Positions 1-64,000 of a stretch of DNA of 64,000 nucleotides are shown in pieces. The notes beneath the pieces were generated by a model. The model did no database searches. It had not been told where the DNA came from and saw only the letters and a program-made list of their open reading frames with translations. This DNA is from Candidatus Latescibacterota bacterium (GTDB taxonomy: Bacteria; Latescibacterota; UBA2968), in assembly GCA_965204745.1 (NCBI GenBank), contig OZ242010.1, positions 5,088,001-5,152,000 on the forward strand, written 5' to 3'. A program made the position numbers and the translations under genes. Positions within the stretch are counted from its first letter, which is position 1; each line of letters opens with the position of its first letter.

Positions 1-386
1 CCTGTGTACTTGTTGGTGTCGTTGCCGATGGGCAGCCAGCCGTCGCCGCTGTTCCAGTATGCGTCGGCGGAGTTGGCAGAGCCGCCGCCGTCGGTGTCAA
101 GGTCGATGTTGGCGGTGAGTTCGTAGCCGGTGCAGGTGGAGGCGCAACCCATGCCCGAAGCGGCGTTGGGAAAGGCGGCGTTGTAGTTCGTGGTATCCGT
201 AGCGGCTACGGTACCATCGCCATTGAGGTCCCAGCGAACGGCGTTGAGTTGAGCGTGGGTGGACACCTCAATGTAGTTGTCGTTGTCCGTATCGTAGTCG
301 GTTTGGGCAAAAGCCGGCCCCGATGCCATCAGCATGCCCAGCACGACCATAGCCAACAAGCGAGTTCTGAAAAGGGCGGTAATCAC
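1..386 (-). CDS. Large secreted protein, N-terminal part (runs off window); signal peptide then DYDTDNDNYIEVST..QLNAVRWDLNGDG domain typical of GLUG/adhesin-like surface proteins
   Basis: Not in ORF track. Manual translation from GTG 386 (RBS GGAGGT at 392-397): MITALFRTRLLAMVVLGMLMASGPAFAQTDYDTDNDNYIEVSTHAQLNAVRWDLNGDG...GYELTANIDLD...GWLPIG; open to window edge. Confidence 0.75.
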   Translation of the reverse strand, partial: MITALFRTRLLAMVVLGMLMASGPAFAQTDYDTDNDNYIEVSTHAQLNAVRWDLNGDGTVAATDTTNYNAAFPNAASGMGCASTCTGYELTANIDLDTDGGGSANSADAYWNSGDGWLPIGNDTNKYT

Positions 387-511
387 CTGAAACCTCCCAA
401 AAAAATATAACGAGTTGTGCAGGCATGGCTTTTGCCTGCGGGTGCCAAATAACGATGATGGAGACAAGCTAAGGTACCACGTCGTTTCTTGTCAAGGGGA
501 ATTGGGCCTAT

Positions 512-577
512 GGACCTACCCCCCTGGCCCCGTTACTCGCTTCGCTTCGTTGTAGGCTACGCCTGTGCCTGCGAGGA
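512..577. repeat. Copy of the GGACCTAYCCCC..GGCCCC / CAGGCACAGGCGTAGCCTACAA repeat family; flanks the decayed IS110 end
   Basis: Reverse complement aligns with 5839-5902 and 17251-17317. Confidence 0.85.
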
Positions 578-677
578 AGATACTCTCTTAAAGGTCAAGG
601 GATTTGCGCGGTGATTCGATAGAATTTTTCGCCCTCAAAATCTTGGTCATGCCGCAACATGCCCCAGATCGAATGGC

Positions 678-705
678 GTAGGGGGCTATAATTATAGCCC
701 CCTAC
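678..705. repeat. GTAG-type REP-like perfect palindrome
   Basis: GTAGGGGGCTATAATTATAGCCCCCTAC, 28 bp, absent from the intact IS110. Confidence 0.9.
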
Positions 706-928
706 TTTCGCATCACCGCAACGATAGCCTGCAAAGGTTTCTTGCCGCGGGCGATGAGTTGGTCATAGAAGGCTTTGACATGGGCTTCGTGCCTGCTGGC
801 CACCCAGGCAGGTATAGAGAGGGCATGGCGGAGATACTTATTCCCGGTTTTCGAGTGGTTGCGGCTCTGTTCGCAGATGATCGCCTGCTTGAGTTGGTCA
901 ATCCGTCTGGTCAGGGCTTGCTGTTGGC

Positions 929-956
929 GCAGGGGTGAATAATTATTCGCCCCTAC
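929..956. repeat. GTAG-type REP-like palindrome
   Basis: GCAGGGGTGAATAATTATTCGCCCCTAC, 28 bp, absent from the intact IS110. Confidence 0.9.
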
Positions 957-1093
957 TCGCTCGGCGCTTGCCAAGGCATAAACGGCATGCGCTCGGCATC
1001 ATCGAGGATCAACAACGCATCCTTCGCATTTTAGAACAGCAACGAGACATTGCCCCCCTCCTCATCGGGATCGCGGATCACCGAGAAATGCAC

Positions 1094-1387
1094 TCACGCA
1101 GCCGACTTGCCCGACTGCCGCACCTTTTTCAGCGCGGACATCCACGTCAACTCATAGACCACCAGCGCGCCGCGCCAGACATCCACGTTTTCAAGCCCGC
1201 TTTGCACCAATCGCGCAGCCTGTTCAATGGTCGCTTCTGCGGCCTTGACCTCGGGCTGATCGGCCACGACTTTCATGGGAATGGGGCCATAAGCAGCGCG
1301 CACGCGATTGATCACCTCGCTGACTTCCCGACAAAATTGGGTGATGGACCGGGAACCAATAGCCGACATGGGAACGATGCGTCTCAT
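1094..1387 (-). CDS. Hypothetical protein (97 aa)
   Basis: ORF with AGGAGAGG RBS before ATG 1387; no recognised motif. Confidence 0.6.
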   Translation of the reverse strand: MRRIVPMSAIGSRSITQFCREVSEVINRVRAAYGPIPMKVVADQPEVKAAEATIEQAARLVQSGLENVDVWRGALVVYELTWMSALKKVRQSGKSAA

Positions 1388-1550
1388 GGGAACCTCTCCT
1401 TTTGAATGACGAGAAATGCAACCGTTATCTTCCATTTTCCAACCGCCATAATATAGTGAACATTTGTGTATCCGTCAAGGCTAAAAACGCGCCAAAAAAA
1501 ACTTTCCCTCAATCCCCTGCGATATTATCTTCTCCCTCAAAAAAGGACTA

Positions 1551-1697
1551 CACGCTCAAGAATGCGTTGAATTTGCCCGCGCTGTCGCCGAAGGCAAGCC
1601 CTCGCCCGTGCCGGCCGAACAATCGCTACAAGTCATGGCGATTCTCGACGGCATTTATCGCAGCCAAGAAATCGGCGGCGAAGTCAAAATCGCATAG
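1551..1697 (+). pseudogene. C-terminal remnant of Gfo/Idh/MocA oxidoreductase
   Basis: HAQECVEFARAVAEGKPSPVPAEQSLQVMAILDGIYRSQEIGGEVKIA*, a typical family C-terminus; no start; 9 bp before next gene. Confidence 0.7.
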
Positions 1698-1706
1698 GGA
1701 AACGCC

Positions 1707-2327
1707 GTGATCTTTTTATCGACCATCGTCGGCCCGCTCGACGTCAACTGCTATCTCCTCGCGTGCGAAGAAACGCGCAAGGGTATCGTCGTCGATCCCG
1801 GCGACGATATCGACGCCATCCTGCAACTCATCGCAAATAACGATCTCGACATCGTGGAAATCGTCGCCACGCACGGGCATTTTGACCACATTGGCCGCGT
1901 CGCATCGCTCAAAAAAAAATCGGGCGCGCCATTCGCCATCCACAAAGCCGACCTGTTCATGATCGAGGGGCTTGCAGACATCGCGGCATTTCTCGGCTTT
2001 CAAACCGATCCGCCGCCCGCTGTCGAGCGTTTCATCGACGAAGGCGATACCATTGCCTTTGGTCGCGAAACCCTGAACGTCCTCCATGTCCCTGGCCACG
2101 CGCCCGGCAATATCGCGCTCACCTGGCCGGGTCACGCCATTATCGGCGACACGGTTTTCGCAGGCTCCATTGGCAGAACCGACCTCGAAGGCGCGGACTT
2201 ACAAACCCTGATGCACTCGATTCGCACCAAAATCCTCACCCTGCCCGGCGATACCATTCTCCATCCCGGGCATGGGCCAACCACAACGGTTGATCGCGAA
2301 AAACGCATCAATCCATTTCTGGCGTGA
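1707..2327 (+). CDS. MBL-fold metallo-hydrolase (glyoxalase II-like)
   Basis: THGHFDH, PGHAPG, GDTVF..SIGRTD, PGHG motifs. Confidence 0.93.
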   Translation: MIFLSTIVGPLDVNCYLLACEETRKGIVVDPGDDIDAILQLIANNDLDIVEIVATHGHFDHIGRVASLKKKSGAPFAIHKADLFMIEGLADIAAFLGFQTDPPPAVERFIDEGDTIAFGRETLNVLHVPGHAPGNIALTWPGHAIIGDTVFAGSIGRTDLEGADLQTLMHSIRTKILTLPGDTILHPGHGPTTTVDREKRINPFLA

Positions 2328-2361
2328 TGCGGTCAGTTCCCGCCCAACAGCCCATCCACAA

Positions 2362-2469
2362 GTAAGAAGCAAGAGGTGAGAGGCAAGACGGGAGAAGACC
2401 TACACTCACGGCTCGCCTTTGAACTGGCTATCGCCAGTTGCATCCCGCTCGTGGCTAAACTTCCATCTT
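2362..2469. repeat. Composite repeat: GNRAGAN heptamers plus AACTGGC-TATC-GCCAGTT hairpin cassette
   Basis: Related copies at 3107-3187, 16555-16621, 19040-19145, 25211-25241, 34596-34665, 59473-59555, 62589-62715. Confidence 0.88.
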
Positions 2470-2490
2470 GCTTCTCAAGGAGGTGTTCTT

Positions 2491-3060
2491 ATGACTTCAC
2501 CAACCGCATCGCTCGTTCGCAGAATGTCTTTGGTAGAATTTCTCGCCGCGGACGAAGACGAAATCGGCCCGAAGTGCGAACTCGAATACGGGGAGGTAAT
2601 AGAACTCATGCGACCGACATTTGAACACAACGAACTCATCCTCAGCCTCTCTGGCATCTTGCTCCCGCACATTCGCGCAAACAACTTGGGTCGCCTCAGC
2701 CAAGACATCATCGTCGTGCTCGACGAAGACCGGGAATTGGCTTACGCGCCCGACCTCGTATTCGTCGCCGCCGAACACCTACACCGCATTCGGGATGGTC
2801 GCGTCTATGGCGCGCCCGACCTCGTCGTCGAAATCCTGTCGCCATCCACAGCCAGCCGCGATCACCTCACCAAACTCGATGCTTACCTCAAAAGCGGCAT
2901 TCCATGGTATTGGATCGCAGACCCCCAAGGGCCTGGCATTGAAGAATACCGCGCCACTGACGGGGGCTATCTCCGCACGACAACCGTTGAATCCAACGAC
3001 ATTTTTCAACCCGGCATTTTCCCGGGTCTAACCATCGACATGGCAACCCTCATTCCTTGA
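2491..3060 (+). CDS. Uma2 family endonuclease (DUF820)
   Basis: ELEYGEV..P...H, APDLV, PDLVVEILSPST...D...K...Y...GIPWYWIADP; RBS GGAGGT. Confidence 0.93.
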   Translation: MTSPTASLVRRMSLVEFLAADEDEIGPKCELEYGEVIELMRPTFEHNELILSLSGILLPHIRANNLGRLSQDIIVVLDEDRELAYAPDLVFVAAEHLHRIRDGRVYGAPDLVVEILSPSTASRDHLTKLDAYLKSGIPWYWIADPQGPGIEEYRATDGGYLRTTTVESNDIFQPGIFPGLTIDMATLIP

Positions 3061-3106
3061 CCGCTTCTTGTCTCTCTGGGCGAGCACAGAGGCATCGCCC
3101 AAAAAG

Positions 3107-3187
3107 GTGAGAGGCAAGACGGGAGAAGACCTACACTCACGGCTCGCCTTTGAACGGGCTATCGCCATGTACCCCGCTCGTGGCTCA
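3107..3187. repeat. Composite heptamer/hairpin repeat copy
   Basis: Near-identical to 2376-2457. Confidence 0.85.
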
Positions 3188-3271
3188 CTTCAGGTTGGGT
3201 GGTCGGTGGGGACTCAAAAGCCTTGACACTCTCCTCTCGATTCACCACGCTCACTTCAGGTTGGGTGTCGG

Positions 3272-3316
3272 GTGGGGACTGACAACTGACAACTGACAAC
3301 TGACAACTGACAACTG
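3272..3316 (-). repeat. Heptamer tandem array (AGTTGTC)x5 ending in AGTCCCCAC
   Basis: GACAACT x5 at 3281-3315. Confidence 0.95.
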
Positions 3317-3361
3317 CCCCTTGCCTTCTAACTGATCCTCACTTTCAAAAGGATTCTCACC

Positions 3362-4864
3362 ATGGACATCACCACCACTATCGGCGATATTCTCGAACGA
3401 GACACAGACGCCATTGTGCTCAACCTCTTTGAAGGCGTCACAGAACCGGGCGGCGCGACAGGCGCGGCAAATCGGGCATTGGATGGCCTGATCGCGGACC
3501 TCATCGCGGGCGGCGACTTCAGCGGCAAATTCAAACAAACCGCCGTGCTGTATCCCCATCAGGGCGTGGCCTCGTCGCGCCTCATCCTCGTCGGCTTGGG
3601 CAACCGCGAAGACTTCTCGCTCAACCGCGTGCGCTTGGCCTCTGCCTCTGCGGCCCGAGAAGCCATCAAGCGCGGCGCCAAAACCCTCGCCTCCATCATC
3701 CACGGCGGCGGTATTGGCGGCCTCGACATTTCAGACGCGGCGCAGGCCACAGTCGAAGGCGCGATTCTCGGCAATTACAACTTCACCGCGTACAAAACAG
3801 ACGAGGACGATCCCAAACGCCTCGACGCATTTGCGCTGGTCGAATTTGACGCATCCAAACAAACCGCTGCCGAAGCGGGCGCGAGAGCTGGGCAAATCAT
3901 CGCCGAAAGCGCGTGTTTCGCCCGCGACTTGGGCAACACCCCCGGCAATGACTTGCCCCCGGCAACCCTCGCGGACCGCGCTTTGGAAATGGCCCGCGAC
4001 ACCGGCTTGTCCTGCGAAATTTTTGACGAACAGCGCATTTTAGACGAAGGCATGAACGCACTCAGCGCAGTGGGGCAGGGCAGCGTCCGGCCGCCGCGGT
4101 TCGTCATTTTAGAACACGCGGGCGCAGATCCCGAAGCCGCGCCCATCGTCTTCATCGGCAAGGGCATCACCTTTGACACGGGTGGCATTTCCCTCAAAGG
4201 CGGCGACAGCATGTGGGATATGAAATTCGACATGAGCGGCGCGTCCGCTGTCATTGGTGCGATGCGCGCCGTGGCAAAACTCGATCTTCCCCAGCGCGTC
4301 ATCGGCTTGGTCGCCGCAGCGGAAAACATGCCCGACGGCAGGGCCTATCGCCCCGGCGACATCTTGCATCCCCTGGGCGAGAAAACCGTCGAGATTCGCA
4401 GCACGGACGCCGAAGGCCGCCTCGTCCTCATCGACGCCCTCGCATACTGTGCGCGCTACAACCCCAAAGCCGCTATCGATCTCGCCACGCTCACCGGCGC
4501 GTGCGTCATCGCGCTTGGCAACGAAACCAGCGGCCTGATGGGCAATGACGATGATCTCATCGCCCAAATCCACGAGGCGGGCAACCGCACGGGCGAAAGC
4601 GCGTGGCATTTGCCCATCTTTGACGATCACCGGGACCTCATCAAAAGCAAGGTCGCGGACCTCAAAAACACGGGGGGGCGTCCCGCGGGCACACTCACCG
4701 CCGCTGCTTTTCTCGAGGCTTACGTCCAAGACTTCCCCTGGGCACACCTCGACATCGCCGGTACGGCTTGGGCGGATTCCGACAAACCCGACACCCCTAT
4801 CGGCGCGACAGGCGTTGGCGTGCGGTTGCTGATCGATTTCTTGAGGCATGGATCAACGGCGTGA
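3362..4864 (+). CDS. pepA: Leucyl aminopeptidase (M17)
   Basis: GKGITFDTGG, MKFDMSG, STDAEGRL, DLATLTGAC, WAHLDIAG. Confidence 0.97.
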   Translation: MDITTTIGDILERDTDAIVLNLFEGVTEPGGATGAANRALDGLIADLIAGGDFSGKFKQTAVLYPHQGVASSRLILVGLGNREDFSLNRVRLASASAAREAIKRGAKTLASIIHGGGIGGLDISDAAQATVEGAILGNYNFTAYKTDEDDPKRLDAFALVEFDASKQTAAEAGARAGQIIAESACFARDLGNTPGNDLPPATLADRALEMARDTGLSCEIFDEQRILDEGMNALSAVGQGSVRPPRFVILEHAGADPEAAPIVFIGKGITFDTGGISLKGGDSMWDMKFDMSGASAVIGAMRAVAKLDLPQRVIGLVAAAENMPDGRAYRPGDILHPLGEKTVEIRSTDAEGRLVLIDALAYCARYNPKAAIDLATLTGACVIALGNETSGLMGNDDDLIAQIHEAGNRTGESAWHLPIFDDHRDLIKSKVADLKNTGGRPAGTLTAAAFLEAYVQDFPWAHLDIAGTAWADSDKPDTPIGATGVGVRLLIDFLRHGSTA

Positions 4865-4865
4865 A

Positions 4866-4893
4866 CAAAAAAAAGCCGGGGATAAACCCCGGC
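4866..4893. terminator. Intrinsic terminator between convergent genes
   Basis: A-tract then GCCGGGG-ATAAA-CCCCGGC hairpin. Confidence 0.65.
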
Positions 4894-4921
4894 GCGGTTC
4901 AAAGCCTTTGAATCCGCCTTC

Positions 4922-5464
4922 TCAATCTCCTTCGCCCAAAGAAAACTGCAACCCCGCGTGCAATCCAAAATTATTTGTCGAACCGGTCGCAAACGCTCGA
5001 AACCACCGCCCTTGCACAAATACGCCCATATTTTCTGCAACATCAAACCGCATGCCGCCTCCGACGGCGATCATCGCCTCGGTCCTTGTTCCCTTCCCGC
5101 CCGTGGGTACGCGGACTAGCGTTTCGCCAACTATCGTTTCGATAAACAGCGGAAATCCCCGTGCGTGGAGTATCCCGCCGCCAACCCCAAAAAATACCGT
5201 GCCGTATTGGTCGGACAAAGGGGCTTTGTAAATCAGGCTGAGACCTGCGGGGATTTCAGAAATGCCGCTCTTCCGGTAAAACTCGACAAAAGGCGCCAAA
5301 TACGTGGGATACGTATCGCCAATGGGAATCTCCACAGACAGGTACCCGCCGCCGCGTCTGGGATCAAACAGCATCCCGCCGCTCGCCTTGACATCCACTT
5401 GGGCACCTGCCTGACCGACCAGTGCGACCGCGAAAACAAAAAACACCCAAATCATTGATTTCAT
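4922..5464 (-). CDS. Small outer-membrane beta-barrel protein
   Basis: Signal peptide (..QAGA/Q), alternating amphipathic strands, FFGVGGG, C-terminal GLHAGLQFSL. Confidence 0.75.
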   Translation of the reverse strand: MKSMIWVFFVFAVALVGQAGAQVDVKASGGMLFDPRRGGGYLSVEIPIGDTYPTYLAPFVEFYRKSGISEIPAGLSLIYKAPLSDQYGTVFFGVGGGILHARGFPLFIETIVGETLVRVPTGGKGTRTEAMIAVGGGMRFDVAENMGVFVQGRWFRAFATGSTNNFGLHAGLQFSLGEGD

Positions 5465-5542
5465 AACCATTCTCCTTTTTTTTGAACATCGACAAAACCC
5501 CGTCAAAAATCAAACGAAAAACGAAGTAGTCAGTGGTCAGTA

Positions 5543-5905
5543 GGTTCTGTTGACATTTACGAGCAATGTAACTGGAATTGAGCGGTTTATCGGGAAAATC
5601 AAGCCCTATCGGGACCTACCCCCCTGGCCCCCCTTCCTACAAGGAAGGGGGGAATGGCGAGCGGTTTTGCGAGGGGATAGGATGAGGGATTTTTAATCGC
5701 TTTATGCCCTCGGTCAATGCCATCAGAGCAACCCTTGATAGAAGCCATCAAGGGAGCTTTACTCCCCTTTCCTCGTAGGAAAGGGGCCGGGGGATAGGTC
5801 CCCTCTCGCAATGCCATCAAAGAAACTTTACTCCCCTTTCCTCGTAGGCACAGGCGTAGCCTACAATGAGCGAAGCGAATAACGGGGCCGGGGGATAGGT
5901 CCCCT
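5543..5905. mobile_element. One-ended inverted copy of the MITE at 16908-17432
   Basis: Begins TA-GGTTCTGTTGACATTT; body aligns in reverse with about 17020-17432. Confidence 0.8.
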
Positions 5906-5929
5906 CGGTCTTCGCAGAAAGGAGTTCGC

Positions 5930-6559
5930 GTGCCGACCGACCTCATTTTGATCTGCCATGGGCATACCGCAAAACGCGATGGCGAACGCCGTTATGGCTG
6001 GTGGGCCGATAGGCCGCTCTCGCGGCGGGGCAAACGACAAGCCATGCTCATCGGCGAACGCCTGCGAAATGACTTTGACATTCGCGCCCTGTACACCAGC
6101 CCACAGCGATGCACCCGGCAAACCGCCGAGCGAATAGGCGATTTGGTCCACGTCGTACCCCAAGTGGAAGATGACCTGCGCGAACTCGAAAGCGGGGACT
6201 TGGCGACCCTCTCATGCAAAGAGGCGCGAGAATATTATCCCGGGGTGCTCGAAGGCCAATCCCCGGAACAAGCGCGGGTTCCGGGCAGCGAAACAGACGC
6301 CGATATGCACAATCGCGTTGCCCGCGCCGTGAGTCGGATCGTCCACCTATCGCCCGATCGGCAAGTTGCGTGCGTCGCGCATAGCCGACCGATTGTCGCG
6401 TGTTTGCAAGCGATCATGGGCTACATGCCCGAACACGAGAACAAACCGCAATTCGCGTGTCGCGTAGCCGCCATCCACCAGTTGCAACTCGATCCCACAG
6501 GCGACCCCACCTTCATCGCCCTCAACGACGCGGCCCACCTCGCAAACCTTCCCACCTAA
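5930..6559 (+). CDS. Histidine phosphatase (phosphoglycerate mutase) family protein with degenerate motif
   Basis: LILICHG (normally RHG), PLS.RG..QA, YTSP....QTA, LRE...GD, VAHS. Confidence 0.8.
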   Translation: MPTDLILICHGHTAKRDGERRYGWWADRPLSRRGKRQAMLIGERLRNDFDIRALYTSPQRCTRQTAERIGDLVHVVPQVEDDLRELESGDLATLSCKEAREYYPGVLEGQSPEQARVPGSETDADMHNRVARAVSRIVHLSPDRQVACVAHSRPIVACLQAIMGYMPEHENKPQFACRVAAIHQLQLDPTGDPTFIALNDAAHLANLPT

Positions 6560-6585
6560 TCGGCCCAAGGGCCTCGCGTTTCCAT

Positions 6586-7416
6586 TCACGGATACGTGAG
6601 GCCGAGCATCTCGCGGGCATCGTTTGGCGTGGCGATCTCGCCCTGAAGTTTCTCCACGATCCCGGCCGCGAGATCGACCATCTGGGCATTGCTATTGAGC
6701 AACACGCCCCGCCGCAGATAAATATTGTCCTCAAAACCCACGCGCATGTGCCCGCCCATCAGACAGGCCATCGTCACCATGGGCAACTGCGCCTTGCCCA
6801 CGCCGAGGGCTGACCAGATCACATCGGGTGGCAACAGGCTCTTCATGAAAATCAAGTTTTCCGGCGTGGCTTCAATGCCCCATCCGGGCCCCATGCACAA
6901 CTGGATGAAGGGCGGATCCTCAAACGCGCCATCCTCGATCATGCGCTTGGCCTGACGGATATGCCCCGCGTCGAAAACCTCGATCTCCGGTTTGACCTGG
7001 TGCTCGCGCATGCGCTTTGCCGCGGCGATCCCCCAGTCCGGGGGGTTCATAAAAATCCGATTGCCAAAATTCAGCGAACCGATATCGAGCGAGCAGATTT
7101 CGGGCTTGAGGGTTACGGGCTCGAGGCGTTCTTCGATGATGTTCTCGCCTTTGATATTGCCACCACTCGTCGTCAGATTGATGGCGATGTCGCACGCTTG
7201 CCGAATGCGGTCCACCACTTCTGCGAACAATTCGAGCCGCGAACTCACGATGCCGGTTTCGGGATCGCGCACATGGATATGCGTAATCGCCGCGCCGGCC
7301 TCGTGGCATTCAATAGCGGCATCTGCAATTTCTTTTGGGGTATAAGGCACTGCGGGATTCATCTCTTTCGTCGGCCCCGACCCCACGACTGCGACCGAAA
7401 TGATCGTTTTATCCAT
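6586..7416 (-). CDS. Beta-keto acid cleavage enzyme (BKACE/DUF849, Kce-like)
   Basis: [24 protein letters not shown]. Confidence 0.93.
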
Positions 7417-7433
7417 TGCGATTCCCCTGTCTT

Positions 7434-8648
7434 TTAAGCGCGAAACGGCACCAGCCATTCCTCTTCGATGCCCAAGTCAAAACCCGCGCCTGTCGGAGTA
7501 AAGTCCAAATAGCTGTTGCGCGGCAGTAGCGCGCCGGGTTGCGCCACTTCTTCGAGCGGGACGCCCGGATCAGAGCCGATATAATACTCGCACCACGAGA
7601 TATTCGGCATGGCCCAACTCAAGTGCTGACCGTACGCGTCTCGCCCGCCGCCGTGCAGGCAGACCTCCAAACCGGCCGTAGCGGCCATGTGGCAAATTTT
7701 GATGCACGCGGTCATGCCGCCCACCCACTGAATATCGGGTTGGAGAATGTCCAGACAGCGGTTTTCGATCATCAACTGATAGGGATAGGGCGTGTAAAAG
7801 TGCTCGCCGCTGGCCAAGGTCATCCACGGCAGGCGTTTTTTGAGTTCGATGTGCCCGCCGACATCTTCCGGGATCAGGCATTCCTCCATCCAGCGCAGAT
7901 CGTAGCAGCGCAGACGCTCTGCCAAGCGCGTCGCGTATTCGACATCAAACGCCATGTAACAATCGAGCATGAGATCGCACGCATCGCCTATCATCTCGCG
8001 CACCTCGGCGATGCGCCGCTCGTTTTCCCGCAACCCCCACAAGCCATCCACCGGGCCGTATTGACAGGGCAACTTAAATGCGCGAAATCCCAATTCCCTG
8101 TACCAATCGACATCGCCGCCCGTGGCATAGACAAACAACTGCTCGCACGTTGGGCCGCCCAAGAGTTCATAGACGGGCGCGTGCTGCAATTTACCAGCCA
8201 AATCCCACAACGCCAGATCGACCGCGCTCATGGCGACAGTTGCAATGCCAACAGTGCCAAAGGATTTGGACACGCGAAACATCATATCCCACAGCTTTTC
8301 TATCGCCAGACAATTTTCGCCTTCCAAGATGTGTGCAAACGCATCTTCTACGACTGCTACGGCGGGCCGTCCCGATGCCGTGCCCAGGCCCCAGGTGCCG
8401 TCTTCTGCGGTCACTTTGACGGCAAAGCCGGGCCAGGTTTTCGCGCTGTAAAGCTGGCGGCGTTTCTTAAAACGCGGGAATTTGGACATGGGGTTGGCGA
8501 CTTCCATCTGCGTGGGCCACGCCTTTCTGTACCCCTGTGTTTTTGCGCGCGCACCTGCCGACGCTGACAAGGTCATCCCCGAACCCGTTGCGGTCGGGTC
8601 GGCATCTGGCCGTTCAATGCGAACGACTTCCACGGATTTAATTTTCAT
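7434..8648 (-). CDS. Enolase-superfamily sugar-acid dehydratase, L-rhamnonate dehydratase-like
   Basis: [41 protein letters not shown]. Confidence 0.88.
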
Positions 8649-8663
8649 GCGGTTTTCCTTTCT

Positions 8664-10004
8664 CTATTCCCATCGACCTGGCCCCACCTCTGCCGCGGTC
8701 AAGGGGCCGCCATCTTCCCGTTGCGCCGGGAATTCCACGCACCCCACGGTCTTGCGCTCGCCGCGCGAATGCCCCAAAATATCCGTCGCAATATTTGGAT
8801 AACGCCCCGTAGCAGCGCCGATGAGATCGCTCGATTCCGCGGGCGCGACAACGCCGTTGGGCAGATAACGCACGGCGACCATCCCGGCGCGGATCCCCTC
8901 GCGGGCGGGCATGCCCAACGCGCCATCGGTGACATTCCCCTCCCACAGCCAATCCACCGGTTCGTCGCCATTTACGAGTCGCACGGTCCGAAACTCCGCG
9001 GGTCGCGGGTCGGGCCAGGTAAAAACATTATTCGCTATCGCGCAATTTTTGGGCGGCGCACCATTGGGGTACGCGCTGTGGTTGAGGCCGACGACCAATG
9101 CCGGGCTACATCCCGCAAACGTGTTGAACGCTATGCGCGCGCGTTCTGTTCGCACGTAGAGATCGTCCTGCGCGCCATCCATCATCGCGACGCCAAACGC
9201 ATTGAGCGAGCGGAACAGATTGTTGACCACGACTTGATCCGCGCCTTGCAAGCGCACGCCCCCGGCGCGGGGTTCGCCATCGCCCAAAAAGAAATTTTCA
9301 GCGACCGCATTGCCATCGCCGTGCCGGAGCACCAAGGCCCCGCGGCAATCCCGAAATGTATTTCTGCGGAGGACATTGCCATTGGATTTCACAGAGATGA
9401 TTTCCGCCTCGCCATTGCAGCGTTCAAATAAATTGTATTCGATGAGGCTAGCACAATCGCCCGGCGCCGGGTCGTAGGGATTTCCCTCTGTGATGATCTG
9501 AAGCGTCTCGTACCCATTGCTCGACTTGCCATCTGGAATATCGACAAAGTGATTGTGGTGGATGTGGTGCTCCTCGCCGGTGTTTCGCACGACAATTTGC
9601 ATCAGTTGGCAGCCGCGCATCTCGACGCGGTTGTTGGTCTTGTTCTCGAACCGGCAGTGGTCGATTTCGATTTGCCGGCTCTCGGGCAACACGCGCACCC
9701 ATTTGCCGGCGCGCACATCTGCCATCGCGCACCCGCTGATGCGGCATCCCCTGCCCCGAACTTCTAGCCTGCCGTTTTCCTCAAAGCGCAGTCCCGCGAG
9801 GTGGATGTTATTTCCCTCGACGGATACGGGAGCGCGGATAATCGCTCGCCCCGTGTTTTCCGCCCGAATTGTAATCGGACGGGCCGCGCTTCCCTCTGCC
9901 GCGAGTTTGCACCGCTCCCCGCCGTACGCGCCATCTGCCAACGCAATCACATCCCCCGGCCGTGCGGTAGCCACCCGCTTTGCAAGTTCGGATAATGATC
10001 TCAC
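8664..10004 (-). CDS. Polysaccharide lyase family 6 (chondroitinase B / alginate lyase) beta-helix
   Basis: PGDVIALADG.Y, NGYETLQI, CNGEAEIISVKS..N....NTF....GALVLRHG; GTG 10004 overlaps upstream stop, RBS GGAGG. Confidence 0.88.
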   Translation of the reverse strand: MRSLSELAKRVATARPGDVIALADGAYGGERCKLAAEGSAARPITIRAENTGRAIIRAPVSVEGNNIHLAGLRFEENGRLEVRGRGCRISGCAMADVRAGKWVRVLPESRQIEIDHCRFENKTNNRVEMRGCQLMQIVVRNTGEEHHIHHNHFVDIPDGKSSNGYETLQIITEGNPYDPAPGDCASLIEYNLFERCNGEAEIISVKSNGNVLRRNTFRDCRGALVLRHGDGNAVAENFFLGDGEPRAGGVRLQGADQVVVNNLFRSLNAFGVAMMDGAQDDLYVRTERARIAFNTFAGCSPALVVGLNHSAYPNGAPPKNCAIANNVFTWPDPRPAEFRTVRLVNGDEPVDWLWEGNVTDGALGMPAREGIRAGMVAVRYLPNGVVAPAESSDLIGAATGRYPNIATDILGHSRGERKTVGCVEFPAQREDGGPLTAAEVGPGRWE

Positions 10005-13000
10005 AGATCGCCTCCTGTCGTCGATTCGCTTTTCCTTCTCAACCCCTCGCGCACCTGCTCGAGCGTGCGTTGTGCCTTCCCGAAATTCGGACGCAGGGCG
10101 AGGGCTTTTTCCAAATGCGGAACGGCTTCTCGCAACCTGCCTGCCTGTGCGAGTGCCGCGCCGAGGTCCGCATGCGTATCCGGTCTGTCGGGATGCAGGC
10201 GGATGGTCGCTCCGTAGTGGTGGATGGCTTCGTCCAAGCGCCCGAGCCTGTGCAGGGCCATCGCAATGCCGTTTTGCGACAGGGCATCGTGCGGGTGCAG
10301 GCGAATCGCCGCTCGGTAGTGGTCGACCGCCTCGTTCAAGCGCCCCGCGCGGTGAACCGCAACAGCGCGCCCGGTCAATGCACGCGCATCTGTGGGGTCG
10401 AGGCGCGAAACTCGGGCATAGTGTTTTTCCGCGTCTGCGAGACGCCCGAGTTGCATCATCGCATCGGCAAACAAGCGGTGGGCATCCACGTACTCGGGAA
10501 GCAGGCGAATCGCCTCGGCGCACAGGGTTGCGATCTGCACATGGTCACGCGCCGGGATGCGTTCAGACGCTTGGCGCACAAAAACCCGCGCCGCGATTTC
10601 CCGCAGATTTTTCTTTTGAATCGCGTCGATACGCGCATCCGCCTTCCCCGGTATCAACGCGCTGATCGGCTCGAGGTGATCCGCGAGCAGCTCTGCAAAC
10701 GCGCGTTCGTAACTCCGCGCATTTTGGGCCGATGCGTAGTCCAAAATCGGGCGATCATCCGAGTACACATCGACCTCCCCCGCGATCTCAACGAGGCCGA
10801 CAGGCCCCATCAGAAACCCTCCAAAAAAGACATGCGCTCGGTTGAGATAATGTTCCTCGCCGCCCCACTGGCTGTATTGGAGATCGACGAAAATTTCTTC
10901 GTCTGCAACCACCGGCTCGCGCAACGCGATGTCAAACGATTTCCCGGGCGTGCCGATGAGCAAAAGTTCGGACGTGTTGTACCACAACGCGCTCTGCGGA
11001 AAAACCGTCAGAAAACTGCGGACGAGGCCGCGAAATTGCGCGGGCGTCAAAAAGCGCAGGGGGACGAACTGCACGAGATACCCGCCCGGAAGCAGGCGTT
11101 GCCGCGCGTGCCGATAAAAGTCGACCGTGTACAAAAAGGCCACGCCCGGGCGGGAGACTTCGCCGAGTTCGAGCGAGATGATGTCGTAAGTCTCCGCGGT
11201 GTGGCGCAAGTAATTGCGTCCGTCCTCGGCGATGATTTGCACGCGCGGGTCGCGCATCCAGCCCGTCTCAAAGTGCTGCTGGATAAATGGAAAAAGCGCG
11301 GGTTCGATATCCACGCAGGCGAGTCGGTCGACGGGATACATGAGAAACCGGCTGGCGGTTTGGCCCGTGCCAATGCCCACGACCACGACGCGCTTGGGGT
11401 CGGGATGCAAAAGCATCGGGACATGCGCGCCCATGATCTGATGGGTCTTTTTTTGCCCGCCCTGCCACCAGCGGTCGATTTCGAGTTCGAGGTCCTCGCC
11501 GCGTTTCACAACCGCCATGTTCGCGCCATACCCCTCGCGGTACGCGATGAGATCGCGCCCTTCGCCGATGAAATCAGCGGGCAGTTGCGTTTGGGCAACC
11601 TGCGGAATGCCCAAGTAGATCGCAACGGCGACACCCGCGGCAAGGGTCTTGACCGCGCGGTATTTTCGATCGTACGCAAACCAAGCGGTGATGCCGATAA
11701 CGAGATTCGCGCCGGTGATGAACAGCAGGCTTTTTTCCAAGCCAAAAAAGGGGAGACCGATAAACCCGATCAACAGCGAACCCAAAATGCCGCCGAGGGT
11801 GTTGACGGCGATCAAGTTGCCGGCCACTCGCGCCGCGCGTTCCGCATGTCGGGTGGATAAGCGCATCGCAAGGGGAAACGCCGCGCCACTCAACGCAGCC
11901 GGCGGCAGCAAGACGGCAACGTAGATGTACAACTCGTCGCCCAAGCCGCGCCACGCTTCGGGCGAAAGCATCAGCAACCCGAGCGCGAGGAGCCCCGTCG
12001 CCACCTGAAACGCGCCAAAATAACGCGCCCGCGATTGTGTTTTGTCCGAGAACCGAGCCGCGAGCACACTGCCGAGCACCAAGCCGAGCAACGCGATGCC
12101 GAGCGCGAGCGTATAGGTATAGACCGTATTGCTGATGAGCAGGCCGAGATAGCGCGCCCACAGCACTTCTGCGCCGAGCGCGACAAACCCCACGCCAAAA
12201 AAGAGCGCGCCAGTCATTCTGCTGCCCCGTTCCACCCCGACCTGTTGCGAGGCGTGCGGGAGCGGTGCATCTCGTTGGGCAATCGCCCGCACGACCAGGC
12301 CGCTCAGGATATTGCACGCAACGCCGATATAAACCGTGCCGCGGAGGCCCAGGTCCGGAAGCAAAACGAATCCCGCGACCACACAACCCAATGCCGCGCC
12401 CAGCGTATTGACGCCGTAGAGCAGGCCCACAGCACGCGCTAATTTGTCCTTGTTGCGCGCGTACTGCCGGCAATAAAGCGGTAAGGTCCCGCCCATGAGA
12501 ACCGTAGGCGGCAAGATGACGCAGGCGACGAGCAACAAGCGCACGGCAAAGCGGAGCGCGGGGGCATCGGTCAATATCCGATACGCGCCGCCGTAGAGCG
12601 CGTCCGCGAGGTCAAAGGCATAAGGGCTTAGTAGCGCGAGGAGGCCGAGGCCGATCTCCACATGTGCAAAGAGGACGAGCGGGCGGTCGGTGCGTTGCCC
12701 AATGCGTCCAAACAGGTACGCGCCCAGGGCGAGGCCCAAAAAGAAGACCGCCAAAACCGCGCTGACCCCAAATGTGGTCGAGCCAAACAAGAGCGCGGCC
12801 TGCCGGATCCACGCGACTTCGTATACCAACCCGGCAAATCCCGACAAAAAAAAACAGACCAGCGCGATCAAACGCTGCGCGGTTGGCGTCAATTTTCCGG
12901 TGCGTTGGCTCATATTGTCGGCGTCGGGGTGATGCGCGGGCGTTTGCCCGGTTGCATGCAGTTGGGATGGCCCAATGTGGTGTTGAGGACCCGCAGGCGA

Positions 13001-13021
13001 TTTTTTTTTGTTTTTTGACAA
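10001..13021 (-). CDS. Fused MFS-like membrane / spermidine synthase-like domain / TPR protein
   Basis: FFLSGFAGLVYEVAW, LYGVNTLGA, VGIGTGQTA, EDGRNYL, C-terminal TPRs; start uncertain (13021 or 12913). Confidence 0.88.
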   Translation of the reverse strand: MSKNKKKSPAGPQHHIGPSQLHATGQTPAHHPDADNMSQRTGKLTPTAQRLIALVCFFLSGFAGLVYEVAWIRQAALLFGSTTFGVSAVLAVFFLGLALGAYLFGRIGQRTDRPLVLFAHVEIGLGLLALLSPYAFDLADALYGGAYRILTDAPALRFAVRLLLVACVILPPTVLMGGTLPLYCRQYARNKDKLARAVGLLYGVNTLGAALGCVVAGFVLLPDLGLRGTVYIGVACNILSGLVVRAIAQRDAPLPHASQQVGVERGSRMTGALFFGVGFVALGAEVLWARYLGLLISNTVYTYTLALGIALLGLVLGSVLAARFSDKTQSRARYFGAFQVATGLLALGLLMLSPEAWRGLGDELYIYVAVLLPPAALSGAAFPLAMRLSTRHAERAARVAGNLIAVNTLGGILGSLLIGFIGLPFFGLEKSLLFITGANLVIGITAWFAYDRKYRAVKTLAAGVAVAIYLGIPQVAQTQLPADFIGEGRDLIAYREGYGANMAVVKRGEDLELEIDRWWQGGQKKTHQIMGAHVPMLLHPDPKRVVVVGIGTGQTASRFLMYPVDRLACVDIEPALFPFIQQHFETGWMRDPRVQIIAEDGRNYLRHTAETYDIISLELGEVSRPGVAFLYTVDFYRHARQRLLPGGYLVQFVPLRFLTPAQFRGLVRSFLTVFPQSALWYNTSELLLIGTPGKSFDIALREPVVADEEIFVDLQYSQWGGEEHYLNRAHVFFGGFLMGPVGLVEIAGEVDVYSDDRPILDYASAQNARSYERAFAELLADHLEPISALIPGKADARIDAIQKKNLREIAARVFVRQASERIPARDHVQIATLCAEAIRLLPEYVDAHRLFADAMMQLGRLADAEKHYARVSRLDPTDARALTGRAVAVHRAGRLNEAVDHYRAAIRLHPHDALSQNGIAMALHRLGRLDEAIHHYGATIRLHPDRPDTHADLGAALAQAGRLREAVPHLEKALALRPNFGKAQRTLEQVREGLRRKSESTTGGDL

Positions 13022-13184
13022 ATTGCGGTGCTATGCGGTTGCCGTCAAACTCTTTTTCTTTTTTTCAGCCGCACGCGACGAGGGGTATTGTGGCGCGAGT
13101 TTGGGAATCCGCATTTGATTTTGCCCTGAACGAGCGGTATATTGAGCGGCGACACGACGACAATCACGCGGCAAGGAGCAAAAC

Positions 13185-14276
13185 ATGTTCAAAATGCACG
13201 AGATTGACAACGACATTCGCAGCGCGTATGGCATGGCGGTTGCCGATGTGACCGGGAATGGGATGATGGATATTGTGGTGGGATCCACCGGGATTTCGAT
13301 GATCGCCTTGTACGAAGGCCCGGGGTTTGAGAAGCGGGTAATTTCAGAAGCGCATCCCGGCACCATCGCCCTGGCCGTGTGCGACGTAACCGGCAATGGT
13401 CAAAACGACGTGATTGCAGGGAGCGGCTTTGGGCGCAGGCAACGCATGCCATCCGAGTATTTGCACTGGTTTCAAGCCCCTGAACGCGGGGGTGTTTGGA
13501 CGCAGCATTTCATCGACTGGGTGCCCTATTTGCACCGCATTGCGATAGTGAATATCAACGGGCAACCCCTGCTGTTCGTCGCCACCTTGCAAGGGCAAGG
13601 GCGCCATCTCGACGATTTTGACGCGCCCGGCGCCTTGTGGTGCTACCGCGTGCCGCAAGACCCCATGCACGAGACATGGGAAAAGCGGTTGATCGACGGG
13701 CATATCAAACTCAACCACGGCTTGAGCGTGTGCGATGTGGATGGCGACGGGCGTCCGGATTTGTTGCTCGGTGCGCGCAGTGGCCTGCTCTGGTTCGAGC
13801 CACCCCACGGGGATGGATTCGCGGGCCATTGGCAACGGTGGACTATCAGCCCTCGGGAAAGCAGCGAGACATTTGCCGCAGATATAGATGGGGATGGCGT
13901 CAACGAGGTGTTGTCGATAGAGCCGTGGCACGGCCATGAACTCGTGTGGTACAAAGCCGCGGGCGACATTCGCACAGGCGCGTGGGAACGGCGGGTAATC
14001 AGCGACAAACTCAACCGCGGGCATTCCCTGTGGTGCGGCGACATAGACGGCGACAATGCACGGGAAGTCCTCGCGGGCTACAATGGCCCGGGCACGGCCC
14101 TCAACATCTATCGCCCAGAGAACTTAGACGCGAACACCTGGCACATCTCGCAAATCGACGACCACATTGGCATGGGACAAATGGCCGTCGTCGATCTCAA
14201 CGCCGACGGCAAACTGGACATCGCAGCAAGCGGTATGTCAACAGGCAATGTGCGGTGGTACGAACAAAGGAGGTGA
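13185..14276 (+). CDS. FG-GAP/VCBS beta-propeller, aldos-2-ulose dehydratase-like
   Basis: Repeated DxxGxG..D motifs, YLHR, NHGL, EPWHGH, GHSL; RBS AAGGAG; no signal peptide. Confidence 0.8.
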   Translation: MFKMHEIDNDIRSAYGMAVADVTGNGMMDIVVGSTGISMIALYEGPGFEKRVISEAHPGTIALAVCDVTGNGQNDVIAGSGFGRRQRMPSEYLHWFQAPERGGVWTQHFIDWVPYLHRIAIVNINGQPLLFVATLQGQGRHLDDFDAPGALWCYRVPQDPMHETWEKRLIDGHIKLNHGLSVCDVDGDGRPDLLLGARSGLLWFEPPHGDGFAGHWQRWTISPRESSETFAADIDGDGVNEVLSIEPWHGHELVWYKAAGDIRTGAWERRVISDKLNRGHSLWCGDIDGDNAREVLAGYNGPGTALNIYRPENLDANTWHISQIDDHIGMGQMAVVDLNADGKLDIAASGMSTGNVRWYEQRR

Positions 14277-14718
14277 CTGTGGCTGAGCGGATTGATTTCC
14301 GAGGTTATACCAAATTGATCTTCTGTTGACCTAATGTGATTCGATCTGCTACCAGCGATTGATCCCTTGAGGTTACACATTCATTCAAAAAAGCCATCGC
14401 ACCCCTGCCATCGCAAAAGCCCATCAGCTAAAGCCATCACGCACAGCGCGCAAGTCCGTCTCGCAACCCACATCCATTATGCAACTCACTTTGCAGGCTG
14501 ACTCATGTCGTGCGATTACAAAAGCGCTTTGCGCTGTGCTAGCCCCTCGGCGTTTGAGAGCGGCATTTTTTGCTTACTTTTTTTTGCTGTTGAAAAAAAG
14601 TAGGTCGCCGAAGGCATCGGAGGCAACCAACAATGCTTTAGGGCCAAACGCTCAAGCACCGCATGAGTCTGTTCCTCATTCCTTGATGTGCGGTGGTACG
14701 AACAAAGGAGGTGACTGT
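14248..14718. repeat. 33-bp perfect direct repeat (14248-14280, 14686-14718) enclosing a dispersed repeat
   Basis: ATGTGCGGTGGTACGAACAAAGGAGGTGACTGT twice. Confidence 0.95.
14391..14652. repeat. Dispersed 260-290 bp non-coding repeat, copy 1
   Basis: Aligns with 25034-25321 including TTTTTTTGCTGTTGAAAAAAAGTAGGTCGCCGAAGGCATCGGAGGCAACCAAC. Confidence 0.9.
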
Positions 14719-14741
14719 TGAGATTGCGAGAGGCAATATTG

Positions 14742-14778
14742 AAAGGCTTTATGGCTGATTCCATAAAGCCTTTTTTTT
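14742..14778. terminator. Bidirectional intrinsic terminator
   Basis: AAAGGCTTTATGG-CTGATT-CCATAAAGCCTTT plus T-tract. Confidence 0.75.
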
Positions 14779-16555
14779 ACCAAAAACTGGCAAATCCCGT
14801 TTGGTCGAGGCGGCGTTTCACGCGCTGGAGTTTTCGCGTTGTGCGGGGATAGGTGGGATCGCAAAATGCGATGAGGCGGTCGAGCAACTCGGCGAGTTCA
14901 TCGCCCGCGCCAGACAGACGCGGCAGAATTTTTTGCAGAATTTGATAGTCGAAAGCGTCGTTGGGCGCGAACCCGGGCGCGGACGAGGGCAACCCGTCGA
15001 TGAGATCGAGGGCATACGCCATGTAGATGAGAATTTCGTCGCGAATGCGATACCCAAAATGCAGGTCTTCTTCGACGAGGATCGCGTTGAGTTCTCGCAA
15101 GGGTTTGTTCCAAGCCGTGACCTCACTGCGCTGGCGAATGTCTTCCAACTGGCGATAGGGCCGGTCGATCAGGGCCGAGCCGAGATCGCGCAGGGCGGCC
15201 GAATCGATTTGCGCGTCCGGATCAGCGTCCGACAACGCGAGGTCAACCCGGTCAAATGCCACGGTATTTGCGCGGTCGAGCACTTTGGGGCTAAACGCAT
15301 ACGTGGTCTCGTCCATGTTGACCGTGCCCGCAACAAAAAAATTGGGCGGAATCGGCACCTGCGCGGGCAGGTCGCCCAAGTCGTCTGACAATACGCTATC
15401 GCGCCCGGGCGCGAGGTCAATCGGATCCGTCGTCCACGCGCCGTCCGGCGTGCGTCTGGCCGTTTCCATGATGCTCAAAAAATCGGCAAAATAATGCTCC
15501 ACGCGGGCGAGATTCATTTCGTCCAAACACACGAAATAGGGACGCCCCGGATCGGCCTGAGCTTCGCGCAGTGCCCGAAGCAAGGCGCCGGGGCGGAACG
15601 TGCCCGCGAGCAAATTTTCAAACCCGAGCAAATCGCGCACATCATTCCAATCCGGGCGCACGGGAATGAGGCGATACCCCTTGGCGCGCCCATTGTCGAG
15701 GCCATTGAGCGCCTCGGCGATGAGGCGAATCACCGTGCTTTTCCCGGTTCCGGAGATGCCCGCGAGAATGAGAAAGGGTTTGGTTTTCAAACAGAGGTAG
15801 AGGTTGAACAACATCCCGGGTTCAATGTGAAAATTTTTCAGCGCGATAAACCGGTGCAAGTCGCACAAAAGTTCGGCCTCGGCAGGCGCGAGCGCGTCTT
15901 TGACCACGCCTTCTTCTGCCGGATCGGGCACGTATTCCAAGCGGTGTTCCGCAGCATGAGCGCGGGCTTCTGTAAATACGGCGTAGAGCGCGTAGAGGTC
16001 CGCGAACACCGTTTGAACATCGTCCATGAGGCTTGGACGTGCGGCCTCTTCAACCGTGAGAATGCGACCGACAAACAGGGACCGGTCAACGCCCTCGAGT
16101 TTGGACGGCGACCACAACACAGACTGACCGGGGGATTCCGCGATGATGTCCCCGGCAAAACAGCGATAACCCTTGCGCGGCACCAACCCGCGAAACCTCT
16201 TGCGGTCCGCTATCGCAACGCGCATGGCCTCGGCCGTCCACCACCCCGAATAAAAACCGATGGCGAGCGAACCGCGATGCAAATAGACGCCCAACTGCGG
16301 CAACCGGGGAAACGGACTCTTTTTGAGCGCGCGATCCACAAAATAGAGACACGCGTGATCCCGCGGGCGATTGGGATTGGGGCGAAACCCAACCGTCGCG
16401 TAGATGGGCGAGACAATAGCGGTGAGGTCCGGATGCTGTTCGATCAGCCCAGGTTCTATCAACTCGCGCAGATCTTGCATGCGACCATGCAAATGCTCGG
16501 CCCCAATGCGCGTGCCATTGCAGGCGAGAAAATCGTTGGGAGAGAAAGAGAACAT
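14777..16555 (-). CDS. McrB-like AAA+ NTPase with N-terminal putative recognition domain
   Basis: GISGTGKST, VRPDW.D..DLLG, LDEMNLARVEHYFADFLS, GTVNMDETT..FSPKVLDRA, QKILPRL, TGFASFW. Confidence 0.92.
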   Translation of the reverse strand: MFSFSPNDFLACNGTRIGAEHLHGRMQDLRELIEPGLIEQHPDLTAIVSPIYATVGFRPNPNRPRDHACLYFVDRALKKSPFPRLPQLGVYLHRGSLAIGFYSGWWTAEAMRVAIADRKRFRGLVPRKGYRCFAGDIIAESPGQSVLWSPSKLEGVDRSLFVGRILTVEEAARPSLMDDVQTVFADLYALYAVFTEARAHAAEHRLEYVPDPAEEGVVKDALAPAEAELLCDLHRFIALKNFHIEPGMLFNLYLCLKTKPFLILAGISGTGKSTVIRLIAEALNGLDNGRAKGYRLIPVRPDWNDVRDLLGFENLLAGTFRPGALLRALREAQADPGRPYFVCLDEMNLARVEHYFADFLSIMETARRTPDGAWTTDPIDLAPGRDSVLSDDLGDLPAQVPIPPNFFVAGTVNMDETTYAFSPKVLDRANTVAFDRVDLALSDADPDAQIDSAALRDLGSALIDRPYRQLEDIRQRSEVTAWNKPLRELNAILVEEDLHFGYRIRDEILIYMAYALDLIDGLPSSAPGFAPNDAFDYQILQKILPRLSGAGDELAELLDRLIAFCDPTYPRTTRKLQRVKRRLDQTGFASFW

Positions 16556-16643
16556 GAGAGGTGAGATGGAAGTTTAGCCACGAGCGGGGTACAACTGGCG
16601 ATAGCTAGTTCAAAGGCGAGCGATATATGTAGGGACAGGCCCC
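16555..16643. repeat. Hairpin cassette repeat plus partial GTAGGGACAGGCCCC REP
   Basis: GAGATGGAAGTTTAGCCACGAGCGGGGTACAACTGGCGATAGCTAGTTCAAAGGCGAG. Confidence 0.85.
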
Positions 16644-16907
16644 AAACCCATTTTATCCGCGTCTGGCATCAACCCCATTTTCAACTACGCGAACAGTAGG
16701 GACGGGTTGAAGTGTTCCAGTATATAGGCCAACCAAAAATCAATTTGGCATGGAGTGAGAAGGCCGCGCACCCCGCTCCGTTGCTCCATGTACCCAATGG
16801 GATAGCGGGGAACGGGAACACCTTTGGACAAATGATACGCGAAAAAAAACCATTGGCAAGAAATAGTTGGTATAAGGGTGAGATAGCAGACGCAAGATGG
16901 GAGTTTA

Positions 16908-17432
16908 GGTTGTGTTGACATTTCATTTTTTGACGTTATGCACAGAGTAGCAAATGTGTTGCTTGCTCATTTAAGGCGTTTGGTCCTTTGATGGCTTATA
17001 TCTCTGATTGCTCTGATGGCGTTGCGCGAGGGGACCTATCCCCCGGCCCCTTTCCTACGAGGAAAGGGGAGTAAAGCTCCTTTGATGGCTTCCAGCTCTG
17101 GTTGCTCTGATGGCATTGACCGAGGGCATAAAGCGATTAAAAATCCCTCTCACCATCCCCTCGTAAAACCTATCCGCGTTCCCCCCTTCTTCGCAGGAAG
17201 GGGGGTTAGGGGGGTAGGTCCCCCTCGCAAAACCGCTCACAGTTCCCCCTTCCTCACAGGCACAGGCGTAGCCTACAACGAAGCGCAGCGAGTAACGGGG
17301 GTTAGGGGGTTAGGTCCCGATAAGGAGCGACTATTCTAGGTTCTCAAACCGAGAGCATATTCTGCGATAGGGCTTGATTTTTTCGATAAGCCGCCCCATT
17401 CAGTTGCATGGCTCGCAAATGTCAACACAACC
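16908..17432. mobile_element. MITE, 525 bp, 16-bp perfect TIRs, TA on both flanks
   Basis: GGTTGTGTTGACATTT (16908-16923) / AAATGTCAACACAACC (17417-17432); TA at 16906-07 and 17433-34; no credible ORF. Confidence 0.88.
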
Positions 17433-17460
17433 TAGCGGTCATGTCCAAGTGTTCAACAAC

Positions 17461-17498
17461 AAAAAAAACGGCCTCTCTCTTGAGAAGCCGTTTTTTTT
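17461..17498. terminator. Bidirectional intrinsic terminator
   Basis: A8-CGGC.TCTC...GAGA.GCCG-T8. Confidence 0.8.
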
Positions 17499-17516
17499 AT
17501 GCGTGGAATACGTGGT

Positions 17517-18926
17517 TTAATGGAACACCACCATCTTTGTCTCTGTCATTTCCTCCACCGCGTATTTCGGGCCTTCCTTGCCCATGCCGCTCTCCTTCAG
17601 CCCGCCGTAGGGCATCAGATCGGCGCGCCACTGCGTGCCCCAGTTGACGTGGATATTGCCCGACTCCACCTGTCGCGCAAACTGCATGGCCCAGTGGATA
17701 TTCTCGGTGAACAACGCCGCGCTCAAACCGTAATTCGTATCATTGGCCATGGTAATCGCAGCGTCAATATCGTCAAACCGCGTGATCCCCACCGCAGGGC
17801 CAAACAATTCATCGCACGAAATTTTCATATCCGGATCCACATCGGCCAGGATGGTCGCCTGATGAATCGCCCCATCGCGCTCTCCTCCGGTCACGAGACG
17901 CGCGCCAGAACGCACCGCATCTCGAATCCAATCCTGCACGCGCTCCGCATCGCGCTCTCGCACCATCGGCCCCATCGTCACGCCATCGGCAATGGGATTG
18001 CCCGTGGTCAATGCCTCGACCTTGGGCCGCAACGCGTCGATAAAATCGCCATACACCGCATCGTTGACCATCACCCGCTGTGCCGAAATACACACCTGCC
18101 CGGCATTGGCAAAACCCGTCGTTGCGGTCGCGGCGGCCACCTGATCCAAATCCGCGTCTGGCATCACGATCAAAGGCGCGTTAGAACCCAACTCCATCGT
18201 CACCTTCTTCAAACCCGCCATGTGGCAAATCTGCTCGCCCACGTCCCGGCTACCCGTAAAACTGATCTTTCGCACGCGCCCATCGGCACACAGGGCTTCG
18301 CCCAATGAACTCCCCGGCCCGGTAATGCACTGCACCGCCTCTGCGGGCACGCCGGCCTCCACCAAGATCTCGATCAGTTTCAGCGCGGAAAGCGGCGTAT
18401 CCGTTGCGGGCTTCACGATCACCGAATTGCCCGCAGCCAGGGCCGGCCCCACTTTGTGACACACCAAATTGAGCGGAAAATTAAACGGCGTAATCGCCAA
18501 CACCACCCCGCATGGCACGCGCAACGTAAAGCCAAACTGATCGCGCACCCCCGACCCGCCATCCAGCGGAATGGTCTCGCCGTACAACCGCTTGGCCTCT
18601 TCGGCAGACAGGGTCATGGTCTCAATCGCACGCGTGGCCTCGCCAATGCCTTCGGACAGCACCTTGCCTTCTTCCAGCGTAATTGTGCGCCCCAAATCCT
18701 CGACCCGTTCGCCCATCAGATCCACGGCGCGATGCAAAATCTCATACCGCTCATACGCCGTCAAATTCGCCATCGCTTTGGCCCCGCGCACCGCAGACGC
18801 AATCGCGGCATCCGCATCTGCGGCATCGCTCATCGGCACGGTATCCACCACCGAATTGTCAAACGGATTGATCACATCGATCTTTTCCGCCTTGTCCACC
18901 CAGCGCCCCCCGAGATACATCTTCAC
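17517..18926 (-). CDS. Aldehyde dehydrogenase family protein
   Basis: ITPFNFP, FTGS, MELGSN, GQVCIS, ELFGP, PYGG.KESG.GKEG; GTG start with RBS AAGGAGG. Confidence 0.96.
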   Translation of the reverse strand: MKMYLGGRWVDKAEKIDVINPFDNSVVDTVPMSDAADADAAIASAVRGAKAMANLTAYERYEILHRAVDLMGERVEDLGRTITLEEGKVLSEGIGEATRAIETMTLSAEEAKRLYGETIPLDGGSGVRDQFGFTLRVPCGVVLAITPFNFPLNLVCHKVGPALAAGNSVIVKPATDTPLSALKLIEILVEAGVPAEAVQCITGPGSSLGEALCADGRVRKISFTGSRDVGEQICHMAGLKKVTMELGSNAPLIVMPDADLDQVAAATATTGFANAGQVCISAQRVMVNDAVYGDFIDALRPKVEALTTGNPIADGVTMGPMVRERDAERVQDWIRDAVRSGARLVTGGERDGAIHQATILADVDPDMKISCDELFGPAVGITRFDDIDAAITMANDTNYGLSAALFTENIHWAMQFARQVESGNIHVNWGTQWRADLMPYGGLKESGMGKEGPKYAVEEMTETKMVVFH

Positions 18927-19039
18927 GGCAAACCTCCTTGAATCAGTTAAAAACGACATTCGCATTCATCATGCACAGCACCGCGTCACAAGTCAACAAA
19001 ATTCATCTCTCGGAAAAACGCCAGCCACGAGATGCAAGG

Positions 19040-19187
19040 TGAGAGGTGAGAGGCAAGACGGGAGAAGACCTACACTCACTGCTCGCCTTTGAACGGGCTA
19101 TCGCTAGTTGTACCCCTTTTGTGCCTTTTGTGTTTTTGTGGCAAATCGCTTTTGCATTTCTTCGGCAGGCACGGGGGCCTATCCCTA
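19040..19187. repeat. Composite heptamer/hairpin repeat plus REP-like GGCAGGCACGGGGGCCTATCCCTAC
   Basis: Matches the 2376-2450 and 23248-23273 families. Confidence 0.8.
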
Positions 19188-19235
19188 CGGGTCTTGTTTT
19201 TGCCTTTTTTTGTGGCGCATCGCTTTTATCCGCAT

Positions 19236-20444
19236 TTATCTGTGGCTACTCCTCGCTTCTGATCGCAACCGCTTGGCCTCTGTGCGGATTTTGTCCATCT
19301 CCATCTTCATCCGCACGATGCCCTCCCAATGCGTGTAATCCGGCGAATGGTGGTACGCCGCCTTGAACGTGGTCGCGTGGTAAAACTTGAACAACCTGAA
19401 AAATGCCTGCTCGATCTCGGACGTGTTTTCGTACAACTGCTGCCCACCTAATTCAAATGCGTGTCCGACCACCGGATTGGGCGGCCTGTCTTCGGGCATG
19501 GGATCCAGGGCTTCCTCGTCGTACAAAGCCTTGATCAGCGCGTAGGACTCTGCGACCAGCGCATCGGCCTCGCGCTTGATCGCGTCTGCACGCTCGAGGC
19601 TTTCGCGTGCAAACCGATTGGAATGACACGGCGCGCACACCTTGAGCATGGCCTTGCGATTCGCTTCAAACTCCTTTTTCGTCAGTCGCTTCATCGCCAA
19701 GTGCGGCAAAAAATCCTCCTCGAGCACCGCGCCTGTGAACACCGCGCCCAGCCCGATATTCGCCACATGCCCGTGCTCCCCATCGGGCATGTGACACGTC
19801 ACGCAACTCGGCGACTTCTCGGCGTCCCGGTCCATATAGTACAAAACCCCGTGAACGCTGGTTTGATACGCTTCCATCACCGGATGATCCGGCCCCCCGT
19901 GACACACCTCGCACGCCTCGGGCTCGCGTGCCAGGGCCGAACTGAATTGGTGGCTCGGATGACACGCATTGCATCCGCCCACGCTGCCATCGGCAAAGCG
20001 CGCGCCAATGCTGTGACACCCCATGCACCCCTCTTCTTGCATGGCCCGCGACTGCGCCAAAAACCGCGCATCCGACAGGGCGGCCAATTCCGCATCGGCA
20101 TGCCCGCTCTCGGCAAATGCCGCCACCTCTTTCTCGTGGCATTTCCCACACGCGCCAGCAGACACCTGCCCGCGCACCGCAAAAACCGCCTCGTGATTCT
20201 CCCCGTGGCAATCCGCACATCCCACATGCGCCCGAAAATGGGCGCTCTCGCGCCACTGCTTGTCCATGCCCGGATCGATGGTTCGGTGGCAACCCTCGCA
20301 GGATTGATCGCTCCGGATCCGCCACAAAAACCCCGGGTGCGAGACGAGACGAGTCGCGGTTTCGGGTCGCGCCACAAAAAACGCGCCCCACGCGCCCACT
20401 ATCGCCAGCGCGGCAATGCCGATTAGTTTCATCCATCGCTTCAC
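19236..20444 (-). CDS. Octaheme c-type cytochrome, HAO-like family
   Basis: 8 CxxCH (CEGCH, CADCH, CGKCH, CMGCH, CNACH, CEVCH, CVTCH, CAPCH); H.FS...AR.PEAC..CH.G.DHP; HHSPDYTHWEG; N-terminal TM/signal. Confidence 0.88.
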   Translation of the reverse strand: MKRWMKLIGIAALAIVGAWGAFFVARPETATRLVSHPGFLWRIRSDQSCEGCHRTIDPGMDKQWRESAHFRAHVGCADCHGENHEAVFAVRGQVSAGACGKCHEKEVAAFAESGHADAELAALSDARFLAQSRAMQEEGCMGCHSIGARFADGSVGGCNACHPSHQFSSALAREPEACEVCHGGPDHPVMEAYQTSVHGVLYYMDRDAEKSPSCVTCHMPDGEHGHVANIGLGAVFTGAVLEEDFLPHLAMKRLTKKEFEANRKAMLKVCAPCHSNRFARESLERADAIKREADALVAESYALIKALYDEEALDPMPEDRPPNPVVGHAFELGGQQLYENTSEIEQAFFRLFKFYHATTFKAAYHHSPDYTHWEGIVRMKMEMDKIRTEAKRLRSEARSSHR

Positions 20445-23215
20445 AATTCGCGTCCTTCCAATTCGCGCAACCATGCGCGTGCCTGTACATTATTCGGCTC
20501 GCGCGCAACCACGCGCTGCAAAACCGCCACCGCGCTGTCTCGTTGCCCGCCGAGCATATACGCCTGTCCCATAAACAACTCCAACCCCCGCGCTTTCGGG
20601 TTCAGCCCCCACGCCTGTCGATACACGGCCAAAGCCCCTGCGATATCCCCGCGCTCTTGCAACACCGTGCCCAACCCGGTCAGCGCGGGCACGTAAAAGG
20701 GATCCGCGATCAGCGCGTCCAACAGATCGCGTTCTGCCCCCGCCAAATCCCCGAGATCAGCGCGAATTAAGCCCTGCATCGCATGCACATCTGCGCGGCC
20801 CGCATCGCTCTGTTCCGCAATTTCAAAATGGGGCAGCGCGTCTGCCAGCGCGCCCTGCGTATAAACCGCGTGCCCGACCGCAACCGCCGAATCCGCCCTT
20901 GTGCTCATCGCTTCTCGCGCCCGCTTGCCCAACCCGAAAAATGCGGTCCCCGCATCTTCCTTTTCCAATGCCCTGCGATATGCCGCACGCGCCAGCGCCC
21001 AATCTCCGGCCAAGACATGCGTCGCGCCTTTCTCGACCCAATCGCCTATCGGCATCTCCTCGAACTCGTAATCGTCTCGCACCGCATTATCGCCCGCTGA
21101 AAACGCCAACAGCGCGAGTTGCCGAATCGCCGGCTTAAACTCAGGCGCGACCGCGAGTGCCCTGCGATATGCCGCTCTCGCACCTACGCGATCCCCGCTT
21201 CCCCATAGCGCGTCACCCATCGCGGTTTGCAACACGGCGGATTGTCCTGATGTTTTCCCAAACGCCGCCGCGGCATCGGCAGATCGCCCATGTCGCAACA
21301 ACAACGCGCCCAACCGCGCCCGCGATGTCGCATCGCGCTTCCCCTCGAGCGACGCCCGCAGCTGCACAAATCGCGCTCGTTTTCGCGCCAACCGCGCCAA
21401 ATCCGTTGCGGTTTCCGGATGGTGCGGGTCGAGTCTTGCGACGATTTCAAACTCGCGGAGCGCAGCATCAAACCGGCCTTGTGCTTCATAGACCTGCCCC
21501 AAACTCTCGTGAAATCCCGGATCGTCCGCCTGCACCCCAGCCACCACTTGGCGATGCTCCTCCAGCGCGTTGCGAAACGCGTTGCCCAGCGCAGAATCAT
21601 CCGGCAAATACCCGACATCCATCAGCGCGAACGGGGCTTGCACGCGCACGATCCGCGCCGAATCGGACAACGCATCCAACAGCGCGGGCACCCCGCGCAC
21701 GTCGCCCAACCGCCCCAGTGAAATCGCGGCCTTCATCCGCACCATCGCTCGCGGATCCTCTACCGCCTCTACGAGCGGCGCCACGGCACGCGCATCGCCC
21801 AACTTGCCCAGCAAAGCCGCGGCCGTCGCGCGCCACACCGCGCTCTCGGTCATGTCATTCGCCAGCTTCATCAAAGGCGCGACCACTGTGGCATCGCCTT
21901 TTCGCCCCCGGGCTATCGCGGTCGTACGCGCCACGACCTCGCGCTGATAATCGCCATACCATCGCGTTGCCCATTGCGAAGCCCATTGCGCGGATTTGTC
22001 CGCGTGACACCCGCTTTGATTGCACGCATTGGGCACGCCGTTGACCCGCGTATTTTCCGGCATGGGGGAGGCGATGCGGTGATCCGTCAAATTTTCGCCC
22101 GTCACGTAGTGATACGGCATGTGGCACTGCACGCATCGATTGCCCACGCTCCCGGCCCGGTGATGCCCGTGCGCCACCGGATTCGCCGCGATATCCTCAT
22201 GGCACGATTCGCACAACCCGACGCCGTGCCGATCCGCGACCAAATCCACGGCCCGCGCATTGCCGTGCGCGTCATGGCAATGTGTGCATGTCAACTCGCC
22301 TTGCACGTAACACGCGCTCATCAAATGCAGCGCCGCCGGATACAAATACACCCGAGGCTGTCCATCCGCGTAAAAAATCGCCTCGTCATCCGGCAACACC
22401 AAAGCGTAATGATCGTAGAAATTCGCCCCCGGCAAATAGCCCGTCGCTACGATCTCCTTCGCCGCGTGGCACTGCGCGCACACCTCGACCGCCCGCGCCT
22501 TGTCCAGCACCCGCAACGCCAGCACATGCAGCGGCGCGTCCGCTTGCCCGCGCGTCTCATCGTGTTTGCCCGACGGCCCGTGGCACGCCTCGCAGTCGAT
22601 GCTCAGGCTGCCCACAGTCGTGCGATAGGTGTGCGTTGCCACGTCGTAGTGCTTTTGTACCCGGCTGGCATGACAATCAAAACAGTGAAAATTCCAGGTG
22701 CGTCCCGAATTTGTCCAGTAGTAATAATCCCCTTTTGCCAAAGGCCGCGATTGCGCCACCACCCCGCCTTCTTGGGCATCCACCCAACCCGTTGTCGCGC
22801 CGTCGTGATACAGGGGCAACACCTGCCATCGCCCATTGGGAAACGCCGTCAAATACGCCTGGTGTTGCCGCTTGCCAATCGCGTACTCCACGCGGTACGC
22901 CCCGACCTTCCCATCCGCGCCCTCGGTCTCCATGTAATACGCATCGCCCTTGCGAAACATCCGCGACCGCACGCCGCCATACACATGAGACGCATCGTCA
23001 AAATCGCCCACCACCGTGGAATCACTCGGCACGCTCATCGCCACGCTGTGCAAACTCTGCCGCCATTCCGCGTACTTGTCCGTATGACACGCCGCACAGC
23101 GTTCCACCCCGGTAAACCCCGGCTCTGACGCGCGCACCAACTCCGGCACCTCGCGCTCCTCACCACACGCCACAAACGCCAGAACGACGCATAAAATGTA
23201 AAATTTTTTGTCCAT
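20441..23215 (-). CDS. Multiheme cytochrome c lipoprotein with HEAT and TPR repeats
   Basis: Lipobox-like FVAC; 7 CxxCH plus CNQSGCH; HEAT repeats (AAALLGKLGD.RAVAPL); C-terminal TPRs. Confidence 0.88.
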   Translation of the reverse strand: MDKKFYILCVVLAFVACGEEREVPELVRASEPGFTGVERCAACHTDKYAEWRQSLHSVAMSVPSDSTVVGDFDDASHVYGGVRSRMFRKGDAYYMETEGADGKVGAYRVEYAIGKRQHQAYLTAFPNGRWQVLPLYHDGATTGWVDAQEGGVVAQSRPLAKGDYYYWTNSGRTWNFHCFDCHASRVQKHYDVATHTYRTTVGSLSIDCEACHGPSGKHDETRGQADAPLHVLALRVLDKARAVEVCAQCHAAKEIVATGYLPGANFYDHYALVLPDDEAIFYADGQPRVYLYPAALHLMSACYVQGELTCTHCHDAHGNARAVDLVADRHGVGLCESCHEDIAANPVAHGHHRAGSVGNRCVQCHMPYHYVTGENLTDHRIASPMPENTRVNGVPNACNQSGCHADKSAQWASQWATRWYGDYQREVVARTTAIARGRKGDATVVAPLMKLANDMTESAVWRATAAALLGKLGDARAVAPLVEAVEDPRAMVRMKAAISLGRLGDVRGVPALLDALSDSARIVRVQAPFALMDVGYLPDDSALGNAFRNALEEHRQVVAGVQADDPGFHESLGQVYEAQGRFDAALREFEIVARLDPHHPETATDLARLARKRARFVQLRASLEGKRDATSRARLGALLLRHGRSADAAAAFGKTSGQSAVLQTAMGDALWGSGDRVGARAAYRRALAVAPEFKPAIRQLALLAFSAGDNAVRDDYEFEEMPIGDWVEKGATHVLAGDWALARAAYRRALEKEDAGTAFFGLGKRAREAMSTRADSAVAVGHAVYTQGALADALPHFEIAEQSDAGRADVHAMQGLIRADLGDLAGAERDLLDALIADPFYVPALTGLGTVLQERGDIAGALAVYRQAWGLNPKARGLELFMGQAYMLGGQRDSAVAVLQRVVAREPNNVQARAWLRELEGREL

Positions 23216-23247
23216 AGTTCGGTGGGCTTTCAACCATCCGCGCAAGA

Positions 23248-23273
23248 GGACAGGCACAGGGGCCTGTCCCTAC
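23248..23273. repeat. GTAG-family REP-like hairpin
   Basis: GGACAGGCACAGGGGCCTGTCCCTAC. Confidence 0.75.
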
Positions 23274-23488
23274 GGGCGGTTTAAGGTGAAGAAGAACAGA
23301 TACCTCAAGAAAGGACAAAAACGCGCTGGATTCAACACTTAATTCGCATCGTCAATTACGAATCCCGATGAGAGGCAGGACGGACAACTCAAAATCAAAT
23401 TGATATTATCTTGCGTTTAGAATCCGACTTGTGCATATATACACAGCATTGAGAATAAATCCATCGCTTTTGCGTTTAGGAGTGATCG

Positions 23489-24193
23489 ATGATGCAGGTG
23501 TTTCGGGCATTTTGGCTTCATCTGTTGCTGGCGGTTGTCGCGCTGGCGCTGTGGGATACGCCGGTGGTCAAGCCGTTTCGCGTGTTTGTGGTATGGGTTC
23601 ACGAAATGGGGCACGCGAGTATGGCCCTTGCGACCGGCGGCGAGGTGGAAGAATTGCGCGTGCGGTGGAACGAGTCCGGGCATGTGATCAGCCGCGGGGG
23701 CATTTTTCCCCTGATCAGTTCGGCGGGCTATGTGGGGTCCGCCATTTTGGGCGCGTTGATGATTTACGCGGGGCAATGGCTGACCGCGCAACGGCTGTTG
23801 CTCGGCCTGGTCGGCGCGGGTCAAATTGCCATGGCGGTTTTGTACACGCCGTTTGGGGGATCGGATTTCTTTTTTGGCATCGGCTGCGGCCTCGTCTTAA
23901 TCGCCATCACGGCGCGTTTTGGGCGTTTTGCCCAGGTGTTGGCAACGTGGATCGGGGTGATGTTGTGTTTGTACAGCTTGTACGATTTTCGCACGGATTT
24001 GTGGATGCACGCGGACCGCACGGACGCGGGTATTTTGGCCAGGTATTTCGGCATTGCGATGCTGGCATATCCCATCGCATTTGTTTGGGCAACCCTTTCA
24101 ATTGGCGCGATGTTTTGGGCGATGCGGGGGTTGATCGCCGCGCAACAACCTTCGGAACCCACTCAAAGCGCGGAACCCATTTTTAAGCAATGA
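23489..24193 (+). CDS. M50B family membrane metallopeptidase
   Basis: HEMGH, SSAGYVG, TDAGILA; multiple TMs. Confidence 0.88.
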   Translation: MMQVFRAFWLHLLLAVVALALWDTPVVKPFRVFVVWVHEMGHASMALATGGEVEELRVRWNESGHVISRGGIFPLISSAGYVGSAILGALMIYAGQWLTAQRLLLGLVGAGQIAMAVLYTPFGGSDFFFGIGCGLVLIAITARFGRFAQVLATWIGVMLCLYSLYDFRTDLWMHADRTDAGILARYFGIAMLAYPIAFVWATLSIGAMFWAMRGLIAAQQPSEPTQSAEPIFKQ

Positions 24194-24208
24194 ACACAGG
24201 AGGTAGCC

Positions 24209-24934
24209 ATGGGCGATCAGGTTTTGTTGGCAAAGTTGACGAGACGAGAGTTTCGGGAGGCATTGGCGCGTGGGGAATTTCAAACCGCGATTGTTCCAGT
24301 GGGGAGCAACGAGCAACATTTGGAGCATCTGGCAATGGAGCACGATATCGCTTCGGCAACCCATGTCGCGGTGGCTGCGGCCGAGCGATTGTATCCCCAA
24401 GTGATCGTGAGCGTGCCGATGGCGGTGGGCATTTCCGAACACCACATGGTCCACAAAGGCACGGTGACCGCCAAACCGGGGTCGTGGCTGGCCGTGTTGT
24501 TCGACGCTGTGGAGAGTCTGGTGCGGCACGGGGTGAAGAATGTCATTGTGCTGAACGGTCACGGCGGCAATGCCGCGCCCTTGAAGGGCATTTTTGGGCA
24601 ATGGCGGTTGTTTTTTCAGCTCGACCGTCCAGACGTGAATTTGCAATGGGCTTCTTATTGGGATCTGATGTCCAAAGATGTCGCGGATCGAAATTTGAAA
24701 ACCAAACGCTATCCGGGGCACGCGCAGGAGTTTGAAACCGCGTTCGCCCTCGCCCTGTGGCCCGAAAATGTGCGGCGCGATGCCATGCGCGATCAAGCGG
24801 ACAAAGAGCCGTTGGAAGCCACCGCAGAAGCGGGCGCGGCACTGGTGGAAGATGCAGTCGCGCAAGTGACCGCATTTACACAGGCGTTTATCAATGGCGA
24901 GCACCGCGGCGAAAATGTCGCGCATCATCCCTAA
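24209..24934 (+). CDS. Creatininase family amidohydrolase
   Basis: PVGS.EQH..HL...D, NGHGGN, GHA..FET. Confidence 0.93.
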   Translation: MGDQVLLAKLTRREFREALARGEFQTAIVPVGSNEQHLEHLAMEHDIASATHVAVAAAERLYPQVIVSVPMAVGISEHHMVHKGTVTAKPGSWLAVLFDAVESLVRHGVKNVIVLNGHGGNAAPLKGIFGQWRLFFQLDRPDVNLQWASYWDLMSKDVADRNLKTKRYPGHAQEFETAFALALWPENVRRDAMRDQADKEPLEATAEAGAALVEDAVAQVTAFTQAFINGEHRGENVAHHP

Positions 24935-25033
24935 GCGCGGTCGGCGGTCAGCCGATGCTTTCGGGCCAAACGCTTCAGATGAGCAGGATGCGGACAACGA
25001 GCGAAGCCCTTGACGTTCCGCAGTCATTCAGCG

Positions 25034-25345
25034 AAGCCAGGCACCCATGCCATCGCAAAAGCCCATCCGCTAAAGCCATCATGCACAGCGCGCAAGGCCG
25101 TCTCGCAACCCACATCCATTATGCAACTAACTTTGCAGGCTAGCGCGTATCGTTCTGTTACAAAAGCGATTTGCGCTGTGCAAGCCTCTCGGCGTTTGAG
25201 AGCGGCATTTTTGAACTGCTGGGGCAGTTGTACCCCGCTCGCCTGCTTTTTTTTGCTGTTGAAAAAAAGTAGGTCGCCGAAGGCATCGGAGGCAACCAAC
25301 GAGGCTTTAGGACCAAACGCTTGCGATGAGCAGGATGCGGACAAC
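25034..25345. repeat. Dispersed non-coding repeat, copy 2, with inserted hairpin cassette
   Basis: Aligns with 14391-14652; extra GAACTGCTGGGGCAGTTGTACCCCGCTC at about 25213-25240. Confidence 0.88.
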
Positions 25346-25370
25346 ATAAAATCATAATATTGGAGCGGCG

Positions 25371-26552
25371 ATGCAGTCGTCTCGGGCTGTGGTGTTTGTC
25401 GCATTGGCGACGGCGTTTTCCCTGTTGGGCGACCAGATGTTGTACGCGGTGTTGCCCGTGCATTACGCCGCGTTCGGGCTGATGCCCTATCAGGTCGGCC
25501 TCATTTTGTCCGTGAACCGATGGGTGCGCTTGGTTGCGAATACGCTGGCTGAAAAGTTGTGTCGGCGTTATCCGGTGACGGGTTTGCTGATCGCGGCATT
25601 GGTTCTCGGCAACGCGTTGACGGCTGCGTACGGCGTTGTCACCTCGTTTCCCGTCTTGCTCATCGCGCGTATGCTGTGGGGCTTGGCGTGGTCGTTCATC
25701 CGCCAAATCGGTTTGATGACCGTGGTGGAGACGTCGCGCCCGGGCGCAATCGGTCAGCGGATGGGGTACTACAATGGGATCTCGCGCTTGGGGTCCGTAG
25801 GCGGCAATTTTGGGGGCGGGTTGGCCCACGACGTCATTGGGTTCGCAGTCGCGCTCTTTTTGTTTGCGATCATCTCGTTGCTGGGAACGCCTTTGGGTTG
25901 GCTGGCGCGGCGCGCTGTTTCGTGGGAAGGCAACGCGAGGGAAAAGCCCGAGGACGCGGGCTGGGTGCCCGAGTTGATGATTTGCGGCTTTGTGATCGGA
26001 TGCGTTGGCCCGGGGATCGTGATGTCGACCTTGGGCGCGGTTCTCGTGGAAATCATGGGCACATCCCTAAGCGTGTTGGGCGTGGTCATTGGCGCGGCCA
26101 CGTTGAACGGCGCGTTGCTGTCTTCGCGGTGGGTTATCGACGCGGTCAGCGCGCCTTTTCTCGGGCAGATCAGCGACCGCTTGGGGCGGCGGTGGAGCGC
26201 GGTTATTTATTTTGGCGTGGGCGTGTTGGCACTGCTCGCTGCGTCTATCGCGTCTCAGGCGGGGGTGTGGCTGGCGTGCGTGGTGGTGTTCTTTTGCTGC
26301 GGGGTCGGCGCGACCGTGGTGACGACCGCCGAGTCCGGGTTGCGCGGGTCGCGTTCTGTTGCGGGCTATGTGACGGCGTTCGATCTCGGCTCGGCAACAG
26401 GGCCTATGCTCGGGTGGATGACGCAACAACTGGCTTTGTCGTCGGACTGGATTTTCCTGATCGGCAGCGGGATGTACGCACTCGGCGGCGCGGTGGTTTT
26501 GTGCAGCAGTCGCCTATTTGGCAAGCCCCCACAACCGCTTGCGCGCGTCTGA
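25371..26552 (+). CDS. MFS transporter
   Basis: About 12 TMs, GQISDRLGRR motif. Confidence 0.9.
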   Translation: MQSSRAVVFVALATAFSLLGDQMLYAVLPVHYAAFGLMPYQVGLILSVNRWVRLVANTLAEKLCRRYPVTGLLIAALVLGNALTAAYGVVTSFPVLLIARMLWGLAWSFIRQIGLMTVVETSRPGAIGQRMGYYNGISRLGSVGGNFGGGLAHDVIGFAVALFLFAIISLLGTPLGWLARRAVSWEGNAREKPEDAGWVPELMICGFVIGCVGPGIVMSTLGAVLVEIMGTSLSVLGVVIGAATLNGALLSSRWVIDAVSAPFLGQISDRLGRRWSAVIYFGVGVLALLAASIASQAGVWLACVVVFFCCGVGATVVTTAESGLRGSRSVAGYVTAFDLGSATGPMLGWMTQQLALSSDWIFLIGSGMYALGGAVVLCSSRLFGKPPQPLARV

Positions 26553-27278
26553 CCAGTCCTCCCAGTTTTCGATTACGTGCTTCAGGGCGGCTACGTCTCG
26601 CTTGCGACCGCCGGGGGGAAAGTAATTCCACGCCATGGCGCGGCGCGGGCCGGCCGCGGTTTTCACGCCTGTGGCGTGCCAGCAACTCGGCGTCCAGACC
26701 AGAGACCAACGCGGGTCGAGGATCACTTCCACTTCTCGGGGGTGTTTGGCGAACGAGTACTCGGGCATCTCGTCATACTGCCCGGTGGCAATTTCGATTT
26801 GTCGCAATTCTTCCTCGACTTCCTCGCGGGGCCTCGCATGGGTGCCGGGCAAGACGCGCAACGGGGCGTTGGACCGCGCGTGCCTGTCCAATGCGGTGCG
26901 GACCGAGACTTGCTCGACCTCTGGCCCGCCATCGGCATGCCAGTGGACTTGCTGTTGCAACCGCCCATCTGCGGACACGATTTTAGACGCATCGCCCAAC
27001 CCGCACGCGCCCACGTGCACCTCGTCGCAACCCAAAATGCGTTGCGCCAACTTCACGAGATCTGGGTGCTCCACCGCTTGCAAGAGCGGTTCGCCAACCA
27101 TAAAAAACTGAAACGCGCCGGGATTAAAACCCGCGGCCCTATCGGCCTTTTGCCAAGTGGGTTCAACGGCTCGCTGGCGGCGGTCAATCTCGCGCATCGC
27201 CTCATCGGTCAGTGGATTGCGGAGAAAGAAGAATCCCCGGCGATGAAAGTGTGCGATCTGTCGATCTGTGACATCCAT
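26514..27278 (-). CDS. Phytanoyl-CoA dioxygenase (PhyH) family Fe/2OG enzyme
   Basis: Q...F.RRGF, WHAD, LRVLPGTH, WHA......R. Confidence 0.82.
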   Translation of the reverse strand: MDVTDRQIAHFHRRGFFFLRNPLTDEAMREIDRRQRAVEPTWQKADRAAGFNPGAFQFFMVGEPLLQAVEHPDLVKLAQRILGCDEVHVGACGLGDASKIVSADGRLQQQVHWHADGGPEVEQVSVRTALDRHARSNAPLRVLPGTHARPREEVEEELRQIEIATGQYDEMPEYSFAKHPREVEVILDPRWSLVWTPSCWHATGVKTAAGPRRAMAWNYFPPGGRKRDVAALKHVIENWEDWSDARKRLWGLAK

Positions 27279-27279
27279 T

Positions 27280-28281
27280 TTAATCCGCGACCTTTACCAA
27301 GCGTTTTCCGATGTTGCCGCCCCGCAGCATGTCGATAAATGCCTCGGGCGCGCGCTCCAACCCCTCCCAGATGTCTTCCCGGTACTCGATCCGCCCTTCA
27401 TTGACCCAAACGGCGAGTTGCTTGAGCCCCTCGGCGTGCTGGTCTGCAAAGTCGGAAACCAAAAACCCGCGCATGGTCAATCGCTTGGCGATAAAGTGCC
27501 ACATAAACCGCGGGCCTCGTTCGACCTCGGTCAGGTTGTACTGCGAGATTTGCCCGCAAACCGCAATGCGCCCATGCACATTCATCAGGGGAAAGACCGC
27601 GTCGGAGACCGCGCCGCCGACATTGTCGAAGTACACATCGATCCCATCCGGGCACAGGCGTTGCAATTTCGCGCTGTAATCCGCCACTTCTTTGTAGTTG
27701 AACGCCGCATCAAAGCCCAACGCGTCGACCACATGGGCGATTTTTTCGGCCGAGCCGGCCACGCCCACCACGCGACAGCCCTTGATCTTGGCGATTTGCC
27801 CCACGATGGACCCCACGGCACCCGCCGCGCCGGTTACCAACACGGTCTCGCCGTCGCGGGGTTGTCCAACGAGCAACAGGCCGCAATACGCGGTCAGGCC
27901 CGGCATGCCCAAGACGCCCAAGGCCGTTGACACGGGCGCGAGGTCTGGATCGACTTTGCGGACATTCGCGCCCTTGGCCACGCCATAAGCCTGCCACCCG
28001 ATTTGCGCGTGGACCCTATCGCCTTCCTCGAAATTCGGATCGTTTGACGCGACCACCTCGCCCACCGTGCTGCCCACCATCACTTCGCCGAGTTGCACAT
28101 TTGCCGCGTACGAGGCGCGGTCATTCATGCGCCCGCGCATATAGGGATCGACCGACATGAACAGGGTTCTCGACAGGACTTCGCCCTCGCCCGGCTGTGG
28201 GATCGGGGTTTCGATGAGCTCGAAATCATCCGGCACGGGAAATCCCTTGGGACGCGAGGCCAGCGTGATTTGGCGATTCAT
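27280..28281 (-). CDS. NADP-dependent oxidoreductase (CurA/YncB, prostaglandin reductase-like)
   Basis: LASRP.G.P, SVDPYMRGRM, LGMPGLTAY, GAAGAVGS, YFDNVGG. Confidence 0.94.
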   Translation of the reverse strand: MNRQITLASRPKGFPVPDDFELIETPIPQPGEGEVLSRTLFMSVDPYMRGRMNDRASYAANVQLGEVMVGSTVGEVVASNDPNFEEGDRVHAQIGWQAYGVAKGANVRKVDPDLAPVSTALGVLGMPGLTAYCGLLLVGQPRDGETVLVTGAAGAVGSIVGQIAKIKGCRVVGVAGSAEKIAHVVDALGFDAAFNYKEVADYSAKLQRLCPDGIDVYFDNVGGAVSDAVFPLMNVHGRIAVCGQISQYNLTEVERGPRFMWHFIAKRLTMRGFLVSDFADQHAEGLKQLAVWVNEGRIEYREDIWEGLERAPEAFIDMLRGGNIGKRLVKVAD

Positions 28282-28485
28282 TTTTCCTCCTTTGTGGTTG
28301 TTGTGCGTTATCCGCTGTATATTACCATTCATCGCCCCAAAGCACAACCAAACAATTTCATGTGGACAAACGCCACCGACTCGTATAGATTGTTGCCGCC
28401 TCATCCGCGAGATGGGAACTTTCTTTTATGACAAAAATCTAAACCATATCTCCACGACCAACCCCGTTCATTAAGCGAGTATCCC

Positions 28486-29235
28486 ATGAACCTCGTTCAC
28501 ATTCGATTTGGGAATACCCTGAGCAGCCAAATTTATCGGGCGCGTCAGGCGCAACGCGAATTTCAGAAAAGGCGGGCGGCCCGTCCGTGCGATGTCCAAA
28601 TTGCCACGCGATCCAAAAATCCCGCTGCGGATTTGAAGGCGCGCTACTGGCCGAACGCGATGTACGCCAGCCTGTTGAGCACGGCACTCCTTTTCGCCAT
28701 CGCTTGGTTCTACCCGGAATACCATCCCACAATCCGCACGGCGCATGCACCGATGCGGGTCGTCAGACCCAATATTCCGGAAACGACCCAAAAAAAACGC
28801 CCGCCATCGCCGCCCCGTCCACAAGTGCCACTCGCCGTCGAGGGCGAGGAAGTGCCCGAAGACATCACGATTGAGTCAACCGAATTGGACCTCGACAACA
28901 TCGCCCTCCCCACTTTGGCCGGCGTGCCGAGCGCGGACTATTTGGACGAACCCATCGACTATCTCGAGATCGACTACAAGCCCCATCCCAACCGCATTGT
29001 CGTGCCGGAATATCCCCCCGAAGCCAGGGGAAAACGCTTTGAAGGCAAGGTCACGGTCAAAGTGCTGGTTGACAAAGAGGGCAATGTAGAGGACGTGCAG
29101 TTCGTACACGGGCCGGAAATCCTCAAGGAAGCGGCCCTCGCCGCAGCGCGACAATTTCGATTCCGCCCCGGCAAACACAAAGGCGAACGCCGCAAAGTTT
29201 GGATGTTTATGCCCATTGAATTTTCATTGAAGTAG
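28486..29235 (+). CDS. tonB: TonB family energy transducer
   Basis: Single TM, Pro-rich linker, PEYPPEAR...EGKV.V..LVD..G.V, FRPG; start uncertain. Confidence 0.85.
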   Translation: MNLVHIRFGNTLSSQIYRARQAQREFQKRRAARPCDVQIATRSKNPAADLKARYWPNAMYASLLSTALLFAIAWFYPEYHPTIRTAHAPMRVVRPNIPETTQKKRPPSPPRPQVPLAVEGEEVPEDITIESTELDLDNIALPTLAGVPSADYLDEPIDYLEIDYKPHPNRIVVPEYPPEARGKRFEGKVTVKVLVDKEGNVEDVQFVHGPEILKEAALAAARQFRFRPGKHKGERRKVWMFMPIEFSLK

Positions 29236-29301
29236 CGTGGCATTCATCCCATCAACTCGCCCGACCAATCGCCGCGCTATATTCCTTGAAAAGGAGACAC
29301 G

Positions 29302-29850
29302 ATGACACAGCAGAACTCGGAGGCCAGTTTTGGGCTTCAAGAAAGCGATTTTGTTGACGCAAAGGCCGTCAACCAAGCGACGATGGCGAATATCGACGCT
29401 AAAGTGGAAAACCCCCAACACAGCAAGACATTGGAGTTGCCCTATATCACGCAAGCCGACAATCGCTATTATCAATTTCGGTTTCACTTCTCGACCAGCG
29501 TTGAAGCCGCAATCGAGAGGTTTGGGGAAACGGCCATTATCAGAGCCCTCAACGCCCAACACCGAGTTAGGTTCGCGGCAATCGTCCGCGAAGGTGTCAA
29601 GGCAGGGCTTCCAGATGAACTCATCCAAGCGAGAATTGACCGCTTCCCTGCTTCTCCCAATACCGCGGCAGAAGCCGAGGAGATGAGAGAACGACTGGTC
29701 GAGACCGAGGCCGAACTCGCTCTCGCGAAAGCGCGGCAAGCCTTGGTGCAGGCCCTCACGAAAAACCAGCAGTTTGAGAGAATCCCCTCTGTTTTTTCTA
29801 TGGGTCTCTCTGCCATCGAGAAGGAACTAAGGAACTTTTCGGACGATTAG
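29302..29850 (+). CDS. Hypothetical protein (182 aa, C-terminal coiled coil)
   Basis: AAGGAG RBS; fills the intergenic space; no recognised motif. Confidence 0.7.
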   Translation: MTQQNSEASFGLQESDFVDAKAVNQATMANIDAKVENPQHSKTLELPYITQADNRYYQFRFHFSTSVEAAIERFGETAIIRALNAQHRVRFAAIVREGVKAGLPDELIQARIDRFPASPNTAAEAEEMRERLVETEAELALAKARQALVQALTKNQQFERIPSVFSMGLSAIEKELRNFSDD

Positions 29851-29975
29851 ACTAATTATCCCCTTACTTCCCCTGTCCTCCCTCCCGCTCTGCACGCTGT
29901 TCGCCTCGCTCGGTGAACAGCATCCCTCCGGCCCCAACCGCGAGATGTATCGTTCTCACCGAGGAGCCATGCAAA

Positions 29976-30938
29976 ATGTCCGATTGGAAAACCCGCGCGT
30001 GGGATGGTAGCCCGATTCGCTATCCGGATCCCGCCATTGAAATACGGGATAAACGCTTTGAAAAATACGCCATTGGCAACGCCGCTGTCGAGCGGCTCTG
30101 CACGGGCCTGCGCTGGGGCGAAGGGCCTGTGTGGTTTGGCGATGCGCGTTGCGTGTTCTTCAGCGACATTCCCAACAATCGCATCATGCGCTGGCGCGAA
30201 AGCGACGGTCGCATCGATGTTTTTCGCGCCCCCTCCAATTACACCAATGGACACACCCGCGACCGCTCGGGCCGCCTCGTTTCCTGCGAACACGGCACGC
30301 GCCGCATCACGCGCACGGAATACGACGGGTCTCTCACCGTTCTCATCGACCGGTTTGAGGGCAAACCGCTCAACGCGCCCAATGACGTCGTCGCGCATTC
30401 CGATGGCAGTATCTGGTTCACGGATCCGGGCTACGGCATCATGCTCGATTACGAAGGCCACATCGCCGAATGCGAATTGCCCACCCGCGTCTATCGCCTC
30501 GATCCCAGCACTGGAAACGCCACGGTTGTCGCGGACGATCTCGCGCGGCCCAATGGCTTGTGCTTCTCGCCCGATGAAAAAATTCTCTACATCACCGATA
30601 CGGGCGCGTCTCACGGCATGGAGGGCCCGGCGCACATTCGCGCATTTGACGTGGAAAACACCCGCCTCAAAACCAGCCGCGTTTTCGCGGATATGAAGCC
30701 CGGATTTGCCGATGGCATTCGCTGCGACCTCGACGGCAATTTGTGGAGCAGTTCCGGCTGGGGCAAGCCCGAAGACGATGGGGTCAAAATTTTCGCGCCC
30801 AATGGCGATCTCATCGGAAAAATCCACCTGCCCGAACCCTGCTCCAACCTCTGCTTTGGCGGCCAAAAGAAAAACCGCCTGTTCATGACCGGCGGCATGT
30901 GTTTGTACGCGGTGTACGTGGAAGCCAAAGGCGTTTAG
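29976..30938 (+). CDS. SMP-30/gluconolactonase family protein
   Basis: WGEGPVW, FSDIPNNRI, LNAPND, PNGLCFSPDE, ADGIRCD..GNLW. Confidence 0.95.
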   Translation: MSDWKTRAWDGSPIRYPDPAIEIRDKRFEKYAIGNAAVERLCTGLRWGEGPVWFGDARCVFFSDIPNNRIMRWRESDGRIDVFRAPSNYTNGHTRDRSGRLVSCEHGTRRITRTEYDGSLTVLIDRFEGKPLNAPNDVVAHSDGSIWFTDPGYGIMLDYEGHIAECELPTRVYRLDPSTGNATVVADDLARPNGLCFSPDEKILYITDTGASHGMEGPAHIRAFDVENTRLKTSRVFADMKPGFADGIRCDLDGNLWSSSGWGKPEDDGVKIFAPNGDLIGKIHLPEPCSNLCFGGQKKNRLFMTGGMCLYAVYVEAKGV

Positions 30939-30950
30939 AAGGTGAGATTC

Positions 30951-31037
30951 AGTTGTCAGTTGTCAGTGGTCAGTGGTCAGTCCCCGCCCTTCCAGCCCAA
31001 GGCCATGTATGTGCTGATCGCTCGTTTTGCTGACCGC
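30951..31037 (+). repeat. Heptamer array plus left copy of a ~70-bp direct repeat
   Basis: (AGTTGTC)2(AGTGGTC)2AGTCCCCGCCCTTCCAGCCCAAGG...; matches 34515-34587 with 4 mismatches. Confidence 0.9.
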
Positions 31038-31137
31038 CGAAATGCTGCTGGCGCGATTGGTTGAAGAAGAGATCGACTTGGACGAAGTGGCGCGCTTGCG
31101 CGAAAAACTCAAACGACATAAAGGGGGTTTGTCATGA
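31036..31137 (+). pseudogene. C-terminal remnant of BlaI/MecI/CopY repressor
   Basis: AEMLLARLVEEEIDLDEVARLREKLKRHKGGLS*, stop overlaps next ATG (ATGA); wHTH half absent. Confidence 0.6.
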
Positions 31138-34100
31138 TCCAAACGCTGATCGATGCACTGCAACCCGGCGCCGCGTTTTTGATCGACGCCACGCTTAAAA
31201 CCACCGCGTTTCTCGGACTCGTCTCGTTCATCGCGTGGCTGTTGGACACGCGGCAATTCGCAAAGCGTAGCCTGCTCTTGGGTTGGGGCGTTGTCGGCAT
31301 GCTGATCATTCCGGTCGCGTCTTTGTTCCTGCCCTCTCTGCAACTGGATTCGCCCGCGCCGCACGCCGCCGATTCGGTCGTCGCGCGCCGAGTGTCTCCC
31401 GTGCAAGAGAATGTGACGCAACGAGTATTCGCCCCCCCGATTCCCGAATCGGCTTACGGCTTTGTCGGCCCATCTCCGGTTGCCGGGTCGATGGCGATTG
31501 GCAGTTTGACCACGGGCGAGGGCCAACCGCCGCAAGCCCCCATCGCGGTCGAAGGCGGCGTTGCAGTGACGGATACCAGCGGCATCGCGCGGCGCGAACT
31601 GCCGATGAAAATGCGCGATGGTCGCCTGTGGTGGCGCGGCAGAACCGGGCTGTACTTGCAAGATGGCGACTCATGGCAAAAATTCACCTTGCCAGAGGGC
31701 GGGTCATTCGACGCGTTGCTTGACTTCATGCAGGCGCGGGATGGCTCGATGTGGTTTGTAGGCAGGTACAAAAATCGCCCGGTGGTCGCGCATTTCACCG
31801 GCGAGACCTGGCGCTTGTGGGACAGCACAAACGGTTTGGGCGAAGGCAATATCGGATCCAACATCGCCGAAGATCGAGATGGCGGCATCTATATTCGCAA
31901 GGTGAATGACAGCATCACAGCCCCCGGAGGCCATGACCGCGTTGCAGGTGGCAAAGGCGTTTTGCACTTTGACGGCAAAACATGGCACAACTACACGGTG
32001 GCAGATGGGTTGATCCACAACCGGGTGTACGACATCGAACCCGATCCCGATGGCGGCGTGTGGATTGCGACCTTGCGCGGGTTGAGCCATTACAAAAATG
32101 GCAAGTGGACTTCGCACCTCGTCGATGGGGTGCCGGTTGCGGGCGTGCGAAATGCCAATGTGCATGAAGGCCGCAAGACCTACGACCTGTTCTACGACAA
32201 AGACGGCGCGCTTTGGGCCGTGCATGGGGCGGTCATCGGGCGCACCATCACGCGGGCCATGGGGGGGATTTCCCGTTTCGACGGCCGGACCTACACGCAC
32301 GACGGCGCCCCGGTTTGGACGCACCACAACGCACATCGGGGATTGCCCATCTTTGCGTTTCGAGACGTGAATCAAACGGCCAACGGGGATTTGTGGTTCG
32401 GCACGCATCGAGACGATCACACCCGAGTCGAAGCCCGCGGCTTGGTGCGGTACAGGGACGGCAAGTGGTTGCGCTTCACGCGCAGGCACGGCTTGCACGG
32501 GGATTTTGTCTGCGTCTGCGGCATGGTCGAAAAAGGGGATGGATCATTTTACGCGCGTTTTTCCGGCTCTGACGAGGTCTTGTACCGCCCCCCCACGGAC
32601 AGCTTGGCCTCTATTTCTGGGCAGGTGATCGGGCAAATCGCGCCGAGCCTGGGAATATGGGTCGCGTACGACGATGGCGAGGTACACGCCGGAACCACGA
32701 CAGATGAAGCGGGGAACTACCGCGTCGACGTCACGCCGGGGTCGTACCGCGTGCGAATCGCCTCCATAAATGCCGCTGACCCCGTGCCCGTTGAGGCCAA
32801 ACCCGGCGCGCGCATCAACGGCATCGACCTTCGGTTGCAAAAATCGCGTCGCATCTCTGGGCGCGTCCTCGATTCATTCAAAAATCCGATTCCCAATGCG
32901 GTGGTGGTGATTTCCGACAACGCAAACGACAAACGCCTCTCGCCCCAAATCGCGGTTACAGATGCCCAGGGGAGATATGGGGGTTGGCGGGGCGAGGGAT
33001 CGCCGGTCTCTTTCACGTATGCTGCAAAAGGGTATGCACAGGCGGGCCGCGAGATAGAAACAGACAGCGTCGAAATGCCGAATGCCACGCGATACACGTT
33101 GCCCCTAAAAAAGGGAAAGACCCTGCGCGGGCGCGTTGTCGATGGAGAAGGCGAGCCGATTCCGTGGGTGCGCGTTGGCCTGGGGCCCGAAGTCGATTCC
33201 GAGGAGAAAGTCATGCCCTTTCAGCGCAACGCGTACACGGACGAGGCGGGTTTGTTCGCGTTGGATGACGTGGATGAAACGGGCGGCCTCCTTTGGATGA
33301 ACCATCCGACTATCGGCGTCGTCAGTCAAAACGCCGTGCCTGCGGATAGCGTGGTTGACCTCCGCGTGATGCGCGTGCGGTATTATTCGGTTTCGGGCGT
33401 GGTGTCGCTACACGGGGGGGCCGCGAAAAACTTTGCCGTTATGGCCTTGCCGCGCAAACGCTCAAGTGAGCCGCTGTCCGTGCGTCCCCAAACGACAGAT
33501 GCGGATGGCGCGTATCGCTTGGACGATCTGAAACCGGGAGACTATCGGATTTCCCTAAGCACGTCTATGAAAATGGAAGTGGATGGACGCAAGCACGAGA
33601 TCTATCACCAAATTCGCTATCGGCATGTGGCGATTGAAGACCGCGACCTAACGCTGAACTTTGAACCCTTGGGCGATGCGCGGCTCACCGGCGTTGCAAC
33701 GCACGACGGACAGCCGGTTCCGGGCGTGCTCGTCCTCGCCAGCGTATTGGATTCCCTCGATGCCGATGCCCCCCAAAATGCTTTGGCGAATGGCACGATG
33801 ACGGACAAAGAGGGCTTTTTTGACTTGCGCGACCTGCCCAATGCGCGCATCCGCATTTCCTTTTCCAAACGCCCACTGCACAGCGCCGGTTCTTCTGGCA
33901 AAAAACGCTATGCCAAGTCCGATACGCTCGACCTAACGGATCAGCGGGCATTGAGTTATTTCGCGGATTTGGCGGCGGAGGAACGCGCATCTTTGCGCGT
34001 GGGGGATATGGCGCCCGATATCGAGGCCAAACGCCTTGACGGCTCGACATTTCGCCTCGCGGATTACCGGGGCAAAAAAGCCGTCCTAATCGACTTTTGG

Positions 34101-34433
34101 GCGACGTGGTGCGGCCCGTGCATTGACGAACTCCCCACTATCGAGAAAATCGCCGAGACGTACCGCGATCAGGGGTTGGAAGTCGTAGGCGTCAGTTTTG
34201 ACCGGGATCGGCAGACATTGCAAAATTTCGTGGCAAAGGAACAGTTGCCCTACATCCAAGTGTTCGACAAAGACGAGGAGCAAACCCTCAGAAAATCTTA
34301 TGGCGTGTGGGGGATTCCGTCTGTATTTTTGATCGACAAAGAGGGGGCCATCCACGCGCTCGGCCTCCGCGGCTCTCGCATCGAAACAGCGGTCCAAGCA
34401 TTGCTGAAAGCAACTGAAAGGCAAAAAAGGTGA
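31134..34433 (+). CDS. Multidomain membrane-anchored protein: M56/BlaR1-like N-terminal TMs, regulator-propeller repeats, carboxypeptidase-regulatory-like domains, C-terminal TlpA thioredoxin
   Basis: Two N-terminal TMs; DG..W / YT..DGL..N.V repeats; ISGRVLD...PI.NA and TD..G.Y repeats; DFWATWCGPC, WGIP. Confidence 0.85.
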   Translation: MIQTLIDALQPGAAFLIDATLKTTAFLGLVSFIAWLLDTRQFAKRSLLLGWGVVGMLIIPVASLFLPSLQLDSPAPHAADSVVARRVSPVQENVTQRVFAPPIPESAYGFVGPSPVAGSMAIGSLTTGEGQPPQAPIAVEGGVAVTDTSGIARRELPMKMRDGRLWWRGRTGLYLQDGDSWQKFTLPEGGSFDALLDFMQARDGSMWFVGRYKNRPVVAHFTGETWRLWDSTNGLGEGNIGSNIAEDRDGGIYIRKVNDSITAPGGHDRVAGGKGVLHFDGKTWHNYTVADGLIHNRVYDIEPDPDGGVWIATLRGLSHYKNGKWTSHLVDGVPVAGVRNANVHEGRKTYDLFYDKDGALWAVHGAVIGRTITRAMGGISRFDGRTYTHDGAPVWTHHNAHRGLPIFAFRDVNQTANGDLWFGTHRDDHTRVEARGLVRYRDGKWLRFTRRHGLHGDFVCVCGMVEKGDGSFYARFSGSDEVLYRPPTDSLASISGQVIGQIAPSLGIWVAYDDGEVHAGTTTDEAGNYRVDVTPGSYRVRIASINAADPVPVEAKPGARINGIDLRLQKSRRISGRVLDSFKNPIPNAVVVISDNANDKRLSPQIAVTDAQGRYGGWRGEGSPVSFTYAAKGYAQAGREIETDSVEMPNATRYTLPLKKGKTLRGRVVDGEGEPIPWVRVGLGPEVDSEEKVMPFQRNAYTDEAGLFALDDVDETGGLLWMNHPTIGVVSQNAVPADSVVDLRVMRVRYYSVSGVVSLHGGAAKNFAVMALPRKRSSEPLSVRPQTTDADGAYRLDDLKPGDYRISLSTSMKMEVDGRKHEIYHQIRYRHVAIEDRDLTLNFEPLGDARLTGVATHDGQPVPGVLVLASVLDSLDADAPQNALANGTMTDKEGFFDLRDLPNARIRISFSKRPLHSAGSSGKKRYAKSDTLDLTDQRALSYFADLAAEERASLRVGDMAPDIEAKRLDGSTFRLADYRGKKAVLIDFWATWCGPCIDELPTIEKIAETYRDQGLEVVGVSFDRDRQTLQNFVAKEQLPYIQVFDKDEEQTLRKSYGVWGIPSVFLIDKEGAIHALGLRGSRIETAVQALLKATERQKR

Positions 34434-34479
34434 GACGTGAGAAGGGAGAGGGGAGAGGGCAACCGTGTTATCCCGTTCA

Positions 34480-34587
34480 AGTGGTCAGTGGTCAGTGGTC
34501 AGTGGTCAGTGGTCAGTGGTCAGTGGTCAGTCCCCACCCTTCCACCCCAAGGCAATGTATGTGCTGATCGCTCGTTTTGCTGATCGC
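34480..34587 (+). repeat. (AGTGGTC)x7 array plus right copy of the ~70-bp direct repeat
   Basis: 7 perfect units at 34480-34528, then AGTCCCCACCCTTCCACCCCAAGG... Confidence 0.95.
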
Positions 34588-34705
34588 TAAAATACGAGAC
34601 GGGAGATGGAAGTTTAGTCACGAGCGGGGTATAGCTGGCGACAGCGCGTTCAAAGGTGAGCAGTGTGTAGGGGCGACGCCCCGTGCTCACCCAAAGAGGC
34701 GAGAT

Positions 34706-34987
34706 ATGCACTGGTCTGAGATATGCAGAAATCATCCGAATAAATGGCTGATTGTCGAGGCATTGGAAGCGCATACAACTCCTGATCATCGGCGTCAACT
34801 CGATCTGATAACGGTTGTTGAGGAATGCGCTGATGGCAAAGCGGCTATGAAACGCTATCGGCTTCTTCACCAGCGATATCCCGAACGGGAATTTTATTTT
34901 TTTCATACGAGTCGTGATTCACTTGATATTCAAGTGCGACACTGGTTGGGGGTTCGCGCTCTACATGAAACTGATACGAAAGTATGA
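34706..34987 (+). CDS. Small hypothetical protein (93 aa, DUF5678-like)
   Basis: M.W.EI...HPNKWLIVEAL...REFYFFHT; RBS GAGG. Confidence 0.7.
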   Translation: MHWSEICRNHPNKWLIVEALEAHTTPDHRRQLDLITVVEECADGKAAMKRYRLLHQRYPEREFYFFHTSRDSLDIQVRHWLGVRALHETDTKV

Positions 34988-35046
34988 TCTGCCATTTACA
35001 GATTGAGGTTCCGCTATCTGTCTAATTCCCGAGCGTTGTCAACACA

Positions 35047-35235
35047 ATGGACAGTCGAACGGTTTTGAGCATATTGCGTGCAGATGGCTGGGAAATTGTG
35101 CGTATTCGCGGATCGCATCACCAGCTAAAACACGGTGAAAAAGCCGGCACTGTCACAGTGCCGCATCCGAGACGCGATCTCACAACTGGCACATTGAGAA
35201 GGATAGAAAAGCAATCGGGAATACGATTGCGCTGA
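35047..35235 (+). CDS. hicA: HicA family toxin
   Basis: L..DGW...R.RGSHHQLKH...GTVTVPHP..DL..GTL..I.KQ.G. Confidence 0.93.
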   Translation: MDSRTVLSILRADGWEIVRIRGSHHQLKHGEKAGTVTVPHPRRDLTTGTLRRIEKQSGIRLR

Positions 35236-35242
35236 GGAGATT

Positions 35243-35536
35243 ATGATGTGGCGAACGTATCTAGGTTTGGTGGAGAAAGAACCCGCTAGCGATTACTGTG
35301 TCCATTTCCCCGATTTGCCCGGTTGCATCACGGCTGGGCGCACGCTCGAAGAGGCCAGGGAAATGGCCGCCGAGGCCCTTGCCCTCCACCTCGAGGGCCT
35401 CGCCGAAGATGGCGATGCGATCCCCTCGCCCAGTTCTGCTGACGCCATCCTCGCCCATCCCGACGCCGGCGATGCGATGGCACTGATCGTTGTCGAACCC
35501 CTGCCAGCGCGCATTGAGGTTCCGCTATTCGTATAG
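35243..35536 (+). CDS. hicB: HicB family antitoxin (short, no DNA-binding domain)
   Basis: Y.V.FPDLPGCITAG.TLEEA..MA.EAL...L.....DG..IP.PS. Confidence 0.93.
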   Translation: MMWRTYLGLVEKEPASDYCVHFPDLPGCITAGRTLEEAREMAAEALALHLEGLAEDGDAIPSPSSADAILAHPDAGDAMALIVVEPLPARIEVPLFV

Positions 35537-35607
35537 GCTCCCGATAGCCTCCGCACGGTTGTCGGGCGGTGTTGGTGTCCATCTTGTCGATTGATAATCC
35601 CTTAGCC

Positions 35608-36816
35608 ATGAATTACGCCATTGTTCTCGCCGCTGGATCCGGGACGCGGATGGGGACAGACATCCCAAAGCAATTTCTCGACCTTGCCGGGCGACCCGTA
35701 TTGGCGTGGACCCTGACCGCATTTGAACGCGCTGACCGCATTGATCGCGTCATACTCGTCGTGGGCCGCGAGCGTGTCGATGCCTGTCGAGAACAATTTG
35801 GCGGGCCGCGATTTCCCAAAGTCGTCGCTGTGGTGCCCGGCGGTGCAAAACGGCAGGATTCCGTGGCGTGCGGGTTGCGGGCCATTCCGGCAACCGCGGG
35901 TGTGGTTGCTGTTCACGATGGCGCACGGGCTTATGTGCGGCCCGAGGATATCAACGCCGCAGTCGTCGCAGCGGCTGACCGCGGCGCCGCGGTCTTGGGC
36001 ACGGCCGTCACGGACACGATCAAGCGCGTGCGCGGGGATCGAGTCGCAGAAACTTTGGATAGATCGACCTTACGCACGGTGCAGACGCCCCAAGCCTTTC
36101 GCCGCGCGATAATCTGCCGCGCCCATCGATCAGCGCGTGAATCGGGCTATGTGGGCACAGACGATGCGGCCTTAGTTGAGCGACTGGGCGAGGAGGTCGT
36201 CATCGTACCCGGACGACGAGACAACATCAAAATCACATCGCCCGGAGACCTCGACTTGGGAGTGCATATCTTGGAACAACGAGGCGACATAACACCCGCA
36301 TTGCGAATCGGCCAGGGCTATGACGCGCATCAACTCGGGGCCGGCCGGCCCCTGATCTTGGGCGGCGTGCATATCCCGCACGAGAAAGGGTTGCTCGGGC
36401 ACTCGGACGCCGATGTGCTCATCCACGTCGTCATAGACGCTGTGCTCGGCGCGCTGGGCGCAGGCGATATCGGACAGGTCTTTCCCGACACAGACCCCGC
36501 GTACAAAGACATTTCGAGTCTCATCCTGCTCGCACGGGTGGGCGACCTCCTCAAAAAATCGCAGGCGCGGCTGATCAACGTAGATGCCACCGTCATCGCG
36601 CAACGCCCAAAACTGGCCCCGCACATTTCACGCATGCGCGAAACCATGGCGCGGGCATTGGACATCTCGATCCAGCGCATCTCAGTCAAAGCGACCACCA
36701 CCGAACACATGGGCTTCATCGGCCGCGAAGAAGGTATGGCAGCGCAGGCAGTGGCTCTGGTGAAAATCAGTAGTCAGTGGTCAGTAGTCAGTAGTCAGTC
36801 CCCGCACCGCCCCTGA
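35608..36816 (+). CDS. ispDF: Bifunctional IspD/IspF
   Basis: LAAGSGTRM...PKQF, VHDGAR, QTPQAF, TDDA; RIGQGYDAH, GHSDADV, KATTTE..GF.GREEG. Confidence 0.96.
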   Translation: MNYAIVLAAGSGTRMGTDIPKQFLDLAGRPVLAWTLTAFERADRIDRVILVVGRERVDACREQFGGPRFPKVVAVVPGGAKRQDSVACGLRAIPATAGVVAVHDGARAYVRPEDINAAVVAAADRGAAVLGTAVTDTIKRVRGDRVAETLDRSTLRTVQTPQAFRRAIICRAHRSARESGYVGTDDAALVERLGEEVVIVPGRRDNIKITSPGDLDLGVHILEQRGDITPALRIGQGYDAHQLGAGRPLILGGVHIPHEKGLLGHSDADVLIHVVIDAVLGALGAGDIGQVFPDTDPAYKDISSLILLARVGDLLKKSQARLINVDATVIAQRPKLAPHISRMRETMARALDISIQRISVKATTTEHMGFIGREEGMAAQAVALVKISSQWSVVSSQSPHRP

Positions 36817-36866
36817 AACCAGTAGTCAGTAGTCAGTGGTCAGTGGGCAGTAGTCAGTCCCCGCAA
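36769..36866 (+). repeat. Two AGTRGTC heptamer arrays, each ending in AGTCCCCGCA
   Basis: 4 units at 36769-36796 and 5 units at 36821-36855. Confidence 0.92.
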
Positions 36867-36884
36867 CCGTTAAGGAGGTGTCCC

Positions 36885-38642
36885 TTGGAAAACGGACAAA
36901 AAACGATCAGTGATTTGTTTGATGGCAGAACGATTTTTCATATCCCGCAGTATCAGCGGGCTTACGCTTGGGAAGAACCGCAACTCGAAGACTTTGTCGA
37001 TGATTTAGAAAATCAGAAACTCGACAAGGACTACTTTTTTGGGACCATTCTTTTTCAGAATAGGGGAAGATCGGGTAGTTTTGAGAACATTGACATCGTG
37101 GATGGACAACAGCGCATCACAACGCTTATCATTTTCATGAAACTCCTTCTCGACCGTCTTGAAGATCATGAAGATGTTGTCATTCTAAAAGAGACATATA
37201 TTCAGTATCACGGCAAATACAAACTCCGCGTTTTGCAGGACGATAACGATTTCTTCCAGTCCTACATCTTGCAGGATAACCCAACCTCCAAAGATAGCGT
37301 GCGAACGCCTTCTCAAGAGCGGTTGCTCAACGCGAAGCATTACCTCGAGCAACGGCTCGAAGAATATCCGCCTGAAACGTTGCGGGAGTTCAACGAGAAA
37401 ATTGAGCGCACGAAGGTCTTGACCTATTCGGTTGAAGATGCCGCTGAGGCAACGCTGATTTTTGAGACGACCAATGACCGAGGCAAATCACTGACCAATT
37501 TGGAGAAAACCAAGAGTTTTCTGATGTACAAAACTTACCTCGCTTCCGGCGATGACAATCTCGAGTCCGATCTCAATACTCTCCAAAGTCGATTTGGCGC
37601 AATCTATCGTGAATTTGAGACAATTAAAGATCGGGTAGGAGAAAATGAAAATCCGATTTTGCAGTACCACTTTATCGCTTTTGAAGATTGGGAGAAATCA
37701 CGGGGCAATCGTCAGTATTCACGGTACGTTCAGATGATAAAAAATAAAGTGAACAACCTCGTCATTGACAATGAGTTAGAGGCAAGGAAATTTATCGACA
37801 GGTACAGCCGAGAATTGCGGGAAAGTTTTGAGCAGATGAGGGAGTTGCTCCTGAATAGAGAACCACATCTCCTCGATATTTTTGCCCTCAATCGCCCAGG
37901 GGTGTTTTATCCCTTGCTTCTCAAAACCCATAAACTCGACGATTCGGATGGAAAACAGAATTTCAAACGGGTTGCGCGATTGGTCGAAATTATTTGTTTC
38001 CGCGTCTTCGGTATTCGGAGACGCCGTTCAAATACAGGACGTGAGGATATGTATAGACGTGCTCGGGACTTTAACGGAAATTTCGAGGGACTCATCAATG
38101 GTCTCAGGTGGTTTGTTGATTACCACTGCAATGATGACGAGTTTCGGGGCTATTTATTGTCACCCTACTTTTACAGAGAAGTAGGTCGCGATGATCAGCG
38201 ATATTTCTTTTGGAAATACGAGAATCATCTCAGGACGAACGAGCAACCAAAATTTTCTCCCATGTCCAATGATGAGTTTGTCAGCCGCGATCCGAGGACG
38301 AGATTTTCCATTGAGCATATCATCCCGCAGAACCCTCGAGAAAGCAAGGTTGTTGAGGCTGAATCAATCCGGCCAGAGATGACCGAACAGTTTCAAAAGG
38401 AGTCGCTCCACGCCATCGGGAATTTGACAATCGACCCTCAGTCTGCGAACAGCAGCAAAGGGAACCACCCCTTTGAGTACAAAGACCAAAATTATTTCCG
38501 CAAAGCTCCGCTCAAGACGCAAAACGAGTTGAGTGATTTTCTCAACCCGGAAACAAAGCGATGGGATAACGAGTCAATCTGTCGGAGAGGAGATGAGATT
38601 GTTCGATTCGCGCTGGACTATTGGGATCCTCACAAGGTGTAG
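36885..38642 (+). CDS. DUF262-DUF1524 protein (fused GmrSD-like type IV restriction enzyme)
   Basis: IPQYQRAYAW, DGQQRITT, IFETTNDRG; C-terminal IEHIIPQ...IGNLT....NSSKGN; TTG start after AAGGAGG. Confidence 0.92.
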   Translation: MENGQKTISDLFDGRTIFHIPQYQRAYAWEEPQLEDFVDDLENQKLDKDYFFGTILFQNRGRSGSFENIDIVDGQQRITTLIIFMKLLLDRLEDHEDVVILKETYIQYHGKYKLRVLQDDNDFFQSYILQDNPTSKDSVRTPSQERLLNAKHYLEQRLEEYPPETLREFNEKIERTKVLTYSVEDAAEATLIFETTNDRGKSLTNLEKTKSFLMYKTYLASGDDNLESDLNTLQSRFGAIYREFETIKDRVGENENPILQYHFIAFEDWEKSRGNRQYSRYVQMIKNKVNNLVIDNELEARKFIDRYSRELRESFEQMRELLLNREPHLLDIFALNRPGVFYPLLLKTHKLDDSDGKQNFKRVARLVEIICFRVFGIRRRRSNTGREDMYRRARDFNGNFEGLINGLRWFVDYHCNDDEFRGYLLSPYFYREVGRDDQRYFFWKYENHLRTNEQPKFSPMSNDEFVSRDPRTRFSIEHIIPQNPRESKVVEAESIRPEMTEQFQKESLHAIGNLTIDPQSANSSKGNHPFEYKDQNYFRKAPLKTQNELSDFLNPETKRWDNESICRRGDEIVRFALDYWDPHKV

Positions 38643-38726
38643 AACAGAACATTAGGACGCCGAACGCCATAAAACATGCACTGATACCAAATTGAATTGC
38701 TGTAGTGAGATTTAGGAGGTGTCACA

Positions 38727-39800
38727 ATGGCCCTAGAATTGGATGAGACGATTGTTGAGGATGTAGAAGACGATTCGGCTGAAGAAATCATACCCGAATA
38801 TTCGATAACGAGTTACGGGGCCGATTTCACAGTTGATAGTCTCGTTAGCCGACTTCAGCGGGATGATATTCTTATTCCGTCTTTCCAACGCGAGTTCGTG
38901 TGGGACGCGAAAATGGCGTCGAAATTTGTGGAGTCTTTGTTGCTCGGCCTGCCGGTGCCGGGTATATTCCTGTCAGAAGAAGAAGACACGAAAAGGTTAA
39001 TGGTTGTCGATGGGCAACAGCGATTGCAGAGTCTTCGTTATTTTTATGAAGAAAAATTTGTCGACGAAAGAAAGTTTGTTCTGACCGGCTTGGATTCCCG
39101 ATTCTCCAAGCAGACTTATGCTTCACTCGAATCCGCAGATCGCCGCACACTCGACAATTCCATCTTGCATGCGACCATCTTCCGCCAAGATAAGCCTTCG
39201 GATGACAATAGCAGCGTTTATCAGATCTTTGAGCGACTAAATACGGGCGGCAGGCAATTGTCTCCACAGGAAATTCGCGCGGCAATGTACTACGGCCCAT
39301 TTAATGATTTGTTGCAAAAGCTCAATGAGAATAGCACATGGCGCGAACTCTTCGGCAATGTTGACAAAAGAATGAAAGACCGTGAACTCATTCTCAGATT
39401 CTTGGCGATGTACTTCAATCGAAAAAATTACAAAAGTCCCTTGAAGCGATTCTTGAACGAGTACATGGGCCATAACAGGCATTTGAAAACACAGTCAGAA
39501 GGAGAAATTAGACGGGTTTTTGAAAACGCGATGGAAACCGCTTATACCCATTTAGGATCTCATGCCTTCAAATCGGATAACAACAGATTTACTGCGGCGG
39601 TTTTCGATTCTGTCGCCGTGGGCATCGCGCACAGATTGGAACGAGGCGATATTCAAAATGGTAAAGTGCTAAAGGCACAATACGAATCCCTAAAGAAAAA
39701 CGAGAATTACCGCGAAGTAATTTCCGGTGGCACGGCACATACAAAGATAGTCAATACGAGGCTCGGCTTAGCAATTGACGCATTTTCCAATGTCCCATGA
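38727..39800 (+). CDS. DUF262 (ParB/Srx-fold) protein
   Basis: PSFQREFVW, ESLLLGLPVP.IF, DGQQRL, IFERLNTGG. Confidence 0.92.
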   Translation: MALELDETIVEDVEDDSAEEIIPEYSITSYGADFTVDSLVSRLQRDDILIPSFQREFVWDAKMASKFVESLLLGLPVPGIFLSEEEDTKRLMVVDGQQRLQSLRYFYEEKFVDERKFVLTGLDSRFSKQTYASLESADRRTLDNSILHATIFRQDKPSDDNSSVYQIFERLNTGGRQLSPQEIRAAMYYGPFNDLLQKLNENSTWRELFGNVDKRMKDRELILRFLAMYFNRKNYKSPLKRFLNEYMGHNRHLKTQSEGEIRRVFENAMETAYTHLGSHAFKSDNNRFTAAVFDSVAVGIAHRLERGDIQNGKVLKAQYESLKKNENYREVISGGTAHTKIVNTRLGLAIDAFSNVP

Positions 39801-40267
39801 AAAATCGAACCGCTGTTCAAGCCAAAGCACGCCTTGATGACTTATTTGATCGGGTCAATGAATTTTCTGGAGACCTCGAACTCCAATCTCACTGGGCGAG
39901 ATATTTATGCGTCAGGGTCTCTGGATTTATTGAAATTTCGGTTCGCGCAATTCTCGTCGAATACGCCAAGAAGCAGGCTGCGCCACCCGTAGCCAACTAC
40001 GTTGAACGCCAGTTGAATCAGTTTCAAAATCCCAACATGAAGAAAATATTACAAGTGTTGGGTTCCTTTCGTTCCACTTGGGCAGACGAACTGAAAACCG
40101 CAACCGAAGGCGAATCAAAGGATGCAATTGACAGCATCATAGCGAACAGAAATCAGATTGCACATGGCGAAAACGCGAATATCACTTATGTCTCGATTCG
40201 CCGATATTATCAAAATGCCCTAACCGTAATTGACCTAATCGAAAAGCAATGCGACTCGGCCGACTGA
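39797..40267 (+). CDS. HEPN domain protein (MAE_28990/MAE_18760 / RiboL-PSP-like)
   Basis: SGFIE, RNQIAHG (RxxxxH); ATGA coupling to the DUF262 gene. Confidence 0.85.
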   Translation: MKNRTAVQAKARLDDLFDRVNEFSGDLELQSHWARYLCVRVSGFIEISVRAILVEYAKKQAAPPVANYVERQLNQFQNPNMKKILQVLGSFRSTWADELKTATEGESKDAIDSIIANRNQIAHGENANITYVSIRRYYQNALTVIDLIEKQCDSAD

Positions 40268-40315
40268 CGCCAGCATTGCCACTCCCATCACTTTGCACCT
40301 CAACGAGGAACGTTT

Positions 40316-41068
40316 ATGAGCGATCTCAAGACCATAAAAATCACGGTGTTGCGCTATCGTCCGGAGGAAGAGGACGCGCCGACCGAGCAGACGTACGAGG
40401 TTGAATTTCGGGACGACTGGGTCGTTCTCGACGCGCTCAACCACATCAAAGACCACATCGACGGCACGCTTTCGTTTCGATGGTCTTGCCGAATGGGCGT
40501 GTGCGGGAGTTGCGGCATGATGGTCAATGGCGAACCCAAGCTCACTTGCGCGGCGATGTTGCGCGACTATTATCCCGACGAAATCCGCGTGGAGCCCCTG
40601 GTCAACTTCCCCATCGTCCGCGATCTCGTCATCGACATGACCGACTTTATGGACAAACTCAAAGCGGTCAAGCCGTGGCTCATTCGAGAAGAGGAAAAGC
40701 CCGTGTCTGAGGGCGAATACCGCCAAACGCCGGATCAACTCAAGGATTACAAGCAATTTAGCCAGTGCATCAACTGCATGCTCTGCTATGCGGCATGCCC
40801 GGTGTACGGCCTCGAACACGACTTCATCGGCCCGGCGGCCATCGCGCTCGGCCATCGCTACAATCTCGATTCTCGAGATGAAGGCGCGCAACAGCGGCAC
40901 CACGTCATTGCCAGCAAGGAAGGCATCTGGGAATGTACGTACATCGGCGAATGCTCTGTGGTGTGTCCCAAACACGTCGATCCCGCAGAAGCCATTCAAC
41001 AAACCAAAGTGGCAACCACCACCAACCGCTTCAAATCGCTTCTCATGCCCTGGGGAAACAAACCATGA
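40316..41068 (+). CDS. frdB: Fumarate reductase/succinate dehydrogenase Fe-S subunit
   Basis: [17 protein letters not shown]...CP, CTYIGEC..VCP. Confidence 0.95.
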
Positions 41069-41481
41069 CGCCCAACTCCGAAACCAAAACCCATACGCGC
41101 CCCATGTCCAAGACGTGGTGGTTGCACAACCGCAGGTACTTCATGTTCATGATCCGCGAACTCACGAGCGTGTTCGTCGCCCTGTACGTCGTGCTCTTTA
41201 CTATCGAAATCTACCGCCTGACCCAGGGGCCTGACGCACACGATGCGTTCCGCGAATCCCTCACCTCGGCACCGTGGATCGTCTTTCACGTCATCGCCTT
41301 GCTCTTTGCCCTGTACCACAGTTGGACTTGGCTGGGACTGACCGCCAAAATGCAGGCGGCCGGGCCTGGTATCTTGAAAATTGGCAAAAAGACCCTGCCG
41401 CCCATTTTCATCGCATTGGGGGCTTATGGCGGATGGCTCGTTGCGACGCTTGTCGTCGCCTACCTTTTTTTAACGCTTTAG
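41065..41481 (+). CDS. frdC: Fumarate reductase subunit C
   Basis: RPM..TWW....Y..FM.RE.TS, LYHS.TW; 3 TMs. Confidence 0.88.
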
Positions 41482-41496
41482 ACCGAGGAGATAGCC

Positions 41497-41859
41497 GTGA
41501 ATTACAAAGAACACAAAAGCGAACCGTTTTGGTGGGGGATGTTCTCGCAAGGCGGGGTGATTGCCGCACTCTTGGTGCCCATCCACATCTTGCTGGGCGG
41601 CGTGTTGATCCCCCTCGGCTGGATAGACCCGGATCTGCTGTCCCATGACCGCCTGACAGCACTGCTCCAAAATCCGCTCGTCAAACTCTACCTCTGCGTC
41701 TTGCTCATCTTCCCCCTCTTCCACGCGGCCCACCGAATCCGATTCACTCTGGTCGAACTCGGCCTCCGCAACCTCGCAGGCGTCCTGCCCTTTCTCTGTT
41801 ATGGCGGCGCCTTGGCAGGCACGGCAATCGTTCTCTACATTCTTTGGGGTCTGTTTTAA
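41497..41859 (+). CDS. frdD: Fumarate reductase subunit D
   Basis: SEPFWWGMFS.GG, LFHAAHRI; 3 TMs. Confidence 0.9.
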   Translation: MNYKEHKSEPFWWGMFSQGGVIAALLVPIHILLGGVLIPLGWIDPDLLSHDRLTALLQNPLVKLYLCVLLIFPLFHAAHRIRFTLVELGLRNLAGVLPFLCYGGALAGTAIVLYILWGLF

Positions 41860-41880
41860 GAATCCTCAGCCATCAACGAC

Positions 41881-41922
41881 AAAAGCCTGACGGACAATCC
41901 ATCCGTCGGGCTTTTTGTTTTT
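41881..41922. terminator. Bidirectional intrinsic terminator
   Basis: AAAAGCCTGACGGA-CAATCCA-TCCGTCGGGCTTTT. Confidence 0.8.
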
Positions 41923-41937
41923 TGCGCGTTCAATTCA

Positions 41938-42678
41938 TCAAGGCGTCGCGCCTGATGATAAAACCAACTTGATCCCAACCCCCAAAATAGCCAACAAAAG
42001 AGAGATGATGATAGGCCCGAAAACGACTTTCAACAACTTCAATTCAGACTTCATCTCTGCCATTTCTTGCTTCATCTCCGCCTTCATTTCCGCCATCTCA
42101 ACTTTCACTTCTGCCATTTCTTGCTTCACTTCTGCCATTTCTTGCTTCACCTCTGCCACTTCTTGCTTCACCTCTGCCACTTCTCGTTTTAACCCTGTGA
42201 CCTCTTGTTGCAATTTTGCGACCTTTTGATTCAATTCTGCGATTTCTCGTTTCATCTCGGCTCTCAATTCTGCGATTTCTTGCTTCATCTCGGCTCTCAA
42301 TTCTGCGATTTCTTGCTTCATCTCAGAGCGCAACACAGCCATATCTCCCCTCAATTCTGCGATTTCTTGTTTGATCTCGGAGCGCAACTCGGCGATTTCT
42401 TGTTTGATCTCGGAGCGCAACTCTGCGATTTCTTGCTTCATCTCGGAGCGCAACTCTGCGATTTCTTGCTTCATCTCGGAGCGCAACTCGGCCACCTCAA
42501 CTTTCACCGCTGCGACCTCTGTCTGCACTTCGGCTCGCAACTCGACCATGTCTTGCTCAGTCGCCAAGTCCTCCAAATCATCCTTGTAGGGAATGACCGA
42601 AGCCGCGGCCGCGGCGATATCTTCATCCACGCCCGCCGCGCGAAATGCCCGATAGACTTCTGCCGTCATCGTACTCAT
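41938..42678 (-). CDS. Coiled-coil membrane-anchored protein, DUF1640/CCDC90-like
   Basis: Head (AFRAAGV.E..A.AAA), neck LATEQDM, 33-bp and 21-bp tandem repeats, C-terminal TM. Confidence 0.85.
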   Translation of the reverse strand: MSTMTAEVYRAFRAAGVDEDIAAAAASVIPYKDDLEDLATEQDMVELRAEVQTEVAAVKVEVAELRSEMKQEIAELRSEMKQEIAELRSEIKQEIAELRSEIKQEIAELRGDMAVLRSEMKQEIAELRAEMKQEIAELRAEMKREIAELNQKVAKLQQEVTGLKREVAEVKQEVAEVKQEMAEVKQEMAEVKVEMAEMKAEMKQEMAEMKSELKLLKVVFGPIIISLLLAILGVGIKLVLSSGATP

Positions 42679-42721
42679 GGTTTATCCTTTCTTTTGAAAA
42701 ACGCCATCCAACCTGCGCGTC

Positions 42722-43732
42722 CTAAGCCAGCAAGAGGCTCAATTTTTTTGCGACGCGCTCTCCCATCTCGATCATGCCGTGATCCCCCGGATGAATCAGA
42801 TCCACGGTCAGCCCGCCGATATTGCTCAGCATCTCCGGCCCTTCGATCAAATGGGCATTCGCGTGCGGGCAACCGGTTACGGCTTCGCGCAATGCCTGCC
42901 TGAAGGACGCGGTCTTGTCGCGCTCGTCCGCATCGCCGCAAAAATCCCGAAAATGCGGATAGATCGTAATGCACCCCACCGGGCGGGCCGCATTCGCGCC
43001 GGCAACCGCCTTGACCATGTACGTCACGCGGTCGGAAAATTCCGCCAAGGAAAATCCCGAACCGACCATATTCACGGACAAAGCCAGCGTCGCCACATCC
43101 CAATCGCCTCGCGCAGCAATATAATCGGCCAACTCGGGTTCGCAATACGCGGACCCGCCCACGCCCAAATTGATCAGATCCGCGCCCAAACGCCAGGCCA
43201 CCTGACTCACATAAGTCAAATGCATGGCCGTGGCAGACGCGCCGTGCGTAATCGACGTGCCATAGCTCAAATACCGCAACTTTGGCAATTCCTCCGCAGT
43301 GGGCGGGCGCACCCCTTCGCCTTGAATACCGTGATAGTGCAAACTCGTATTTCGCAGGGTCAACCGCCACACATCGGTCGAAAAGTGCAAGCCCTGCAAG
43401 GCGTGTGCCTCGATTGCCCGCAACCGCTCGGGATAGGTCAGGGTCAAGGTCCTCGGCTCTTTCCCAATTTGAAATCGCTCGCGGCCTTGAAAGGGGCCAA
43501 AAAACGGAATGACTTCAGCCGATCCCCCCGGACTCGACAGCGTCACATCGACCTCATCGCCCGCGCTCACAAAGCGGATTTCCGCCCCGGCCGGACTCAA
43601 CATCCGATCCTGCGCGCCGGGGTTCAAACACAGCCGCACCGCTTCGGGCACGCGCTGCACCCGCAACCCTGCGCGCCCCTCAACGGCCCGCAATTCGCCC
43701 ACATTGTGAAATTCGACATTGTCGTGAATCAT
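42722..43732 (-). CDS. SGNH/GDSL hydrolase
   Basis: YGTSITHG, NLGVGG, SVN, DLIHP. Confidence 0.88.
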   Translation of the reverse strand: MIHDNVEFHNVGELRAVEGRAGLRVQRVPEAVRLCLNPGAQDRMLSPAGAEIRFVSAGDEVDVTLSSPGGSAEVIPFFGPFQGRERFQIGKEPRTLTLTYPERLRAIEAHALQGLHFSTDVWRLTLRNTSLHYHGIQGEGVRPPTAEELPKLRYLSYGTSITHGASATAMHLTYVSQVAWRLGADLINLGVGGSAYCEPELADYIAARGDWDVATLALSVNMVGSGFSLAEFSDRVTYMVKAVAGANAARPVGCITIYPHFRDFCGDADERDKTASFRQALREAVTGCPHANAHLIEGPEMLSNIGGLTVDLIHPGDHGMIEMGERVAKKLSLLLA

Positions 43733-43747
43733 CAAAAACTCCTCGTA

Positions 43748-45688
43748 TTAATACATCCATGCCTCGCCAGAAGACAAGTCTCGACCGAGGTGTCGCGTTT
43801 TTCCCTTAAAATCAACGGTCAATTCCACGCGGTCATCGCCTGCGCGAAATGCCTCGGGCAATTCGGCTGAAACCTCGGGAACACTCGTCCCGCGATAGGG
43901 CGCGACCACAGTCAAAAACCCGGTGGGCGCGTGATTTTTAAGCGCGAAGCGAAAGGCTTTGCGCGGCACACGCGAGCCATAAGTCCACGCGAACCAACCC
44001 TCTTCTTCGACCACTGACGCCGCGCAATTCCCCGCGGCCTGCACCAGCACATTGGCATCGTCAAATTGCGTCAACGCCCGCTTGCCCGCCGCATCGAGCA
44101 CCACATCCCCCGGCGCGAATTGAAAATGCAAATCCAACTGCCCTTCTGCATCGCCTATCGCCTCATCCAAAAACGCGAAAAACCGCCGGTCGACAAACCA
44201 CACCGAACGCCGGTGGATCAAGTTGGGATACGCCCCATTTTCCACAACCAGCACATCGCCCTCCGCCTCCGAGGCCCACAAGAGATGGCGACCGTCATCA
44301 GCCGTGTCTTTGCCATCCAACGTCAGGGTTTGATGCACGGTCGTCTGCCTGTGCCAAGCGCGACCTTCGGCATCGTGCCCGTACGTGTAAAACCCCGTGT
44401 CCGGCATCAACCAACGTCCGTACGCGTACAACTCAAACGTGCCATTATCGGGCTGATCGTGGCTCGAAATCGCGGGCGGGGAACAGTGCAGTGCCATGTG
44501 AATTTGATCCGGCCCCCAGTCGTCGCGCATCGCGTACAACCCCGCTTCTCGAAAGGCGCGGCTCTTTTGCTCGGGCAACAGGGCGCGGTTCAGGGTGGCA
44601 CGCGCAGCGTATTTGGGGTCGCCCAACAAATCGGTCGCTTCGACAAGCGAATCGTAAAGCGGCCATTTTGACCGATCATCCGTCTCTTTGATCGGACGCG
44701 ACCCATCGCCGAACATCGGCGCGCCCAAATCCGGCGACGCGATCCAAAAAATATAATCGTACATCGAGCGCACGCACGTGCGAAAGGCGTCTGAAATCTC
44801 GATGCCAAAGGCGTCCATGCGACCAAAAATTTCCACCGCATCGCGCAACACGCCTTGGTGATACCCAAAGGACCACTCGCGTTGCACCCCATCGCCCGTC
44901 GTCTGCGCCAGAAAATTTTCCTCCACGCGGGCCAGGGCCAATGCCATCCATTCGTGCGATTCCCGAAATTCCCGGAACGCGTACGCGATATTGATAAACC
45001 CGCGCTGTTCAAACACGGCCTTGTTGTGGATCACCCTCATGGGAATGTGCGCGGTCTTTACCTGATGGTCGTACAGGCTCGCCAGCAACACCCCGAGAAA
45101 CTCAGGCGTAACTGCCTCTGCGTGTACCAAACTGCGAAACGCCGAACAGATATTCGTCGCCCGAATACCCGTTTGGATATCCAGCCACGCAAACCCCTTC
45201 CAATACGTGTAAACCGGATGCGTCGCGGTGTGATTTTCCAACGGGTGTTTTGCAATCCAATCGGTCGTCAACGCGACAAACGCCTCGGCGTATTTCTCAT
45301 CCCGAGTCGCAACATACGCCCGAGCCAGCGGCGCGGCCCAGTAGAACCGGTACACCGCGGCGACCCACTCGATGTCGCCGCGCGGGTCCCATTCCCAATC
45401 GAAATCCTCGCCGTACTTTGCCGCTTCATACGGCCCCCATTGGATAACGCGCTGACAGATATTATCCGCAGTCTCCAAATCAACCGCCCCAGACACCTCC
45501 GCCAGGGGATACTTCGCCCGATAATGATCGCGCAACGCCGCGAGCGCGCCCAGTCGATCATCCGCTTTTGCCGCGGCCAAACCCGTCAGATCCAACTTGT
45601 CCAAAATGCCATCCGGATCGCATGACGCCAGCGGCATCTCCTCGTCAATCCGATCCGCCCATGTGGGATACTCCGTCACTGCACTCAT
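43748..45688 (-). CDS. Heparinase II/III family lyase
   Basis: DGVQREWSFGYH, SSHDQPDNGTFELYAYGR..MPDTG..TY, HQTLTLDG. Confidence 0.9.
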   Translation of the reverse strand: MSAVTEYPTWADRIDEEMPLASCDPDGILDKLDLTGLAAAKADDRLGALAALRDHYRAKYPLAEVSGAVDLETADNICQRVIQWGPYEAAKYGEDFDWEWDPRGDIEWVAAVYRFYWAAPLARAYVATRDEKYAEAFVALTTDWIAKHPLENHTATHPVYTYWKGFAWLDIQTGIRATNICSAFRSLVHAEAVTPEFLGVLLASLYDHQVKTAHIPMRVIHNKAVFEQRGFINIAYAFREFRESHEWMALALARVEENFLAQTTGDGVQREWSFGYHQGVLRDAVEIFGRMDAFGIEISDAFRTCVRSMYDYIFWIASPDLGAPMFGDGSRPIKETDDRSKWPLYDSLVEATDLLGDPKYAARATLNRALLPEQKSRAFREAGLYAMRDDWGPDQIHMALHCSPPAISSHDQPDNGTFELYAYGRWLMPDTGFYTYGHDAEGRAWHRQTTVHQTLTLDGKDTADDGRHLLWASEAEGDVLVVENGAYPNLIHRRSVWFVDRRFFAFLDEAIGDAEGQLDLHFQFAPGDVVLDAAGKRALTQFDDANVLVQAAGNCAASVVEEEGWFAWTYGSRVPRKAFRFALKNHAPTGFLTVVAPYRGTSVPEVSAELPEAFRAGDDRVELTVDFKGKTRHLGRDLSSGEAWMY

Positions 45689-46733
45689 AACCCGCTCCCG
45701 CGTTATTGTGATAGGCTTTGTACCAGGCGACAAAATTTGCGAGTCCGGTTTCGATAGGCGTTGTGGGATTGTATCCCACATCTCGCACCAAGTCCGACAC
45801 CTCTGCCGCATTGTCCGGCACATCCCCGAGTTGTGGAGGCAAATCCACGCGAATGGCTTTTTTGCCCAATAGATCCTCCAAGATGGAGAGAAAATGAACC
45901 AACTCAACGACCTTGCGATTGCCGATGTTGTAAATGCGATACGGGCTTGAACTCGACCCCGGATCCGGATTTTGCCCACGCCACTCGGGATTTGGCTCTG
46001 CGGGCTTTAACAGGGTGCGAACCACGCCTTCGACAATGTCGCTGATGTAAGTAAAGCTGCGACGATTTTTGCCATAGTTAAAAACTTTGACCGGTTGGTC
46101 TTCCAAAATGGCTTTGGTCCACAAGTACGCAACCGCATCTGGACGCCCCCATGGGCCATACGCGGAAAAAAAGCGCAATCCCGTCGTCGCAATGCCGTGC
46201 AGATGGCTATACGTATGCGCCAGCAGTTCATCTGCTTTTTTCGTCGCGGCGTACAAACTGACCGGATGATCCACATTTTGGTGAACGCCATGGGGCGTGG
46301 TGGTGTTCAAGCCATAAACCGAACTCGACGACGCATAGACCAGGTGTTCCACACCGCAATGCCGGCATCCCTCCAAAATATTGAGAAAACCCAGCACATT
46401 GCTTTTGATAAAGGCCGAGGGATTTTCCAGACTGTAGAACACGCCCGCCTGCGCGGCCAGATTGACGACATGGGAAAAGTTCCCTTTGCGAAAAAGGGTT
46501 GCCATCCCCTCTTCGTCTTCAATGTCCAGGCGAACAAATTTGAACCGCTCCATCTCCCTCAACATCGCCACGCGGTCTTCCTTCAGTTGCGTGCTGTAAT
46601 AATCGTTCACATTGTCCACCCCGACCACCGAATGCCCCATCTCGAGCAATCGCTTGGAAAGATGAAACCCAATAAATCCCGCGGCACCTGTTACGAGAAC
46701 GTGCAAGACTTTCTCCTTTTGAATTTTTGTCAT
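45645..46733 (-). CDS. NAD-dependent epimerase (UDP-glucuronate 4-epimerase-like)
   Basis: GAAGFIG, LAAQAGV, ASSSSVYG, YAATK, YGPWGRPD. Confidence 0.93.
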   Translation of the reverse strand: MTKIQKEKVLHVLVTGAAGFIGFHLSKRLLEMGHSVVGVDNVNDYYSTQLKEDRVAMLREMERFKFVRLDIEDEEGMATLFRKGNFSHVVNLAAQAGVFYSLENPSAFIKSNVLGFLNILEGCRHCGVEHLVYASSSSVYGLNTTTPHGVHQNVDHPVSLYAATKKADELLAHTYSHLHGIATTGLRFFSAYGPWGRPDAVAYLWTKAILEDQPVKVFNYGKNRRSFTYISDIVEGVVRTLLKPAEPNPEWRGQNPDPGSSSSPYRIYNIGNRKVVELVHFLSILEDLLGKKAIRVDLPPQLGDVPDNAAEVSDLVRDVGYNPTTPIETGLANFVAWYKAYHNNAGAGYECSDGVSHMGGSD

Positions 46734-46778
46734 CTACCCCTTGGGCGAGCACGGACACATGGCCTCAATAAACGACTA

Positions 46779-48923
46779 TCACCCGCTTTTGAACAACAAG
46801 TTTATCGCCGCGCTTTGAAGGGGTTGCAACCTCATGGACACGCCGCGCTCCCCGAGCGCGACCCTGATCGGCGCGGCGCGATCTGCTGTAAATCGATACG
46901 TATCGTACACCGGCGCAAGATCGATACGGTCCAACAAAACATCCGGCAAGTGATCTATCGGACAGACGATTTCCCGCGCGGATTGCGGATCCAAATTGTG
47001 CGCCACCAACAGCCCAGAACGCCGCGTATAACGCGCATAAGCGAGCACCCGGTCTTCGGGATCGACATGGCGAAAAAAGTAAATATGCCCGGTTCGCAAC
47101 GCATCCTCTCGCCCGACAAATTCGCGCAACGCCCGGTATGCGGCAAGGGCTTCGGGTTCTCGCTGTGCCCATTCGGGATGCAACAACGTGGGCATCTCAA
47201 AATCCGTGCGTGCCTCTTCGCCCCATTCCGAACCCCATTCCAGCGCGTAGGCCAAATTCACGCACCGCGCCGTGCCCGCAGTCGCATCGATCAGCGAACA
47301 CTGGATATTTCGCAACAGTGCCATCGCGCGGGCCTGCGCTATGCCGCGCTCCTCATGGCGTTCTCGCCAAATTTTCGTCGCGCGCGGGCTGTCGTGATTT
47401 TCAAAATAGGCCATTGCCACCGTGCGCGGGGCGAACGCGCCAAACAGGTGCTCTAAAAACTCGACATACTGGCTGCCGTATTCCGCGTCTCGATGAAGAT
47501 CCACCAGCAAGGCGTAGATCATATCCACGGGCACATCCGCGGCTTCGCCCATCTCGCACAGGGTTTCGCCCACCACAATCGCGTCGGGTTTGACCGCATT
47601 GATGCGGTTTTTGATCTGCTTCAAAAACGGCCGATCCACGGTTTGGCTCGCGTCGATCCGCACCCCGTCCAAATCGCACGTCCGCATCCAAAACGGCGCG
47701 ATGCCCGACAGATAATTTTGCAAGGGCTTGTTGAACCGCAACTTGAGCAATGCCACATCCGAATACTCCAACCAGGCGATCTGATGAATTTTGGGCCGTC
47801 CGCGCTCATCCATCACATACCAATCCGGGCGTTGCGCGATCAGCGGACAATCCCGGCTCGTCTGCATCAGGACCAAATCGAAAATCACCTGCTTGCCCAA
47901 GGCGTGTGCCCGGCGCGTGAGTTGGCGCAATTCCGCACGCCCGACCAACTGCACCAGCGCGTCGCGCCCAGTCCAATCGACCAATTCCTTAAACGTGCGA
48001 AAATGGTTAAAATCATCGACTTTACGCAATCGCAACAACTGCCGCTCGTGCAACGAGGTCTGCAAATCCAGATCGACGATCAATCCCTCGCCCACCAGCG
48101 CGAGCAGATCCACCTCCTCTGGCGGTGTGACCAGCGCGGGATCGATCCGAAAAAAATCCCGCACCGCATACACACTGCCCAGCGCGCCTTTACGCACATC
48201 GCAAGCCGTGTGCAAATCGCCAAACCCCGGTTCAAAAAAGGGCAGCAAATACACCACATCCGTCGTTATATCCTCGAGACGCGCGGTCACATCGCAAAAC
48301 CTGCCGCTCACAAATTGCCCATCCGCGTCGATGCGCGCCCCCACTTTTCGCACGCACACCTCCGTAATCGAAGGGCACTGGCGAATCCGCTCTGGGCTGA
48401 TGGTGATGACGCCATCCCGGTTCAACGCAATATCATCGACCGAAAGCCACGCCTTTGCCGCATCTGACCAGGGCTTCTCATCCGCAGAAAACTCGACCGT
48501 ATAGTGAAACACACCCGTCTGCTCAATCGGAATCACGTCCGATTCAAACGCCAAATTATTCCCGGAAAGCACGGGAACGCCCGCCCGATCCACGACGAGA
48601 TGCATGGGCACATGAAAACCCGCGCCCGTGCAAAACTGACCGCGCTCATCCACAAAGCCGCGCTCATTCGCATCGGTCCACAACCGGACGTCAATATCGC
48701 CAGCGCGACACGCGGACAAATCCATCCCCGCGACAAACAACTCGGCGTGAACCCGCGCTTCAACCGCGCCATCGCGCTGCAAAAACGCCCGCGCCATCGC
48801 CGGCCCGTACCACAGACCATCCAACGCAACCGCCATGTTCCCGGCCCACACATCCGCATTGTCATAAGCCTGAACCGCGTATTGATCGTGCAATTTGTAT
48901 TTCAATTCCAAACGCTTCCCCAC
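46779..48923 (-). CDS. Alpha-amylase (GH13) family protein with atypical N-terminus
   Basis: GSVYAVRDF, DGVRIDAS (nucleophile), VGET, FENHDSPR. Confidence 0.85.
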   Translation of the reverse strand: MGKRLELKYKLHDQYAVQAYDNADVWAGNMAVALDGLWYGPAMARAFLQRDGAVEARVHAELFVAGMDLSACRAGDIDVRLWTDANERGFVDERGQFCTGAGFHVPMHLVVDRAGVPVLSGNNLAFESDVIPIEQTGVFHYTVEFSADEKPWSDAAKAWLSVDDIALNRDGVITISPERIRQCPSITEVCVRKVGARIDADGQFVSGRFCDVTARLEDITTDVVYLLPFFEPGFGDLHTACDVRKGALGSVYAVRDFFRIDPALVTPPEEVDLLALVGEGLIVDLDLQTSLHERQLLRLRKVDDFNHFRTFKELVDWTGRDALVQLVGRAELRQLTRRAHALGKQVIFDLVLMQTSRDCPLIAQRPDWYVMDERGRPKIHQIAWLEYSDVALLKLRFNKPLQNYLSGIAPFWMRTCDLDGVRIDASQTVDRPFLKQIKNRINAVKPDAIVVGETLCEMGEAADVPVDMIYALLVDLHRDAEYGSQYVEFLEHLFGAFAPRTVAMAYFENHDSPRATKIWRERHEERGIAQARAMALLRNIQCSLIDATAGTARCVNLAYALEWGSEWGEEARTDFEMPTLLHPEWAQREPEALAAYRALREFVGREDALRTGHIYFFRHVDPEDRVLAYARYTRRSGLLVAHNLDPQSAREIVCPIDHLPDVLLDRIDLAPVYDTYRFTADRAAPIRVALGERGVSMRLQPLQSAAINLLFKSG

Positions 48924-49204
48924 ATATCCTCCCGCTGAATCGCGTGTTCACAACGCGAACAATATACGGCAAATCGATGTTTTTAGCCATGAGCTTTCGG
49001 CCTCCAAGTTCGCGCTGACCGCTGATTGCTTGGGCGGTGGCGGGGCGGTCTCACCTCTTCCGTCTCCCCTCTCACCGAAGGGGGGTTGGGCGGTGCGGGA
49101 ACTTAATACGCATTTAATAGCCAAGAAACCGCAAAGAAATATCCACCCGATATATTTCTGCCCGTCAATTTACGCCACCCCAACCATTTTAGGGAGGAGT
49201 TCAG

Positions 49205-49543
49205 ATGAAACTCATCACAGCAGTCATCCAGCCGCACAAGCTGGACGATGTGCGCGCAGCATTGGGCGACATCGGCATCCAAGGCATGACCGTCACCGAG
49301 GCACGGGGCTTTGGACGCCAAAAAGGGCATCGAGAAGTTTATCGCGGTGCCGAATACGTCGTCGATTTTTTGCCCAAAGTCAAGTTGGAGATCGCCATCG
49401 CTGACGACGTGGTCGACCGCGCCATCGATGCGATTGAAAACGCCGCCAAAACCGGCAATGTGGGCGACGGGAAAATTTTCGTCATGGATTTGGGACAGGC
49501 CGTTCGCATTCGCACAGGCGAAACCGGGCCAGACGCGCTGTAA
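49205..49543 (+). CDS. glnK: P-II nitrogen regulator
   Basis: GFGRQKGH.E.YRGAEY, TG..GDGKIF, RIRTGE; adjacent to amtB. Confidence 0.96.
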   Translation: MKLITAVIQPHKLDDVRAALGDIGIQGMTVTEARGFGRQKGHREVYRGAEYVVDFLPKVKLEIAIADDVVDRAIDAIENAAKTGNVGDGKIFVMDLGQAVRIRTGETGPDAL

Positions 49544-49575
49544 GGTACCACCCTTCATCTCAATAGGAGAACACG

Positions 49576-50901
49576 ATGATCAAACGCCATAACATCTTTA
49601 CCCTGCTCGTCGGCGCGGCATTGTTGCTGGCCTTGCCCAACATCGCCTTTGCCGAAGACGAACTCAGTTCGGGCGACACCGCTTGGATGCTGACCTCAAC
49701 CGCCTTGGTGCTGTTTATGACCATCCCCGGCCTCGCGCTCTTCTACGGCGGCTTGGTGCGGACCAAAAACGTCTTGTCCGTGCTCATGCAATGTTTCGCC
49801 CTCACCGCCATTATGACGCTGGTCTGGGTTATCATCGGCTACAGCCTCGCGTTCAACACAGACGGCATGGAGGCCGGCAAAGTGACCCTCCACTCGTTTG
49901 TGGGTGGGTTGGGCACGATGTTCTTATCCGGCGTGACGGCCAGCAGTTTGTCGGGCACCATCCCGGAAACGGTCTTCATTACGTTCCAAATGACCTTTGC
50001 GATTATCACCCCGGCCCTGATCGTGGGCGCGTTTGCAGAACGCATGAAATTCTCGGCCATGATTTTGTTTTCCGTTCTCTGGTCCATCGTCGTCTATGCG
50101 CCGATTTGCCACATGGCGTGGAGTGGTGACGGGTCCTTCTTCGGCGACATGGGCGTGCTCGACTTTGCAGGGGGCACGGTTGTGCATATCAACGCGGGTG
50201 TTGCCGCGCTCGTCGCCTGCATCGTCATCGGCAAACGCCAGGGCTATCCCGATACCCTGATGGCCCCGCACAGCTTGACCATCACCGTGATCGGCGCGTC
50301 GATGTTGTGGGTCGGTTGGTTTGGGTTTAACGCGGGCAGTGCGGTCGCTGCCGATGGCGCGGCCGGCATGGCGATGCTCGTCACCCAAGTTGCCACCGCA
50401 TCTGCAACGCTGGGCTGGATGATCGCCGAATGGATCAAGCATGGCAAACCCAGCATCTTGGGCGCGGTTACAGGCGCGGTCGCCGGCCTCGTCGCGATTA
50501 CCCCGGCTTCGGGCAGCGTCGGGCCGATGGGCGCGATTGTCGTCGGACTCGCCTCGGGCATCCTCTGCTTCTGGGCAGCCACCAGCCTCAAGCGCGCTAT
50601 GGGCTATGACGATTCCCTCGACGCGTTCGGCGTTCACGGCATTGGCGGCATTGTGGGCGCGCTGCTCACCGGCATCTTTGCCTCCGAAAGCCTCGGCGGG
50701 CAGGGGCTTAGTGCCGATTCCATCGGCGGGCAATTTTTTGTCCAACTCGTCGGCGTGGTTTTCACTATCGCCTACTGCGCGGTCCTGTCCTTCGTCTTGC
50801 TCAAAATCGTCGATGCCATCGTCGGCTTGCGCGTCTCACAATCCGAAGAAACCGAAGGCCTCGACATCGCGCTCCACGACGAGCGGGGCTACAATTATTA
50901 G
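49576..50901 (+). CDS. amtB: Ammonium transporter
   Basis: FQMTFA, DFAGGTVVH, LWVGWFGFN.GS, DDSLD.F.VHG. Confidence 0.97.
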   Translation: MIKRHNIFTLLVGAALLLALPNIAFAEDELSSGDTAWMLTSTALVLFMTIPGLALFYGGLVRTKNVLSVLMQCFALTAIMTLVWVIIGYSLAFNTDGMEAGKVTLHSFVGGLGTMFLSGVTASSLSGTIPETVFITFQMTFAIITPALIVGAFAERMKFSAMILFSVLWSIVVYAPICHMAWSGDGSFFGDMGVLDFAGGTVVHINAGVAALVACIVIGKRQGYPDTLMAPHSLTITVIGASMLWVGWFGFNAGSAVAADGAAGMAMLVTQVATASATLGWMIAEWIKHGKPSILGAVTGAVAGLVAITPASGSVGPMGAIVVGLASGILCFWAATSLKRAMGYDDSLDAFGVHGIGGIVGALLTGIFASESLGGQGLSADSIGGQFFVQLVGVVFTIAYCAVLSFVLLKIVDAIVGLRVSQSEETEGLDIALHDERGYNY

Positions 50902-50920
50902 ACGAGTCCACAGCAAAACG

Positions 50921-50952
50921 AAAAAAGCGGGTACACAACAGTGCCCGCTTTT
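50921..50952. terminator. Bidirectional intrinsic terminator
   Basis: AAAAAAGCGGGTAC-ACAACA-GTGCCCGCTTTT. Confidence 0.8.
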
Positions 50953-50973
50953 TGCTGTACAAATAACGCCCGT

Positions 50974-51348
50974 TCACATCACTGGTCTATATCGCATTCG
51001 CCATTGCCTGCGCGCTGTGGGAATTGGGGATTGGGGAGTAGCGATCCGTCCACTACTCGACGGCGTCCATAAAATTGCCGGACCAATCGAGAACACATTG
51101 ACAGGATACGGGCTATTTTCTGAGGCGCCGTAAAAGTGCGCCCATTCGTTTTCAAAATTTAGATCGCGATCAAAAAACGCAGAGCGGAGATAACTGTAAT
51201 AATAGACGCTGTCGTTTCCTCTGATCCGCCGTTCGATATTCTCCAGGTACCCCAGATATCCAAAACCGCTGGTCAGCACGAGATAGGCGACGATGAGGAC
51301 GATATAGACGCGATTCCCGTTTGCGCGCCAGCGTATATTCCATCTCAT
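50974..51348 (-). pseudogene. 5' fragment of a GT-C-like membrane glycosyltransferase
   Basis: TM then ND..YYYSYLRS..FD.DL.F.NE...N.FSIGPAILW.P, followed by a short tail with no family similarity; RBS GGAGG. Confidence 0.6.
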
Positions 51349-51410
51349 GATCGCCTCCGATGTTGGAAAAAACAAAATCCCCAACAACTCGCGCTATTTC
51401 ACGTATAGAA

Positions 51411-51440
51411 AAGGGCTTGCGATGAAGATCACAAGCCCTT
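51411..51440 (-). terminator. Terminator downstream of tRNA
   Basis: AAGGGCTTG...CAAGCCCTT hairpin with a T-tract on the minus strand. Confidence 0.65.
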
Positions 51441-51446
51441 GTTTTT

Positions 51447-51533
51447 TGGTGCCGAAGAGGGGATTCGAACCCCTACACCCTTTCGAGTACTGCCCCCTCA
51501 AGACAGCGTGTCTACCAATTCCACCACTTCGGC
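51447..51533 (-). tRNA. tRNA-Leu(GAG)
   Basis: GCCGAAG acceptor stem, CTGTC-TT GAG GG-GGCAG anticodon arm, long variable arm, GGTTCGAATCC, encoded CCA; usual position after secG. Confidence 0.97.
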
Positions 51534-51540
51534 ACAAAAC

Positions 51541-51933
51541 TCATGGCGCGGTGCTACTATCGGCGGGTGCTGTTTGCGTTGTGCCCTCTGCGGGCGTGGT
51601 CTCGTTTTGCGGGAAGACCAAAGGCTGAGGGATTTGCTGTGTGGGCACTTGCCCTTGTTCCATCAACCGCTCGGCAGCCGTTGACGGTGCGGAATCCGTC
51701 GTGCGGCCCGCGTACCAAAGCCCAATACAGGTCAGCGCGAAAATGATGCCCACATACGTCGTCACTTTTGCCAGGAAAGGCACGGCGCCACCGCCGCCAA
51801 ACATCGACGTGCCCCCGCCCATGCCGCCAAACGCACCGCCGGACAACCCACCACTTCTGCCGGGCTGCATCAAAATAACCAAAATGAGAACCGCACAAAC
51901 CAGAACGTGAACGACCAAAAGAAAAATTTCCAT
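51541..51933 (-). CDS. secG: Preprotein translocase subunit SecG
   Basis: LILVILMQ..R.GGL.G.AFGG, L.K.T; synteny tpiA-secG-tRNA-Leu. Confidence 0.93.
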   Translation of the reverse strand: MEIFLLVVHVLVCAVLILVILMQPGRSGGLSGGAFGGMGGGTSMFGGGGAVPFLAKVTTYVGIIFALTCIGLWYAGRTTDSAPSTAAERLMEQGQVPTQQIPQPLVFPQNETTPAEGTTQTAPADSSTAP

Positions 51934-51941
51934 ATCATCCT

Positions 51942-52697
51942 CTATCCAGCCGCTTTCACAATGGCGGCAAACGCGGCGGCATCCAATGAAGCCCCGCCGA
52001 TCAGGCCGCCGTCGATATTGTTTTGGGCAAATAACGCCGCCGCATTGTCGGGCTTCACAGACCCGCCGTATTGAATGCGAACCGCTCGTGCGACCTCGCC
52101 GCGATAAAGATCGGTCAACACTTGGCGGAGAAACGCATGCACGGCCTCGGCTTGGTCTGGCGTTGCGGTCAGGCCCGTGCCAATGGCCCACACAGGCTCG
52201 TAAGCCAGCGTGATGCCCCGCACGTCGTCAGCGGAAATTCCACTGAGCGCGCCCCGCAGTTGCGTCTCGACCACTTGCTCGGTTTTGTCGGCCTGACGCT
52301 CATCCAAAGACTCGCCAAGGCACACAATCGGTTTGAGTCCAGCATGCAGGACAGCCTTTAAGCGGCGGTTTACGGTCTCGTCTGTTTCGCCGAAAAACTG
52401 CCGGCGTTCCGAGTGCCCTAATATAACGTATTCACACCCGCAAGTCAACAACATGGGCGCAGACACCTCGCCCGTGAACGCCCCCTCGGCTTCCCAATAC
52501 ACGTTCTGCGCGCCCAATCCGACAGGCGTGCCGCGCACCACTTGGGCGACCCGTTCCAATGCCGTAAAGGGTGGGCAAATCGCCACATCCACGCCGGTTA
52601 TCCCGGCTACGGCATCCACCACGCATCGCGCCAGGGCTTCGGCCTCATCGGCCGTCTTGTTGAGTTTCCAATTGCCCGCCACAAATGGCGTTCGCAT
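51942..52697 (-). CDS. tpiA: Triosephosphate isomerase
   Basis: AGNWK, GHSERR, AYEPVWAIGTG, YGGSV. Confidence 0.98.
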   Translation of the reverse strand: MRTPFVAGNWKLNKTADEAEALARCVVDAVAGITGVDVAICPPFTALERVAQVVRGTPVGLGAQNVYWEAEGAFTGEVSAPMLLTCGCEYVILGHSERRQFFGETDETVNRRLKAVLHAGLKPIVCLGESLDERQADKTEQVVETQLRGALSGISADDVRGITLAYEPVWAIGTGLTATPDQAEAVHAFLRQVLTDLYRGEVARAVRIQYGGSVKPDNAAALFAQNNIDGGLIGGASLDAAAFAAIVKAAG

Positions 52698-52739
52698 CGC
52701 AACATCCTTTCAAAATTTGGGACGCATCCGTCTCCAACG

Positions 52740-53948
52740 CTATGCTTCATCGTCTTCTCTATCCGACAGCGCGACCACGCCGGGCAAGGGCTTGCCTTCT
52801 AAAAACGCCAGCGAAGCCCCGCCCCCGGTCGAAACGTGGCTCAATTTTTTTGCCACGCCAAAATCTGCCATTGCAGCCGCGGTTTCCCCGCCGCCGACAA
52901 TCGTCGTCGCGCCCTGCTCGGTCGCTGTGACCAGTGCCTTGGCAACCGCGCGCGACCCTTTGGAAAATGAGTAAATCTCGCACGCGCCCAACGGCCCGTT
53001 CCACACCACTGTTTTGGCATTTAGGACCACATCGGAAAATCGCTGTCGCGTTTCAGGCCCGATGTCAAACCCCTCCATGTCTGCGGGAATGCGATCTCGG
53101 GGCACGACCTGGACGGGTACGCCCTCGGCCATCTCGGATGCCACGACCGTATCGGTGGGCAAGATCAGAGTCACGCCTTCGGCCTCTGCGCGTTTGTGCA
53201 AGTCGGCGGCGACCGCAATCCGATCTTCCTCCAACAAGGACTTGCCGATTTCCAAGCCCATTGCCCTAAAAAACGTAAATGCCATGCCCCCGCCGATGAG
53301 CAGGGTATCGACTTTTGAAAACAAATTTTCAATCACGTCAATTTTTCCGGAAATTTTTGCCCCGCCCATAACCGCGACATAAGGCCGCGCCGGCTCGGTC
53401 AAGGCCGCGCCGAGATAGTCCAACTCCTTTTGCATCAACAAACCCGCGGCGCAGTGAAAAAAATAATGCGTGACGCCCTCGGTGGAGGCATGGGCGCGAT
53501 GGGCCGTGCCAAACGCATCGTTGACATACACATCGCCCAATTCGGACAACTGCGTGGCAAAGCCCGGCGCATTGGCCTCTTCGTCGGCGTGAAAGCGCAA
53601 ATTTTCGAGCAACACAACCGACCCCTCGGGCGCGCGTTTCACCGCATCAATCGTTGCCTCGCCCACGCAGTCGGGCGCTAGCACCACTTCGCGTCCGAGC
53701 AGGAGTTGCAGGGATTCGGCGATGGGTTTGAGCGACAACTCGGGGACGACCGCGCCCTCGGGCCTGCCCAAATGCGACATCAACACGGGTTTTCCCCCCG
53801 CGTCTAAAATATGCCGAATGGTGGGCAACGCCGCTCGGAGGCGCGTATCATCCGCGACCTGTCCATCTTCGAGCGGCACATTAAAATCCACGCGCACCAA
53901 AACGCGCTTGCCCGCCAACGCCAACTCCACAATCGACACCTTCGCCAC
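52740..53948 (-). CDS. pgk: Phosphoglycerate kinase
   Basis: [33 protein letters not shown]. Confidence 0.98.
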
Positions 53949-53964
53949 GTTATTCTCCTCTCAC

Positions 53965-54117
53965 CGCTACTGCGCGTTTCGAGTTCAAACCCCGAGCGGT
54001 TTCCACTCAGACACGCCTAAACTCGCTACAAATGCAGACTCTGGTTGATCGCCGCGTTCAAATCGCGATCCGCTTCAAAACCGCAGTCGCAAGGGCAGGG
54101 GCTTTACGGCCTGTTTG
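53965..54117 (-). mobile_element. Internally deleted IS200/IS605-type (TnpB) relic
   Basis: 54091-54044 reads CDCGFEADRDLNAAIN (TnpB Zn-finger end plus RuvC-III); preceded by GTAAAGCCCCTGCCC end-like sequence. Confidence 0.7.
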
Positions 54118-54322
54118 GTAATTGGACAATTCGATAGCCCTATATTACGCTTCAGCCTGCCCCTTGTCAATCTTTCTGATAGAGGCGGGACACGCAACAA
54201 CGATGGAACCGCAAATCATTGACAACAGAACAAAATCTGTTACACTACCAAAACACATGCTCGGAAAACCCGACCTATCAACCTCGCGATTGCCCGCAGT
54301 GCATGGGGCGAAAGGAGTCACG

Positions 54323-55501
54323 ATGAACAAGGTTCAAGCACCTATGTCTGAGTCTTACCGCGCCACCGCCTTTGCAGACGCCAAGCCGGAACTCGCGGCA
54401 CCTGGGGCCACGCCAGAGCGGTTGACTCACTTGAAGGAACACGGGTTTGTCATCATCACCGACTTTGTCGATAACCCGTGGATCCCGGTTTTGCGCGAAG
54501 CGGGTCGCCGCGTGATCGAGGCGTGCGCGCCCGAGAATGGCTATGACAAAATTGACTGTTCGAAGGGTTATGTGCATCGCACGGGCAATGACGAGCCGTG
54601 GGCGATTCGGGGCCTCATCCATCCCGCTTTTGGAGAGCCTTGTTTTGCCGAGTTCCACGGGTCGCCGGATTTTCTCGACTTCGTCTCCTCGTGGTGTCAC
54701 GGGCTTCAGCCAGAAGACATGACCTTGGGTGGCCTGTTGCTGTGGTGCAACCCCCGGCAACGCGAGAACAAACTCAGTTGGCACAGAGACGTGACGTGGT
54801 GGGGCACCGGGAAACCCTACTTTGCACAGCGGGAAGTGCGTGGGGAAGGCCCGGAGGCGTATTCCGAAGAGGTCGAAAAACGTCGCTGGAAAGAAATCCG
54901 CGCAAACAACGCAAAATCCCTCACACAGCGGAACGGCGTGAGCATGTTCTTGGCATTGGCCGACGACGAATGTCACGAGCTCATCCCCGGTAGCCACAAC
55001 CGATGGCGCACCCGGTTTGAGCACGACGTGCTCTTGCCAAAAGCGATGAAGGAACAAGGCGTCCCGCACACCCCGAGTTGGAACGGCGAAGACCCGTTGC
55101 CAAACCAAGTCGCCATTCGCCTCAAAGCAGGAGAAGCCCTCATCCGCAACGGGACGACCATCCACACGGGACACACAGTCCCCGACCGCGAGCGCAACAC
55201 CTTGTCTATCGGCTGGTCAAAGTGGTCAGGCCCGTTCACGGGAGAACCCTCCGTGTCAGACGTGCGCCATGCGTGGCAACTCAACCCTACCGTGCGCGAA
55301 GCCTTGCCACACGAATGGATGAAAACCGCGTGGGACCGCTGGGCCGAAACGAAAAAACTGGGCGATACGCTCGAGGACCGTTACCCGGCGTTTGACATCC
55401 AGCACATTAAAGCCGGAACCGTCATTGGCTGGCGCAGCGAATTGGAACGCCAAGCCGCCGCCACAGGCGAATCGTGGAAGCCCTACCAAACTGTGGGGTA
55501 A
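54323..55501 (+). CDS. Phytanoyl-CoA dioxygenase (PhyH) family protein
   Basis: L.EHGFVII, WHRD, LIPGSH, LKAGE.......IH; RBS AAGGAG. Confidence 0.82.
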   Translation: MNKVQAPMSESYRATAFADAKPELAAPGATPERLTHLKEHGFVIITDFVDNPWIPVLREAGRRVIEACAPENGYDKIDCSKGYVHRTGNDEPWAIRGLIHPAFGEPCFAEFHGSPDFLDFVSSWCHGLQPEDMTLGGLLLWCNPRQRENKLSWHRDVTWWGTGKPYFAQREVRGEGPEAYSEEVEKRRWKEIRANNAKSLTQRNGVSMFLALADDECHELIPGSHNRWRTRFEHDVLLPKAMKEQGVPHTPSWNGEDPLPNQVAIRLKAGEALIRNGTTIHTGHTVPDRERNTLSIGWSKWSGPFTGEPSVSDVRHAWQLNPTVREALPHEWMKTAWDRWAETKKLGDTLEDRYPAFDIQHIKAGTVIGWRSELERQAAATGESWKPYQTVG

Positions 55502-55586
55502 AACCATCAGTGGTTAGCCACCCTTTCGTCATTGCATCGCTGTTGGCCTAACGCAGGCTATTCGCTCGCTTTGAGAAACTGGACAC

Positions 55587-55891
55587 CTCTACGGCGATAA
55601 AATCTACGCCGATCAGCCCTTAAAAGACACACTTGGCAAGGAGCAGAACCTGATCTTCGAGACGCCGGTGAAGCGAAAGAAGGGGCAAGAAAGCCTGACC
55701 GAGGCCGAAAAAGACTTTTCTCGGGCGGTTTCGAGCATGCGACAGCCGATAGCGGCCTTGTTCAGTTGGATTGAACAAGAGACAAACCTCTCGATGGCGT
55801 CTCGGGTACGATCAGAGGATGGCTTACTCGTTCATGTCTTTGGGCGATTGACCGCGGCTTGCTTCTTACTCGCTTTCTACTCTTAATTCGC
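55587..55891 (+). mobile_element. IS982-family transposase 3' fragment
   Basis: LYGDKIY, TPVK.KKGQ, VS.MRQPI..LFSW, ASRVRS..GLLVHVFG.L. Confidence 0.8.
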
Positions 55892-56160
55892 ATTGTAGAT
55901 GGTGACTTCGCCCGCGCCGCCACGTCCACACACGAGCGTGGCTTCTGTGCCGAGAACGATCCACTTGTACGGCAGTGCGTAATGGGAAATATCGGCCTTG
56001 GCCGAGCGTGCGCGCACCCCATTGTCAAAGACCATGACGATATCGAACAAGTCGATCACTTGCTCGCCCCAGTGCGGCCCAAAATCCAGCAAAGTGCCTC
56101 CGCCCGCGCCCGCGGTCACGCGCCATTGTCGGTCGTAGTCCGCGATGCCGAACCCCACGG
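55892..56160 (-). pseudogene. Internal fragments of a Gfo/Idh/MocA oxidoreductase
   Basis: WRV....GGGTLLDFGPHW.EQVIDL; KWIVLGTEATL. Confidence 0.6.
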
Positions 56161-56220
56161 CCGGGCGTGCGCTAGGTCGCGCTGTCCCTGCCGAAACCAA
56201 TCTGCGTGCCGACTTGCCAT
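56161..56220 (-). pseudogene. N-terminal stump of a HEPN domain protein
   Basis: MASRHADWFRQGQRDLAHAR, ATG 2 bp after the nucleotidyltransferase stop. Confidence 0.6.
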
Positions 56221-56222
56221 GC

Positions 56223-56744
56223 TTATACCAGTTTTGAGAGAATTTCCGCGGGAACTTGCGATTGGAGAAAGGGGTGGGTTTCGATGAGGCGTGCGATGTC
56301 GGCGAGGTCTTTTTGCCGTTTGCTGCTTCGGCGATCCGCATCCAGTGCGGCCCATATCTTGCCTTGCAAGGTGTCTTCAAGGCAGGCGACCGGCAGTTCG
56401 AGACCGAGAATTTCGCACGGTTCAGCGCGGTCTGGAAAATCAAAATATCGCGCATCGGTTTGAATTTGCACGCGCAAATCCGATCCCTCTTGGTACACGT
56501 TGAGGCTATGGGGAAATTTTTTGAGTGCGAAATTCCCTTTTAGCAGGGTCACGGCCCGGTCGAGATGTGCTATGGCGACGACCAGATCGAGATCGAGGCT
56601 GACCACTGGCTCGGCATAGGCATTGACAGCTTGCCCACCGATCACGCAATACGCAATCTCGTGCGCGGTCAGCAAATCGATCAACTGATCTAAAAAATGA
56701 CTCTGGTCCATCGTCACGGTTTTCCAAAAATCGAGCGCGTGCAT
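56223..56744 (-). CDS. Minimal nucleotidyltransferase (AbiEii/DUF6036-like)
   Basis: YCVIGG.AVNAY..P..S.DLD, K..........R..K..KDLADI. Confidence 0.82.
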   Translation of the reverse strand: MHALDFWKTVTMDQSHFLDQLIDLLTAHEIAYCVIGGQAVNAYAEPVVSLDLDLVVAIAHLDRAVTLLKGNFALKKFPHSLNVYQEGSDLRVQIQTDARYFDFPDRAEPCEILGLELPVACLEDTLQGKIWAALDADRRSSKRQKDLADIARLIETHPFLQSQVPAEILSKLV

Positions 56745-57055
56745 TATGGGCTACCCAATGAAAAAAATGGTCGCTTTGCGTCCATCCACCGGCTGATCGC
56801 GACCTTTTGCCGGGTGAAAAACGAAAGCCCATCGATCAATGGCTTAACGGTTTCGGACACGGCGATCTCCTGTTGGGGTGGCACTTACTCGGCGCCGTGT
56901 TGCCGAAGCTTGGGGGCTTCTCCGGGTACGGGCGAGTTGTCAAATGCCCCGCGTTGAATTACGGCTCCTTTGCTACCCAAGGCGTCTATGGTGGCTTTTT
57001 GCGCGGCTTTGGCTTGGGCAGTGGCGGAGCGGTCTCCCCTCTCCCTTCTTACCTC

Positions 57056-59299
57056 TTACGTCTCCCGCCTTATCACCTCAATCAACGCCTCTGCGGTAAT
57101 GCCGAAGTGTGCCCATGTTTTTTCGAGTCCTTCTGATGGCGCGATGCGCGGGTCCGTGATGCCCACATGCGCGTGGGCAATGCCATTGCAAGCCGTGCTC
57201 ACCAACCCGGCGAATCCGCGCAGGCCCGTTTCCGGGGTGCCGATTTTGCCATCTTCAATGGTCGCTATGCCCGCGTAATTTTTCAGCAGGGCGTCCAACG
57301 CGCCATCCGGCAGGGGCAACCCGTTGACGACATACACATCGGTTGGAATGCCGGACGCCGCGAGGGTCTCGGCAGCCTCTGCGGCCAAAAAGGCCGGCGC
57401 GCCAAAGGCCAAGATCGCGTGCTTTGCCCCCGCGTACTTGCGATAGGCGGTTATCGCCTCCCATGCCTGACTCGGATGCCACAGGGGACCTGATCCATCT
57501 TGTGCTTGCAAAACGGGCAAACCCGAATCGCGCGGTATGCCTATCACATGCCCGCCGTAGTGCGCGGCCATGTCTTTCACGGCCAAGAAGGCCACGCGCG
57601 CATCGGCCGGGGCGTAAAACCTGTGCAAATAGGGCAAGTACGTCAGGCCCACGTTGATCCAATCGAGGCCCCAGCCCGAGAAGTGATCGCGCCCGGTACA
57701 CGCGCCCACATGCGAGAGGTGAAACACCACATTGAGCCCCTCGTTGATCCCATTCAGATTGCGCTGATACTGCCACATGTCGAAGCCCTCGCGGGCGATG
57801 CCCTCAAAAAACGCGGCAAAGGTCGAGACCACATTGAGTTGCGGTTCATCCGTGCTCATCGCCAAGCCATTTGCCATGAGCGCGGCGGCTTGCTCTTCGA
57901 TGCTCATCTCGAACTGGTGATCGCCCGATAGATGCGCCCGCGCCCCCGAGAGTTTTGTCGAGGGATCGAGATCGCAACTCACCACAAACACGCGGTCGGG
58001 ATGCGTCTCTGCCAGCGAGGTGTACGCCGCGGCCGCGCCATCGCGGGGGCTCGCTTTCTCGGTCGGCAATTCGACCGCCGAGGCTTTGTCTTCAGATAGT
58101 GCCAGATTCGCGCTTCCGGGCGCGGGTCTGGCTTTTGTGATGACAGTGCGCGTGCCCCTGTTTCGCAGGGTTGCGAGCGCGTGGGCTTGTTCTGCTGTGG
58201 GTTGAAACATCGCGCCGTCGAGCACGTCTGCGGGGTCGCGGCCCTGCATGCTCCCGTCGTGGTGATTCGCGCCGCCGGGCAGGTCGTTGACCAAGAACAG
58301 GCATTCTAGCATTGGCTCTGGATCGCGGAAACTCATCAGAGAACCCGGGATCCACACGGGTTTGTCTATCGGCACATCGTGGCGCGCGGCAAATGCCTCG
58401 ACAGCGTCTGTGATGCCATAGCGTTCCCCAAAGGTCTTCAGGGTCACATCTTCGCCCGAAAATCCGATGGGATAGATCAAACTCGGCTTGCCCTGTTGCG
58501 CGAGATGATAGCCTTCCCGATACGCCGCATAGAGCGCGGCATTGTCGTGGAGCGATGCGATTTCCAACACCTCCACCCCGAGCGCGGAAATGACGCTTCG
58601 GGGGTCTATGTCCATAATGCTCGCCGTGCTACCGGACAACTGAATGCCGTTGCGGTGCATCACAAACGTGATGGGGGCACCGTGGACACTCGCGGCATTA
58701 AACCCGTTGAGTGCCTGCCCGGAAATCCAGCCCGCATCCCCGCAATGGGCAATGACCCAGGCGCGGTCGCGCCGTGCTTTTTTGCCTAATGCCATGCCCA
58801 CTGCGGCCGGGATCATGACGCCCAACCGCCCGCCGTTGAGTTGCGTTCCCCCGGGCAACCACGCCACATGCCCGGGAAAATCCAGCCCGCGCCGAAAGTT
58901 CTGTACGACCCGCTCCGCCTCGACAAAGCCAAACCCGGCCAGAGCCGAGTAATACCCGATGCTCGTGTGCGCGTGTTCGATGGTATAAGCGCGTCGCTCG
59001 TAATCCACAACCGCCAGGGTCATCAACAACCCGGGGGTGAGTTCCAACCCGCCGCCCAAGTGGTCCAATTCCCCGATTTCGGCCAACGATGCCAGCGCCC
59101 GAATCGCCGTGTGCGCGCTTTCGATTTGCAACGCGGTCAATGCGCGGTCTTCCATCTCGCCCAGAACCCCGGTCGTCTCAATATCAATATGCAGTGCCAA
59201 CACATCGGACGCGATTTCCCGCCCGAGAAAATGCGTCTCATTCAACAGCGCGTCATTGCGCCGCCCCTGCTTTTCGGTCATCGCCTTCACGTTTGCCAT
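57056..59299 (-). CDS. Divergent single-chain transketolase-like ThDP enzyme
   Basis: DHLGGG, FPGH, G.LG, GDAG....G...N..NG.QLSG, DL..ST, SIEEQ, DHFSG. Confidence 0.8.
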   Translation of the reverse strand: MANVKAMTEKQGRRNDALLNETHFLGREIASDVLALHIDIETTGVLGEMEDRALTALQIESAHTAIRALASLAEIGELDHLGGGLELTPGLLMTLAVVDYERRAYTIEHAHTSIGYYSALAGFGFVEAERVVQNFRRGLDFPGHVAWLPGGTQLNGGRLGVMIPAAVGMALGKKARRDRAWVIAHCGDAGWISGQALNGFNAASVHGAPITFVMHRNGIQLSGSTASIMDIDPRSVISALGVEVLEIASLHDNAALYAAYREGYHLAQQGKPSLIYPIGFSGEDVTLKTFGERYGITDAVEAFAARHDVPIDKPVWIPGSLMSFRDPEPMLECLFLVNDLPGGANHHDGSMQGRDPADVLDGAMFQPTAEQAHALATLRNRGTRTVITKARPAPGSANLALSEDKASAVELPTEKASPRDGAAAAYTSLAETHPDRVFVVSCDLDPSTKLSGARAHLSGDHQFEMSIEEQAAALMANGLAMSTDEPQLNVVSTFAAFFEGIAREGFDMWQYQRNLNGINEGLNVVFHLSHVGACTGRDHFSGWGLDWINVGLTYLPYLHRFYAPADARVAFLAVKDMAAHYGGHVIGIPRDSGLPVLQAQDGSGPLWHPSQAWEAITAYRKYAGAKHAILAFGAPAFLAAEAAETLAASGIPTDVYVVNGLPLPDGALDALLKNYAGIATIEDGKIGTPETGLRGFAGLVSTACNGIAHAHVGITDPRIAPSEGLEKTWAHFGITAEALIEVIRRET

Positions 59300-59472
59300 A
59301 AGTGCTCCAAAGAGTGATGAACAACTCGCCGCAACCCTCCCATTGCCGCAGGAGGGGACAGGCCCCGACAAATCAAAATGCCCCTAAAATAAACGTTCCC
59401 CGCGCAACAAGCCAGAAAAAAGCCCAGATACAAAGTTCTGGCATCAGGGCCGGGTCTATATTATGTTTAAGG

Positions 59473-59568
59473 CGAGATGGAAGTTTAGCCACAAAAGGCA
59501 CGAGCGGGGTACAACTGGCGATAGCCAGTTCAAAGGCACAAAAGGGGTACAACTGACCACTGACCACT
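59473..59568. repeat. Hairpin cassette inside a GCCACAAAAGGCACAAAA repeat, followed by ACTGACC heptamers
   Basis: Matches 62589-62693. Confidence 0.85.
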
Positions 59569-59586
59569 TTCTCACAGGAGGCCACC

Positions 59587-60360
59587 ATGCCCAAAACCAT
59601 GATCGCCGCGCAAATGTACACGGTGCGCGATTTTACGAACACCCCAGCAGACATTGCCGAATCCATCCGAAAAGTCAAAGCCATTGGATATGACGCCATG
59701 CAAGTGTCGGCTTTTGGCGCGATTTCACCGGCAGAACTCAAGCAGATCGCCGATGACCATGGGGTCGAAATTTGCGCCACGCACACGGGCTTTGACCGCA
59801 TGCGCGACGACACGCAAGCCGTGATCGACGAACATCTCCTTTGGGGATGCAACTATCCCGCGATTGGCAGCCTGCCCGCGTCCTATCGGGAAGATGGCGA
59901 AGCCGGGTATGTCCGCTTTGCCAAAGACGCGTCGGAAGTGGGACGCAAACTCGCGGACGCGGGCCTGACGTTCGCGTATCACAATCACAACTTTGAATTT
60001 CAAAAATTCGGCAATCGCACGGCCCTCGAGATCATCTTGCGGGAATCGGACCCCAAAGCAGTACAACTCGAGATCGACGTCTATTGGGTGCAGGCAGGGG
60101 GCGGGGATCCCGCCGAGTGGATCCGCAAAGCCAAGAGCCGCATCGACCTCGTCCACGTCAAAGACATGGCGATTGAAGGCCGGGAAACGCGCTTTGCCGA
60201 AGTCGGCGAAGGCAATCTCAATTGGCCCGCCATTTTTGAAGCGGGCCGCGAAGCAGGCACGCGCTGGTACATCGTAGAACAAGATCGCTGTTACGACCGC
60301 GATCCCTTCGACAGCCTCAAAATCAGCTACGACAACCTGATTGCAATGGGCCTTTCCTGA
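59587..60360 (+). CDS. Sugar phosphate isomerase/epimerase (xylose isomerase-like TIM barrel)
   Basis: QMYTVRD, YHNH.FEF, EID.YW, HVKD, VG.G.L.W, VEQD. Confidence 0.92.
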   Translation: MPKTMIAAQMYTVRDFTNTPADIAESIRKVKAIGYDAMQVSAFGAISPAELKQIADDHGVEICATHTGFDRMRDDTQAVIDEHLLWGCNYPAIGSLPASYREDGEAGYVRFAKDASEVGRKLADAGLTFAYHNHNFEFQKFGNRTALEIILRESDPKAVQLEIDVYWVQAGGGDPAEWIRKAKSRIDLVHVKDMAIEGRETRFAEVGEGNLNWPAIFEAGREAGTRWYIVEQDRCYDRDPFDSLKISYDNLIAMGLS

Positions 60361-60370
60361 GAAACGCGAC

Positions 60371-62035
60371 ATGAACATCAACGCCAGCATTATCGATCAA
60401 AGGGTCTCGGGGATCGTGGCAGAGCATCCCCAGTGGCTACCGCCAGGACGCGACATCCCGGAAAAGAAGTCCGCGGCATTTGTCCTGCTGTGCATGTCAA
60501 CTCGCCTTGACGCCACGCTTGACGACTGCGCGGATTGGCTTACCGAGGGCGGGAATGATGCTGGCGTTGATGGCCTTCACATCGGCGAGGTCGAAGATGG
60601 CGAATTTCTCGTCACGATTTTTCAGGGCAAGTACAAAATTGACGACCTAAGTGGCAAAGCAAATTTCCCGGAAAACGGCTTGCAAAAATCTGCCAGTACC
60701 GTTCGGGTCTTGTTCGATCCCTATCGCACGGTCGGGCTGAACCCAAGAATCGCCCCCAAAATTGAAGAGATTCGCTCATTGATCCGCGATGGGTATATCC
60801 CCCATGTGCGGGTTATTCTTTGCAACAACGGCGCACGATGGACGCGCAGTGCAGACCACTGGATCGAGGATTTCGGCGACGAGGTGGAGTTCATCCACTT
60901 CAATCACGATTCCATCGTCGGCATCTTGCAGCGTAGCAAAAGAGTAGATACCACCTTGGCACTCAGCGGGCAAGCCATCGTAGAGGATATGAATTATATG
61001 CGCGTTTTGGTGGGGCGCGTTTCCGTTCAAGAAATCCAACGCTTGTTCGACGATCACGGCGACAACTTGCTAGAGCGCAATATCCGCCGCTACCTCGGCC
61101 TGCACACCAATCGCGTCAACACCGCCATTCACGCCACGCTTTGCGATCCCGATAAATCCGACAAATTCTACTTTTACAACAATGGCATTACGGCGGTTTG
61201 CGACAAGTTTGATTACAACGCCCTTCAAAAATCGGACTACATGGTGCAACTACGGAACATGCAGGTGATCAACGGAGGGCAGACCTGTAAGACGATTCAA
61301 GAAACGCTCAATAAAACTTTGCCCCACATGGTCGGCGAGGCGGCCTCTGTCATGATACGCATTTATCAGCTAACCGAAACGCAACGAGAATTGGTCCACG
61401 ACATCACCTTTGCCACCAACAGCCAGAATCCCGTGGATCTGAGGGATTTGCGGTCCAACGATGAGAGGCAAAAACAGTTGGAATTGGGTCTGTCTGAACT
61501 GGGCTATACCTATAAACGCCAGCGGGAGGAAAGCGGGAGTGGTTCGGCGGTCATCGCCAGTTCCATCGTGGCAGAAGCCGCGCTCGCGATCTGGCGGGAA
61601 AAGCCACACCAAGCCAAATTTCGCCGCAAAGACCACTTTGGCAAATTGTACGCGGACATATTCGATTCTCTCAATGCGGCCCAAGCACTGCTCGCGGTGA
61701 TGATCTTCAGAGCAGTTGAGAACGAGAGAAAGCGCCCAACAACAGCACAGCCTTCTGCCTTTCTGCCGTATGCGTCTCACTACATCGCCATGTTGATCGG
61801 CCGTGCGTTGTTATCCGATCGGGCTATCGCGCTCAGCCGGGTTTCCCATCGAAATGTTCACGCCCTCTTGCGGGCGTTTGAAGACGGGCAAGCGCGATAC
61901 CACGCAGCTGCCATAGCGGCCATTGAACGGGCGTTGAAGGCATGCTATGGCGACCGGGATGTATCGCTTCAGCAGCTATCGGCGACCTTCAGGCGCAGCG
62001 ACCTGTTGGAGATGCTCGGCAATGATCTGAGGTAG
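60371..62035 (+). CDS. AIPR family protein (abortive infection phage resistance)
   Basis: D.GVDG, FQGKY, LLERNIRRYLG, FYFYNNGIT, QVINGGQT, ATNSQN.V...DLRSND. Confidence 0.93.
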   Translation: MNINASIIDQRVSGIVAEHPQWLPPGRDIPEKKSAAFVLLCMSTRLDATLDDCADWLTEGGNDAGVDGLHIGEVEDGEFLVTIFQGKYKIDDLSGKANFPENGLQKSASTVRVLFDPYRTVGLNPRIAPKIEEIRSLIRDGYIPHVRVILCNNGARWTRSADHWIEDFGDEVEFIHFNHDSIVGILQRSKRVDTTLALSGQAIVEDMNYMRVLVGRVSVQEIQRLFDDHGDNLLERNIRRYLGLHTNRVNTAIHATLCDPDKSDKFYFYNNGITAVCDKFDYNALQKSDYMVQLRNMQVINGGQTCKTIQETLNKTLPHMVGEAASVMIRIYQLTETQRELVHDITFATNSQNPVDLRDLRSNDERQKQLELGLSELGYTYKRQREESGSGSAVIASSIVAEAALAIWREKPHQAKFRRKDHFGKLYADIFDSLNAAQALLAVMIFRAVENERKRPTTAQPSAFLPYASHYIAMLIGRALLSDRAIALSRVSHRNVHALLRAFEDGQARYHAAAIAAIERALKACYGDRDVSLQQLSATFRRSDLLEMLGNDLR

Positions 62036-62081
62036 GATATCGCGTCCAATTTCGATAGCCCCTTCACCCCGAGGAATTTTC

Positions 62082-62591
62082 ATGCCTTATGCAGACCACA
62101 TTGAGCAGGCCAAAGACCCCGTCACCTGTGCGGTGCTCACCATCAGCGATACGCGCACCAAAGCCGATGACAAAAGCGGTCAGATCATCCGCGAATCGGT
62201 CGAAGCCGCAGGTCACAACATCGCGTTTTATCGCGTGGTAAAAGACGATGCCGCGCAGATTCGCACCCTGATCGAACAAATCGCCGTAGCGGGCGAATGC
62301 CACGTCATTCTCACCAATGGGGGCACGGGCATTGCCGCGCGCGACACCACTTATGAAGCCGTCACGAGCCTGCTCGAAAAACGCCTCGACGGATTTGGCG
62401 AAGTCTTTCGCTTTCTCTCATGGGAAGACATCGGCTCGGGGGCCATGCTCTCGCGCGCTGTTGCAGGCGTGTACAAAGACACGATGATTTTCTGCATGCC
62501 CGGCTCATCCGGCGCGGTGCGACTGGCAATGGAAAAACTCATCGTTCCCGAACTCTCACACCTCGTCTGGGAAATCTGGCGGCAAAAGTGA
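62082..62591 (+). CDS. moaB: Molybdenum cofactor biosynthesis protein B (MogA/MoaB)
   Basis: LTISDTR...DDKSG, TNGGTG...RD.TYEA, GFGE.FR..S, MLSRA.AG, PGS. Confidence 0.93.
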   Translation: MPYADHIEQAKDPVTCAVLTISDTRTKADDKSGQIIRESVEAAGHNIAFYRVVKDDAAQIRTLIEQIAVAGECHVILTNGGTGIAARDTTYEAVTSLLEKRLDGFGEVFRFLSWEDIGSGAMLSRAVAGVYKDTMIFCMPGSSGAVRLAMEKLIVPELSHLVWEIWRQK

Positions 62592-62715
62592 GATGGGATT
62601 TTAGCCACGAGCGGGGTACAACTGGCGACAGCCAGTTCAAAGGCACAAAAGGCACAAAAGGGGTACAACTGGCGATAGCCAGTTCAAAGGCACAATCGGT
62701 GAGACGCAAGACGGG
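62589..62715. repeat. Tandem hairpin cassettes plus GNRAGAN heptamers flanking the IS110 right end
   Basis: Two GGGGTACAACTGGCGAYAGCCAGTTCAAAGGCAC units; GTGAGAC GCAAGAC GGG then core AG. Confidence 0.85.
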
Positions 62716-62733
62716 AGATACTCTCTTAAAAGG

Positions 62734-63741
62734 TCAAGGGGTTTTCGGGGTGATTCGATAGAATTTTTCGCCCTCAAAATCTTGGTCATGGCGCAACATG
62801 CCCCAGATCGAATGGAGCAACTTTCGCATCACCGCAACGATAGCCTGCAAAGGTTTCTTGCCGCGGGCGATGAGTTGGTCATAGAAGGCTTTGACATGGC
62901 CTTCGTGTCTGATGGCCACCCAGGCAGGCATATAGAGGGCATGGCGGAGGTACTTATTCCCGGTTTTCGAGATGCGTCTTTGTGGATTGGCGGTTCCGGA
63001 TTGTTTGGGTTTGGGATCCAGGCCTGCATGTGCGACCCACTGGGGCGGTTGCATCTCCTCTGGCAAAAGGGTCAACTCGGCCAAGAGCCGCAAGGCACTC
63101 GTTTGCGCGATGCCAGGCGTCGAGCAGAGGCGTTGGTAGGCACGCTTGAGGGGCTCATCGTGCAAAACGAGATCGAGGGCTTGGCTTTCCAAGTATGCAA
63201 TCCGGCGTTTGAAGTGTCGAATATTCACCTGAATATCGCGTGCGATGAGACGTGTGCTGCGGATGTGGTAGCTCTGCGCGTGGTTGCGGCTCTGTTCGCG
63301 GATGATCTCCTGCTTGAGTTGGTCAATGCGTCTGGTGAGGGCTTGCAGTTGAAGCCGTTGCTCGCTCGGCGCTTGCCAAGGCACAAAAGGCATGCGCTCG
63401 GCATAGTCGAGGATCAACAACGCATCCTTCGCATCCGTCTTCGCCCGTTGCATGCAGGCTTGGGCGTACTTGCTCATCGCTTTGGGATTGACGACCATGA
63501 CCTTTGTGTGGCGATGCCGATGCAAGGCCAAGGCCACCCCCAAACTGTAAAGCCCGGTCGCTTCGAGGCACACAGAGACCATGTGCCCGCCCTTCGTGAG
63601 CCACTTCAGCAACCGCTTATGCGCTTGGGGATCATTGGCAAAGGTCGCTTGCATGACAGCTTGTCCGGGTCTGGACAGGGCAACGGACAACGTGCGGGCA
63701 CTGACATCAATGCCGGCAAAAGCGGGGTGAGATTTCGACAT
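62734..63741 (-). CDS. IS110 family recombinase/transposase
   Basis: GIDVS, CLEATG.Y, KTDAKDA (DEDD), PGI, AGL.P...QSG (catalytic Ser), G.K.LR..LY, A.MRKL; RBS AGGAGG. Confidence 0.97.
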   Translation of the reverse strand: MSKSHPAFAGIDVSARTLSVALSRPGQAVMQATFANDPQAHKRLLKWLTKGGHMVSVCLEATGLYSLGVALALHRHRHTKVMVVNPKAMSKYAQACMQRAKTDAKDALLILDYAERMPFVPWQAPSEQRLQLQALTRRIDQLKQEIIREQSRNHAQSYHIRSTRLIARDIQVNIRHFKRRIAYLESQALDLVLHDEPLKRAYQRLCSTPGIAQTSALRLLAELTLLPEEMQPPQWVAHAGLDPKPKQSGTANPQRRISKTGNKYLRHALYMPAWVAIRHEGHVKAFYDQLIARGKKPLQAIVAVMRKLLHSIWGMLRHDQDFEGEKFYRITPKTP

Positions 63742-63784
63742 GGGGGCCTCCTGTGATGAGGGGGTTGTAAGGGATCTGGTGCGC

Positions 63785-63992
63785 GCTCGGGGTCCCGACC
63801 ATTGACGCCAAGTCTACCGGTCTTGTATATGCAGCCTCAAGGGGCTTAGATACTCTTCGGCATAGACCCGGCGGTCGGGGGGCCTATCTTACCTACAAGG
63901 TCATCGCCTTCAAGAGGGGCCGGCCTTCCCCGAGCCGGGCATCAAGATGGCTTATCTCGATACGAGGGCGCAACTCCTAATTAACCCTTACT
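63785..63992 (-). ncRNA. Predicted IS110 bridge RNA
   Basis: Nested stems enclosing two internal loops; AGAGUAUCU + AUACAAG (donor guides) and CCGGCCCCU + GUAGGUAAG (target guides); ends approximate. Confidence 0.8.
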
Positions 63993-64000
63993 TCCAAGAT

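Follow-up and report, generated by a model that had tools for sequence, protein, structure and literature searches.

We consider it likely that the two insertion sequences (IS) in the window (the whole 64,000-nt stretch of DNA that was analysed) belong to a single bridge-RNA-guided family of the IS110 group, similar to IS621, and that the two classes of target in which they lie reflect reprogramming of the guides in a sister lineage, or the RNA of that lineage acting in trans, rather than relaxed specificity. One member is intact and abuts a heptamer array; the other is a truncated remnant next to a repeat of a second family, rep2 (Table 1). This is supported by direct observations of how the elements are built, of their junctions and of empty sites, and of guides that match their flanks across variants and genomes. 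Coordinates given as window positions refer to this stretch, which belongs to a 5.48-Mb host genome.

According to the proposed mechanism, the two guides of the target loop would select the insertion site around the CT core. The main lineage, which includes the intact window copy, appears to be programmed for CCCCT-CT-T[A/G]CCT. In an older lineage, now wholly decayed, the target loop would have been rewritten to GTTCCCC-CT / CAGGA-AG, leading to insertion into rep2 at TTCCCC-CT-TCCT. The remnant would then preserve the right-hand junction of an insertion of this kind, whose left part was later deleted together with the bridge RNA and with the left half of rep2.

Table 1. Features of the two IS copies and of their targets in the window
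Feature	Window position	Strand	Basis or remark
rep2 right half (TCCTCGCAGGCACAGGCGTAGCCTAC...GGGGGGTAGGTCC), immediately past the core	512..577	-	237 bodies genome-wide; uninterrupted paralogous copies
CT core dinucleotide, right junction of the remnant	578..579	-	homology to rep2 copies stops at the core
Truncated IS110-group element (remnant)	580..1029	-	PF02371 match, blastn, IS homology stop at 1029
Native single-copy DNA joined to the truncated IS	1030..1540	.	adjoins the 1551-2320 genes in 12/12 same-genus genomes
rep2 copy of subclass CCCC-TT-TCCTCGT, CT absent from the site	5833..5902	+	83 bodies with CCCCTTTCCT
Unoccupied perfect site for rep2-targeting guides, TTCCCC-CT-TCCT, in the rep2 copy at 17243-17317	17243..17254	+	sequence
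Near-cognate site for the main guides within a short heptamer array, unoccupied: CCCTT-CT-TACCT with 1 mismatch	57043..57054	+	sequence
Heptamer units CCCG-TCTTGCG-TCTCACC at the right end of the intact copy	62697..62715	-	sequence
CT core, right junction of the intact copy	62716..62717	-	sequence
Intact IS, 1,286 bp	62718..64000	-	final 3 nt of left end, left core, and left flank (..GTCTCCCCT-CT) lie past the window end, up to window-equivalent 64003
Transposase/recombinase ORF, 335 aa, PF01548 + PF02371	62734..63741	-	profile and phmmer matches
Putative right donor guide ATACA-AG (complement of CT-TGTAT, core + left-end start)	63822..63828	-	sequence and predicted fold
Putative left donor guide AGAGTAT-CT (right-end terminus + core)	63848..63856	-	sequence and predicted fold
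Putative right target guide AGGTA-AG (complement of CT-TACCT), 3' side of target-binding loop	63888..63894	-	sequence and predicted fold
Putative left target guide CCCCT-CT, 5' side of target-binding loop	63913..63919	-	sequence and predicted fold

Classification and copy number

Profile searches of the host genome give 57 matches to PF01548 and 56 to PF02371. Pattern searches report 63 left ends and 56 right ends, which combine into 67 elements or fragments, 52 of them complete. CT directly precedes 62 of the 63 left ends; as for the right ends, CT was part of the search pattern, so its presence there is no independent count. The full element is about 1.29 kb long, with non-coding ends of 262 nt (left) and 16 nt (right), and has no long terminal inverted repeats. 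Since the long end is the left one, the element belongs to the IS110 group and not to IS1111, according to the criterion of a long left and a short right end given in the available text of PMC11208160.

The 335-aa ORF of the intact copy matches PF01548, the N-terminal DEDD RuvC-like domain, with an E-value of 1.2e-24 over profile positions 1-147 of 155, and PF02371, the C-terminal Tnp domain, with 4.8e-20. Among structure chains, phmmer reports the transposases of ISCro4 (7.6e-40) and IS621 (5.8e-36). The GIDVS, EAT, KTDA-DA, and SK-G motifs of the ORF align with ISCro4, and the conserved serine of the SK-G motif is presumably the catalytic serine.

The main lineage contains 30 identical copies of 1,291 bp and, given these, has recently burst in copy number. 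The intact window copy departs from this set in one place, just 3' of the predicted bridge RNA, where 5 nt are deleted. Public contigs from 4 runs of 4 studies all show the 5 letters missing from the window copy, which is expected if such contigs collapse many copies. No listed contig of these runs spans an empty or occupied junction with at least 31 letters per side; the contigs break at repeats.

Predicted bridge RNA

Folded alone or as an alignment of 10 variants, the left end is predicted to form a 5' hairpin followed by two stem-enclosed internal loops, and this predicted fold is unchanged when copies from two other genomes are added. The first (target) loop carries ..GGCCGG-CCCCT-CT-TG.. 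on its 5' side and ..GT-AGGTA-AG-ATAGG.. on its 3' side. In the second (donor) loop, AGAGTAT-CT repeats the right terminus with its core, and ATACA-AG is complementary to the core followed by TGTAT, the left terminus; the donor guides of the predicted RNA thus equal the element's own ends. In IS621, according to the available text of Durrant et al. 2024 (PMC11208160), the left target guide (LTG) is like the top strand of the left target, the right target guide (RTG) is complementary to the right target, and each pairing takes in the core.

Among 10 distinct left ends, variable columns make up 9 of 12 in the guides and 42 of 193 elsewhere in the RNA (Fisher p 2.4e-4, approximate since the sequences are related). 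Regarding stem covariation, a two-sided change is seen in 1 of the 46 predicted pairs, and 12 pairs have at least one non-canonical cell. Rfam searches of the window at gathering thresholds return tRNA only, and those of the left end with E-values up to 1 return no family. With covariation this thin and no Rfam match, the bridge RNA remains a prediction; presumably it is made and guides recombination as in IS621.

Guides and flanks of the main lineage

The main guides (LTG CCCCT-CT and RTG AGGTA-AG) are found in 46 copies, located in heptamer arrays at TCTCCCCT-CT-T[A/G]CCTCT. The target logo built from the 45 complete main-guide copies has the same form, TCTCCCCT-CT-T[A/G]CCTCT, with A in 25 and G in 18, and its word is the unit junction of the (TCTNNCC)n arrays. 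The genome has 343 arrays of at least 4 TCTNNCC units, counting both strands, and the unoccupied words CCCCTCTT[A/G]CCT occur 5 + 65 times. As the dominant target, the tandem array gives many phased sites per locus. The window itself has the CTTACCT unit that the original prediction pointed to, although at 57048-57054 and not at 57047-57053.

The right flanks of all 52 complete elements begin within heptamer-type sequence. The earlier proposal of repeat targeting, for which collecting all genomic copies and building a target logo had been suggested as a check, is borne out by this count, and the copies do not lie mostly in unique sequence, the outcome that it had named as its refutation.

Across 58 elements with a readable loop, the left guide agrees with the 5-nt flank at 5/5 positions in 47 cases, 4/5 in 5, 3/5 in 5, and 1/5 in 1, the last being the decayed copy 845538. 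The corresponding numbers for the right guide over 52 elements are 29 (5/5), 19 (4/5), 2 (3/5), and 2 (2/5). In 17 of the 19 right flanks with 4/5, the difference is A-to-G at +2 (TGCCT vs the predicted TACCT). Such a flank sets G opposite a guide U, and we therefore interpret it as being tolerated as a G.U wobble pair. Other departures among the 46 main copies are a left flank TACCT-CT (4 copies) and a right flank CT-CCCGT (2 copies).

The intact window copy is one of these last two. The claim that it abuts a heptamer array holds, its right side reading CT-CCCGTCTTGCGTCTCACC at window 62717-62697 (minus strand). Its left flank GTCTCCCCT-CT fits the guide, and its right flank CT-CCCGT fits at 2/5 positions; one further main copy, at 1928660, has the equal mismatch. 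Three readings of this mismatch are considered side by side. One heptamer unit may have been lost after insertion (CT-TACCTCT-CCCG.. to CT-CCCG...), and flanks of exactly the form CT-TACCTCT-CCCG.. are present at other copies. It may also represent a half-match insertion: according to the available part of a preprint (10.64898/2026.08.31.748434), some IS621 insertions, both in vitro and in re-analysed data, need no more than a half-site match. Finally, the insertion may have been guided in trans by a loop CCCCT-CT / ACGGG-AG, which fits the site CCCCT-CT-CCCGT exactly. The same loop is found in a deletion derivative about 190 bp long at 2972661, which has no transposase gene but keeps both termini and the target loop. 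The decayed copy 845538 has the right guide ACGGG-AG as well, but a different left guide. As for IS621, its bridge RNA acts in trans according to the available text of PMC11208160. If trans guiding is true here, the element at 2972661 would be a natural guide-only satellite that redirects autonomous copies.

Guide variants and related genomes

Flanks also follow the guides where the guides differ. The variant CGCCT-CT / AAGTA-AG (4 copies) has the flanks TCGCCT-CT in 3/4 and CT-TACTT in 3/4, and the single copy with TCCCT-CT / AGGTG-AG has both TTCCCT-CT and CT-CACCT (1/1).

In record OZ251458.1, 18 copies with LTG CTCGCCT-CT and RTG AGGG-AG are sited in heptamer arrays; their left flanks are ..CCT-CT in 18/18 and their right flanks CT-CCC in 16/18, of which 14 read CT-CCCGT. 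A looser loop pattern, which also misses the variant of the type in genome G028, finds the family in 1 of 20 other genomes of the genus, G024. This genome and record OY282377.1 have the same seven copies with the same junctions and are therefore counted once. The left guide of these copies is TCC[T/C]C-CT, and the right guide is AGAAA-AG in 6 and GGAAA-AG in 1. Their right flanks are CT-TTTCT in 6/7, within a C-run/G-run repeat, and the left matches are partial. The rule that the flank follows the guide is thus valid in three genomes, and heptamer arrays are targeted in two of the three.

The rep2 family and its empty sites

The rep2 body (AGGCACAGGCGTAGCCTAC, at most 3 mismatches) occurs 237 times in the 5.48-Mb genome and is preceded by TTCCCCCTTCCT in 38 cases, CCCCCTTCCT in 74, and CCCCTTTCCT in 83. 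Empty rep2 sites contain a single CT. In the window, the original prediction had named two repeat copies in which CCCC-CT-TCCTC continues as it does past the remnant. This is correct for the copy at 17243-17317, which reads TTCCCC-CT-TCCTCACAGGCACAGGCGTAGCC (also given as TTCCCC-CT-TCCTCACAGG), but not for that at 5833-5902, which has CCCC-TT-TCCTCGT. As for the palindromic hairpin expected of a REP (repetitive extragenic palindrome), the rep2 copies differ: good folding is predicted for the short form (17183-17228, z -2.78), the long form (17240-17318) does no better than shuffles (z 0.49), and z is -1.62 for the copy at 5828-5908.

In six paralogous loci, which have about 170-200 nt of flank in common with the remnant, ...[T/C]CCC-CT-TCCTCGCAGG is uninterrupted; this common flank is the upstream region of a multi-copy gene.

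Junction and anatomy of the remnant

On the minus strand, the right end of the remnant, ...AGAGAGTAT-CT, meets the right half of rep2 exactly at the CT core. Window 600-512 reads ...CCTTGACCTTTAAGAGAGTAT-CT-TCCTCGCAGGCACAGGCGTAGCCTACAACGAAGCGAAGCGAGTAACGGGGCCAGGGGGGTAGGTCC, i.e., a complete IS110-type right terminus, CT, and then the repeat, with the terminal IS base at 580, the core at 579-578, and the repeat at 577-512. The homology of the flank to other rep2 copies stops at 578-579. The predicted junction of right end, CT, and repeat is therefore correct base by base, and both insertions in the window lie inside repeats at a CT core, as had been proposed.

The remnant retains its right end and portions of the transposase gene's 3' half. 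It has lost the left end along with the bridge RNA and about 580 nt from the 5' part, about 300 nt are deleted internally, and two palindromic inserts of about 28 nt interrupt the rest (approximately 677-705 and 930-956). The PF02371 match lies at window 765-863. According to blastn, the remnant aligns with the intact copy in two blocks of 87.6% and 81.5% identity; without the two inserts and the internal deletion, its pieces are 93-97% identical to other copies.

The IS homology ceases exactly at window 1029. The DNA beyond it adjoins the same genes (1551-2320) in 12 of 12 same-genus genomes, which indicates that the left part of the IS and the left half of rep2 were deleted, and only the right junction survives at this locus. 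The locus is rearranged, a neighbouring gene having lost about 1 kb relative to genome G001. A secondary origin of the junction, by IS-IS recombination or by the truncating deletion with no insertion at this rep2 copy, would agree with this rearrangement, with the cut at 1029, and with the chimeric flanks known at 234964 (heptamer left, rep2 right). Nevertheless, we regard it as very improbable: the junction is base-exact, with a complete IS terminus, one CT, and rep2 from the very base at which uninterrupted copies continue, and IS-IS recombination would still require a copy inserted in rep2 at this core.

Guides of the rep2-targeting copies

Among the 56 right ends in the host genome, the window remnant is the 1 that abuts rep2. 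As for the left ends, four decayed ones (921772, 1263487, 1433018, and 2089466) abut the left half of rep2 at ...TTCCCC-CT, and their left context, CCCTCGCAAAACC.CTC.C..TTCCCC, equals that of uninterrupted rep2 copies. All 5 IS-rep2 junctions, the four left ends and the right end of the remnant, hit the same rep2 dinucleotide. The abundance of the IS and of rep2 in this genome is what a chance juxtaposition of an IS fragment and a repeat would have in its favour; the shared CT at 5/5 junctions and the matching guide sequences, however, make such a coincidence extremely unlikely.

Three of the four copies keep the target loop, with GTTCCCC-CT, GTCCCCCCC-CT, or GCCCCC-CT on its left side and CAGGA-AG or TAGGA-AG on its right side. 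Copies with GTTCCCC-CT / CAGGA-AG have the left flank AGTTCCCC-CT. The rep2-type left guides of the three copies match their flanks at 5/5, 4/5, and 4/5 positions, the 4/5 cases being CCCCC against TCCCC, and in copy 1263487 the left guide agrees with its own flank over 7/7. The right guide of this type predicts CT-TCCTG, whereas rep2 and the remnant flank have CT-TCCTC, i.e., 4/5 with a mismatch at +5 (G predicted, C found). None of the copies with rep2-type guides has an intact gene, and the rep2-type target loop is found in 0 of 20 other genomes of the genus.

According to the original prediction, rep2 was the family predicted by the bridge RNA, and targeting was possibly relaxed across two repeat families. 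The first statement does not hold, the bridge RNA of the intact copy predicting the heptamer family instead. Under the second, a main-type bridge RNA (CCCCT-CT / AGGTA-AG) would have tolerated the rep2 site. The two sites do resemble each other, both being C-rich on the left and T/C-rich on the right with CCC-...-CT-T in common, and tolerance of mismatches is seen in the TACCT-CT and CT-CCCGT flanks of main copies and, for half-sites, in the IS621 insertions of the preprint cited above. However, the main guides, which predict CCCCT-CT-TACCT, fit the rep2 site at only 3/5 positions on the left and 2/5 on the right, and 0 of the 46 main-guide copies lie in rep2 despite the 38 rep2 bodies with TTCCCCCTTCCT. 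Moreover, this genome does contain guides that fit rep2, and they are found in copies whose left ends abut it. With different, rep2-fitting guides in the rep2-abutting copies, the targeting is not relaxed, and we judge this second explanation to be very improbable.

Reprogramming of the guides in a sister lineage, or its RNA acting in trans, remains the preferred account. No rep2-abutting left-end copy keeps its right end and the remnant keeps no left end, so the left and the right junction with rep2 are seen in different copies. The remnant presumably relied on an RNA programmed for rep2, be it its own, now lost, or that of a sister in trans. The description of the remnant as a decayed sister stands as far as a truncated IS110 element is concerned. 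Its own bridge RNA is lost, so it is tied to the rep2-targeting lineage by insertion site and not by sequence relatedness: four segments compared with all copies (152 nt) are 95.4% identical to the rep2-targeting copy 1263487 and 96-97% to main-lineage copies. Its right terminus is of an older type (GCAA..CCTTTAAG), which is also present in non-rep2 lineages.

Solo terminus motif

The motif CTTGTATCT, CT-TGTATCT, which joins the core to the initial 7 nt of the left end, is present 230 times in the host genome vs about 27 expected from base composition. IS left ends account for 56 occurrences, and 174 are outside IS copies. Among the latter, 117 are located directly 5' of a hairpin repeat T[C/T]GGGCGAGCAC.GGGGCATCGCCCCTAC, 16 precede heptamers, and 16 read TTCCCC-CT-TGTAT-CT-TCCTCGT, i.e., a rep2 site in which exactly 7 bp have been inserted at the core. 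Eleven of these 16 rep2 insertions have one common left context, which indicates that some arose by copying of an already marked repeat. The chimeric flanks at 234964 surround TGTATCT. No comparable solo right terminus was found in the host genome: AGAGTATCT occurs 116 times, with about 6 occurrences that are neither right ends nor donor guides.

This count rules out the TGTATCTT-prefixed hairpin repeat as a non-autonomous element with both IS ends. Guided insertion as the origin of its 5' junction is likewise unsupported: the left flanks in G024 are diverse (29 loci of 98 hits), which argues against it, and in the host genome CCCCT is seen in 10 of 66 left flanks. The prefixed hairpin is counted 109 times in the host genome, 139 in G024, and 23 in G028, and 0-1 times in each of the other 18 genomes of the genus, most of which have the hairpin itself (e.g., 73 hits in G008). 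The IS clade is present in G024 and G028 and was not found in G008, G006, and G025; the other 15 genomes were screened by the loop pattern alone. The genomes are kin, and the association between prefixed hairpin and IS clade may therefore reflect descent.

The 7-bp unit could be the scar of a recombination between two occurrences of GTATCT, one in the left end and one at the right end. A broader view, in which guide RNAs are shared in trans as a pool and the recombinase also reshapes other repeats, the motif being a scar or half-site of bridge recombination, seems to us rather unlikely. If the scar reading is true, excision would not always be scarless, and the recombinase would have moulded the repeat landscape of the genome. 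The motif could bear on how elements exit from their sites.

Comparison with known systems

Bridge RNAs, the CT core, repeat targeting, and natural covariation of guide and target were all established for IS110 elements in 2024. The core finding therefore confirms this model without extending it; although unusually clear, the system is an ordinary bridge recombinase family of the IS621 kind and a natural example of a known mechanism. Among the IS110 and bridge RNA papers listed by a literature search, none mentions a heptamer, an excision footprint, or Latescibacter, and Supplementary Data 2 of PMC11208160, with its target motifs for each guide pair, may already include this clade. What is added is one complete genome in which several variants of a single element differ in their guides and each occupy the target class that matches them; one lineage is dead, and another, with its 30 identical copies, is in full expansion. 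The family could serve as a test bed for the origin of new target specificities, and it lets one ask how long the natural pairing of the right guide is and whether guide RNAs are shared in trans.

Among known elements, IS621 of E. coli (structures 8wt6 and others) has both Pfam domains in common with the present one. For IS621, the available text of Durrant et al. 2024 (PMC11208160) gives the CT core and REP targeting. As far as this text goes, the likeness includes a long left end whose predicted RNA has one loop for the target and one for the donor, a CT core that takes part in each of the four guide pairings, insertion into genomic repeats, and one tolerated target variant (natural ATCAGGCCTAC vs encoded ATCGGGCCTAC in IS621, T[A/G]CCT here). 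In contrast to IS621, the target is a heptamer tandem array or rep2 and not the E. coli REP, and several guide variants coexist in one genome. The right guide apparently pairs over the core plus 4-5 nt here, vs the core plus 2 in IS621.

As for the other relatives, the ISCro4 transposase (PDB 9t56) is the best match in the structure database, aligned over residues 7-326. ISPpu9 and ISPpu10 of Pseudomonas putida, which belong to the IS110 family, are described in the available sources as having all copies in one repeated intergenic sequence (REP), as here, although host and repeat are different. Finally, the IS1111 group uses the same recombinase family and is also RNA-guided and repeat-targeting, but according to the available text of PMC11208160 its bridge RNA is located in a long right end and its subterminal inverted repeats are long, whereas the long end of the present element is the left one.

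Solo occurrences of the left terminus

The motif CTTGTATCT, which consists of the core and left terminus of the IS110-group, IS621-like bridge-RNA element (IS), occurs 230 times genome-wide, whereas about 27 occurrences would be expected; 174 of the 230 lie outside IS copies. Among the non-IS occurrences, 117 directly prefix a hairpin repeat, 16 precede heptamers of the (TCTNNCC)n arrays, and 16 are exact 7-bp insertions at the target core of rep2, an abundant genomic repeat. Within the genus, only the three genomes in which the IS clade was found carry the CTTGTATCT-prefixed hairpin in large numbers.

Derivatives, tandem copies, and target repeats

The transposase-less derivative (see the table) retains both termini, left and right, together with the entire target loop, in which ACGGG-AG is the right guide. 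This loop is a better fit to the sequences flanking the intact window copy than the loop carried by that copy itself. As for the tandem pair, its two copies are separated solely by TACCT-CT, i.e., one IS copy is inserted one heptamer unit from the other. According to the summed contig word depth in public contigs of one sequencing run (positions 300–2900 of the locus around the intact copy), the IS body reaches tens of times the value of the unique flanks, which fits a high-copy element, such depth not being a copy number.

The modular repeat has well over a hundred genome matches reported by blastn. Its end often reads ..CCATCT and is then followed by heptamer arrays, which makes the IS targets part of a larger repeat architecture.

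Features in the window and elsewhere in the genome
Feature	Position	Strand	Remarks
Secreted-protein gene, 5' part	window 1-467	minus	signal-peptide-like start at about 352
Two palindromic inserts in the IS remnant	window about 677-705 and 930-956		~28 nt each
Oxidoreductase-like gene	window 1540-1700		3' end only
Modular repeat	window 62600-62700 and 2400-2470		..CCTTTGAACTGGCTATCGCCAGTTGTACCCC, TTTTGTGCC units, GCTCGTGGCTAAA..
Two full IS copies in tandem	genome 1121591-1124180		outside window
IS derivative without transposase gene	genome 2972661-2972850		~190 bp; outside window
CTTGTATCT occurrence	genome 5152255		just past window end, left of intact IS copy

The remnant and its surroundings

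The palindromic inserts of the IS remnant read GTAGGGGGCTATAATTATAGCCCCCTAC and a GAATAATTATTC variant, respectively. This pattern has only 5 matches in the genome, with at least 1 other located inside another IS fragment.

Regarding the neighboring genes, the secreted-protein gene, for which no Pfam match was obtained, is a member of a multi-copy family with more than 10 paralogous loci (78–91% DNA identity), and an upstream region with rep2 is common to these loci. Near the oxidoreductase-like gene, a same-genus genome (G001) carries ~970 bp extra between sequences matching window positions 1531 and 1550, so the window's genome has a deletion at this site, adjoining the truncated IS.

Follow-up and report, generated by a model that had tools for sequence, protein, structure and literature searches.

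Bridge recombinases are under development as programmable genome-writing tools, and their natural specificity rules come mostly from IS621. In the published descriptions of this IS110 element (PMC11208160; PMC11208158), the RNA is encoded in the left end and has a target loop and a donor loop, the CT core is included in each of four guides, a handshake AU (A81/U82) is present, a promoter is split over the joined ends, and the natural target is a host repeat in which a wobble or mismatch is tolerated (target position 4). The element analysed here shares these features apart from the promoter, for which it has a candidate by sequence match, and its recombinase aligns with that of IS621 over the full length, including the DEDD and Ser catalytic residues (E 5.8e-36). 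Several features distinguish it from IS621 as described there: (i) its target is a unit junction in a 7-nt tandem array rather than a REP palindrome, (ii) its right guide pairs 2+5 bases, whereas IS621 has a 4-base right guide, and its left guide pairs 5+2, (iii) the CU that reads the core is shifted by one base within the loop, (iv) an extra outer stem closes both stem-loops and a further 5' hairpin is present, and (v) protein identity is low.

Among solved structures, the best match to the recombinase is that of ISCro4 (PDB 9t56; full length, E 7.6e-40), a likeness in protein sequence. The REP-targeting IS110 elements ISPpu9 and ISPpu10 of Pseudomonas putida (PMC12288879; 10.64898/2026.03.19.712850) have all their copies in one class of host intergenic repeat, a confinement that resembles that of the present element to one class of host repeat; the targets reported for them are palindromic REPs, whereas here only relics use palindromes. 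Among the papers listed for IS110 with heptanucleotide, microsatellite, tandem repeat or STRR, none was relevant, and those listed for Latescibacteria, sponge and insertion sequence contained nothing on this element. The term 'tandem repeat' is absent from the main text of Durrant et al. 2024, the Supplementary Data 2 of which (guide/target motifs) may include the present family. The kind of element is already known; its target, tandem heptamer arrays, is unusual, and its natural series of guide variants is informative.

The IS110 element and its copies

The window, a 64,000-nt stretch, corresponds to positions 5088001-5152000 of contig C1 of genome G000, which is a single contig of 5.48 Mb; the host is apparently a sponge-associated Latescibacterota. 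An IS110 element lies on the minus strand at 62716-64000, and the region analysed is its left end. We consider it very probable that this is an active-looking, IS621-type IS110 element with a bridge RNA aimed at heptamer array junctions. The sequence-only reading had proposed an IS621-type element with a bispecific bridge RNA and a CT core, which the protein, the RNA loops and the borders of all copies support. It had also proposed one of the genome's own, lineage-specific repeats as the target; this holds, with heptamer arrays as the repeat in place of the palindrome that had been named.

A BLAST search with the element and 400 nt past the window edge identified 52 full-length copies in the genome, falling into identity classes of 37 copies at 98.5% or above, 10 at 93.8-96.1% and 5 at about 88%. 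The window copy is 1,286 bp long and the others are 1,288-1,295 bp. According to the sequence past the window edge, aligned over the 52 copies, the left end reads CT|TGTATCTTGG..., with element nucleotide 1 (TGTAT...) at 64003, 3 nt outside the window, and the left core CT at 64005-64004, also outside; the window holds the start of the left end at 63996-64000 (minus strand). The right end, ...AGAGAGTAT|CT, occupies 62716-62737 on the minus strand, its last base being 62718 and its core CT 62717-62716. CT borders both ends in 52/52 copies.

The recombinase gene (62734-63741, minus strand) encodes 335 amino acids with RuvC-like DEDD and Tnp domains, both Pfam matches (PF01548, 1.2e-24; PF02371, 4.8e-20) being past the curated cut-offs. 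Residues D12, E60, D103, D106 and S248-G249 align with D11, E60, D102, D105 and S241-G242 of IS621, the catalytic residues named by Hiraizumi et al. 2024 (PMC11208158). The reading frame is intact in 51 of the 52 copies, all 51 of which retain the catalytic residues, and in 34/52 the protein is the same as that of the window copy.

Some unusual arrangements of the element were also observed. Two full copies with 96% and 99% identity to the window copy form a tandem pair at G000:C1:1121591-1124187 (minus strand), where the spacer consists only of CT-TACCT-CT. A mini-element of about 195 bp at G000:C1:2972661-2972860 (plus strand) lacks the recombinase gene: its left end, from nt 1 to about 187, is joined straight to AGTAT-CT, and both guide loops are kept up to the right donor guide. 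The fusion point is the DNA encoding this right donor guide, itself an inverted copy of the core and left end. Contigs of four public runs break at repeats and none spans the element; in these four contig-only runs, the joints fall in flanking repeats, with short sides of 21-46 nt, and neither a circle junction nor an empty site of use was seen. Elsewhere in the window, at 42070-42555, lies an unrelated complex tandem repeat built on 21-, 33- and 66-nt periods (TRF scores reaching 394).

Structure of the bridge RNA

The bridge RNA core extends on the minus strand from the 5' arm to the 3' arm of an outer stem (63785-63935), as determined from a consensus of 14 homologues and from single-sequence folds. 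It encloses a target-binding and a donor-binding stem-loop with two internal loops, which is the architecture of IS621. Every string and stem that had been quoted from the sequence was found in its place on the minus strand. The stem arms, identified by literal match, are GCTCGGGG/CCCCGAGC (63935-28/63792-85), CCCGACC/GGTCGGG (63879-73/63800-794), GTCTA/TAGAC (63867-63/63816-12) and AGCC/GGCT (63846-43/63836-33). The 14-sequence alignment places the outer stem at 63934-28 with 63791-85 and adds two target-loop stems that were missing from the earlier description, GGCC (63925-22 with 63884-81) and AAGG with CCUU (63910-07 with 63900-897), all on the minus strand.

The alignment comprises 14 left-end sequences: the window copy, a typical copy of the same genome, two copies each from the congeneric genomes A (G082) and B (G091), seven more distant lineages of the phylum, and one Gemmatimonadota contig. 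Its consensus has 5 helices with 31 pairs, 93.3% of the cells being paired, and compensatory changes are found at 15 of the 31 pairs. None of 500 shuffles reaches any of five measures, and pairing falls to 24-50% when the partners are slid by 1-3 columns. The fold proposed from the sequence is thus borne out beyond chance. The single-sequence fold is modestly better than shuffles (z -2.6 to -2.8). The stem CCCGACC/GGTCGGG is absent from the alifold consensus and covaries by eye, with CCCACC/GGTGGG in the lineage G097 and CCCGCC/GGCGGG in G152. An Rfam scan of 62500-64000 gave only chance-level matches (E 0.9-4.6) and no named family.

In the window copy alone among the 52, the 5-nt stretch GACGC that separates the 3' arms of two stems is missing, at 63792-63794. 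Contigs of the four public runs contain these 5 nt, which are also absent from all homologues of other genomes in the alignment. The window copy may represent the ancestral state or a deletion that restored it.

Donor guides, handshake bases and a candidate junction promoter

The donor loop carries a left guide, AGAGUAU-CU (AGAGTATCT; 63848-63856, minus strand), that repeats the final 7 nt of the right end together with the core, AGAGTATCT at 63856-48 being identical to 62724-16. Its right guide, AUACAAG (63822-63828, minus strand), is the reverse complement of CT-TGTAT, in which the core is followed by the 5 nt that open the left end. The donor AGAGTAT-CT-TGTAT had been predicted before the left end was seen, and the left-end start had been named beforehand as the check on it; the sequence past 64000 does read CT-TGTAT, and the left end is CT|TGTAT in 52/52 copies. 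In lineage G097, the right end reads ...GAAAAC-CT and the donor guide is altered in step.

Handshake guides adjoin both right guides. In the target loop, AU (63886-63887, minus strand) pairs donor positions 7 and 6 (T, A); G097 has GU together with a donor AC, a compensatory change. In the donor loop, AC (63820-63821, minus strand) pairs target position 7 (T) by its first base. When compared over 10 lineages, with one locus dropped, this first base pairs target position 7 in 9/10, and A, G, C and U are all used. The role assigned to these bases is the one described for IS621 by Hiraizumi et al. 2024 (PMC11208158). The donor-loop A of this genome pairs T7 of its own target as well, a pairing that work on IS621 suggests to be unfavourable.

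A -35-like TTGACC in the right end (62737-62732, minus strand) overlaps the stop codon of the recombinase gene, and a -10-like TATCTT was found by sequence match at element nt 3-8 of the left end on the same strand. Over the joined right end, core and left end, the distance between the -35-like (TTGA..) and -10-like hexamers is 17-18 nt in 10/10 lineages. The conserved hexamers fit a putative junction promoter of the circular form, of the type described over joined ends by Durrant et al. 2024 (PMC11208160). In the integrated copy, a generic scan for promoters and terminators detected no terminator and nothing sigma-70-like in the left end; its only promoter candidate was weak and inside the ORF. 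Promotion from the flanking array was also considered and rejected, as only 4/52 copies have TTGCCT as the hexamer 18 nt ahead of the -10-like box.

Target guides and the flanks that they match

The left target guide, GGCCCCU-CU (63913-63921, minus strand), has an informative part, CCCCU-CU (63919-63913), which reads in the sense of the left flank's top strand. The right target guide, GUAGGUAAG (63888-63896, minus strand), is the reverse complement of CT-TACCTAC, and the two guides together specify CCCCT-CT-TACCT. The left flank of the copies reads ...TCTCCCCT-CT, with CCT-CT in 52/52 copies and the two preceding bases being C in 43/52 and 45/52. On the right, the core CT is followed by TACCT in 25/52 copies, TGCCT in 17/52, TACTT in 5/52, CACCT in 2/52, CCCGT in 2/52 including the window copy, and TGCCC in 1/52. 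Within the main guide class of 45 copies, the left flank is CCCCT-CT in 41, and 41 have either CT-TACCT (24) or CT-TGCCT (17, an rU.dG wobble) on the right.

Ten distinct left-end sequences in this genome supply natural guide variants that form four guide classes, each beside flanks that match. The left guide GGCGCCU (CGCCU) adjoins CGCCT in three copies and CACCT in one (an rG.dT wobble), GGUGCCU (UGCCU) adjoins TACCT, and GGUCCCU (UCCCU) adjoins TCCCT. The right guide GUAAGUAAG accompanies CT-TACTT in 4/6 copies, and GUAGGUGAG accompanies CT-CACCT. There are exceptions: the left flank is TACCT in 4/45 main-class copies, the right flank is CCCGT in two, and copy 602782 is better served by the guides of the GUAGGUGAG copy than by its own. 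Since guide variants coexist and some copies are found at sites fitting the guide of another copy, the RNAs may act in trans from a shared pool.

The register of the left guide is fixed by its substitutions at positions 3 and 4, whose counterparts in the flank are positions -5 and -4. The first two bases of this guide (GG) never pair the flank (C/T, T), so that 5+2 of the 9 bases are used, and its core-reading CU is closer to the 5' stem, by one base, than that of genome B and of the seven more distant lineages. The strings from which the sequence-only reading derived its target, CCGGCCCCT at 63923-15 and GTAGGTAAG at 63896-88, are in place. Of that predicted target, CCGGCCC-CT-TACCTAC, the right half is correct (guide at 63896-88), whereas the left half is 2 nt out of register: the guide is GGCCCCU-CU rather than CCGGCCC-CU, the leading CC of which is part of the invariant GGCC stem.

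The same reading had cautioned that the right flank of the window copy, CT-CCCGT, does not match the right guide. The misfit is real and confined to 2/52 copies. This flank, CCCG TCTTGCG TCTCACC (62698-62715, minus strand), is a heptamer array into which the window copy is inserted in phase. The mini-element described above has a right-guide variant, GUACGGGAG, that predicts CT-CCCGTAC; thus, the CT-CCCGT flank can be explained by an RNA supplied in trans or by a guide that was homogenised later. An alternative is insertion driven by a half match, as reported in the abstract of 10.64898/2026.08.31.748434.

Heptamer arrays as insertion sites

The flanks of the element are tandem 7-nt units, TCTYNCC, and the genome holds 641 arrays of at least three such units. 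Removal of the element and one CT restores the array phase, and at least one in-phase unit is present on each side in 46/52 copies. Exactly at CCCCT-CT-T[A/G]CCT in (TCTYNCC)n arrays are 37/52 copies; the insertion junction is that between a TCTCCCC unit and a following TCTT[A/G]CC unit, which accounts for only 68 of the 3,227 adjacent unit pairs that are free (2.1%). Perfect sites (TACCT) are mostly occupied (20 occupied and 5 free, that is, 20/25 taken), and sites with an rU.dG wobble (TGCCT) are mostly free (17 occupied and 65 free, that is, 17/82 taken; Fisher p = 1.2e-7). The cost of the wobble can thus be read directly from occupancy.

A microsatellite-like tandem array here serves as a landing pad, with a short effective target (5+2+5) read through a shifted left-guide register. 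The family provides a natural series, in which one scaffold carries at least six target-loop variants in one genome, each with its insertion record. Confinement of 52 copies to arrays also illustrates how a host can carry a large insertion-sequence load. More speculatively, arrays might grow or shrink with the help of guided recombination between adjoining units.

Dispersed short tandemly repeated heptamers with 7-nt units, called STRR, are a feature of heterocystous cyanobacteria; these belong to a different phylum and have a different unit sequence from the arrays described here, and we know of no link between cyanobacterial STRR and IS110. Other heptamer tandem families, ACTGACA, ACTGACC and ACTACTG, are common throughout the genome, with arrays of such families in the window at 3278-3316, 30949-30981, 34480-34531 and 36767-36858. 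They often lie just upstream of TCTYNCC arrays, with a spacer such as TTGAGGAACAGCGCGGTGGCCT, and some heptamer arrays face one another over GAAGGCCACC.

By analogy with IS621, insertion might proceed as follows. The bridge RNA would be transcribed from a promoter rebuilt over the joined ends of the circle. Its donor loop (AGAGUAU-CU, AUACAAG) would read the joined ends of the excised element, AGAGTAT-CT-TGTAT, and its target loop (GGCCCCU-CU, GUAGGUAAG) would read CCCCT-CT-TACCT at a junction of TCTCCCC with TCTTACC or TCTTGCC. A tetramer of the DEDD/Ser recombinase would hold donor and target via the RNA, cut beside CT and swap strands with the aid of the handshake bases. The ends, the two-sided CT, the RNA structure, the guide-flank covariation, the catalytic residues and the choice of sites are observed directly in the present genomes.

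The family could instead consist of fixed relics that no longer move and whose RNA is not made, an explanation that we regard as unlikely. It would account for the 5 perfect and 65 wobble sites that are still free and for the private 5-nt deletion of the window copy in the RNA region; against it, 34 proteins are identical, 37 copies have at least 98.5% identity, 51 of 52 ORFs are intact, guides are intact in 55 target-loop motifs, and both folds of the window copy retain all stems despite the deletion.

Palindromic repeats are used by relics

The sequence-only reading held that the guides, taken as CCGGCCC-CU and GUAGGUAAG, are programmed against the palindromic repeat CCCCTTTCCTACGAGGAAAGGGG. 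Its starting observation is real: CCGGCCCCTTTCCTAC, a 15/16 match, is present at 17043-17058 and, inverted, at 5775-5790, inside CCCCTTTCCTACGAGGAAAGGGG, and CCGGCCCCTTNCCTAC occurs in 124 copies. However, of the 104 ends of full copies, not one comes within 60 nt of any of the 124 CCGGCCCCTTNCCTAC sites, and no scanned solo end was found within 60-80 nt of them. Guide substitutions fit the flanks only in the register shifted by 2, and the match draws on the stem CC of GGCC. AGGCCG in the 15/16 match is identical in all 14 aligned rows, and GUAG is common to 7/14 rows with differing targets; hence, part of the match rests on scaffold rather than guide bases. In a shifted register, the palindromic site pairs 17/18 bases and is never used, so the count of complementary bases alone does not predict use.

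Use of palindromes was found in three relics. The first is a degenerate remnant of a related copy (3' part, 81-88% identity) at 575-1029 on the minus strand of the window; its right end, ...AAGAGAGTAT-CT at about 589-578, abuts TCCTCGCAGGCACAGG, which forms one arm of a palindromic repeat. The second is a truncated copy located at 1433018, with GGCCCCC-CU in its loop, GUCAGGAAG as its guide and ..CCATTCCCC-CT as its left flank; the third is a solo left end, at 2089466, that shares this left flank. Together the three fit a target CCCC-CT-TCCT in the palindrome family CCCCCTTCCT-NNN-AGGAAGGGG (479 matches, both strands counted), which is related to, yet distinct from, the palindrome proposed earlier. 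REP-type insertion in palindromic extragenic repeats was thus found for these three relics and for none of the full copies.

The proposal of a palindromic target was therefore right in kind for the relics and wrong for the current copies. Although the relics sit in palindromic repeats and 4/7 sister copies in genome A share a right-flank motif, the relics use another palindrome family and another guide (GGCCCCC-CU with GUCAGGAAG), and we regard the proposal as highly improbable for the present element.

A REP-like palindrome, CCCCTTTCCT-NNN-AGGAAAGGGG, occurs in the window at 5764-5790 and 17043-17069 and at about 240 sites in the genome, at times with a regular spacing of about 94 nt (e.g., G000:43941-44286). 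Genome B has about 28 such sites, and the same pattern found none in genome A.

Guides and targets in related genomes

At E 1e-40 or better, the recombinase has relatives in 12 of 168 genomes of the phylum and, within the genus, only in G000 and genomes A and B. In genome B, the guides CUCGCCU-CU and GUAGGGAG accompany flanks (C/T)(G/A)CCT-CT and CT-CCC, which are heptamer arrays too, at another junction than that used in G000. In genome A, the guides GAUCC(U/C)C-CU and GUAGAAAAG accompany flanks ..CC(T/C)C-CT and CT-TTTCT that are not arrays; the right-flank motif TTTCTYGNNGGGARG is common to only 4/7 copies, and since one IUPAC pattern for the genome-A palindrome found 0 free sites in that genome, we do not claim a large target family there. 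In each of seven other lineages, the guides are unrelated to these and fit the flanks found there, such as AAAUAGU-CU beside AAATAGT-CT.

A comparison of 87 elements, which represent 17 guide classes from 10 lineages, shows guides pairing with flanks at 795 of 870 non-core positions, 753 of them strictly. The left-guide register was set for each lineage with the flanks already in view; it ends 2 nt before AAGG in G000 and genome A and 1 nt before AAGG elsewhere. The cognate sum is 156.1/170, against 99.1 +/- 6.7 for shuffled class labels, and none of 20,000 shuffles reaches it, figures that overstate significance because neither the copies of one genome nor related genomes are independent of each other. 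The expectation of the sequence-only reading that guides covary with flanks in homologues is confirmed by this comparison.

There remains a very small chance that the shared flanks, given that the 641 heptamer arrays are many and alike and that each of the five 88%-identity copies shares about 50-100 nt of similar flank on each side, arose by duplication or by homologous recombination between arrays, the guide match being a by-product of the founding insertion; but flanks are unrelated past the arrays or short repeats, the insertion point is one specific junction that forms 2.1% of free array junctions, guide variants occupy the junctions that match them, and the same logic is seen in nine other lineages with unrelated targets.

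Matches to the array pattern (TCTYRCC)x4 are abundant only in G000 (423) and genome B (182); the remaining 29 genomes of the family have 0-2, with 0 in genome A. G000 and genome B are also the two genomes with array-matching guides. A tree of the first ~870 nt, with hand-picked rows, has the topology (B, (A, (relic, (88% group, other copies from G000)))), with support of 96/94 for the clade of A and G000 and 84/90 for the G000 copies minus the relic. In this tree, the palindrome-aimed relic branches first within the G000 clade, and the array-less sister clade has other targets. At least two retargeting events are needed, in a direction that parsimony leaves undecided.

Within this lineage, the guides have been retargeted: relics read a palindrome, current copies read heptamers, and minor variants read other unit junctions. 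The lineages of G000 and genome B both read heptamer junctions, each with its own guides and register, and this difference suggests that the junctions were captured independently. It is possible, and we propose it tentatively, that the lineage records repeated natural reprogramming of bridge RNAs onto whichever repeat the host offers.

A natural core mismatch between two target guides was observed in genome G041 (L063, L073, L078). The left target guide ends there in AU rather than CU, and two of the three copies have AT at the left junction and keep CT at the right.
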